In this document: piece by piece, positions 1-64,000 of the stretch
Layout: every line of letters begins with the position of its first letter
How positions within the stretch are numbered: the stretch's first letter is position 1
Source: Piromyces finnis finn
Taxonomy: Eukaryota > Fungi > Neocallimastigomycota
Assembly (NCBI GenBank): GCA_002104945.1
Contig: MCFH01000042.1
Coordinates: 372,001-436,000 of the forward strand
Length of the DNA: 64,000 nt
Reading direction: 5' to 3'
The notes under the pieces: generated by a model
Databases searched by the model: none
The model's input: only the letters and a program-made list of their open reading frames with translations
What the model was told of the DNA's origin: nothing
Translations under genes and position numbers: made by a program

Positions 1-480
1 ACATTTAATATATGTTGTTGACTATTTAAATGATTTTTTCTCTTTTCAGGCGTATCAACAAAACTGCGATCACAATAATCACAATAATCTTTATTTAAAA
101 AAAAAAATTAGAGACTTTTACTTTTTTAAAAAATTCTATTTATAAAAATTAAACATTTATAAATTGTTGAATATATATATATAATATTATTTACAATTTT
201 TCCCCATGCTTTATTGAATGTTTATAGATTTGTTCTACTCTTTTGGCATATGAGATAAACAAGGAAATTTTGTAATAGTAATTAGCTTCTCGTCCTTTCC
301 CTAAAAAAAAATAAGGAATAAAAGAGAATGAATGAAGCACGTGGAATCATTGTATTATTTACATAATAAATTTGAAATTGTCATGTGAATTTTAAATTAA
401 CATGATAAATTTATGTAAATTCTAAATATAATTATTATTTTTATAAATTCCTCAAAATACCTTGTAAATGTTTATATTAC

Positions 481-710
<230 letters not shown>

Positions 711-1818
711 ATTGATAACTACTCTACAGTATATTATCCTTTAATAAAATATAATTCAAGTTATTGTATTATCATTAAAGAATTCAACCATTATCATTAT
801 CTTTTTCTTTCATTTCATTCCTATTAAAAAATTTATTTATTCCTTTTGATATTTAACTAAAAATTCTAATGTATCAATAGTTCTATATTTTATTGGTATC
901 ATCGTAATCACACTAATAAACTAGGATCGTTATTCCTAGAAAAAAGACGAAAATAGCAATACAATTAAAAAATAAACTAGTCATAATTATCTATAATTAT
1001 CGTATATTCAATATATCATTTCTTATTAGTATCCTCATAAATAAAAAAAAACATAGTTATATAATGTAATAATATTATTAACATCTTATAAAAATAGCTT
1101 GTTTTTGTATTTTATATAACAAAGTCATGACATTTTTTCAAAAAAGAAAAAAAAAACCTTTTAATTCTTTTAATTATTATTGAAAAGCTGTTTTCCTTCT
1201 TTCAAAAAAACTAGTTTAAAAAAATAAAATTTAAAAATAATTTAAAAATTCATTTGTGTAACCTTGAAAATTTAATTTATTTTAAATTAAATTTTTAATT
1301 ATCAACTTTTTTTAATTAAATAGAAATTCAATATTTAAAAAATATTTTTAAATGCAACTAGCTAGTCATACACACTTTTTTAATAATGCATTAAAAGGAA
1401 ATGACCTTTTTTATTTTACTTTTTTTTTATTTATTTGGCATGCGAAATATCTTTCGTATATAAAAAAAATGTTTTTTTAAAAATTATTAATTATTTAAAT
1501 TTAAAAAAAAAAATCAAAAAATTCATATTGCATGAAAAAAAAAAAAATGGACCGTTTATCCAATAAAAAGTGCATAAAAATGAAATTAAATGGCGTTTCT
1601 ATCAACATATCAACAGTCATTTTACATTGAATTAAAAACAAAAATTGTATTTATTGTATTTGTTATACACTTTATTACAGTCCTAGTAAAATTAGTACCA
1701 AGATAGTATCAAGATATTATAACATAACAAAAAAAAGTAACTATAGGATGTTATTACTCGTTATATGATATACCATTGAAATTCTACATGGAATATTATA
1801 ATATATACCATAAGGTAG

Positions 1819-1952
1819 AAGATAGACCATAATTTACTATAGGATATCATAGGATATCAAAAGAGATACCATAAAATATATTATAGAATATATCATAGAA
1901 TATTTAAAGATAGACCATAATTTACTATAGGATATCATAGGATATCAAAAGA
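1819..1952. repeat. 46-bp exact direct repeat (two copies, period 88 bp) in an ATAGGATATC-type minisatellite region
   Basis: AAGATAGACCATAATTTACTATAGGATATCATAGGATATCAAAAGA occurs at 1819-1864 and 1907-1952. Confidence 0.9.
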
Positions 1953-2697
1953 TTAATCATAAGATAACCTAGTATATATACACCTAATATTATAACAAAA
2001 GATAGCTATTGAAGCATTATCACAATTCATTGCAAAGAATGCAAATCATTATGAATTGATTGTAGTTCTTTAATTTTTCATTCCTTCATTATTTTTCAAA
2101 TACACTTTAAAAACAGCTATCAATCTCATTTCTTATTCATTTCATAAATAGTTTTGGTGTCCTTTCTTTTATACTTTTTTTTTTTTTCATTGACACTTTA
2201 CACCTTTTCACAATTTCACTTTTTCCTTTCTCTTGCTGATGAACAAAAAAAAACTTTGAACTTTTTTATAATTAATATATTATCAATATATTACAATGTA
2301 ATCAAATCTATTAAAGTTTTTTAATTAATAATACTTTTTTTTTTTAATTAAATTGGTTCTCTATTTCTTTTATAGATTAAGTATTGATATTGAAATAAAT
2401 ATAAATTAGTATATATTAAAAGTCAATTACGTATTCTATGGAATAGATATTCTATCAATAGAATTTATTTATATTTCATCATATATTAAATTGAATCATC
2501 CATTCATATTTCAAATTTAAACTATAAAATGATAAAAAAAAGGTGTCATCCTAATTAAATTAAATAATTATTAAATAATTAATATTAATATATACATACT
2601 ATATATTATAGACTATTCAATATTATATATTATTTAAATAATTTACTAATATTATCATCATTTATGATTAATTTATTATTTAATTATTATCTATATA

Positions 2698-2726
2698 AAT
2701 TTATTTATTTATTTATTCAATAATAT

Positions 2727-2769
<43 letters not shown>

Positions 2770-2960
2770 TTCATTCAATAATATTTATTCATTCATTCAA
2801 TAATATTTATTCATTCATTCAATAATATTTATTCATTCATTCAATAATATTTATTTATTTATTTATTTATTCATTCATTCAATAATATTTATTTATTTTA
2901 TTCATTTATTTATTGTTTAATAATATTTATTTATTTTATTCATTTATTTATTGTTTAATA
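2698..2960. repeat. Compound (ATTT/ATTC)n array punctuated by AATAAT
   Basis: Higher-order units of the form CAATAATATTTATT(T/C)ATT... are repeated several times. Confidence 0.9.
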
Positions 2961-3692
2961 ATAAAAAAAAACTTTATTACCTTTTTTAATTCTTTTTTTT
3001 TTTTATAATTTCATCAAATTATATTAAAATTAATAATTAATAAAAAAAAAAAAAAAAAAGCATTTTTAAAATTCATTTTCAGAATTGTAAAATATTAAAT
3101 TCCTTTTTTTTTATCTTTTCTTTATAATCTTACCTTTTAAATATATAAAAAATTGTATTCCTATTGCTATTATTCATCAGTAAAAAAAGAGGAAAGAAAC
3201 CTTTGAAATATTGTGCTAATCATTGAATAATAATCATTTATTTCAACAACCATATCCAATAGATATATCACTATATAAAATAAAAAAATAAAAAAAAACT
3301 ATACAAATACACCTAGTAATATATACCTTTTAATCCACTTGTAATATAAATCTACTAAAAAAAAAAAGAAAGAATAAAATAATAAAAATCACCTTTCACT
3401 TGATTTAAATATAAACTATACACAAATAAAAATTACTGTTTTTTTTTTTTTTTCATATAATTTTTTACAGTAATATTAAATTTTAACTTTTAAAAAAAAG
3501 TGTTATAATAGATTATTTGAAATTTGATATAGATATTAAATATTAAAATATAGTATTATGTATAGAAATAGATAGTGATAGATAGACAATGGGAATTAGT
3601 AATGATAAATGATGGTACAAAAAAAATAATAAAAAAAAAAAAAAATCTAATAATAGTATTATATATATATTAATTATTTCTATTTAATAGGA

Positions 3693-5519
3693 ATGTTAAT
3701 GTGTTCAGCTCTCAATATGAATATACCAGAAATTCCACCAATTGAACAACCACCAAGTTCTAACTGTCAAGTTAAACGTATTATATTTTGTCGTCATGCA
3801 GAAACAGCACCCAATGCAAGTTTTCAATTACAAGGTTCAGGAATAAATGAATATCTTAATAATAAGGGTGTAGGTCAAGCAGAGGCTTTAGCAAGACGTC
3901 TTTCCACACAAGAAGATATAGGTGTTATTATTACCAGTAATTTAAGAGTAAGAATATAACAAAAAAAAAAATAGCTATTCATGACTATATAAATTTTATT
4001 TTTACTTTCTTTAATAGTTATTAATAATTTCCTGAAAAAAAAAAAAAGACATTGCTATTATTTTATGTCCATATTTTTTTGAAAAAAAATAAAATATAAT
4101 GATAGACTAATTAAACTAATAATTAATGGATTACTTTTAAATTACATTTAAATTAGAGAGCTGTTCAAACCAGTGAAATTATTGCTGCTGCTTACCCAAA
4201 ATCATTTAATATTATTGTAACTATATAAAATTAATAGTCTAGCAAAAAAAATTTTTTTTTTTTTTTTTTTTTGATACTTTAATATTCGACGTTTTATAAT
4301 ATTATTAATATTACATTAATATTATATTCATTATTACTAATATTATAATTATACTCTATACTATGTATGGAAATAACAGCAAGAACCAGAATTAAGAGAA
4401 ATTTCATGGGGTGTATGGGAAGGTATGGTTTGTCCTGACTTGGACTCCTTAATTGAAAAATGGCAATCAGGCGACTTTACAGGTATAAAATAAAATTACA
4501 ACAAAAATGACAAATTGAAAAAAAAATAGAAAATAAAAAAAAACGCAAATGATAAAGTCAAACCATTTAATAAAAAAAAAGTGGTAATTAATAATATTTT
4601 TTATCTCAAAATAAAAAAAAAAAAATACAAATATTATTTCAAAAATAAAATAGCTTGTGCACCAGGTGGAGAAACTCCATTAGAAGTTAGAGAAAGAGTT
4701 CTCCCAATTATATATTCTTTATTAAAACGTCCAGAAAAAACAATATTAGTTGTTGGTATGTTTTCTCAAAAAATATTTATATATATATATATGAATATGT
4801 GGATATATTAGTAAAATGCAATTTAAAAATAGTAATTATAGTATCATAAATTGATACTATCTTTAACTATTAATAATAAATTAATAATTGAACCTTTTAT
4901 CTATTGCTCTAATTATTAACTAAAATCTTTATTGCTATTCTATTATTTATACAATATTATTTATCTCTCTATCTATCATACGTTTTTTTTCAATATCATT
5001 ATTTTCAAAAAAAAAAAAAAAAAAAAAATATTATTGTAATAATAAATAGTTCATGGAAGATTATTACGTATTTTATTATCCTCCATACTTTATGGAAATT
5101 TGTATCATATGCAATCCTTTAACCATAGAAATACATGTGTTAATATTGTTGATGTCTACTACGAACCAACCGAAAGTAAAACTTCACCAACCGTTTTAAG
5201 TAAAATGTCAAGTTTAAAAAATTATGAACCAAAACAAAATCAACTCTATCCATTAGTAAAAAGTATCTCTGGTGGTGGTATTATTATTTCACCAATACCG
5301 GTTAATTCCGATAAAAGAAATACTAGTTATAAAGATTCCTGTGAATCCTCCTTAAGAATAAAGTCTACAGCAACAAAAAATTATTCCAGTGAAACTAAAA
5401 CTTGTACAGAATATGAAACTCCAATATTAGATATAGATCTCTCTGGTCAAAATTATAAGGTTAAATTTATGCCTGTTATTCTTGACAGTATAGAACATTT
5501 AACTGCTGATTTATATTAA
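3693..5519 (+). CDS. Histidine phosphatase superfamily (phosphoglycerate mutase-like, branch 1) protein, 5 exons
   Basis: Exons ~3693-3947, 4157-4216, 4380-4482, 4654-4755 and 5050-5519 are joined by GT-AG introns in frame. Motifs: RHAET (RHG-like), NLR/RAVQT, LREISWGVWEG, GGETPLEVRER, VVVHGRLLR. The start codon is uncertain; a tiny upstream exon near 3589 is possible. Confidence 0.88.
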
Positions 5520-6550
5520 AAAAAAAAAAAAAAAGAGGAATGGGAAATGGGGATTTAATAAGGATTAAAAAATAAAAAAAAAAAAAAGTTTTTTTTTTTA
5601 ATTATTTATTTATTTATTGAACCTATTTTTTTTTTAAAACAAATATTCATCATTCATCCTCACCTCCACATATTCCATAGTTGTAATAATAATAATTAAA
5701 TGTTGGTCTTTTTTTAAACGTATACAAATATATAAATATAAATTAAACATAATAAAGCACAAAATAAAGAATAAAACAAAATAAAAATAGTTTTTTTTTT
5801 TTTTTTTTATTTTCATATGCTTTTCAAAAAAAAAAAAAAATTTTTTTATGGTTTATAGTTTATGGTTTAAAATTTCATAAACTTTAATTTTTTGGATAGG
5901 ATTTAAAAGTTTGGAATGACATAAATAGAATAATAAAATTGTATAAAATAACAAAGTATTAGCCCAACATGATAATAAAAAAGCACACTATTATATATAT
6001 AGTATTTGGTAAAAAAAAAGAGATTTAATTCTTGACTTTTTTTTTTTTTTTTATCAAGAAATATTAATAAATCTTTCAAGAATAATACCTCCTTTTATGA
6101 TATCAAATTATATTTAGATAGGTAACTTTCTTTGTAAAAAGAAAAAAGTTTTCAAAGGGTTACAATTATACTTTTTTTTTAAAGTCCCTTTTAATGCTTT
6201 TATCATTTAAAAAAAGTATAAATTCTTGATAAATCACTTTTTTAAAATAATAATAATAATATATAATTGATATTTTTATATATTATTATTCATGCCATTA
6301 TTTAACAGACAAAAAAAAAATACATTATTTCAACTTTATTAAACCTATCTATTTTTATTAATGTTATGAAAAAGTAATCCACAATATATTTTGCTTTATC
6401 CATTATTCCTAACAATATGGATTATAAATTTTTTAAAGTGGTAATGGACAAATGGACATCCTATGAATATTAATAAAAGAAGAGTGACTATATTTTAAAT
6501 AATAATTTTGTATATAAAACTTTTTTATATAAAAAAAAAGTTTCAAAAAA

Positions 6551-6625
6551 GCATTATTACCTATTTAAAAAAAAAGGATTATTACCTATTTAAAAAAAAA
6601 TGCATTATTACCTATTTAAAAAAAA
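6551..6625. repeat. Three tandem ~25-bp copies of ATTATTACCTATTTAAAAAAAA
   Basis: Core copies start at ~6553, 6578 and 6604. Confidence 0.85.
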
Positions 6626-7616
6626 GAATATTTCTTAATACTTTTTCAAAAAGTCTTTCAAAAACTAAATTTTAAGAAATTCAATTTTGATTTTTTAATT
6701 TAAATTTAATTAAAATTTAATTTATCAAAAAATAAACAATTCTTTAATGATAATAAATAAATAATAAATTATATTAATCCTACCACCATAAGAATAGAAT
6801 TCATAGAAAATAATAAAAAAAGAATATTAATATTTATTATTATTTATTATTAAAATATAATATTATAATTATTATACATAATATTGTTATTGTTATTCAT
6901 TATTATGTTTGATTAGTATTATTTAGAATGACTACTTTTAATATTATTATTATTAATGATTCTTGGTGTTTTATCTTTTATTATAGTATAATTATTAGTA
7001 TAATTTTATTTCTTATTAAAAATAAACCATGAATTATTTTAAAAAAAAAAAAACTATTTTATATTTGACAATTTCATAATATTCCATAATATTTTATTTT
7101 AAATATAAAATAGTTTTTTTTTTTTTTTATTTTTTTGATTAAAAAGTTTACTTTTTATAAATGTAAAATTAAATGTAAAATTAAAACGATATAGTCTTAC
7201 AAAACAAAAAATCTAATTCTATTTATTTAAAAACTTTTAATTTTTTGGTTAAAAATGTTAAGTAAAAAAGAAATGCTTTAGCCATTTGTTAAACAAAAAA
7301 GTTTTACTTTTCAAAATAATCAAAAAAAAAAAAAAATTTTTTTAATTAAATTCCAACCATCATAGTTTAGAGGATGGCCAATCAATTCAATGATTTAATT
7401 ATAATTCATCTAAAATTAGAACACCTGAAACTAATAAAAAAGAAAGAAAAAAAAAAAAAAAAAGACTAATTTAAAAGTAAATTTTAAATAGAAAAAAAAA
7501 CTGTAAAGATTGAAAAAGGAAAAAAAAAAAGTATAGACTGTAAAGAAAAAAGTTATTAAATATATAAAAAATAGTTTAAAAAAAAATTAAATGAAATAAT
7601 AATAAAAAGAAAAAAA

Positions 7617-8429
7617 ATGAAACTACAATTAAAAGATGGTTTAAAAAATGGAATACTTCCATTTTCAATGATGTTTGTATCTATGGGATTATGTATTGGA
7701 ATATTTAGATTATTTCGATTCATGAATTCAACTGAAATTCAAAAACAAGTAGATGTTGCTGGCGAAGAAACAAATCCAACCATTGGAAGACTTATTTGGT
7801 ATATATTATCAATTATAATATGTCTTTCCTTGGTCATTTTTTCTGAAAAATTACTTAAAAAGGAAGAAGCAAAGGAAGGTGAAGGAGATAATCTTATGAC
7901 CACCTCCACAACAACAACAGAATCTTCAAAAAAAGATAAACATCTTTTATTACCTTGGTTCCTATCTGTAACCGGTGGAATTATGTTATGGCAAGGGATA
8001 GGCGAAAGTTCATGGCATTATGGTTTAGAAATAGATAATAATGAAGGAGAAAAGAATTTTGTAAATTTCCCACGTATTGAAAGTTTTCAAGGTATACCTA
8101 TATTAGTTGTTTTCGTATTACTCTTTCTTTATGGTTATGGAAAATTAGGTTTTGGTGTAGAAAGTTGTCTTGGTGCTTTTCTAGGTAATTGGTATGGTCA
8201 TGTTTGTATTCTTGGTACATATCCTTTCGCTTTAGCCTGTCATATCAATGTAGATATGAAAGCATGGGATAGAATTATGGGTACCATAAATTTCGTTATT
8301 TTTGGAATTATTGGTTTTTACATCATGTTCCTAACTAAAAAATCAAAACAAACAAAATATTTGGCTTCAGTAAGTTTATTCATTGCTTTTGGTGTTTTAG
8401 TCTATGGTGTTATCCTTGCTGAAACCTAA
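7617..8429 (+). CDS. Intronless multi-pass (~7 TM) membrane protein of unknown function, 270 aa
   Basis: Single long ORF with A-rich ATG context and gene-like GC. About seven hydrophobic segments are separated by polar loops (GGIMLWQGIGESSWHYG, FPRIESFQGIP, GNWYGHVCILG). No family recognised. Confidence 0.8.
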   Translation: MKLQLKDGLKNGILPFSMMFVSMGLCIGIFRLFRFMNSTEIQKQVDVAGEETNPTIGRLIWYILSIIICLSLVIFSEKLLKKEEAKEGEGDNLMTTSTTTTESSKKDKHLLLPWFLSVTGGIMLWQGIGESSWHYGLEIDNNEGEKNFVNFPRIESFQGIPILVVFVLLFLYGYGKLGFGVESCLGAFLGNWYGHVCILGTYPFALACHINVDMKAWDRIMGTINFVIFGIIGFYIMFLTKKSKQTKYLASVSLFIAFGVLVYGVILAET

Positions 8430-8665
8430 TTTGAAAAAAAAAAAGACTGACTTGAAATTTAAAATAAAATAATAAATATATAAATATCCATTTATTTTTT
8501 TTTTATTTTTATTTCCTCATACAGAGTTATTTTCCTAATATTGGAATAACCTTTACCACCATTTATTTATTGATAATTGGAAAAAGAAAAGGAAGGAAAT
8601 AAAACAAGATAATCATCATTAATAATTATTATTTCTTTTTGTCTCAAAGTTAGAAAAAAAAATGC

Positions 8666-8790
8666 CCTTTTTTAAAAAATATTCAACATTAGCATTAATA
8701 GAAAAAAAAAAAAACCTTTTTTAAAAAATATTCAACATTAGCATTAATAGAAAAAAAAAAAAAAACCTTTTTTAAAAAATATTCAACATT
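8666..8790. repeat. ~50-bp tandem duplication, 2.5 copies
   Basis: CCTTTTTTAAAAAATATTCAACATTAGCATTAATAG(A)n starts at 8666 and 8715, with a partial copy at 8766. Confidence 0.9.
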
Positions 8791-9291
8791 AACATAATAT
8801 TAACATGTATAGATATATGTTTTTTTTTTTTTTTTTAATCAACTAATTTAATTTCATTTTTAAAAATAAGAAGAAAAAAAAAAGATAATAAAAATATATA
8901 TACAAACTACATTCCTATTACCTATTTTCAAAAAATAGTAAAAAAAAAAAAAAAAAAAAAACTTGATAAATAAATATAGTTAGGTCTATTTTTTATATTC
9001 TGTCTAATTGGGTTTTTTTCATATTTTATTAGTTTTTTTACTTTTTTTTTTTTTGTTTTGTTTTGTTTTGTTTTTCTGTTTTTTTTTTTTTTTTTTTTTT
9101 TTTAATTTCTATATTCTATATTATTATTTTCAGTTGTTGTTTTTTTTTTTTTTTTTTTACTTTTAATTTAGAATTTTGTTTTGATTATTTGGTTTTTTGG
9201 TTTTTTTTTTAATTTCTATATTCTATATTATTATTTTCATTTATTTTTTTTTTTATTTATTTACTTTTTTTTTTTTTATATTTCTTTCTAT

Positions 9292-10761
9292 TCATTCATC
9301 ATCACTTTCAGCAACTTCACGAACAGAATCATCTTCAATATCCCCAAATTGTATGGAATCTTCTTCCTCCTCAGAATCACTTAAATCTTCTTCGTCAGAG
9401 AAAGAAAACATCCAGGAAGGAACATGATTAATTAAATCATTGACATAGTCTATATCTTTTAATTCATAATCGTAATATTCACTTGGAATAAAGGTATCGG
9501 TGGTAAAGGTAGCATTAATCCAATCTGGATGTTTTTTACCTTTAGCAAGATCTTGAGCGATTCTATTTTGAACTTTAAATTTAAAGGATTGTTCTGCCAA
9601 TCCATTAATATCAATTAATTTTCCATTATATTCTGATTGATGATCATGAAAGATATAACCACCATAACTATAGACAATAACATCATCAGAGTCTGGAATG
9701 TCATCATTTCCAATGTAATTAAATGAGTTACGCTCGGATACAACATTGGATTCGACGCCTAATCCAATAAAATATTGTGGGAAGGCATCATCATCACTAT
9801 GGAAATAATTATTTACGGTATAGGATGGGTAGGCGGGATGGAAAGTTTCAGCATAATAATAATTGTTAAAGGTATGAACCTTACCAAAACGTACACGAGG
9901 TAAACGTTCATTACAATTAATAAATACATTGTTACAGAGCGTGACGCATAAACGATCACGATCCGTTTTACGACTATCGCTATTTCCAATTAGTAACCCT
10001 TTTTTATGATTTTCAAAACGATTGTTGGAAAGGGTCACCTTGGTGGAACCATTAATCACATCAATAAGACCATCATGACTTTCAATATGTTGACCAAATA
10101 CAATAGGTTGAGTATCAAGACTAGTAGAGCCATCACTAAGGTAACAATTATCAATCCAAACATTGGTACTATTATTAATGGAAATGGCATCATATTCGGA
10201 ATTCCATGTTCCATTGACCCCATCGGTTGGAACAAATTTTGAAAAATAATCATTTGGGGCTTCAATATACAAATTTTTTATAATAATATTATCTGTATTT
10301 TTAACTTGAAGGGAAAGTTCTTTAAATCCAGCTTTATAGTCATGACCAATAATAGAGGTATTTGGGGGAATATCAATGTTGACTTGTTGATCTTGAAGAA
10401 TACGTCCTTCACTACGAAGACGAGTAATCTCTTGACATTCCTCTGTTTCTAAATAGGCTTTGGCGTCTTTAGTAAAACATGAAACATACTTTTCAAAAGA
10501 ATAACCAGGAATTAAACTTTCAAAATCAATCAAACTTCCATCTTCACGAGCTAAACCATTAATAAAAGATTCAATATAAATAATTTTTGGATCATTTGGC
10601 TTACCATGATTGACTAAAGCTTCTTTTAATTCATGATACGTTTTAACATGATATTCAATACCTCCTTCACCACCAGTGGTATCCTTTCCCCAACCAATCG
10701 GTGAGGAAGCTTGAACCACCATACCTAATAATAAACTAAAACTTAAAGATATAAATTTCAT
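9292..10761 (-). CDS. Secreted pectate lyase, polysaccharide lyase family 1 (Bacillus Pel-like), intronless, acidic C-terminal tail
   Basis: Signal peptide MKFISLSFSLLLGMVVQA; GWGKDTTGGEGG; IPPNTSIIG; WNSEYDAISI; VWIDN (vWiDH motif); HDGLID Ca-binding aspartates; HKKGLLIG; RLPRVRFGKVHTFNNYY (RxPxxR catalytic motif). No dockerin or CBM visible. Confidence 0.95.
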   Translation of the reverse strand: MKFISLSFSLLLGMVVQASSPIGWGKDTTGGEGGIEYHVKTYHELKEALVNHGKPNDPKIIYIESFINGLAREDGSLIDFESLIPGYSFEKYVSCFTKDAKAYLETEECQEITRLRSEGRILQDQQVNIDIPPNTSIIGHDYKAGFKELSLQVKNTDNIIIKNLYIEAPNDYFSKFVPTDGVNGTWNSEYDAISINNSTNVWIDNCYLSDGSTSLDTQPIVFGQHIESHDGLIDVINGSTKVTLSNNRFENHKKGLLIGNSDSRKTDRDRLCVTLCNNVFINCNERLPRVRFGKVHTFNNYYYAETFHPAYPSYTVNNYFHSDDDAFPQYFIGLGVESNVVSERNSFNYIGNDDIPDSDDVIVYSYGGYIFHDHQSEYNGKLIDINGLAEQSFKFKVQNRIAQDLAKGKKHPDWINATFTTDTFIPSEYYDYELKDIDYVNDLINHVPSWMFSFSDEEDLSDSEEEEDSIQFGDIEDDSVREVAESDDE

Positions 10762-11508
10762 TATTTCAATTTATTTTACGTTATAGATACTCTACATATA
10801 TCAATAATATAATAATGTTGTTATAAGTGAGGAAAATGAATAGATTTTTCTTTTTTTTTTTTATTTTGGTTTAAATTAAAAAAATAAGAGGGTTTTTCCA
10901 TTCTTTTATACTTGGAAAAAAAATTTTTTTTCGATATTCCATAAAAAAACTTTATTTCATGTAAATGACATAAAATAAATTAAAAAAAGAAAAATGCCTA
11001 ATTTGGAAAGAACATAAACTTTAAATAATAATAAAAATTAAAAAGAGGATGATTCATTTAGAAATGGGTTGAAAAAAAAAAAGTTGAATTTTTTTAAAGT
11101 GCCATTTAACTGTCATTGCAGTAGTCATTGAAAATAAGAGTAATTCTATTTATATATTTATCTGTTCAATAAGCCTATTATTAATTATTCTTTTTGAAAA
11201 ACTTTTCTTTCATAGCATTGACAAAAGTAAAGGGAAGAAAAAAAAAAATCAAAAAAAAATTGGTGTAACCTAAAAAAAATATTTAAATAAATTAAATTTT
11301 ACCCATAAAGACTGACTTGATAAAAAGGGAAATGAAAGGATGGATAATTAAAAAAAAAAAGTCCACTTTTTAAAAATTAAATATAGTTAGATAATAATAA
11401 ATAATAATAAATAATAAATAATATTGCGTATAATAATTAAATATAAAAAAAAAGTTTACTTTTTTTATATACATCATTTGTATAAAAAAAATGAATGACA
11501 TTTCATCT

Positions 11509-11511
<3 letters not shown>

Positions 11512-11560
<49 letters not shown>

Positions 11561-12693
11561 GGCATCAAATATTTTAAACTTTATTATTAATTTAATTAAA
11601 ATTATAATACATGTAATATAAAAATTAAAATAAAATAAAAATAAAAAAAATATGTTTAAATAAACACAATTGAATAAAAATTGGGTATAATGTATTCTAG
11701 TAATTTTAATTAAAGTAAGAAAGCCACTATCATACTAAAGTATAATAATTGTATTTGACTTCCAATGGGACACCGAGCCAAAGATCAAAATTTTGTCATG
11801 GAACAAAATTATGATCTCCATTGGTTGCGCTGGCCCTCCTGGCCTGTCTTACTGTTTCTTCAGCATTGACGCTCTTGGATGTTGCTTCAAACCTTTTGAA
11901 CATTGTCCATTGCTGGCCAATAGCAAAAGGCATGATTTTGGTTAGAAGTTCCGCGGTTACCGTCAAGAATGGTGTTCCTTCGTTAGTACCAGATTGAATC
12001 TGACGCTTACAAAGTTCTTTCCATTCCCTTGAATTGTAATTAAACTTGTTTGACTTTACTTTTCATTAAATATTTAAATTGGTAAAAAATTTGAATCAAG
12101 AATGTCGACACCAGAAAGCTTGTGGATAGTATTTTTACATGATGTAGAGTGAATCAGTCTCTTACAAGAAACAATACAACAATAGCTACATGAATATAAA
12201 AATACAATGCAAATGCTAAAGTTGACTACATTGGATTCTTACAAGAGAAGAGTAGTACTACATGAATACATGAATAAAAGAAAAAATACAGCAACAAAAT
12301 GTATTACTCTTCTAATTAAATACTATACAAACTTACCTGAATATCAAACATTCAACTTATTCATCAAATACTTAATTCGATGAATAAAATGTTTTTTAAT
12401 CGCTCAGTACCATGAGCTTAGTCCTAATAATTTTCCCTTAAAGACTAACCAAGCATCCATTGCGCAATGCTTGGATTTAATTCTTTCTACTCTCTCAGTA
12501 CCATGAGCATGAGTAGACCCCCTTGATAAACTCCATTATTAAATAAATGAAGGCACGTTCCTAAGAGGGCACCAAGCATCCATTGCGCAATACTTGGATT
12601 TAATTCTTTCTACTCTCTCAGTACCATGAGCATGAGTAGACCCCCTTGAGAAACTACATTTATTAAATAAATGAAGGCACGTTCCCAAGAGGG
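11512..12693 (-). mobile_element. Non-autonomous non-LTR retroposed element (SINE-like or internally deleted LINE), 1,182 bp, with poly(A) tail and 13-bp TSD
   Basis: Identical CATTTCATCTTGA flanks it at 11499-11511 and 12694-12706. A 46-nt T run at 11512-11557 is a poly(A) tail on the minus strand. The body is GC-richer than the flanks. There is no RT or endonuclease ORF. Confidence 0.88.
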
Positions 12694-12694
12694 C
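12448..12694 (-). repeat. Two tandem ~123-bp monomers at the 5' end of the retroelement
   Basis: 12448-12570 and 12571-12694 differ by 4 substitutions and 1 indel. The 15-mer CTCAGTACCATGAGC recurs a third time at 12403-12417. Confidence 0.95.
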
Positions 12695-13153
12695 ATTTCA
12701 TCTTGAATGCTTTTTTTTTCTTTTTTTTTTATATATATATGTCTTGCTTTCTTTTTAAGGTACACAACTATACTTTTTACACTCGTAAAATATTCTCTTT
12801 TTTTTTTATTTTTTATTTGTTTTTTAATTTTTCTTTTCTATTTAATAAATTAAGGTATGAATGAATTAAATAAATTTCAAAACTTTTTTTTCTTGTTTTT
12901 TTTTTTTTTTCTCTAGGTAGAATATATTGAGTTTAAATAAATTATTAATTGAAATAAATAAAATGATCTATAATAAATACAAACTTAAATTAAGATAAAT
13001 AAATATATAAACTATAAAATTCCCCTTCCATCTTTTTTTTTTCCAATAATTCAAAAAAAGTTAAATATAAAAATGACTATAATTAGGAAAATAAATAAGA
13101 AAAAATTTGTATAAAAATATCCCTCTATCTATATAAGTCACTCTATTTTCTTT

Positions 13154-14854
13154 TTAATTCTTTCCATCATTAATGACAACCTTGATTTCTGAATTTTTAT
13201 TGTTGTCAACATTATCACCTCCTTGAATTGTTTCGACATCAGTTGATGCAGCTTCATTAACAGATGAAGCTTCAATGACAGTACTGATTTCAGATTCATT
13301 AATTGATTTTTTATCAAGATCCTTTTTCTTTTCGCTAATATCGGTAATATCAATTTCAACTGATTCCTTATCATCATTTATTTTCTTTTCAATTGGATCT
13401 TCGATCTTTTTTTCGATAGCCTTTTTAGCTTTTGATGGACTCTTAGTTTGTTGACAGGCAAATATACCAATTAAAAAGACAATAAAGGATAAAGCAGCCA
13501 TAACTAAAAATACAACATTAACACCATACATTTCTGGGCTTTCCTTTTTATGTCTTACAGCATTAGCAACCTTAGTCATAATGGAAATGTAACAAGCAGA
13601 ACCGATAGCACCAGAGACAGCACGTAAGGAATTGTAAAGAGCAGTAGCATCAGAAGTTTTGGTTTTTGGTATATCAATCATACTCCAAGTAACTAAAGGC
13701 ATTAAAAGAATACCAATAGAAATACATCTAGCAATATTAATAAGAGAATAAATCCAAACACTTTGATGAACATTAATAAAGTAAACAACCAAGTTACTAA
13801 CGCATAATAATACTGGACCAATAATAATTAATGGCTTAATTCCGATTTTATCATAAATACGACCAGCTAATGGACTCATTACAGCTAAAGCTAAAGAACC
13901 TGGTAATAAAACTAAACCTGAAGTAGTAGCTGATTCACCCTTGATTTGTTGTACATAAACTGGAACGACAATAGCAGAACCCATAATAGTGAATTGTAAA
14001 ACAACAGTAGCAATAGAACTGATTAAATAATTCTTATCCTTCATAACACGAATATCCAAAAATGGTACCTTGACCTTTAATTGACGTGGGAAGAATACTA
14101 AACCAGCGAGGATACCAATAATTAATGGTACTAAAACTTCATAACTAACAAAATCGTTTGTACCAACATTACTAATGGCTAAAGTGACACCACCAAAAGT
14201 GAGTATACTTAAAAAGAATGAAATAAAGTCAAATTGCTTTCTCATTACTGGAAGAACATCATCGAAAATACAAATAGCCCATATTAAAGAAATGATCATA
14301 ATACCGATAGCAATATAGAAAATAGTTCTCCAACCAATTGAGTCAACAAGAACACCAGCTACAGTAGGAGCAATAATAGGAGCAACACCAAAAGATAAAC
14401 CATACCAACCCATCATAGCACCAATTTTTTCTTTTGGGAAAATTGTTAAAATAATAACTTGACCAATTGACGATAATAAACCATTACCAGCACCTTGAAT
14501 AATTCTTCCTGCTAACATCAAATAGAAACTTTTACTAAGAGAACAAATGATTAAACCACCAATAAAGAAACCAACAGCAATAAAGTATAATGGTTTAGTT
14601 CTAAATCTAGTAATAAGGTAGGCAGTAAATGGAGTCATAACAGCTAAACATAAAATGAAACCACTAGTTAACCATTGACCAGTGTTTACAGTAATATTAA
14701 GATCTTTCATAATTGGAGGTAAGGCGGTTGTTAAAGAGGTAGCAAGCATTGAAGAAGCTACAGAATTGATAGTGATATTTAAAAATATCAAAATACTTTT
14801 TTTGTAGGAAACTTTCTTTCCCTCTGAAATAATTAAATTATCCGTTTTTTCCAT
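13154..14854 (-). CDS. MFS drug:H+ antiporter-2 (DHA2, EmrB/QacA/LmrB-like) transporter, intronless, bacterial-type
   Basis: About 14 hydrophobic segments. Motifs: LTTALPPIMKDL, GQWLTSGFIL, AGRIIQGAGNG, GLSFGVAPIIAPTVAG, GWRTIF, PFLDIRV, SGLVLLPG, GRIYDKIG. Charged C-terminal tail of ~95 aa. Confidence 0.93.
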   Translation of the reverse strand: MEKTDNLIISEGKKVSYKKSILIFLNITINSVASSMLATSLTTALPPIMKDLNITVNTGQWLTSGFILCLAVMTPFTAYLITRFRTKPLYFIAVGFFIGGLIICSLSKSFYLMLAGRIIQGAGNGLLSSIGQVIILTIFPKEKIGAMMGWYGLSFGVAPIIAPTVAGVLVDSIGWRTIFYIAIGIMIISLIWAICIFDDVLPVMRKQFDFISFFLSILTFGGVTLAISNVGTNDFVSYEVLVPLIIGILAGLVFFPRQLKVKVPFLDIRVMKDKNYLISSIATVVLQFTIMGSAIVVPVYVQQIKGESATTSGLVLLPGSLALAVMSPLAGRIYDKIGIKPLIIIGPVLLCVSNLVVYFINVHQSVWIYSLINIARCISIGILLMPLVTWSMIDIPKTKTSDATALYNSLRAVSGAIGSACYISIMTKVANAVRHKKESPEMYGVNVVFLVMAALSFIVFLIGIFACQQTKSPSKAKKAIEKKIEDPIEKKINDDKESVEIDITDISEKKKDLDKKSINESEISTVIEASSVNEAASTDVETIQGGDNVDNNKNSEIKVVINDGKN

Positions 14855-17800
14855 CTTTTATTTTTTTATAAAGTGGTAAAAATTTTTTTTAGTTTTAAAC
14901 TAATTATATAATTGATCTTGTTTTTATTTTTTTTTATTTTATTTTTTGAATATATATATATATTTCTTATTTGTTTATTTTTTCCAACTTAAATGGTTTA
15001 TAAAGGTAATTTATTCCTTTAAAATATTATAAATGTTACTTTTTTTTGTAAATGCCTTTTAAAAAAAAAAAAAAAAAATTGAGGAAAAAAAATATTTATA
15101 TAAATTTTTAAATTTAAAAAAAAAAAAATTGTATTCAATAATATATTACAATATAAATTAATATATATAGAATTTTTTTAATTAAAAAAAGTTTTAAATT
15201 TTTTTTTTTTTAAATTCAAGATATAAACATAAACAAATTATGATTAGCCAATAAAAAATCTTGGTATTAGTAATATTTTTATTTAATATATTATAAAATA
15301 TAATGAATATTATATTGTTAATATATATTAAAGTATTTTTTCAATTTAATTTTTAATATAATTTTAAATCAGGTTATTTCAATAAAAAAAAAAAGTGAAC
15401 TTCATGCGGAGGAGGGAAATAAAAATTAAAAAAAAAGAAAAAAGAGCAATTAAAGGTGATTATTATAAAAAGTTGACTTTTAGCGTAGCGATGATGGTTA
15501 TTTGTTGTTGTTTATTGTTTTTATAATTATGATTTTATAATGAAATGGTTTGTTTTGAAACAAAAAAAAAGTATTATTGGAAAGTTTAATAAGTGGATGG
15601 AAAAATTTACCAGAACCTTTGGATTTATATTGAAAAAAAAAAAACTAAATCTAATTTTAAAAAAGCTTAAAAGATAAATAGCAAAAGATATAGAGGAGTG
15701 TGTTAAAGAATATATGAATTTGTCCAAAGTAAAGTATGACTATTTATTTCTTCAGGAATAATAATGATTGAAATATTAATGGGCATGTCAATCGGATTTT
15801 GGATTAAATTTCTTTCCATTAAAAAATTTGTATTGAAAGAGGATTCTTTACCATCTTTTGACATGTTGTGGGTTTTTTGGTTTATAAAAGTTAACTATTA
15901 AGTATAAAGCATACATAAAATTTCTCCTGACATGGAATTATGGTATGAAATTTTACTGATTTCATTAATATTTGCCTCTAAAAAAATGTTTTTTTTTTAA
16001 CTATTCCACAACGCCATTTTTATTATGTCTATTATCATAGCTATTATCATTAAATAAAATAATAATAATAATTTTTTCTATATCTTCTCCATTTGAACTA
16101 GTTCTAAAATAATTGGTATATGAATGGAAAAAAAAGAAAGAAAAGTAAAAATGTAGTTGTAAAAAAAAAAAAAAAAGTCTTCACACACATATATAGTAGC
16201 ATATAATAATATTATATAAATTAATATTAAAAATTATAGAAAACTTTTAATTTTTAAAGGAATGATTTTATTAATATTAGTTGGTGTTATTTCGTTAATT
16301 TGAATTCGTATTTATATATATAAAAATATTTCGAAAAATATGTAAATTACAATAATACTATTTAAAAAATAAAAGAAAAAAGTATATAATGTTAACAATA
16401 ATAGAAATTACAAAAGTCAATTTATTATAAAACTTTAATTTATAATTTACCATTTATTAAAGTGTAGATTATTTGAATCATAACAACATCATCTTTTTAA
16501 TACAAAAGAATGAATAATACTTATTAGAAAACATACTATTCATATTACTATTAATAGTATGATAATTTTTTTTATAATATTCTACATATTACATATTTAT
16601 TAAAATAGACACATTCATTACTGCTTTCTATGACTACTCATTACCACAACCATAACTTTTTTTTTTTTTTTGTTTTTGATTTATATTATCATCAATGTTA
16701 AACTTCACACATTAATTTTTATATCAATAATATAATCTAACCTTTCATTTCTATAATAATTTATTATAGAATGAACAGGATAATGGGATTAAGATTAATA
16801 ATAATTTAAGATATAGTTTATATAGTATAAAGTATTAGTTATAGTAAAAAAAATAAATATTACTTATTTAAATATCCCCTTTTCTTTTATTTCTTTTTAC
16901 TTCTTTACTACTATTATTACTTATTATTATTTGGAAATATAACTTTCTTTTATGTTACTTTAATTTTGAAAAGTCTTTAAAGGTATTTTATTGGTTAATT
17001 TTTAATTTTTAATATATTTCATTAAGCAATTAATAGAATCAAATTTTAATTCATATTAAAAAAAGTGGATTTTATTTTTTAAAAAGGTATAACTTTTAAG
17101 AAAAAGAGGAATTACTTTTTTTTTAAAAGCCTATTTTTTCTTTTATCTTGCTTCTTAAAAGATTTTTTGTTTTCTTTATTTAATTTAATTTTAGTATAAT
17201 TAATAGATGGTATTTTTTTATATATAGTTATCAGGTAGATTCATTTTTAGTTTAGGTGTAACATTTGGTAGAAAGAATATGAAAAAAAAGTATTAATTAA
17301 AAAAAGCTTAACGATACTATAATCAATTTAAACTATTTTCTATTTTAAAACTTTTAGACAAAACAATAACAAATCATTTCTACCTATTTATTTACCAATT
17401 TATTTATTTACCTATTTATTTCTTTTTTTTTTTTTTTTAGTAAAATTAAAAAAAGTCATTTTGATGCATTTAATAAACTAATTTTAACAATTTTTTAATT
17501 AAATAAATCTATGTAAAATACCGTGTGATCATACCAGCCTCATAAAATAATACAAACTATTAATAAAATGAATTTTTATATATTAATATAATCTAATAAG
17601 CCATATATAAAAGCAACCACTATTTTTTTTAATATATTATATTACTTATTTAATATAAATTAAAAAAAGTTAAATTTTTAAATTTTCGAAGAAGAAAAAG
17701 ATAAAATACTTTTGTTAAAGTTATTATTAAATAAATAATAAAAAAAAGTGAAAAGGTAGACAAAGGAATGGTTTTTTTTTTTTTTAAACTAAAAAGGTTC

Positions 17801-18648
17801 TAAGCAAGTGATAAACCATATTAAATAACAATAATAGTAATAAAAATATTTGTATAATTTATTATAATTAATTTAAAAACAATCTATATAAATTTCAAAA
17901 AAAAAAAAAAAAAAAAAAGAAGATTGAGTAAATTATCAAAATATCATTAAAAACATTATTTTCATTGTTTATCCCTCTTTCTCGTCCTTTTTTTATAAAT
18001 ATATAATATATTATATATTATAAATATAATACTTTAAATAGTTTCACTTCTTCTTCTTTTTTTTTTTATAGGATAATAATAATTATAATAATAAAAGAAT
18101 ATAATTTTCAGTAAATCTAAATGTAATTAATTTTTCAGTATATAACAAAATTAATCAATATCAAGCAACATTGTTCAATAACAACAACAGTATAAGAAAT
18201 AAAATTTCTATAAAGTAAAATAAATTTATAAATTTATATAAAACAATATATAGAAAGTTAAGTAATATTATAATTATAGATTTCATAAAAGTTTTAAAAA
18301 AGTCTAATTCTAAAAGTTGAATTTGTCGATAAATTATATAAAACAAAAATATATATATATTTTTTAATAATTTCTCATAAAACATATATGTCACAAAAGT
18401 AAATAAAAACAACATAGTATTATTATATTATGTATAAAATAAAAGCAGCAACAACAACAATAATAATTATCAAAACATCAACAACCTAATTCAGTGTAAT
18501 CTAAAGAATATTTAAATAAAATCAAAAATCAAAAATTTTATAATTTCTTAAAAATCACTTAAAATTTCTTTTATCCTCAACCAACTCTAAACGTTTAATT
18601 TGATTGTATCATTATATATATATATATAAAGGGAAAAATAAAATAAAA

Positions 18649-21600
18649 ATGGTAATCTGGATTAGTACAATAAATAATTCAACACTAGAATTATTAGATT
18701 ATTTAAATAATGATAAATTAAACATTTCTAATAGCGAAATATTCGAAAAGAAATTAAATTTAATTGAGGAAGGTTTAAAAGAAAAAGTAAGCCTTCATGA
18801 TGATTTAAATGTTGATTCATTTGTTGATTTATTAAAATCATTGTATAAACAATGTATAAAAAAGGAAGAAGATATAGTTGACCTTAACGAAAGAAATGAT
18901 ATTAATTTGGAAAGAATAACCATTCAACAAACAAAAATTGATAATTTAATATCTATTCGTAACAAGTATGAAGACAAAATAAAAGAATTAGAAGAGACTG
19001 TTGAAGAAAGCACAAATAAGGTTCAAGAGTTGAATAGGTCTCTTCAAAAAAAGAAATTAACCATTGATAATCTAAAGCAAGAAATAAAATCACTTCAAGA
19101 AGTTAATGATGCTAATGAATATGAATATAATGTCAAGGTGTGTGAACTTGAAAATCAAATAGAAAGAATTGTTAACTCAGAAAGTCGATTAAAAAACGAA
19201 TTAGAAAGACGTATTGATAGTGCAAACTTTGAAAAGGATAGTTTTCATACCGTGATTACCAAAGAACAAGAAAATGGCGTTTCTTTACTAAAAGAAAATG
19301 ATGCCCTTAAATGTGAAATTAAGAATTTAAACTTTAAAATAAAAGATTATGAATGTAAGTTATTAGATTTGGAAGATCTTGCTCAGTTATACGAGGACTG
19401 CGTAGAAGAAAAGAAACATATTGAGGCAGAACTTGAAAATTATCGTAAAATTGTGAATGACCCAAATTTCCAAAAGTCTTACTTTACCGAAGAAACCAAC
19501 GATGTATTATACGATGATGATGACGATGATGAAAATAAATATTTTAGCGATAAAAGTGAAACGTTAAAAGAAGAATTAGAAAAGGTTAACAAGACAATTG
19601 ATGAAGAAAATAGTGAAATTAAATCAATTAAAAATTTCCCAAGTAAAATTACTCAAGATCCAGATATTTTAAATTTAATTGCTGAACGTCAAAAGAAATA
19701 TGGTGAAGCTGCAGCAGCTCAAGCTGCATCCACTTTTACAAATAAAAACAATATCCTCGATGATTCTGATTCCAGTAGTATCAACAACAACAACAACAAC
19801 AACAATGGAATAACATCAAAGAATAAAGAAAGAGATATACTAAATTATTACCCAGTCGATCAAGATAATAGTAATGATAGTGATGAAATAAATATTGGTA
19901 ATATGACCTATAATAGTATCAATAGTGGTATTTTTGATGATAATAGTAGTTTCTTTTTAGAAAATGATATTGAATATAAACAATCAAAGGCTACCCAACA
20001 CTACCTTCAACCACCTACCGGTAACTCATTAATGCCACCACCAAAATCGCCAAAATTATCGGCTTTTACTAAACCACTTAAATCACCAAAATTATCAGCA
20101 ACTTCTTCATTACTGCCACCACCTCTAAAATTACAAACAAAATCTTTGCCAATTCATCGTAATAGAAGTAAATCGGAATCAAGACCGGTGGGTCATATTT
20201 TACCAAAAGTCAATAATTTAGTTTCAAAAATTAATTCGCTTACCACATCGGTATCCTCCATACTCGATAAAATCCATGAAACTGATTTGAAGACGTTAAA
20301 TATTCAACTTCGTAAATCCTTTGATATGGTTGAATTAGCTAATCTTAGTAATAAAATATTACAAAATATTCTTACGGATATTGAAGTTTTCCATAAGCGT
20401 TATCCCTTAACCAATGCTCTTCCTTCCACCACCGGAACCACCGGAACCACCGGAGATAATCTCATTCATAGATCCTTGAGCCTTAAATCGCTTCATGGTA
20501 CCATCACTTCGTCTCATGCCAAGGAAGAACAACCTACAAAAAATAGTATGAATAACGACAAAAAAAAGTATACAGAAGATAGTGTTGCACTCCACAACCT
20601 TGTCTTAACATTACAAAGTGTATTAAATGAACTTTGTAAAGCAAGAATGCTTACCAATGATTACGGAAAACTTTATTTCCAAGAATTAGAGAATGCTAGT
20701 CGAAAGGAAGCCGAAAAGTTCCTTAATGATCAAGATTCCCATAAAAAGAAGGGTTTACCAGCACCAAAGAAAAATGTAAAGAGTTACACCTTACCAAAAT
20801 TAATGCCAGTAGCCAATAGCAGTGAATTTAATGGTGGTGTTAGTCGTCATGCTTCTTTAATAAAGAATAAATCAAATCAACAATCCATCAGTCGAGGAGG
20901 TTCATTGAAAGAAACCAACTTTTTAAATACTTGGGCCGATGCCTTTAAAAACATATTTAAGGATAGAGAGGAGGGTGTTCTATCCTCTGATTTAAATAAG
21001 GGTAAATTAGGGGAAAAGACAACAACTTCAAGAGGTAGTATTCCTTCAACGACGACTGTAACCTCTGATCAACAAAAAGACAAGGTTAAAAAGGAAAAGA
21101 AAAAGGTAGAGAAAACGTCTACCGCATCAAATTTTATGGATTTTTTCAAATTTAAAACCAATAGTAGTACGCCGACTACCAAATCCCCAAAAGAAGATCA
21201 TAATAAAAAGGTTGAAAAAGGAAAAGAATCCAAGTCCATAGATTCAACGACAATACCAACACTATCTTCATCCCCATCACAAAATCCTTCAAAGGGAAAA
21301 GCACCTGAACAAGTCACTGAAGTTTCTGATTCTCATTTTACAATTACTCCAATGGATGGTGTATTTTTACCTAAAACGGCTGGGGATCAACATATTTCAA
21401 AAGTATCAAAAGATTGTACTATTAAGGAAAAGAAGGCTTCCAATGCAACCTTACCCATTACTACCTCCTCCTCTTTACCCATTCAAAATATCATTTCAAA
21501 TGAACATGTCAAAGCTCTTGATGAAGAAGTAGCCTTTTCTTTTAATTCATCCGACATATCCTTTACCTCCTCCTATCTTGATCCATTGAATATACCAATT

Positions 21601-21780
21601 AAAGATCCACGAAGAGCAAATCTTGGTAATATTATTCTTTCTTCCTCTCCCTATTATCATTATGATGGAGAAGAAATAAAACCATTTTCATTTAAAGAAG
21701 AAAATGATAAACAACGCTTTTTATCATCTTTAGCACGTGAAGAACCTATGTTACCACCTATAGACAATAATTTACGTTGA
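18649..21780 (+). CDS. Large intronless protein with an N-terminal coiled coil and low-complexity S/T/K-rich C-terminus; function unknown
   Basis: 3.1-kb stop-free frame; the first ATG is at 18649 (the track starts at an upstream TTG at 18604). Heptad-like E/K/L-rich region over aa ~60-290, and a helical block DLKTLNIQLRKSFDMVELANLSNKILQNILTDIE. Confidence 0.8.
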   Translation: MVIWISTINNSTLELLDYLNNDKLNISNSEIFEKKLNLIEEGLKEKVSLHDDLNVDSFVDLLKSLYKQCIKKEEDIVDLNERNDINLERITIQQTKIDNLISIRNKYEDKIKELEETVEESTNKVQELNRSLQKKKLTIDNLKQEIKSLQEVNDANEYEYNVKVCELENQIERIVNSESRLKNELERRIDSANFEKDSFHTVITKEQENGVSLLKENDALKCEIKNLNFKIKDYECKLLDLEDLAQLYEDCVEEKKHIEAELENYRKIVNDPNFQKSYFTEETNDVLYDDDDDDENKYFSDKSETLKEELEKVNKTIDEENSEIKSIKNFPSKITQDPDILNLIAERQKKYGEAAAAQAASTFTNKNNILDDSDSSSINNNNNNNNGITSKNKERDILNYYPVDQDNSNDSDEINIGNMTYNSINSGIFDDNSSFFLENDIEYKQSKATQHYLQPPTGNSLMPPPKSPKLSAFTKPLKSPKLSATSSLLPPPLKLQTKSLPIHRNRSKSESRPVGHILPKVNNLVSKINSLTTSVSSILDKIHETDLKTLNIQLRKSFDMVELANLSNKILQNILTDIEVFHKRYPLTNALPSTTGTTGTTGDNLIHRSLSLKSLHGTITSSHAKEEQPTKNSMNNDKKKYTEDSVALHNLVLTLQSVLNELCKARMLTNDYGKLYFQELENASRKEAEKFLNDQDSHKKKGLPAPKKNVKSYTLPKLMPVANSSEFNGGVSRHASLIKNKSNQQSISRGGSLKETNFLNTWADAFKNIFKDREEGVLSSDLNKGKLGEKTTTSRGSIPSTTTVTSDQQKDKVKKEKKKVEKTSTASNFMDFFKFKTNSSTPTTKSPKEDHNKKVEKGKESKSIDSTTIPTLSSSPSQNPSKGKAPEQVTEVSDSHFTITPMDGVFLPKTAGDQHISKVSKDCTIKEKKASNATLPITTSSSLPIQNIISNEHVKALDEEVAFSFNSSDISFTSSYLDPLNIPIKDPRRANLGNIILSSSPYYHYDGEEIKPFSFKEENDKQRFLSSLAREEPMLPPIDNNLR

Positions 21781-22526
21781 ATCCTCTTTTTTTTTTATTT
21801 TGTCATTGTAATTTATTTTTAGTAGTATATAATGATAAGATTAGTATTTCTTTTTTTTTTTTTTTTATATATATATTAAAAAATCTAAATGGATAAAAGA
21901 AAAAAAAATTTTTTGCTGAATTTAATATATTTTTCAAATAGAAAAGCAAACAATTTTTAAAACCCTTTTTGTAATATAGGCAAAAAAAAAAAAAAAAAAA
22001 AAAAAAATAAAAAAGTAAAAATATATATATAATAAAGCTTTTTTACATTTTTAATAAATAAATAAATAAATAAAAAATTACCCTCAATTAATATAAGATT
22101 AATGCTACAAAATAAAAATAAAAAACAAACAAACAAACAAAACAAACAAAAAACATACACACACACACACAAAAAAAAAAAAAAGCAAAATAAAAATAAA
22201 AGTTGTAAATATTAAAAATCAAATAAATATAAAAATAAAAAAAAATTTTTTTTTAATTTTTTTTATTATTATATATATTTTAAAAAAAATAATTAATAGT
22301 ATTTCTATTTTTCTTTTCTTTTCTTTTCTTTTCTTTTCTTTATATAGACATGGCATTGTTTTATAATAGATTTTATTATGATTATGAGATAAAAAAAAAT
22401 AAATATTTTTAATAATATATAAAGTATAATATTATATATATATAAAATATTATATTTATTTATATTTATTATATATATTTTTGTTTTTGTAGTTATATCT
22501 ATGGGGGTCATTTATTCTTAGGTTCC

Positions 22527-24346
22527 TTATTTCTTTCCAAGATTAGCATTAATAAAGTTTCTATAGGCAATATCTTCCATAACACTTTGAGTTTTTTCGG
22601 TATCATCTATTATAGATAAAAAATTGATTATAATTTTTTTTTTTTTTATGAAATAGAGTCAAGGTTAGATTTTTTTAATCCTACTATATATATATTGATA
22701 TTATATATGTATCTATATTTTTACCTCTGTAATTATTAACATCATCATCACTAAATTCTTCATCATCAGAATCAACAGCATTACCTTCCTTGGAAATATT
22801 CATATCTTTCATTAATTTTGTCAAGTTTTCTTTCTTTCTCTTTTCATCTTCACTCATCTAAAAATTATTTTTATATTGATTTATTAGGAGGAGGTCTTTC
22901 ACTAAAAATTAATTATCTATTTAGTACCAGGTATTTTTTTTTTTTAATTACCTTTGCCTTAATCATACGTTCTAATTCAGGTTTATATTCAGTTTCGTAT
23001 TCATGAACAGATTCCTTTAAAGTTTCAAAGAATTCATCCATACCTTCACCAGTAACAGCGGAAACTCCACTAACCTTGAGTGAATTATAAAATTCTTCCA
23101 ACATAAGACACATGGAATTAACTAAAGATCCCATATAAGTGGTATTATCTTGAAGAGCATTTTGGAAACTTTCATAATCTGTCATCCATTCAACTGCAAA
23201 ATCATGAGATACAACATCAGTCTTATTAAATACTATAACAAATGGAAGTTTGGTTTTATATAAAATACTATTTTTTTTTTTTTAAAAAAGAAATAAATTT
23301 TAGGGATTCAAAATTATCGATATATTTTAGTATTTCATATATAAAAATTTATATAATCAAAATATAAATATTATATATATATATAAAACTTGTTGTTAAA
23401 GAGGTACCTGCAAGCGTAAAGCATATTTGACATAAAGGTAGCTGGACTAGTAGATCTTGGAGTATCAATGATATAAGCAACAACAGTTGGGTATGAAGCA
23501 GCTAAGGTATCAGTAATAATAGCACCAGAAGCAGACCATGTGAAAATTTCAATTTGTCCTGGTGTATCTAATAAAATATAACTATCATTTTTATTTATAT
23601 ATAAAAAGAAAAAAAAAAAAAAATTAATAAAACTCTCATATTTTTTTTTTTTTAAAAAAAAAATTATTTTATTTATACTACGGTAGGTTAACTTACTCAA
23701 CATCCTTGGATCTTTTTTCAATAAAATCTAAAACTTGGTCAAATTTCGTAGTAAATAAATTTAATGAAGTTAAAATACCACCATTTGGTCCAAGATTATA
23801 TCTATTTTAATTTATGAGTTTATAAGAAAAATGTTAAAAACCAATAAAATGCTTGAAAATTTGTTTTCTTTTTACATCTTTTCGTAAATAGAATATAGAG
23901 TTTGTTTTAATTATTGATTGAATAACCTACTCTTTCATAACTTGTTTGTAATTAACAGTATCACGAATATCAATATTAGCTCCAAATGGAACTTGAGAAA
24001 CAGCCGGATCCAAATTTAATAAATAACCATTTTTACCATTACTATGAATGTATGAATTTACTCTCTTTTTTTTTTAATTATTAAAAAGAAAAAAATTTCA
24101 TGAAATAAATAAATAAACAATATAAAATAGTTGTTATCCGTTATTATAGTTATTATGAATATTATCAATTCTTTTGTATTTTATTATATATAAATATTAT
24201 TTTTAAATCTTATTAATTCTATTTTTTTTTTTTTCATATATATTTACTTGAATGAAAGAGGTTTTACCAGAACCGGCCATACCAATGCAAATAATAACGG
24301 TTGGCTTCTTTTCACTACTTGAAGAAGATTCGTTGGTGCTTGACAT
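22527..24346 (-). CDS. GPN1: GPN-loop GTPase 1 (Npa3/XAB1), 7 exons
   Basis: [10 protein letters not shown]-loop, [30 protein letters not shown] (GPN motif), [27 protein letters not shown], acidic C-terminus. All introns are GT-AG and in frame. Confidence 0.96.
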
Positions 24347-25790
24347 TTTATTTTCTTTGTATTATGAATTGATATAATTGACTGTTATATAGTGCAATAA
24401 AAAATTTTTTTATTATTATATTATATTTTAGTGTTTAGATTATTTATATATTTTCAAGGTAATAATAAAACAAATTTTTAATTAAAACGTTATATTCCGT
24501 ATGCTTATACAGTACTAATTTTAATTTTAAAATGGAAAATGAATTTCTTTTTTCTAATATATTTATATTTTTAATTTAATATTTACTTTTAACTTTAGTA
24601 TACAAGATTTTTTATTATATATAAATATATATATATATATGTATTTTTTTTTATTCCAAATGTTGATAATGCGATTTCAATTCAAAATTAGTTTTGGTAT
24701 ATTTTTTTAAATGAAATTTAATCAGATTTTTAAATTTTGAATCTTTTCTTTTTTTTTATTAAAATTTAAAATTTAATATTAAATTAAAATTTTTATAATT
24801 TTTTTTTTTTTTTTGGTGTGTGGAATAAACCAATAAAAATTTTGGATATTTTTTTTTTCTATCAAAATTCCATTTCATTTTTAATATTAAAAAAAGGAAT
24901 GAAGGTGGTGATGGTGGTGATGGTTTGTGGTTGGGGGTAATTTGATGGTAACTTGCATTTTAAACATAAGGAAATACTTTAAAAAGAGAATATAAATAAT
25001 CATTTATATATCACCTTGTTTTAATTAAAAAAAGAAAAATAAACGTTAACGTTATAAATAAAAAAAAAGTCACTTTTTAATTTTTAGTGTAAATCATTCT
25101 ACACTTTCTTTTTACTAATTAATTGATGCCAAACTTTTATACTATATATATATATTTATATCTTTAGCTTCTCTCTTTTTACTTTATTCTACTTTTATAA
25201 ATGTTTATTTGTATTCAATACTATATTTTCCTTATATAAACAATTATTATATATAAATAGTTTATATTCCCATTAAATCCCATTTTATAAATTTATAAAA
25301 GTTTAAAACAAGTTTTAAATACATATCTCACTTTCGAAATTACAACAGTGACTTTTATAAATATCATTATAAAAAAAAAATTATAATATAGTATTATAAA
25401 ATTTTGTTTCATCTAATACACATAATCTTTCAATACTTTTTTTTTTTCTTTTCTTATACTAAAAAAATTATAATAAAATATATAATTTATTTTTTTTTTA
25501 AACTAAAAAAAGGTATTCATAATTTATTGGATTATAAATAAATAAGTATACAATTAATTTTATCTATTTTTTCTGTATTATAAATATAGGGTTTTTTTTT
25601 CCTCCTCAAATTCGATTTGAAAAAAAATGACTGATTTATTAAAATATAAAATATATAATATTCTCTATTGATATATGGGGGTAGTATCTTTTTTCTTAGA
25701 AAGAAATAAATTAAAAAAAATATAAAAGCGTGTGCATGATTTTTGAATATATAGATAATTTGTATTTAGATGAGATGAATATTAATTGAC

Positions 25791-26140
25791 TTATTTGCTG
25801 TAGAATAAAAGTTTTTCAATAAGATCAACGTGAGTTAAAACCATTCTTCTGCAACAGTAACGTTTTAAACCAAGAGCGTCAAGAGCTTGACTATTTATTA
25901 AAGATGAAATAAATAAATAAAAAAAAAAAAAAAAAGAAAAATCCAAAAATATTATCATACCAAAATTATACATATAAAAAAACATAATTTAAAATTAATA
26001 TTGAATTTTCTTTAATTTTATATTAACAATACAATTATTCCTTACCCTTCAGTATATTCTTGTTGAAGTAAATCTAAATATTTTTCCCAAAGGTTACCAA
26101 TAACCTTACCACAAGAGAAACAACGAACTGGAATGATCAT
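25791..26140 (-). CDS. RPB10: RNA polymerase I/II/III subunit RPB10 (RPABC5), 2 exons
   Basis: [25 protein letters not shown]...[26 protein letters not shown]. Exons 26140-26046 and 25890-25791. Confidence 0.97.
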
Positions 26141-28320
26141 TTTATAAAACTATATATTTTAATATTATATAAAGTTAATATTGATGACTTTAAATTATTT
26201 TGTTTCAATTTATTTCCAACCCTTTCTTTACAACCACTTTTTTTTTAAAAAAAAAAATAAATAAATTTCCAAAATTATTTAGTTTAGATTGATTTTATTT
26301 TTAAATAAAATTTACCTTTTTTTTTTTTTAAAAAATTTAATTGATAAAGAAAAAAAAAATTTTTTTTTTTTTACCAAACAATAAAAACTTTTTTTTTTCA
26401 TCCATTTGAAATGCTCATGTGATTTATATCATCAATACTAATATAAATATGTAATAATTCCATAGATCAACATTAATTTATGATTGATAAATTTTTTTTA
26501 TTTTTTTTTATTTTTTTTAAATCTTTATTTTTTATCATTTTGACCAATCATATTCTAAGAAATTTTACACATTATCAAATGAATTTAAAAAAAGATTCTT
26601 AGCAACAAACTAAAAATATGCTGGTTTGTTTTAGGAGAAAGGTGGTGAAGGAATGAAAACAACCTTCATTTTGTGTTTTAAACCAATTTTAAATAAAAAA
26701 AAAAGCAAAAAATAAAAATAAAATTGGTTTGTTTTAATTTTATTTAAATAAAAAGAAATTCAAGAAATATTTAAAGTATTTTATGTGTATTTTTTATTTT
26801 TTATAAAGTGTTAATGTTTGCCATGCTGTGCTTAACAGTATTTAAATTAATAATGAAATATGAGTGTATCTACATTTATTTTAATGTATTTATTTTTATT
26901 AGGAGAAATCAAGGTTATAAATAATTTTATGGAGGAGGAGAAGGAAGTGGATTCCATTCAAAAAAAAAAAAATAGAAATTGTAATCATTGTAATAATGCT
27001 CCATTGGTTTAAAATAAAAAACTGATTTCTTCATTAAATTCTATTTGCAACTTTTACATAACGTCTATTTAACCGTTCGTATTAATAAAGCATTAATTGC
27101 TATTGAAAATTCTTTCTTTTTCATAGCTAAAAATGATTGACAAAGAAAAAATTAATAAAAACAAAATTTTCCTGGTTTAATCGCTAAAAAAAAAATTTTT
27201 TTTTCAAAATTTTTTTATTTCTTTATTTTCCATTTTTTTAAAAAAAAAAAAGATAAAAAGTGTATTATACTTTTTTTTAGAATTTCTTATATAAAAACGT
27301 TAAAAAAAAAAAAAAAAAGAAAAAAGCATTTCTTTTCATAATAAATATAAGAATATTATAAATATAAATATATTTTTTATTTCCTTTTTTTTTATATTTA
27401 TAATTAAAATTAAACATTTGAATTTATTGAATTTCAAATGAAATATAAAGAATAAGGTTTTTATATAAGAACTACATACTTTGACATTTATTTATTAAAA
27501 AATAAAGTAAATATATTGACTCTCTTTCATTCTTTGTAAAATTAAAGAATAAAAAAGTAGTATATAAATTGCATTGAAGAATTAAAATATGTATATACAT
27601 ATATAACAATATTAATAATATATTAAAAAAAAATAATAAAAATGAATCATTGCATTTTCAATTTTATAACATTGGTTATAATACATAAAAAATTTAAAAT
27701 ATTAGAACCTTGAAAAAAAAAAACAAAAAAACAAAAACAAAAACAAAATATTGTATACAATATAAAAATATAAAAAAAATGAAATTTGGAATGAAAGATA
27801 TTGAAATAAAATTCTTAAAAGTATAACCCATTTAAACAACGATAATAAAATGTATATATATAAAAGGTTCGGAGAGTATAATAAAAATGGAAAATAAAAT
27901 AAATATATTCGATAATGAAATACTTGAAAAAAAAGGAAAATAATAATATTCATATATAATAACACTAAAAAAAGAATTTAAAAAATTAATTTTGAAAAAG
28001 TGTAACAAAAATTAAAATGCAATGTACTACTATTACTACTTTTATTATTATATATGATATTAAATATAAATTAAATTATGCATAATAAATAAAATAAAAA
28101 CCAAAAATTATTTAAATATCGACATAAAATTATATTAAAACTTAGAAAAAAAAAAAAAAAGTTAAAATTAATATTTATATTTTTTTCTATTTTTTTTTAT
28201 TATATGAAATATATTATAAATTTTTTATTATCTATTAAGGGTTAACAGAAAGGAAGAAAAAATAATATTTTTAAAGAGGAAAAAGAATTCAAGAGATAAA
28301 GAATAATATACTTTTACAAA

Positions 28321-31300
28321 ATGATGAAAACAGCCCCTGCCAATAATTCTTTCAACAAATCTAAAGTTGATGCTGCTTTAACTAAAAATGGAAATAATCT
28401 TTTCATTTTACAACAAAGACGAGTTCATTTTAAACTTTCTACTCGTCCAGATAGACAACAAGAACTTTTAAAAAAGAAATATTCCCCAATTAATAATCCA
28501 GACGCTATTGGATTTAAAAATGACAAACAAAAAGTAGCAAAGACTCAAGCTCAAGTGGAAGACGAAGCTCAAGAAAATGAATTTCAAAAACCAACTTCTG
28601 TTTTATATAGAAAAGATAAACTTAATTTACATTGGAATAAAATAACTTCAATTGGTGCAGGGTTAAGAAACTTGGGTAACACATGTTTCTTGAATTCTGT
28701 ATTACAATGTTTAACCTATACTCCACCTCTTACAAATATACTTTTAGCTTCTGAACATGGAAGAAAATGTAAAAAATTGAATTTTTTTTATAATATATTT
28801 AAAAAAATTAAAATACACTTTATCGATAGCTATTTTTTTTTATTTTCAATTTATTAAAGAGTTGTAGATAGCTTTTTTTTTTTTCTTTTCTTAATTTATT
28901 AAAGAATCAAAAACATCTTAATTAACGGATAGATACTAATTTTTAAATTTATTAAAAAATTAAAATAACATAAAAAATAACGTATGTAATACATATAAAT
29001 TGATTCTCTACATCATCATATATTATTAAAGGTAAAACTCAACAATTCTGTATGATGTGTGAAATGGAAAATCATGTTGCTATGGCATTAGGTTCTGGAA
29101 AGTCATCAGTTGTACCACGTTCTATTGCATCAAGAATAAAAAGTATGTACTCTATGTGAATGGAAAAAATAAAAAAGTATTGAAAATATTAATTATTATA
29201 TACATTCTAATTTCGATTATCAATAGATATTGCTAAACATATGAGAATTGGTAGACAAGAAGATGCTCATGAATTTTTAAGATTTGTTATTGAAGGTTTA
29301 CAAAATAGTGTTTTACGTGGTTACGAAAAGTAATTAGAGAAATAATCCATATATTTATAAATCTATTAATTTTTATAGTTTTTTAGTTTAATAGATAATT
29401 TTATACATTTTTAATTAAATCCTAATAACAACTTTTTTATTTTATTATTATTGCCAATCATTTATTCAATAGATTAGACAATAGAATAAAAGAAACCAAT
29501 ATGATTTATCAAATCTTTGGTGGTTATTTACAAAGTCAAGTCAAATGTCTTGAATGTAAATATAATTCAAATACATATGATCCATGTTTAGATTTATCAT
29601 TAGATTTTAAAGGTTGTGACAGTGTTAAACGCGCATTAGAACTTTTTGTTAAACCAGAATTACTATCGAAAGGCAATAAATACAAGTGTGAAAGGTAAGT
29701 CGATTTTAATTGATAATATTAACATTAAAATGTAATTTATTATAATCTAATCCTTTATTTTTAATATTAAAAAAAAAAAAAAAAGATGTAAGAAACTTAC
29801 TAATGCACAAAAGCAAATTACTATATATCAAGCACCAATGGTTTTAACCATTCAATTAAAGCGTTTTGATTTTGCAAGATCATTTTATGGTGGCGGAAAA
29901 ATTGGTAAATTTGTTTCATTTGATGAAGTATTGAATTTAAGTCCATACATGACAAAATCACAGGTAAGACTATAGAAAATGATAGAAACCCTATTTTATT
30001 CTATGCTAATAGAAGATATTAAATGAATAATAAATACAAATATATTATTTTTAAATTATGCAATTAAAACCTTTATTTTCTATATCATTTTAATATTTTT
30101 ATTAATAATAATTATATATATATATTTTCTGCTATTTTTAGCAAGAAACACCAATATATCATTTATATGCTGTTTTAGTTCACTCTGGAAGTTCATGTAA
30201 TTCAGGACATTATTATTGTTTTGTTAAAAATTCAAATGGTATTTGGTATGAAATGAATGATTCATCAGTAAGCCAAGTTAGTTTAAAGACTGTCTTAAGA
30301 CAACAAGCTTATTTATTATTCTATGTTAGAGATCCTTCATCAATTAAGAAGCACTCAAAGGTAAATACTTGTTTTACTGTTATCGAATATAGTAAATATA
30401 GGGGGGGGGGGGTGTTTTTTATATATATATAGGGTATTAATATATATAATTTTTATTTAATAATAATTATAATATTATATAGAAACAACAACAAGAAAGT
30501 GAAAATACATCCAATGAGAAGTTCATGAATGCTTCTAATAAGAGAAAATTAGAAGAAATTACTAGAGAATTAGCCCATCCAAAGAAGGAAATTCAAAAAC
30601 CAGTTATGAAGAGTAGTAAATTAGATGAAGAATTAAAGAAAGAGTTAAATAAAAACAATATGGAAGAACCATTAGCCAAGAAATTAAAAACTTCACACAA
30701 TAAAAAAGTTGATGAAGAGAAAAAGGAAAAAGAATCCGTTAAAATTAATGATGGTATCAATGAAGAATTGGGGGTTCGTATTAGTAGAAAGAAGCTTAAG
30801 AAACTTAAGAAGGAAAAACTTCTTGCAAAGCAAAAGGAATCCACTAATGCTAAACAAGCTTTATTAAATTCTTTATTAAAATCAACCTCTACTACTACCA
30901 AGGAAGCTACCTCTGAAAGTAATAAAAAGGAATCTCAAAAGATATCCAAAAATTCAAAGAATAAAACACTTGATAAAATTATACATAATGCCTACAGTGG
31001 AAATACCTATTCAAGTAGTTTATATCCAAAGGTTGAATTTAAATCTAATAATTGGGAAGTTTCAGATGTTAGTCCTAGCGTGGCTGCTGGCAGTCATAAA
31101 GAAACCAATGCTATTAAATCAAAGAAATCTGTTCTTAATAAGATTAGCAATTGGATTATTGAAGAAAAGAAGGAGGATGAAAATGATATGAGTCATGAAA
31201 TTATTAATCATAATGATGATGATGAAGAATATGTTGTTAAGAACCAAGTAATGGAAGGTCATGCCGATAGAGGTGAAAGTGCTCCAGTAGTAACTTGGGA

Positions 31301-31957
31301 TGAACGTTTAGAATCTAAACATGAAAAATTAGATCGTGTCATTGCTCGTGAATCTGCTCATAAAGAAAAATCTGGTGAATTTGAAGTTGAAAAATCAAAT
31401 ACCGTCTATGGTACTAATGGTAAGATTATTCAATCCCACCATCACCTTTTATTTAATTTTTATTTTTTTTTTTTTTTATTTTTATCTTATTTTTATTTTT
31501 TTATATTTAAAATATAAATTTATTTTGTAAAAAAAAAAAAAAAAAAAAGTTATTAAAAAATTTATAATTTATTTATATGTTTATTAAAAAAAAAATAGTT
31601 GCTTTATGGGGTGAAGAAGAAGTTTCAAATGAAACTGCTTATGAACGTGAAGAATTCTTAGAAAGTACAAAGATTAGACATAAGAAACCTGATAATTGGG
31701 ATATGGAATTGGATGCTGGTAAGGTTAAAAAGACTAAGAAGGATAAGATGGAAAGAAGTGGTGATCCAAGAGTTCGTCAAGAAATGGTTCACTTTGGCTT
31801 CCGTCATAAACAAGAAATGATGAATAAAAATAAAAGAGTAAGTTGTAAAACAATTAAAATATAGTATATCTATTTTAGTTTCGTTTTTATTTTTGTTATT
31901 TTTTAATATATATATAATATCTATATGTATATATATTTTTATAAATTAATGATATTG

Positions 31958-31990
<33 letters not shown>

Positions 31991-32117
31991 TATTTTTTTT
32001 AATTAAAATTTCAATTCCTATTAATAGAAACTTGAAGAAGCTGTTAAAATAAAACAAACTCAGAAGAAGAAGAAATTAAGAAAGATGAAAAATAAGAAAT
32101 TAATGAGAGATGATTAA
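28321..32117 (+). CDS. Ubiquitin C-terminal hydrolase (USP/C19), USP36/USP42-like, 9 exons
   Basis: Cys box [46 protein letters not shown], His box [17 protein letters not shown]. Long Lys-rich C-terminal region ending in exon 32029-32117. Confidence 0.92.
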
Positions 32118-32888
32118 AATCAACCTATCATTTCATATAAGAAATAGAACGAAAACCTAATCTTTTAGAATAATATTATCTATTTTTTTTTCTTTTATTA
32201 TTATTATTTGTTAATTTTTATTTTCATATATATATTTTATTATTATAAGCAATGATTTAGTAATTTAAAAAAAACCAACTTTTATTTTTTATTTTATTTT
32301 TGATGTATTAATTTAACAATTTTTTATTTATCTATATATAAAGACATACTATATATATATATTTATATATAAAAATATAAAATATAATTGACTTTATTTG
32401 AATGTTTAAGATTTTTTTTATTTTATTTTATTTTATTTTATTTTAAATTAATATCTATTATAATTATTTTTATTATTAAATTTTGTTATAAAAGGGATTA
32501 TTCATAATAATAGTTAAATTTAAATGGGATAATAAATTAATATTTTTTTTTTTTTTTTAGATGTCATTGTATATTTTTTAAGTGCTTTTTATTTTTCTCT
32601 TTATTTTTATTATTATTTTTTTTTCATTATAATAAAATATAAATTTAATTGTATATATATGTTAAACTTTTTTTCTTTTTTTGTTTTTTCTTTTTTGTTA
32701 TTATTTACATTTTTATATTTTTATATTTAGGTGTAGGATTATAGAGTTATATTTTGTTTTAAATATAAAAAAATTATATTTTTTTTATCATTTCTATAAT
32801 TTATTGGTTATAAAAAGAAAAAAAGAGTATATTTTTAAAAAGTTCTATTATTGGTAATTTTAAATAAAGTTTCAATTTTTATTAATAC

Positions 32889-32920
<32 letters not shown>

Positions 32921-32975
32921 AAATGGATGTAAAGAATGTAAAAAAAAAAAAAAAAAAAAGAAACCAAGATTATTT

Positions 32976-33392
32976 TTAGTCTAATAATAATTTTTGTTTT
33001 TGTAGTTGATCAACCATATATAAAAATATGATACTAAGAAGTGCAGATATTAAAAATATAACATCAAACCATCTTTGGTAAAAATCAAATTCAATTGATT
33101 TTAACACATCTGTAATTATTGTACTTTAAAAATATTAATGTTAATATTTTATATACAAATACTTACAATTATTCAAATAATAATAATAATAATGATAAAA
33201 AAAAAAAAGAGTGTATGACTTACCGATATTGTGGTGGTAAATTCATTCTCATCATTAATACAAAACTTAAGAAATATGTTCCCATAAACCAAGCTAAAAA
33301 TAATACAATATTATCAGGGGATAATGCCTTAGAATAATTTTGGAAAATCTTGATGTTTTATAAAAAAATAAATTATATTTTTAAGATGAGTT

Positions 33393-33437
<45 letters not shown>

Positions 33438-33973
33438 ATTATAATTAAAAATAATTATGAAAAAAACTTACCGTCATAATTTGAATTAATAAACTTCGAA
33501 TGGATACAAGAATTAAAACTCCAATAAATATAAAACTAAGTTGTTTTGACCAAACATTAACATCAATATTTAATTGAAAGTATTGAATAACAATATCTAA
33601 ACCACTGGTAATTGGATCAGTTTCACCAATACGATTAAATAAAATATTAATTACAGTCTATGCAATATTTATATATTAAATAAATATAATAAAAATAATA
33701 ATAACAATAATAATAAAAAAGGAATATTTAGATAATTTTTCATAAATATTGTTTATAATCCTAAATTTAGGTAGATAGAATCGATTTAATTTGTTTAAAG
33801 AATTCATTTAAAATATAGATATACTAACTGTTACAATTTTGTAAAGACAATAACCGGAAAAGAAATAACCTAAAATATTATTGTATTTTCCTTGTAATGT
33901 TTTGGAAAATGCAATTTTATCCTATATAATAATATTATATATTAGTTCATATACATATATGTAATATATATTC

Positions 33974-34004
<31 letters not shown>

Positions 34005-34608
34005 CTATTTTTTATTTTTACCTTTTCAATGTATAGTTCATCAATAGCTTGGAATAGTTGTCTATTAAATAATTCAAGTTCTTGAATTTCTTCACTCAAT
34101 TTACTTACTGTTAAAATATTTAATTTGATAAATAAATTTTAGGTTTTAAAGATGGATTAATTTTATTTGGTTTACACACATTACACATTTCTATATAATT
34201 TCAATCATATTATAGTTTTCTTACTTTCGTTTGTTTTTGGTTTAAATATATTAAATAATTGGGTAAGTGATTGTTTTTGATATTGTTGCTCTGATTCCAT
34301 ATACTAAATTTTATATTAAGAAATGAATATAGAAATTAATATTAAAAGAGTGTCACTTTTTCATTATAAAAATTTTATTTTCAATTTTTATATTATTAAC
34401 GTTATTATTATTATTATTAGTTTTTTTTCCTTTTTTTTTTTTATTATTATAATTTTACTTTTTCTTTTAATTTTAATAGTCTTTTCTTTTTCATTAGTAT
34501 ATTTTCCATTGTTTTTTGATATTTTCTTTCTGCAACATTGATATCATTTTTAGTAATTGGTCTGAGTTTTTGAGTTTGATCGAGAATTAAAAACAAAACA
34601 AAACAAAA

Positions 34609-34642
<34 letters not shown>

Positions 34643-35711
34643 GATTTAGAAAATGAAATATTATATATAAAGATATAATATTTATATAATATTATTTTTA
34701 AAGGCAGAATATATATATAAATATTAATTTCTTTTTTTTCATTTTGTATTTCATAATTTCTATTTTCAATATTATTTTCGTATTACTTTATAAATATTGA
34801 AAGTGCGGTGTAAGGACTGTTCACAGCACCAAATCCCGATAATATAGCCATAAAAGTTACTCCAAAAATCCCTACACGCCCAATACCTTCAGTTAAGGTA
34901 TTAATATCTTCAACTAATCATAAATTTGTATACATTTTAATAATTATTGGTATGTTCTTTTAATTATTATATTGGAAAATAATTTATTTTGAAATGAAAA
35001 AAAAAATTACGTTGTGCGTATTTGGAATAAATAGGGAAATATACTGAAATTTTCCAAAATATAAGCAAGTATAATATATATAAAATGTTGGTAATAATTA
35101 AGCGAATATGATGAACTATTGTTTATAGAAATATAAAAATTAGCAGTTAGATTTTGTGAAATCGTTATGAATTTTTATAGTTTTTTCTTTTTTTTTTTTT
35201 TTTATTAAATAGAAAAATGTTGGTTACTTTTTGTAAAACTACATAAGGAATAACTTTGATAAAAGGGAATAATAATGGATACAAGTGCTAACATGAAATA
35301 AATAAACAATTTCCAATAAAATCTTCTTGCGCTATTGTTAATATAAAAGACGAAATTAATTATCCATCCAACAAAAGATTTCCATAAAAATTTGTATATA
35401 TATAAAGGTATGTATATTTAAAAATTGAATTGAGATGCATATTGAATTTACCTTAAGCTTAATATATCAGTAATTTCAAAAATAACTAATTCGAAAAGCG
35501 AGCAACTACCTGCGAATACTAGAGAAAATAGCATTCGTACAAAATTATTCTTAACTTCATAATCGGTATATAATTTATTTTCAAAAAATAGATGACCAAT
35601 GATATAATAGACAACAAATAATATTAAAAGTAAAATGCCTGAATATAATAATGAAAATATTGACGTCTTTATATCGAGTGATTCATAATTATATGATGCA
35701 CTATTATCCAT
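32976..35711 (-). CDS. GPR89: Golgi pH regulator / GPR89 (GTG-like) membrane protein, multi-exon
   Basis: [112 protein letters not shown]. Confidence 0.92.
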
Positions 35712-35780
35712 TTCTATATAATAATATAGTATGTTTATATTTTATCTAGTTTGTAATGTATATAAATATTTTATTTATGC

Positions 35781-35827
<47 letters not shown>

Positions 35828-37038
35828 TATTTTAAGTTTATTTTTTTTTCACTTTTTTTTTTTTTATTTTTTTTATTTTATAATAATTATTATTTTATTT
35901 TAGTATTTTATTCTTTATTTTATTCTGTTCTACTTTTTAATGTTATGTTGATGTATGAAATGAATTTGTTTTTTTTTTTTTATTTAACTAAAAATTTGTT
36001 ATAAACAAAAGGGTTTCAAACATTACATATCAAAGACTTTGTTACTACTTCTACTATTGTTGTTTATTATTGTATGGCGATAGTATTTAAATATGTATTT
36101 TTTTTTAAAGATTGAATAAAAGTAAAATAGTTTTACTTTTTTTTTTTTAATTCAATTTTATCCAATATATGTAATAATAGTGAAATAGGTTCTTTATAAA
36201 AAATGATAATTCCAATTTATTATTTTTTTTTATTTTATCTTGTTTTATTATAACTCTTTCCTTAATCTCTTTCTTTCTTTTCTTTCTCTCTCTCTTTTTT
36301 TTTTTTTTTTATTATTTTTATTAGTAGTATGTATCTTTTAAAACAAACAAAAAAGTGAAAAAGTGAATATAATAATAATAATAATAATAATTATAAAATT
36401 TAATTTATATTTAATAATTTTAAAAACTACGGAAAAAATAAATATAAAAAAAAAGAGTTAAATATTTGACACCTTTTTTGCATTAGTGTAAAATTGACTT
36501 TAAAATGGAGTTAACACAAAAAAACTTTTTACAAATATAATAATAAGATAATAATAGAAAGGATGATTGAATTATATATATATGTATTTCTTTTTATATA
36601 TTTTATTTATCTAAGAGGATATATAACAATGAATATAAAAATAAAATAGTAAAAAAAAAATGAAAAAAAAAAACAAATCTTTATATATTTTTAAAATTTT
36701 AAAAAAGATGTGCTTAATTTTCTTTTTCTTTCTTTTTTTTTTTTTTAAATTGAAATAAATATATATCTATAAAAACCGTGGTTTAAAAGAGTAATAAAAT
36801 TAAAATAAAAAAAATTATTAGGATGATTTTTTTTCAAGTTATTATTATTCTTCTTTTCTTTATAGGTATATAAAGATATCATAATAATAACAATAATAAA
36901 TGGAATTATAATTTACGATATGAATAATTTAAAAATATAATAGCTTTTAATTATTAAATAATATTTTAAAATAATTTATGATGAATTACTTTTTTTTTTT
37001 TCTTCTTCTTATTCTTCTTAATATTCTATTAAAATAAA

Positions 37039-38638
37039 TTAAACTAAAAGTACAGCATTGACACAACCGTCAAGTTCTGGATTGTTGGTTACTTGAGCAT
37101 ATTTACCCCATACAACCTTACCATTAGATGTAACAAGACCAAGTTCACTTACATTTACTTCTATAATAGTACCCTTGGTCATAACACCTAATTGAGTATA
37201 CATGGCACTTTGTGGGTTCTTTTTAACACCAATAATTGGAAGATAGAAAGTAGCACGAAGTTCTGGGTGAGTAACGTGAGCTTTTTTGTAACGTAAAGCC
37301 ATTGGTCTAATGAATCTTTCCATCTTTGGTGGTTTACGAGTGAATGATTCTCCAACAAATGTAGCCTTAGTAACCATACGTTTCCAGGCTTTAGACTTTG
37401 ATTTACCAGTTTTAATAACCTTGAACATTTCATCTTCTGAAATACCACGAACCTTTGGAAGTGGTACATTCCATTTACCAGCCTTTTCCTTTCTTTTTTG
37501 TTTAATCATATTACTAAGAACCTTAGCTCTAGTTTGATTTTCACGATCAAGAAGATATGTTGGAACGGCTCCTTCTTGAACATTATCATCAGTCTTGTGC
37601 TTGTTAGAACGTTCATCATGCATTTTAAGACTTTTATAATATTTAATAATAATATAGTTTTTTTAGCAAACAATAATTTTAAAAATACTTCATGTGCATT
37701 TTATAGATATATATATAATTGCTTTTAAATACATACGTCTTTTTCATTTGAATCTTTTCAGCATGACGCTTCTTGTTGTATAACTTGGCCTTGAAACCAT
37801 GGACCTTTTGAGCATAAGCTGACTTCTTGTGAGCTTCACGAGCTTCACGCTTACGCCTGAAATATTTTTATATAAATAATATTATATTTATTTTATTAAT
37901 ATACATAAAACCTTTTATTATTTTATTAAATTTTTGAAATTTATAATACTTTTATAAATCTTTAAATAAATCCTGAATTGAAACATTATATTGATATATT
38001 ATGTTTAATTTGGATTAATATATGTATTTATAATGCTTTATTCATTTTTATTAAAATATATGCCGGGATTTTCTTTAATAACTACTAAATATAAATTCTT
38101 TTATTATCATTATTTTTTATTCGGGTTTGAATAAAAAAATAGTCATTGCTTTTTTTTTATATTTATATATTTTTCTTTCTTTTCCTCCTTTTTTTTTTTT
38201 TAAAGAAAAAAAATTGGATTTAAAATTTTTGTAAAATGAAAATTCTTATTTATTTTAGCGTTTTGTTTTGAATGTTTTTATTTAATAAGATAATAAATAC
38301 TATTTATTCCTTTATTATTTGTAATATGACTCTTAATATTATTACCAAGATTTATCGATTTGTAATTTATAAAAATAAACTGAATTTTTTAATTTGTATG
38401 AATCTTTAATATACTCAAATCTTACATTCTTTCTTCATAGTTAAATTGGCGACCATGTTTCTTAATGGCTTCCTCAATATATTCGTTTTGTGGCTATTGT
38501 ATTTTCAGATGTAATATATTTGAAAAATAAAATATTTATGAATAATTATAATAATTATTTGTAGTAAAAGGGAAAAAAAAATAGTTAATAAGATAAAATT
38601 ATAAAGCTTAAATTTATATTCTTCCTTTTATTTACCAT
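37039..38638 (-). CDS. NSA2: Ribosome biogenesis protein NSA2, 4 exons (exon 1 is the ATG only)
   Basis: M|[15 protein letters not shown]..., [60 protein letters not shown]. Confidence 0.97.
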
Positions 38639-40188
38639 TCTGTTTTATTTATATTTATACTATTTTTCTTTTATAAAATATATATGTGAATAAATAAATA
38701 TATGATAAATAAATAATAAAATGTTTATTTTAATTAGAAATCAAAAAAGGATCATATAAAGGTATATTTATCCTTTCTTTTTCTTCTAATATTAATTATT
38801 TTTTTTTTAAAATTTTTATTCATTTTAAAATTTCAAAAAAAAAAAAAAGTATATTGGCTTATTATTTTCCAATCATATTTCAATATAATATATTGTAAAA
38901 TATATTATATTGTAATATAAAATATATTGTAGTATCAAATAATTTTAAAGTTATTCAATAACCTAACCATAATTAACATGAAATTTATTTAAATAATTAT
39001 TCATTCATTCATTTATATAGTTTAATTAAATACCACCTAAACCATTCATTTTTGTGGTATTCTCCAACCCATTTTTTTTAAACCTATTTAAATATTGCTA
39101 TCTTATTTTGTAACTATTTTACTAAAAAGTACATATCAATGAACATTATTAATACTAGATATATAATTGTTTATATAGATAGCTATTTATATTTCCATAT
39201 TATTATTTAAATGTTTATTTATTTACTTATATATTCATTCATTTATTTATTTAAATATTTAAATGTTTATTTATTTATATATATATTTATTTATTTATTC
39301 ATTTATATTTTTAAAATAGAAAATTATTATTTATTTAATTTTATTTATATAAAATTTATATAATTAAATTTAAAAAAAAAATTTTTTATTTATTATTTTG
39401 TTAATAAAACCATATAAAAAAAAGAATTAAATAAATTGAATTGTTTTGAAGAAAAAGGTAACAACACAATTGAAGCAAAAATTAGATAATAATACTAATA
39501 TAAAAGTGGTCATTTTGAATTTCAATAAATAATATAAATAACATTAAACAATACTATTATCAAGAAAACAGATAAAAATGTACAACTAATTTCAATATGA
39601 AAATTCAAATGAATTAAAATTTCCTATAATTTCTGAAATGATAGAATAATAATAATATTAATAATAATTCTGTGACATTCTCTATTGAAACTAATACCCT
39701 TTAATGTTTTAAAGTCAAAAAATTCAAAATAAAAATAATGATACTAAAGTATAAGTTTTTTTTTATTATTATTATTCAACTATCTTAAAACTCAATATTA
39801 TCGGATAATCAATCAATATGTTTTAAAGTACTGAAAAGAAATTAATTTCCTATATATATGATGATTTCAAATGTACTTTGGTATAAGTACATTTTTAAAT
39901 ATTCAATTTTGTTGTCTATATTTCCTTTTTTTATACAAATATTTTTATAGAGAAATAATTTAAATGAATTGTTTAATACCCTGTATTGAGGCATACTCGT
40001 AAAAGAATGGAAAAATATAATTACAATAAAAATTCTTGATTAATTTCTCTCTTTCTCTCTCTCTCTTTTTTTTTTTTTTTAATATTTATTTATTAAATAC
40101 AATAATCTGTTAATAATATTATTTTTAATATTTTTTAATATTTATAATATTATTATAATAAAATAACAAAATAAAAAAGTAATAAATA

Positions 40189-41512
40189 ATGGCTGACCAA
40201 CAACAACATATTCCACAAACTACAACTGACCATCAAAACCAATTACATGTTCAACAACAATTACAAGTACGATTAAGAAATAAAATACTAAATATTACAA
40301 TGGATATATAAATATAATTATTTTTAATAAATTCTTTATAATATTAAATTTATTTTATATATATATATATATATATAATTCTTTTTAATTAGGATGTAAG
40401 TTATTCTATTTATATAAAAATTATATTTTATATATATTTATTAAATCTTTTAAAAATATTTAAAATTTATACTATGTAAAGGCTCAACAAACACATATTA
40501 TTCAAGCATTTTGGCAAAATCAATTAATAAATATTGAACAAACCCAAACTGAATTTAAAAGTCATTCTCTTCCAATTGCTAGAATTAAGAAAGTTATGAA
40601 AAGTGATGACGATGTTAAGACTTTGGTATGAATATTTATAAAAAAAAAAAAAAAAAAAAAAAAAATAGCAACTATTCTAAATAGTATATATTAATATAAA
40701 ATATTTAATAATTTTAAAAATGAATATAGATGATTAGTGCTGAGGTAAATTTTTATTCTTTTTAGTTATTATGATATTCGCCATAAACTTTTAATAAAAT
40801 TAATAATAATAACAATAACAATAATAATAGGCCCCAATGATTTTTGCTAAAGCTTGTGAAATTTTTATTGAAGAAGTATATATCATTATATCATTATTGT
40901 ATATATTAATTAAAAAAAATGAAAAATTATTAAAATAAATATATAAAAATACATTTTATTATAGCTTACACTTAGAGCTTGGATGCATGCTGAAGAAAAT
41001 AAACGTAGAACTCTTCAAAAAAGTGATATTGCTACTGCTGTTTCTAAATCAGATATGTATGACTTTTTAATTGATATTGTTCCTCGTGATATTGATTTAA
41101 TAAAGGCTTCTTCTAAGTCAAAGGGTCCAGAGGTATAATAAATACACTATATATATATTAATATTTATAATTTCGTAGCAATTATTTGTGTACTAATTAT
41201 TTAATTTAATAAAGAATGATTTATTCGATCACTCATACGGCTATTATCCATCTCAAATACCGCAATTTGCTTCTCTTCCAACTGTAAGTATTTTATTAAT
41301 ATATATATATATTTATACATATATATTAATTTTCTAAATTAAATATAATAAAGAATATTACCGAATATGCATTCCAAGTTAATCATAATGAACAACTCCA
41401 ACAATATCATCTTCAACAACTTCAACAACAATTCCATCAACAACAACAACAAGATACTACACAGGTTCAAGGTCAACAAGTTGATCAAAGAAATGATGTT
41501 CAAAAATCATAA
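40189..41512 (+). CDS. HAP5: CCAAT-binding factor subunit C (NF-YC/Hap5), histone-fold, ~8 exons including microexons
   Basis: FWQNQL...[83 protein letters not shown]-rich termini. Confidence 0.94.
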
Positions 41513-42784
41513 ACATCTTTTACCATCTATACAAATACAAATATAAAATAATTTTTAAACGCCTTTATTAATGTTTTTTTTTTTTAAAAAAAAAAAAAGT
41601 TTTCCTTTCAATAAATACTCATATTTTTATTATTCATTAAACTAGTATAAAGAATATATTAATAAAATAAATATATTTTTTTTTTTAATTTTTATTCATT
41701 TTTATTATTATAATAATTTTTTTTATATAAAATCTCATTTTTATATTATATTAGATATAATATATAATATCTTTTGTAATTAATAAGTATCAATAAATTT
41801 ATATTATTAAAAAAAAAAAAAAAAAAAAAAAAAAGAAAAAAGAAATGCGGTTCAACAAATGTTAGCAAAATCCAATATAAATTATTCATAACTTTTTTTA
41901 GTTTTGTATGAAAGTTTTAAATTTTATTTACTATAATTTTACAAATATGACATTTTTAAAATTATATTTATGTAATAGGTAAGAATTTAAAACGTGAATA
42001 ACTCAAATAACTTTATATTTCTTTTCTCCTATATTAAGATGCCTTTTTTTTTTTAAAGAAAAGAAAAATAATGAAATATGTCAAAGTGAAATTTCATAGA
42101 ATAACCTATCTCAAATTAATAGGATTAATGTAATAATATATTTATATATCATTCTTTTGTTTTTATGTTTATAGTTTATTCGTTATAATTATTTTTACTT
42201 TCTGAAACAAGTTAATATATAGTTTTTAAATAAAACCTAGTGTTATTAATTTGTTAGCTTTAACTAATTTTTATTGGTAAAAATGAAATAAAAAAAAATA
42301 TATAAAGTAAATGATATGAATAAACTTTTAATTTGTATTTAAATTAATAAAGTATAGTCTTTAGCAGTTTTTAATCATCAAATACAAAAAAAAAAAAAAA
42401 AAAAAAAAGTAAAAATAATAATAATAAAAATATTATAATAGATATATTTTTGATATTAGTGATAATATTTAGAATTAAATATTGAAATGGAATAAAGAAA
42501 ATAAAAATTTAATACTATTTTATTTTAATTTTATAATATTTTAAATAATATAGTATTATATTCTGTATCTTGACTAAGCAGTCATTTTTAACTTTAATAC
42601 AATTAAAATATTTTATAGTAAATTCTAAAATGGTTTATAAGTATATATTTGTGGAATAAATGGTTTTTATATATATTAAAATATAAAATTATGATATACT
42701 TTGAGAGAAATAAAGTATAAATATTCTCAAAAAATAAAAAAAAATAAACATCTTTTTCTTTAATAATATCTTTATTAAAGTAAA

Positions 42785-43090
<306 letters not shown>

Positions 43091-43371
43091 TTTGAAAATA
43101 AAGAAAATATTTATTTGAATGGTGAGGGATTCAAAAATTTAAAAAAGTTTAAATTTTATGGATTAACCATACAACAACATGGTTTAAATTAATTATTAAA
43201 TTAAATTTATAATAAATTAAATTTTTAAAAATTACTGTTAATACAAACAAAATATTTTTAGTCAAACAAACAAAAAAAAAAAAGTATTAAATTTCATAAT
43301 AATAATAAAAAAATATTAAAAAAAAGTTAAAGCAATAAATAAAAACAATTACATAATATTAAAAGCATCCA

Positions 43372-45612
43372 ATGGTTACTGAAACAACTATAAAGTTTAT
43401 TGAATCTATTAGTGGTAACTTAGATACAGTTACCAACTTCCTTATTATGGGTGAAAAAAGGTTCATATCATCTGAAGTAAATCAACGTTTAAATTTAATT
43501 TTTGCAAATGAAAAAATATCTATTAATCAAGATTTATTAGAACCTTTAAATGAAGATTCTTGCAAATACATAAATCAATATATAAAAGTAAATTCAAAAT
43601 TAGTTGAAATTGCATTTGCGAAAATTGATTCTAGAAAATCTAGAAATTTAGGTGTAAGTATATTTTATAATTATTTTTTATTATTTCTTTCTTTCTTTCT
43701 TTTTTTTCTTTTTTATTAAATAAGAATATTTGTATACTTTTATAATACTTTTTCATACTTAATATTGAAACAATATAATATAATAATAAAAATAATATAA
43801 AATTATATTTAAAATATTAATAAAAATCTTTGTAGTAAATAAAATCTCAATTTAATTAATTTACTGTTAATAATTAAAAATTATTTAAATAGATTATTAG
43901 ATTTGATAGTGCTGCTGATATTGTAGCTAAACGTTTAAATAAAGAAAAGGATTGTTGTGTAATAGTATTAATTGATAATGCTGAACAAGCGAGATCAATT
44001 GGTACTGGAATTTCAAGAATTTTCCCACCTTTTACAAAAAAAACAGGAAAAGAAACTAAGAGAACAGTATTTGTTAACTTTATTGTTAATGACAATACCA
44101 AAGTTAATTATGAAGAAATACAAATTGTCTCTAATGCTATTCGATTAGCTTCAAGACTTGGTGATACTCCAGGAGAAGAAATGAATCCAACACAAGGTAT
44201 ATATCAATTTAATAAAAGAAAAATAAAAATTTCTATCATTAGTATATGATATAATATCCTTTTTTAAAAAAAAAAAATAATTGAATAATAGCATTTATTA
44301 TATATGTATTTTGTTAATAAATGAAATTATATAATAATTTAAAATCCTGTTAATTATTGAAAACTAGTTATTAGGGAAAGTGAAGAAGTTATTTCTCGTC
44401 TTAAGAAAATCAATAGAAATGTTAGTATTAATATTATTAAGGGTGAAGAATTACAAAATCTAGGTTTTGGTGGTATTTATGGTGTTGGTAAAGGATCAAA
44501 ATTCCCACCTGCTTTAATTATTTTACAATTCACAAAACCTAATAATACTAAATCCATTGCATGGGTTGGTAAAGGAATTACATTTGATACTGGTAAGTAT
44601 TTAGATAAGATTTATTATGAACAATAAATGTTGGAATAATAAACTATATATATATATATATTTTAAAAAATAAAAGGGGGTCTTTGCATTAAATCTAGAG
44701 ATGGTATGTGTGAAATGAAACAAGATATGAATGGATCTGGTAAGTTATAAAAAAAAAAAAAAGAAAAATTATAATAATATAATAATTATAATAATAAATA
44801 TGATATAGTCTTAGAATAGTAAAAAAAAAAAATATTAATATATGTATATGTTTTATTACAAAATAGGATCTGTTTTAGCAGCCTTTGAAGCCGCCGCAAC
44901 CTTAAATTTAGATATTAATGTTTATGGTATTTTATGTGTTGCAGAAAATACACCAGGTCAATTTTCATTCCGTCCAGGTAAATGTTAATATATAAAAAGA
45001 AATTGTAAATTAATTAATAATCATTGTATTTATAATTCTCTCTTTTTTTTTTTTAAAGATGATATTCTAACACTTTACAGTGGAAAAACTGTTGAAATAA
45101 ATAATACTGATGCCGAAGGTAGATTAGTATTAAGTGATGGTGTTTGTTATGCTACAAGAAATTTAAAAGCAGATTATGTTATAGATATTTCTACATTAAC
45201 TGGTGCACAAAGTTATGCTACTGGTATTTATCATTCTGGTGTTTTAACCCCATCTGAATCTTTTGAAAAGGAAATTGTAGATGCTGGTAAAGTTTGTGGT
45301 GATTTATGCTATCCATTAATTTATTGTCCAGAATACCTTGGTATTGATAAACAATATTCCAGTCCTGTTGCTGATATGAAAAATAGTGTAAAAGCTAGAA
45401 ATAATGCGGCAAGTTCATGTGCGGGTCATTTTATTGAAGAACATCTTGATAAGGATTGGAAAGAAAGTCAATTTAATAAATATGGTGAAGGTGAATTTAT
45501 GTGGGCTCATTTAGATATTGCCTATCCAGCTGTTGATCCAAATGGTAGATCTACTGGTTGTGGTGTTCCATTATTTATTGAAGTAGCTAAAAAGTTAATG
45601 AAGTCTGAATAA
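43372..45612 (+). CDS. NPEPL1: M17 leucyl aminopeptidase family, NPEPL1-like, multi-exon
   Basis: GFGGIYGVGKG, WVGKGITFDTGGLCIK, MKQDMNGSG, NTDAEGRLVLSDG, TLTGAQ, ADMKNSV..RNNAASSCAGHFI, WAHLDIAYP..RSTGCGV. Confidence 0.9.
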
Positions 45613-46022
45613 TTATTTAAAAGAAAAATTAATTTTTTCTTTATTTAATGACTTTTTTCAGTTATAATTATCAATTTCATTAATTATAATATTTAATTTA
45701 TAATATAAAAATGATAAATAATTGTAAAAACAAACAAACAATCAAATATGCAAAAAAAGTAAATATAAAAAAACATGCGTACTCTATATATAAACATTTT
45801 AATATTTTTATCTATATATTTTATATTATTTCAGTGTAATATTTTTTATTTATTATTATTATTTTATTTTATTTTTATTACATCTTAAAAAAGTTATAAA
45901 TATTTTTCATTAAATAAATATAAAAAAATGAATTTTAAAATTATTAATGATTATAAATAAATTAGGATAAAATAGTAATTTTTTTTTTTTTTTTTTAATT
46001 AAATATAATAAAATTCCTATTG

Positions 46023-50395
<4,373 letters not shown>

Positions 50396-50836
50396 TTTTA
50401 ATATGTAAAGAAAACAAATTGGTCTAGGTGATAATAAAAATTAATTGAAATTATTTTTATTTTAATAAATTCATTTAAGAAATTTCAAATGATTTTAGAT
50501 TAAAATAAAAATAAAAATGGAATAAAATTGAAATAAAATTCAATCACTTTTTTTTTATTAATGTATATTTATTCCTTTTTTTTTTATTTTTTACTTTTTT
50601 TTTTTATTATTTTTTTTTTTTTTTTTGCTTTTGTATTTGTATATTTACAATGTTAAAAGTCTTTTTCAAAAAAACAATTTTAAATGAATGAATAAAAAAA
50701 AACTTTATTATTTTTTTTTCTATAAATTTGATTTTTGTATTACATTTGAACTTTTAATTTTTAAATTTTTTTTTTTTAAATTTTTAATGAAAAAAAAAAA
50801 AAAAAAGAATTTTCATTATTGATGGTATTTCATAGA

Positions 50837-52383
50837 TTAATAGAAAATAGTATCTTTATTAATAATTCTAACTAAACCTCTGTATTTTTCTTCCTTTCCT
50901 ATACTCCATAAATAAGTATCAATATCTGTTTCTAAAATTTCATTATCCATAAATGTAATATTTTGTTCTTTTAATCTTTGAGCTATTTTTTCGCAAGCTA
51001 CAATTGATGCTGCTCTTAATTTTACATCTGTATTTGTTTTTGACATATTTTCCTTATTTTCAATAGCGGAAAGAATATCAGATGATGGAGAAAGAACACC
51101 AAGATCAATTAAAACAGTTGGAATAACATTGTCTGCAAAAATTGTTAAATTTTCAACACCTTTAATATCAAATAATGGATATTTTTTATGGAAAGCTTTG
51201 TAAAGACTATATACAAATAATTGGGCTTTCTTGAAAATGAATACCTCTATATTACGTTGAATTATTTATAATATAATTAATAACAAACATGAATATCAAA
51301 TTAAAATATACAATATGAAACCTAAAAAAAAAAAGAATTTAAAAAAATTATTAGTCATTACCTTTATTATTAACTACAGCTGAATCTTGGAAGGCAGTTA
51401 ATACATTTACTACTCCTTTTAATATTACTTCTGCTCTGTTCACTTCATTTTTTGTAGAATTGATTAAATACATTATAAATTGAGCAAGACTTCTGTAACC
51501 TCCTTTTTTTAAATCTAACGCAGTTTTTTGGAAAACATTTCTCAATTTTTCGGCAAATTCACGAAGACAATGTTGTGTACTAACGGTAACACCTGGCATG
51601 TTTTCACTTTCTTTTTCTTCACCTAATAATGGAATTTGGAAAATTGAAGATATATCTGTAATAGTAAGTCCAGCCATATGATTACATGTACCATATTGCA
51701 TTTTTGATATATGCATACTAATAATTCCGAATTTGATAGTATTAGCAGCTCCCTATATATTAAATATATATTATTGAAAATTCATTTATATATATACATA
51801 ATAATAATTAAAAAAAAATAATTAATTATTTTATTATTTTATTATTTTATTATTTTATTATTTTATTATTTTATTTTATTTTATTTTAAATAAACAACTG
51901 TTGCTTATTTAAAATAGAATATTATCATTTTATTTTTATAATTTTAAATTTAAATTTTTAATTAAATTTTATTTATTACTCTATTACAGGCTTCGTGAAG
52001 TTCATCTCTCCAACCACTACCAAATGCCAATAAAGCATTTAAACCAACAAAATTTAGTTCTTCTTCTAAAGTATCAAATTTTAATGGAACTTTTAAGGGA
52101 TTGTTTGTATCGTAATACTTTCCAAATGATTCGAAATTATTGCTTTTTATTCTTTCTATAAATTTATCAATATGTTCGTCAGAAATCTAATAGTATAGAC
52201 AAAATATGATACATATTTTTAGTAATTTATCATTGAAAAATATTAATTTTCCATTTAAAATTATATGGAAAAAAATATTACTTTAATTGAATTTTCATTT
52301 TCTTTCTGTAATTCTCTACAACTTCTTCTAACGGCTTCTATATAATCGTCTTTTGGTAATATTGGATTATCTAATGCTGACAT
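50837..52383 (-). CDS. QNG1: Queuosine salvage protein family (Q_salvage/DUF2419, QNG1-like N-glycosylase), ~5 exons
   Basis: LNALLAFGSGWRDELHEAC, LTAFQDSA, FLKKAQLF, LTIFADNVIPTVLIDLGVL, LRAASIVACE, DTYLWSIGK..R. The FQD/KKAQL/FAD/D-x-x-LW pattern matches the DUF2419 family. Confidence 0.82.
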
Positions 52384-52503
52384 GATTTATACAATTTTTT
52401 ACTTTTATTATAATTAAATAGAATAAAAAATTAAAAGATTAAAAAATCTTAATAAATAATTAAATTAATTAATGAAATTAATTATTAATTAAAAACATGA
52501 ATA

Positions 52504-52509
52504 CACGTG
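52504..52509. promoter_or_regulatory. CACGTG E-box in the 219-bp divergent QNG1/PCC1 promoter
   Basis: ATACACGTGT lies 121 bp upstream of the QNG1 ATG and 94 bp upstream of the PCC1 ATG. Function is inferred only. Confidence 0.4.
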
Positions 52510-52602
52510 TTTTTTAACATAGATTTATAATTTTTATTTTTATTTTTATTGTTATTATTATTTTTTTTTTTTAAATATATATTCTTTGTGTTAAAAGTAA
52601 AA

Positions 52603-53087
52603 ATGTTTGACCATCAATTGTAATTAATCTTTAACTTGGAAATGTTATTATAATTTAAAAGTAAATTGCTTATTAAAATAAATTTATTTATAAATATAAT
52701 TAGAACAATAAGGATTCCATATCCAGAAGAAAGATATGCTGAAATTGCTGCTAAAACTTTAAATGTAGATAAAGAATTAAAAGAAAATGTCATTCGTAGA
52801 AGTATAACTACCGAAAAGAATGTTTTGATAATGTAAGGATTTTTATAACAAATTCAAATTAGATATTAAAAGTTCAATTAAAAATTATTTAAATTATACT
52901 AATTGTAATTATAAATGACTATCATACTTTTTTTTTATTTTCAATTTTTAAATTCACAATTTAAAATTTAAATATAAAAAGAAATTTTGAATGTACAAAT
53001 GCAAAATCACTTAGAACTTCAACACAAAACATAATGGAATTATTAACTCTTATTACGAAAACTATGAATGAATTTGGAGATGCATAA
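52603..53087 (+). CDS. PCC1: KEOPS/EKC complex subunit Pcc1 (LAGE3/CTAG family), 3 exons; absent from the ORF track
   Basis: MFDHQL|TIRIPYPEERYAEIAAKTLNVDKELKENVIRRSITTEKNVLI|.NFECTNAKSLRTSTQNIMELLTLITKTMNEFGDA*. Confidence 0.88.
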
Positions 53088-53156
53088 AATTTAATATAAC
53101 ACCTGTACTGCTATTCTCTTTTCATTTACTTTATAATATCAATAATTTTATGTAAA

Positions 53157-53210
<54 letters not shown>

Positions 53211-53501
53211 TAAAAAATCTAATTTTATAATAAATTAAAAAAAATTAATGAAATTTCATTTCGAAAAAACTTTTAAAAAAAGAATATTTATTTAATAAAT
53301 AATATATTTTCTAAAAAGAGAAATATTATAAAGAGAAGTAATAATAATAATTTTTAATAGTTATGTTATAGTATCTGTACTTTATTTAAATTCTTTTATT
53401 ATTTTTTTTATTAAAATAAAAATTTTATATTTATAAAATAATTTTTTTCCTTTATTTAAATAAAAATTTTTTATATTTTAAGTAATATTATTACAAAAAA
53501 A

Positions 53502-55295
53502 ATGGAGGATTTAGATTATTATGAATTATTTGGTTTAAAAATTGAGAGTACTCAAAATGAAATTAGAAAGGCATATTAGTAAATATTATATATTCATAAT
53601 ATATTATTAATGATTTAACAAATGGTATATTATACTATTCATTCATTGAAGAAATTAATTTAATTTTTTTCTTTTTTTAATTCAATTGCAAATTTAAAAA
53701 GTAAAAAAGCTTTAAAATACCATCCTGATAAAACTAAAGATGAAGATAAAAGTAATAAATATATACTTTTTTTTTTATCTTATTTCTTTAAATTTTATTT
53801 TATTTTAAATATATGTATTAAATATTCCTTTAAATAATTATATAATTTTAGTTAAAATATTCTTGAAATTAACAAAGGCATATGAAACATTAAGTGATCC
53901 TAAAAAGAAAAGAGAATACGATGAAAAAATAAAAGCAAAATTACATCAAAAGGAAAGAATAGAAAAATTTGATTCTAAGAGAAGACAAATGAAAGAAGGT
54001 ACTTGATTTATATATTAATATTCCAAAGTCTTTCATATTGGTAATTATATAATTTATATATCTATATAATTTTTATTTTATAAAGACTTGGATTTAAAAG
54101 AAAGAGCTTATAAACGTCAAAAAACCGAAGAAGCATTATCAAAAGAACAACTAAAAAATGAAGTAAGAAAGAAGAAAGAAAAAAATATAGTAATTCAAAA
54201 ATTTATATATAAATTTCAAATTAAAAATTTTATATTAATTAATAAAAATTAAGATAAATCGATTAAGAGAAGAAGGTATTAGAATACTAAATCAAGCAAT
54301 GGAAGAAGAAAAAGCAAATGAAGAAAAGAGTCAAAATAATTTAGGTTTGCATTAACCTTATTTATTTTAAAAGTTAAAAATATATATATAAATATATAAA
54401 TTCTAAATTTTAAAATTTACAAATTTCATTAATTTTTAAATTTCATTTTTACAATAAACCTCGCAGAATCTCAAATATCGGATATTGATAAAACATTGAT
54501 ATTAAAATGGAAAATAAAATACAATTTTACTCAAGAAGATTTAGATGCAATATTTTCAAAGTATGGCGATATTGATTACTTGAAAATAAAATATTCAAAA
54601 AAAAAAGGAACAGCTGTTATTCAATTTAAATCTTTATATTCTGCTGTAAGTGCTCTTCTTAAGTATTATATTTATTTAATCTGTATAATATGGTTACATT
54701 AATTTTATTTGTAATATTACAATAAAATATAATTAAATTTATTCAAGTATTCAGTGATTCAAGATAAACAAGATAAAAGTAATAAATTGATAAATAAAAT
54801 TGATATAGAATGGGCACAGAAGGATGAACCTAAAATTATAAAACAATTTGAAAATAGTTTTAAAAATGAATATAAAAGATATAAACAAACAGTAGAAACC
54901 ACAGATAACAAATCCAACAATAGTAATAGCAACAATAATAATATGGATGATGATGGATCAACAGATACAAAGAATTCATCAAATAACAGTAGTAATAAAA
55001 TAAGTAGTAAAATAGATACATTACTCAAAGAACAAAACTCAGATATACCTTCAACATCATTTAGTTTTTCATTTAATGCCACAGAAGTATTTATAAAATT
55101 ATATAATTTAATATTTTTTAATTATTTAATTATATAATATTAATATTATTACTTTTTTATCTTTATACTTTTTTTAATATATTATAGAAAATGAATATGA
55201 GTTTGGATGATTATGAAAATTATACTTTGATGAAGATGAGAAAATTGGAAAAAGAAAAAAAGAAAGAGGATATATTGAAAGAAAATAATGAATGA
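53502..55295 (+). CDS. DNAJC17: J-domain protein with C-terminal RRM-like domain (DNAJC17/Cwf23-like), multi-exon
   Basis: DYYELFGL..STQNEIRKAY, ALKYHPDK, AYETLSDPKKKREYD, coiled coil, LKWK...LDAIFSKYGDI...KKGTAVIQF, DDYENYTLMKMRKLEK. Confidence 0.88.
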
Positions 55296-55598
55296 TACTC
55301 TACTATATATAATATAATAATATATATACCATTATGATCAATAATGTAGAAGATAATATATAAATTACAAAGTGCATAAATTAATTTTATTATCAAAATT
55401 TGAATAATACTGGAAAATAATAAATATATTTTTTATTATTTCATAATAATACATGCAAATATTATGTGTTGAGATATTATTTTAGCCATTCTTGTTTATT
55501 TTATGTTTTTAACGAATTTCATTTAAAATTAGTGAAAAAAAAAAAAAAAGTTTTCCATAAATTGAAAAAGAGCGTTATATTATTTATTTTTATTTTGC

Positions 55599-56788
55599 TT
55601 AATTTTGTTTTGGTATAGCTGGATATTCCTTTCCTTCATAAATTATTTTACCATTTGAATAAAGGTTATCTAATATTTGTTCAAGATTTGAATTTATTCC
55701 TCTACAGCCTACAATATAAATGTAATAGAAAAAAAAAAATAATAATAATGATAATAATAATTTAATAATAATTTTATTATTGTTATCAAATACTTTTTAT
55801 TTCTACAATATACCATTTGTAACTTTTTGTGCCCATGAGAAATATTGTTGTGCTCTTTCAATAGACCTATTTAAAAATCATTTAATAATTATTTAAAAAT
55901 GATTATAAAATAAATAATATTCATTTTACCAGCCAATAGGAACTGATTTTTGAAGGTCTCTTAAATTATAAATTTTATCTGCCATTTTAACAGCTTTTCC
56001 TCTGTCAGATTTGTGTGGAGCAGTTACAACTTGTAATCTAAATATGATATAAAAATGAAAATTTTAATAAAATAAAATTTCAAATTGGAATTTAATAAAA
56101 TTGTTTTTTGTTTAAATATATATATATATATAATAATAATACCTTTTTCTTTCAGCAGATGGTAAAGACTTATCATCTGTAACTTCTTTAACAACATCAG
56201 TAACTTCAGAACCAAAATTTGCTGTTATCTAATTATTGATATTTATATTTAAATAAATTTAGAATACTAATAATATTTTCATAAAAAAATTAATTACTTT
56301 TTAACATACTTCGTCAAAAGAAGTATCAGTATCTTCAACTTTAAAAAAAAAGAAAAAAATTTTATACATGTTTATTAGTCATTAGGCATTGTCTTAATTA
56401 TATCTAAATGTAAATATAAATAAAAAATATTTACCAGTATCATGAAGAATTGCTGCTTGAATGGTTACTAAATCTTTTACTCCTCCTTCAAAAAATAATA
56501 TATTAGCAACACCAATTGGATGATTTACTATAAAAATTATTATTTAAATTTTAAATTAAATATAAATTAACATTTTTATTATTATACTTCAAATTTAAAT
56601 ATATTATTTAAAGTATATTACACTTTTTTTTATATATTTAATTTTATTATTTTATACATACTATATGGAGTTCCAGCAGCATCTTTTCTTTTTTGAAAAC
56701 TGTGTTTTAAAGCAGCGAAATTCATTGCTTTTAAAATTCCTGACATTACAGTTACACTTGAATCAACACAATTAACTAAAGATGCCAT
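55599..56788 (-). CDS. HDDC3: HD-domain (p)ppGpp hydrolase / NADPH phosphatase MESH1, 6-7 exons
   Basis: [43 protein letters not shown] (HDxxED), [53 protein letters not shown]. Confidence 0.93.
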
Positions 56789-56925
56789 TTTCAAATTTTC
56801 GAATTAATAATACCAATAATACCAAAAGTAATTATATAAAATAAAAAAATATTATTTTTATTTTATCTTGTTTTTAAAAATAAAAATAATCAAAAAAATT
56901 AATTTTTATATTTATTAAAAATATA

Positions 56926-56931
56926 CACGTG
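56926..56931. promoter_or_regulatory. CACGTG E-box upstream of HDDC3/MESH1
   Basis: ATACACGTG lies 138 bp upstream of the ATG, with the same 9-mer context as at 52501-52509. Confidence 0.35.
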
Positions 56932-57374
56932 ATTTATTAATTAAATTAAAAAATGTTAAAAAGTTTATAATGAAAGCTTAAATAGGATAAGTTACATTAA
57001 ATTAATAATCCTGAACGATTACAAGCTTATTGAAATAATGCTTTGTTTTTGTTTTTTTTTTTAATATTTATAATTTTATAAGAGTGGTATTACTATTTAT
57101 TATTTTATTTTTCGAAATGAAATAATTAAAATATCAAAACTTTATATATTTACTGAAATATTTATATCACTAATATAGTAAAATTTAGTTCTAACATTTA
57201 TATATATATTTTTAGTTTTCATTCATCATAATAATATTTAGTATTATGATATTAAATACCGAAATTAATAGTAATTATTAAAAAAATGTAATGAATGTTA
57301 ATTTAATATGAAATAATTATAATAATTATTATTGAAATTAATGGTAAAATGTGATAGAATTTATAACTAAAGGG

Positions 57375-57414
<40 letters not shown>

Positions 57415-57583
57415 TAAACATATTTTTTGATAAAAGATTATTTCATTTGTACAGTTTTATCTATAAATGAAATAAATATATAAAAACTTAAAACTAATAT
57501 AATTCTATTGGTATATTACTTATTAAATAGATTTTTTTTTTTTTTTTTTTTTTTTTAAAATTACTGAAAATAAAAAATTAATA

Positions 57584-60500
57584 TTAGAATTTTGGAGAAT
57601 TAGCAATAGATCTATTGGTATCATCTAAAGAATTAAAGTTTTTATATACAAAATTATCAAAATCGAGATTATTACTATTATTAAAGTTTATATCCGTTAA
57701 AATTGGGTCACAATAATAATTTAGTGTTGAATTTTCACGTTTTAATTCTGTATTATTTTGTTGATTTATGGTTTCATCAATATTTTCAAAAGTTCCACTT
57801 TTATTACTTCCGTTTAATTCACCTCTCGCTATTTTAGATTTTTTGATAAATTAGAAAATAAATGAAAATATAATATACTATATATATTTTATTTTTTAAA
57901 AACTTTATTATTAATAATAATTACCGATGAAGTAAGACGTATCTAAACAATCATTTGGTGATGGGATAAATGGTGCTGGAAGATTACGAATATTGTTCCA
58001 GTCTAGTTCTTTGTAAAATTCATGTTCTCTTATTTCTTTTATATTCCCATATATAATTTCATAATAAATATAACATATACAATATATTAATAATTTTTAT
58101 TGTATAATTTTTCTATTCATAATTTTAATACAAATTTTAATATACCTGGTTCCTTAAATCTTAATTTCGGATTTGGATCCAGTAGATGCTTAATCAAATC
58201 TTTTGCATTTTCAGATACTTCTTGATCTTCTTCATCTTCTTCTGGCCATTGTATTTCTATTTATTTTTTATTAAAAAATATTTAATTTATTTTTGTTATA
58301 TTTAAGATATAATATCTTTTTAAGTATTATCTATAGTTACTTTGATCAAGTATATTTTTAAATATAAAGCTTGGAGATTCATCTGTAAATGGAGGATATC
58401 CATATAAAAATTCAAATAAACACACACCTAAGGACCACCAGTCACCTTCACAACCTATTTCAAGAAATTTAAATATTTATTAAATATAAAATAATCATAA
58501 TATTTGAATAATATTTCAATATTGTTTTTTTTTTTTATTACCATTTCCAAAACCTAATAATAACTATAGATAAATAAAAATATAAAATGATTAAAATTAA
58601 TAAATTAATAAATACGTATATGTCATTTATTTAACTTTATTGCATACCTCTGGGGCTAGATAATCCGGTGTACCTAAAAGGTCTCTATTATTACTTGTCT
58701 TACTTTTTTCATCTGATGATTTATTGCGGATGCCATTACCTCTATCATTCTTTTTTATTGCAATCCTTCTTCTTCGGGTTAATATTCTTTCTTCTTTATG
58801 GTTTTTTGATATTGATCCATATCCATCATTACTGTTAACAACAATTCTCGATAATCCAAAATCCTATATATATATTTTGTTTTTATTTTTAACATAAATG
58901 TTTAAATATTAAAAACTTAAAAATCATTTTATATAATTTTTATATACTGTACTTACGGTTAATTTTATATGTCCTTCTTTATTAATAAGTAAGTCTATGT
59001 TATAGATAATAATATTATGTTAATAATAATAATAAAAAAAATATTTTTAATTACAAATAACATTAGAATCTTTACTATCTGGTTTTAAATCACGATGAAT
59101 AATAGAGTTTTTATGTAAATACTCTAGAGCAATAGCAGTTTCAGCAATATATATTTTTGCCATATTTTCATCAAAATATCCAAAATTATTTAATAGTGAA
59201 CTTAAATCACCTATATTATTATATTTTGAAATTTAAAATAATTTTCAATAAAAAATTTATTATTAATATTACTATAAATTAAAATATATTTTACCTCCAA
59301 TTAAATATTCCATAACCTTTAAAAATCATTTTTATGAATAATATATATATAATTTACAATGGTTAGTAATTTTATAAGTTATATTGTTTATATAATTTAT
59401 ATTGGTTGTATCTATTATATTAACTATACATACCAAATATAAATATTCTTTACTATGAAAAGCATAATATAATTTAACAACAAAAGGATTTCTGGATAAT
59501 TCCAATACCTTCTTTTCTGCTAACACTTGACTTACCATATTTTTTCTAATCATATCTGATTTTTTCATAACTTTAATGGCATATAAATCTTGGGTTGCAC
59601 GTTTTCTTGCCAAATAGACTTTACTGTAATTGAAAGAAATAATTTTTTAAAAAAAAATTCGTTATTAAATATTTAAATTTAATTTTATCCACATGAATTT
59701 TATATAAAAAGTAAGTATTTACCCATAAGCACCACGACTAATAGGTTTAATAATTTCAAAGTCTTTAATACTTGGAATTGTATTTTTACCTATGACCTAT
59801 TAATTAATTTTAAAAAGTTAATATTATTTATACATAACCAATAATATTTATCCATTTATTTCATTTATTATAACATTACTTGTTTTGTTCCGTTAATACT
59901 GCTAACTCTTTTATGATAATTTGCTCTTCGAATTAATTCACTAAATAATGAAAAGAATTTTTTTGGAGATTCGTCTAATTTAATTATACATTTTTATTAG
60001 TAACTATAGATAAATTATTAATTATACTACAGTTTAACATTATACCGTGTTGATACATTCCAGACATTCTATTCTTATCAATTGATGTTGTTGAATTAAG
60101 ACTCTTGTCACTTGTGCTTGTAATGTCTTGAAGCGATGTTTTATCTTTAAATAAAGTTGAAGATCTTTGATTATGAGTAATTTCTGAATTTTTATTTATC
60201 ATTCTTGTTTTGTTATAATTTAATTCTAAAGCTTTATAAGTTCTAACAGCTTGAAGCTCATTAATTAACTAATAAAAATATTTAGAAAAAAAAAACGTTT
60301 TAATAATTTCCTTTTTTTTCATAATGATATATATATTAAATTATTTTAATTTTTTACAATTGTTCTTAAAGAAACACCAATATTATATATATCTTTGTGA
60401 ATAACTGGTGGTTTATCTTCCAATATCTTCTTAAGTTTAAAAATATATTTTTCTAGTCTTTCAACTTGATCATCTTGATGACGTGATACTTTAACATCAA

Positions 60501-63500
60501 TTTCCATCATTCTTTTTTTTTTTTTTTTTTTTTTAATTAATAAATTTTATTTCAAAAAATTAATGAATAATAAAGGTTTTTGAAAAAAAAAAAAATAAAT
60601 TACCTCAGGAAGATGTAATCATATATTTCTAAAATCTTAATATGAAACATTAATTGTCTTTTATCCTAAAATAAAAAAAAATAAAAATATAAAAATAAAA
60701 AAATTTTAAGGTTTGATGATTAATTATATATATTATATTTATATAACTTTGGAATATACCATTATATTTTTCAATGCTTTATAATCTTTATGTAATTTTT
60801 TTAATTTTTGAGAATTATCATATAATCTCATTTCTTGTTCCTGAATTACAGCACAAACTTTTGAATGTTCACCCAAATTCTCTGCCAATATCATTTCTTC
60901 ACAAATTCTGCATAGTACGATATTAGTTTTAGGTTCGTTAATAGTATCGATAGATGAATTGACATTTTTTGATATTTCTTTTTCATTAGGAATATTAGAG
61001 GGAATAATTTTGTTTGAAATTTTTTCATTATCATTATTATCGTTCTTTAATTCATTATCATTTAATTCCTTGTTATTTTGATTATTATTTTTATCATTAA
61101 TTTGTTCATTCTCATTTATTTCATTACTATCTTCACTTTCATCTACTTCATGATTAGTTGAAAAACATTTACTTAAAGGACTATTTTGTTCAGTACTATA
61201 TGTTGAACTTTCTCTATGAGTTTTATTTACTGCTGTAACAATATTTGATTGCTTTGTGACTTCGTTTTGACTATTAAAACTAGAAATACTATTTGTTTTT
61301 ATAGATCCATTTTCTTGATCTATAATTTTACTAGTGTCTGTGTTACAAATAGTTGAACGAAAAGCGTTTTTCTTACTTATATTAACTAATTTATTAGAAT
61401 CTGATCTACATCTTCTATGCTTTAATTCAGTACTATCTACACTATCTACACTATTACTATCACTACTATCTATGGAAGAAATATTTTGAGAAGATGAAAA
61501 TGGACTAAATGCTGATTTCAATGATTTTATTATTCCTAAAAATCTCTATTTTTTTTATTTTATTTAATAATATATTATATATAACAATTATGAATTTAAT
61601 AATTATTATTAATATTAAAAAAAATTTTTCTCTACCTTATCCTTTTTATTATATACCGAATGACTTTTAATAATATTAATTTTTAATTATCATATATATA
61701 TATGCATATGTATTAAAAATATTAGTGTGTTATTTTTAATTTTAAAAAAACAATAAATTATAATCTATTAAAAATTAATAACTCGTTATATTACTTTGAA
61801 GCCGAATATTCTTCATTCATTAATTGTTTTTCTGATTTAATATGATTTTTATTTTCTGTTTTTTTCTTTTCTTTCTTAATTTTAAATACCTTTGCTTTAC
61901 TTGTTTTTTTGGATTTGTCATTTTCATGAGAGTGATCATTATTATCTTCATCATTTATACCATCAGGATCATTCAATAATTCTGAACAATTTTCTACTGA
62001 AGATTTATACTGACTTGTAAATTCTGCTTCCCCATCATCAATTAGATTAGTACTTTCTTCTTTCATATGATTAGGAATATATACTGCCTTTACTTCAATA
62101 TTATTACAATCGTCATTTTTTAATTTATCATCTTCAATAGTATCTTTCACTGTATTTTCGTCTACATCTTTATTTATTTTTTCTTTTTCTCTGATATTGT
62201 TATCGCTTTTACTACTTATTGTGTCATTTACATATGTATATATATTATTATTGGATTTTTCTTTTTCTTCTTCTAAATTATTTTCATTATTTAAGTTATT
62301 TATTTCATCTATTTCATTATTTTCTTGGTATGAATGATCATTAAAATAATCATTATTTTTAATGTCACATACAACATTTTCTTTAATATGTTGTAATTTT
62401 ATATCAAATGAAACGGATGATTTTTTCTTTGGCATCACATAATCATCACTATTTTTTATGCTTTCAAGTAATGATTTTTTTCTATAATTTTCATCTTTCA
62501 GATATTTGTTACTTTTTAGATTCTCATCAAATACCAAAATTTCGTTGGAATCTCCAATTTGATCGATATTTACAGTGTTATTATTATTATTTTTATAATT
62601 TTCAAAATCTTTGTTTATATTACTCTTAGAATTATCAACGGAACTATTGATGTTGGATGAACTGTCACTATAATCATTGAAATTAAACCCACTGGATAGT
62701 TTACTGGTTCTTTTGTATGAAATATTGGGTTTATTCATTTTAATTAATTCTAGTTCATCTGATTCCAATTTTTCAATACTACTAATATATTGATTATAAA
62801 ATTCTGAAATTCTAACGACTGGTGCATAAACATATAGCAATTTTGTAAGTATATCTTCTACTTCTGGATCTCCTACTACTAAAGATTTTTGTTCGTTAAT
62901 TAAGTCATTTAATTCTTTCATAAAATTAATAGCAACTGATGTTCCAATGTACTTTTCTGCAGGTGTTTTTAAAATATCGGCAATTACTTGTTCAATTTTT
63001 ATTAAAAGTTTGGTATGACAAGATGTGAAAATGGATGGTGGCCAACTTTTTGAATAAACTTGATTTATTTTTGGTCGTAGATAAAATTCGAAATTCTCAT
63101 TATTGTTAAAGTAATTACTTTTATTATTTTCGTATGTATTATTTGTGGTACTGGTATTATTTATTTTTGGCAGGCATGAACTCCTTTTATTACTATGATC
63201 TTTTTTAATGTTATTATAAATGGAATAATCAAGATTTTGTAAAGAGTTATGATCACCTATGTTAGAAGAAAACATTTTATTTTTCATTGTACTATTAGAA
63301 TATGCTAATACAAGACAATCCATACTACTACTTAATACTTTTTTATTATCTGGATTTCCACTACTCTTTAATTTCTCAAAATATGAACCTTTATTATTTC
63401 TTTTAATTTTATCTTTATAAATGTTTACATCTTTATTTCCAAATACTTTCCTCTGAGGTTCATTTAATTCTTGAATTCTTGTTGATAAACTACTTTTTGA

Positions 63501-63986
63501 TTTATTTAATGTTTTACTTTCTTTTATATTATCATTAACATTATTTAAAGCATTTAATGAATATTCTGATTGTGTTGGAGTTTTTATAGAACTACTTTCA
63601 TTATCTAATATTATAATTGGACATAATATTATTTTTGAATAAAAAAATTATATAATAAATAATACAATAATACATTTTTTATTATAAATAATTAATAAAA
63701 TGTTTTTTTTTTTTTTGGAAAATACCAAATAATAAAAAAATATAGATAGATAAATAAAATATATATTACCATTATCATTACCGTTAATTGAGGTTAATGA
63801 CTGATTAATATTATTAATTGAGCCAATATTATTAAATAAACTATAATTACTCTCATTAAAATTGATATTACGATCAATATTAATAGATCCATTTGAATAA
63901 TTAATAGATAATAATGATGATAAAGACGAAGAATGATTATTACAGTCATATTCTAATTTGTTGCCATTAAAGATGTCATTATCCAT
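57584..63986 (-). CDS. AGC Ser/Thr kinase, Rim15/Cek1/Greatwall(MAST)-like, many exons; the 5' end may extend beyond the window
   Basis: [13 protein letters not shown]|[50 protein letters not shown], long activation-segment insert, [23 protein letters not shown], hydrophobic motif FDNFVYKN. Upstream [14 protein letters not shown] motif and a long N-rich N-terminus. Confidence 0.92.
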
Positions 63987-64000
63987 ATTTCTTAATTCCT

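Follow-up and report, generated by a model that had tools for sequence, protein, structure and literature searches.

An internally deleted copy of a 5651-bp LINE, with both of its ends kept, lies between positions 11499 and 12706 of the window, by which the whole 64,000-nucleotide stretch of Piromyces finnis DNA analysed here is meant. In all probability an L1-like non-LTR retrotransposon (LINE) gave rise to it in one recent event of target-primed reverse transcription, and the inserted copy is non-coding. The anatomy of the insertion, its parent element, the uniqueness of its deletion junction, the pattern of target-site duplications (TSDs) across the family and the youth of the copy are established directly. 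The copy itself is ordinary mobile-DNA debris, dead on arrival and non-coding. It is useful as a clean marker of a young, apparently L1-like family in an anaerobic gut fungus, of the properties of that family, as copies of this kind directly show its termini, its TSD length (~13 bp) and its nick preference, and of a possible regulatory effect on a neighbouring gene. The features of the insertion and of its two neighbouring genes are as follows.

9292-10761, minus strand: pectate lyase gene, an intronless ORF (PF00544, E 2e-38)
11499-11511, no strand: TSD copy beside the poly(A), CATTTCATCTTGA on the plus strand and TCAAGATGAAATG on the element strand; exact match of 12694-12706, also recovered by the TSD script
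11512-11557, minus strand: uninterrupted poly(A) tail, A46 (T46 on the plus strand), abutting the left TSD copy
11558-11795, minus strand: LINE 3' UTR, equal to positions 5414-5651 of the full-length copy
11796-12040, minus strand: LINE ORF remnant, the last 80 codons and the stop, without start codon and without RT
12041-12043, minus strand: deletion junction from a three-way alignment, a 3-nt microhomology (TAA) common to both parental segments
12041-12447, minus strand: non-repeated part of the LINE 5' UTR, equal to full-length positions 247-653, stopping 236 nt short of the parent's ATG
12448-12570, minus strand: 5' monomer 2, 123 bp (repeat families D2 and D7), 97% identical to monomer 1
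12571-12693, minus strand: 5' monomer 1, with the exact 5' end of the element at 12693; the element strand begins CCCTCTTGGGAACG
12694-12706, no strand: TSD copy beside the element's 5' end, an exact repeat (TSD script)
13154-14854, minus strand: MFS transporter gene, an intronless ORF (PF07690, E 7e-55)

The direct repeat CATTTCATCTTGA at 11499-11511 and 12694-12706, and the T46 run abutting its left copy, were both seen as the initial annotation had described them. Since the bases outside the two repeat copies are not the same (a/g beside the left one, t/a beside the right one), the TSD is exactly 13 bp long. In addition, the repeat is not a chance match, since both of its inner edges coincide with termini of the LINE family, the 5' end, placed immediately after ...CCCAAGAGGG, recurring in dozens of copies and the 3' end, GATGCCGTT with poly(A) after it, being found 529 times genome-wide. 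Between the tail and the right TSD copy the body measures 1136 bp, the element lying on the minus strand, with an AATAAA signal at 11580-11585 (minus strand), 22 nt ahead of the tail. The G+C content ranges from 29 to 42% in the body versus 13-19% in the flanks, and the ORFs overlapping the element do not exceed 58 aa, in agreement with the GC-richer body devoid of RT that had been proposed. Likewise, the reported lack of a tRNA-type head was borne out, with 0 tRNA genes detected by ARAGORN in the whole window and no Rfam match above chance for the element.

A long parent with the same ends and an RT-bearing ORF, the existence of which the initial annotation had envisaged, was found in the genome as a LINE of 5651 bp, whose parts are given below for a natural full-length copy.

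G000:C167:816575-822225 (L045 1076-6726), minus strand: natural full-length copy, body 5651 bp, A73 tail
889 nt of the L045 copy, minus strand: parent 5' UTR, opening with two 123-bp monomers
Positions 890-5413 of the full-length copy, minus strand: parent ORF, 1507 aa
238 nt, minus strand: parent 3' UTR, with AATAAA 22 nt ahead of the tail

The monomers (full-length positions 1-123 and 125-246) repeat in every full-length copy, and the loci carrying the 653-bp 5' part run on into the long ORF, which is 1507 aa in L032 and is present in pieces in L031. The parent ORF matches RVT_1 with E 1.3e-35 (123.5 bits versus a cut-off of 29.6), and its best relatives in the PDB are human L1 ORF2p (E 5e-33) and then R2 proteins (E 2e-17), so that the parent LINE would be placed as L1-like according to the relative E-values against solved structures. 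In the region preceding the RT, residues ~345-455, the matches to Exo_endo_phos (22.1 bits, cut-off 24.5) and Exo_endo_phos_2 (18.4 bits) were both sub-threshold, while the nearest ESM Atlas neighbours of this endonuclease region, as obtained with a language-model neighbour search, were LINE-1 ORF2/Exo_endo_phos clusters (score 0.95); the same region alone, compared with the PDB by sequence, gave no match. An APE-type endonuclease located N-terminal to the RT in the parent ORF is considered likely, its position and the TSDs being those which such an enzyme would fit. Near the C-terminus of the ORF a faint match to zf-RVT was obtained. Residues 1 to ~220 of the 1507-aa ORF (L032 9178-9837, minus strand) matched no Pfam family, and the 889-nt 5' UTR showed no separate ORF1; these N-terminal ~220 residues might constitute a fused ORF1-like domain. 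No description of this LINE family in anaerobic fungi was found in the literature searched.

The window copy is made of the two extremes of this parent. LINE positions 1-653 correspond to window positions 12693-12041 and LINE positions 5169-5651 to window positions 12040-11558, with an identity to the full-length copy L045 of 99.8% and 99.4%, respectively, and the 4515 bp in between (positions 654-5168), which include the ATG, the endonuclease region and the RT, are missing. In the full-length copies, the 5' 653-bp and 3' 483-bp segments form the ends of the 5651 bp and flank the 1507-aa ORF; all 80 of the 80 residues of the ORF remnant are identical to residues 1428-1507 of the full-length copy. 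Each half of the window copy is present at 97-100% identity in at least 40 genomic loci, and for the 3' segment (1-483) seven other loci reach a rounded identity of 100% (867 bits versus 872 for the self-match). When the genome was searched with the body, the 653-bp part (12041-12693) and the part spanning 11558-12050 matched different places, and the only end-to-end match was the window. Since the nearest relatives of both halves are the same full-length copies (C199, C182 and C167), with ~1 mismatch per half, the window copy must be very young and its halves must derive from one source lineage. The resulting total of ~2 differences in 1136 bp upholds the earlier view that the insertion was recent.

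The deletion junction itself occurs once. A 27-nt junction string searched with up to 2 mismatches gave 1 match in the 56.5-Mb genome, namely the window copy, and a 111-bp query across the junction gave a full-length match to the window alone; therefore, the assembly contains neither a family built in this way nor a master or offspring of the window copy. The copies foreseen in the initial annotation were thus found in part: there are many of each half, and others carry their own TSDs, whereas a shared internal junction was not encountered, being confined to the window copy. Two candidate origins of the junction were rejected. Splicing would require GT..AG boundaries, which appear in none of the 4 registers allowed by the TAA microhomology, and a recurrent RT stop at LINE position ~5169 was discarded because the pieces ending at query positions 483-486 were an artefact of the query end, the mapping on the full-length element showing that they run further. 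A second internally deleted copy was located elsewhere in the genome:

L048 2470-4008 (G000:C151:642469-644007), minus strand: LINE positions 1-1349, an 11-nt filler (GGATTGTTGAA) and positions 5476-5651, with an A32 tail

This copy on C151 has a perfect 13-bp TSD of its own (TCAATCTGATACT) and sits inside another copy of the same LINE family. Deletion products in which both ends are kept recur in this family, with at least 2 copies whose junctions differ.

The parent family is numerous, very young and probably still active. Genome-wide, 529 exact junctions of the 3' end with A10 were counted, while the reversed control gave 0, and exact 5'-end motifs amounted to 258. The pairing of 5' and 3' ends was confined to contigs C1-C65, where both end lists are complete, and in these ~38 distinct copies bear a 5' end, of which ~28 are full length (3' end 5506-5923 bp downstream), full-length copies thus being the commonest class among those that bear a 5' end. 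Many full-length copies are at least 99% identical. Bodies of 5506-5529 bp make up a second size class among the paired copies.

The arrangement of the copies is also peculiar. Within the same contigs, 9 of the ~38 5' ends have the tail of another copy 41-602 bp upstream on the same strand, versus an expectation of ~0.3%, and in the family 5' ends frequently have pieces of LINE sequence attached. Head-to-tail examples can be seen in L012, L026, L033 and L034, and the gap from the tail to the exact 5' end is sometimes as short as 2-10 nt. An insertion hot spot at the monomer site between GGTCTA and CTCATGCTCAT was considered and rejected, since the loci sampled had been selected for their 5' UTRs, a source of bias, and the exact junction of A10 with CTCATGCTCATGG is present in 4 of the 529 tails; the head-to-tail tendency in a looser form survives the unbiased check, with no single hot-spot site accounting for it. 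The 5' junction of the family is variable, since in some full-length copies, such as L054 (G000:C1:2521080-2521290) and L082 (G000:C57:540420-540710), a further, incomplete 5' end separates the TSD from the true one; it amounts to 32 nt in one and a whole monomer in the other.

Two further arrangements were observed. Locus L049 (G000:C1:1537300-1541600) contains 4 tandem units of ~943 bp, three of them whole, each consisting of LINE positions 4723-5651 plus ~A28 and about equally diverged (95.2-95.4%), while the first unit (96.6%) begins at position 4667 at the locus edge. The motif TGCTGAAGAAA is found at the start of each unit and also at the downstream junction, and the array looks like a tandem duplication of one 5'-truncated copy. 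Moreover, full-length copies on different contigs (L056/L057 on G000:C7, L074/L075 on G000:C61, and also L009 and L015) have identical flanks on both sides, suggesting either segmental duplication or redundancy among the contigs.

With respect to the target site, the TSDs of 16 copies (the window copy and 15 others) measure 11-15 bp, most often 13, these lengths counting A residues possibly hidden in the tail, and the tails of the other family copies range from A13 to A73. The nicked strand in the window reads 5'-CATCTTGA^ATGC-3'. Immediately 3' of the nick, the other copies nearly always show A, as does the window copy, and T is frequent among the bases on its 5' side. The family preference is a relaxed version of that of L1. 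The initial annotation was correct in stating that the target is not the TT/AAAA consensus, though the site does fit the loose pattern of the family.

In the proposed sequence of events, the LINE endonuclease would have nicked the plus strand at the site just given, and the freed 3'-OH would have primed reverse transcription on the poly(A) of a LINE RNA, giving rise to the T46 of the plus strand. Copying by the RT would then have covered the terminal 483 nt (3' UTR and final 80 codons) before going on from 5' UTR position 653, through both 123-bp monomers, up to the true 5' end of the RNA. A second nick 13 bp away would account for the TSD. There is good support for target-primed reverse transcription carried out by the protein of the family itself, since the tail abuts a TSD copy, the TSD has the length usual for the family and the 5' end is exactly that of the family, and these same three traits substantiate the mechanism already put forward in the initial annotation.

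As for the succession of steps and the way in which the deletion arose, both of which we infer, an even chance is given to a template switch of the RT within the same insertion event as the cause of the 4515-bp gap with its 3-nt microhomology. This reading is favoured because the copy is extremely young, because a second young copy keeps both ends with a filler in between, because LINE stretches are often joined to 5' ends and because tails are juxtaposed to heads far above chance. A normal insertion of a full-length 5.65-kb copy, the middle of which was lost later by microhomology-mediated end joining or replication slippage, is a serious contender and nearly as likely as the template switch: a junction microhomology of 3 nt is typical of such repair, and full length is the commonest state among the copies keeping their 5' end (~28 of ~38 in C1-C65). 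Nevertheless, the ~2 differences from the youngest full-length copies leave little time for a second event, the other young copy retaining both ends has a filler at its junction, and reverse-transcribed pieces often appear joined to 5' ends in this family. Intact ends and an intact TSD would be left by either route, the two of them fitting equally in this respect, and under either origin the window copy has no start codon, no endonuclease and no RT and has not been copied again.

A functional non-autonomous retroposon would have resulted if the RNA had already been deleted, whether from a deleted master or by aberrant RNA processing, and had been mobilised in trans by the protein of a full-length copy. 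The window copy does keep the full 5' monomer region (a putative internal promoter), the 3' UTR and the AATAAA, which is all that such an RNA would need, and at least 2 different deleted derivatives exist; nevertheless, the absence of the junction from every other copy of the 56-Mb assembly, which leaves neither master nor offspring, together with the exclusion of canonical splicing in every register of the microhomology, makes this origin improbable. The mobilisation in trans advanced in the initial annotation was accordingly not sustained, no progenitor with the junction having been found and the deletion being one that may have arisen during the insertion or afterwards. That annotation had also left the choice between a SINE family and an internally deleted LINE, of which the latter stands, given the RT-bearing parent of 5651 bp sharing both termini, and the former falls with the single occurrence of the junction. 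Membership of a family of short SINEs or SINE-like elements with tails derived from a LINE, which the small size, the lack of coding capacity, the poly(A) tail and the flanking TSD would suggest, can in fact hardly be entertained when ARAGORN and Rfam reveal no tRNA, 7SL or 5S head, the body is collinear with the LINE at every base and the unique junction refutes a family, unless the assembly collapsed identical copies. An exact 25-nt pattern for the empty site gave 0 matches in metagenome contigs, which is uninformative. In a broader reading, which is regarded as rather unlikely, copies joining the 5' monomer/UTR module to the 3' end would be made repeatedly, by RT template switching or from trans-mobilised short RNAs. 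If this were true, the repeated both-ends-kept copies and the head-to-tail chains would make Piromyces finnis a natural system with unusually frequent template jumping by a LINE RT.

Regarding its surroundings, the element lies between the MFS transporter and pectate lyase genes, all three being on the minus strand. The pectate lyase gene, like the very AT-rich DNA between genes, is in keeping with an anaerobic gut fungus. The stop of the MFS transporter is separated by 448 bp from the right TSD copy (12706) and by 461 bp from the 5' end of the element (12693), and on the tail side 738 bp separate the pectate lyase ATG from the left TSD copy, close to the ~750 bp upstream placement, in the same orientation, that had been indicated. 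The insertion thus brings a monomeric LINE 5' UTR, a putative promoter module, and a poly(A) signal into the upstream region of the pectate lyase gene, in the same direction. An effect on the expression of this gene, which encodes a plant-cell-wall-degrading enzyme, would be speculation.

Compared with known systems, the parent LINE resembles L1 in the predicted order of endonuclease and then RT and in having human L1 ORF2p as its best solved relative, and the family does so in its tail following its own AATAAA, in TSDs of 11-15 bp and in the many copies that are 5'-truncated. The 5' UTR, built of tandem monomers (here two of 123 bp), recalls mouse L1, which has monomeric promoters. Unlike L1, the parent has a single ORF of 1507 aa, with no separate ORF1 found, the family nick is roughly (T/A)^A instead of TTTT^AA, and the share of full-length copies is very high.

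Internally deleted LINEs keeping both ends include TRE5-A.2 and TRE5-A.3 of Dictyostelium and the internally rearranged L1 insertions of cell-culture assays, and the window copy is similar to these in retaining the 5' UTR and the 3' end, an intact TSD and the poly(A), with the coding middle lost. TRE5-A.2 is an amplified, trans-mobilised subfamily, whereas the junction of the window copy is unique and that of the second deleted copy differs from it. Finally, although the window copy is set apart from SINEs by having no pol III-type head, no family of the same architecture and a body that is wholly LINE, it shares with them the condition of a short, non-coding, poly(A)-tailed and TSD-flanked element that depends on the machinery of a LINE.
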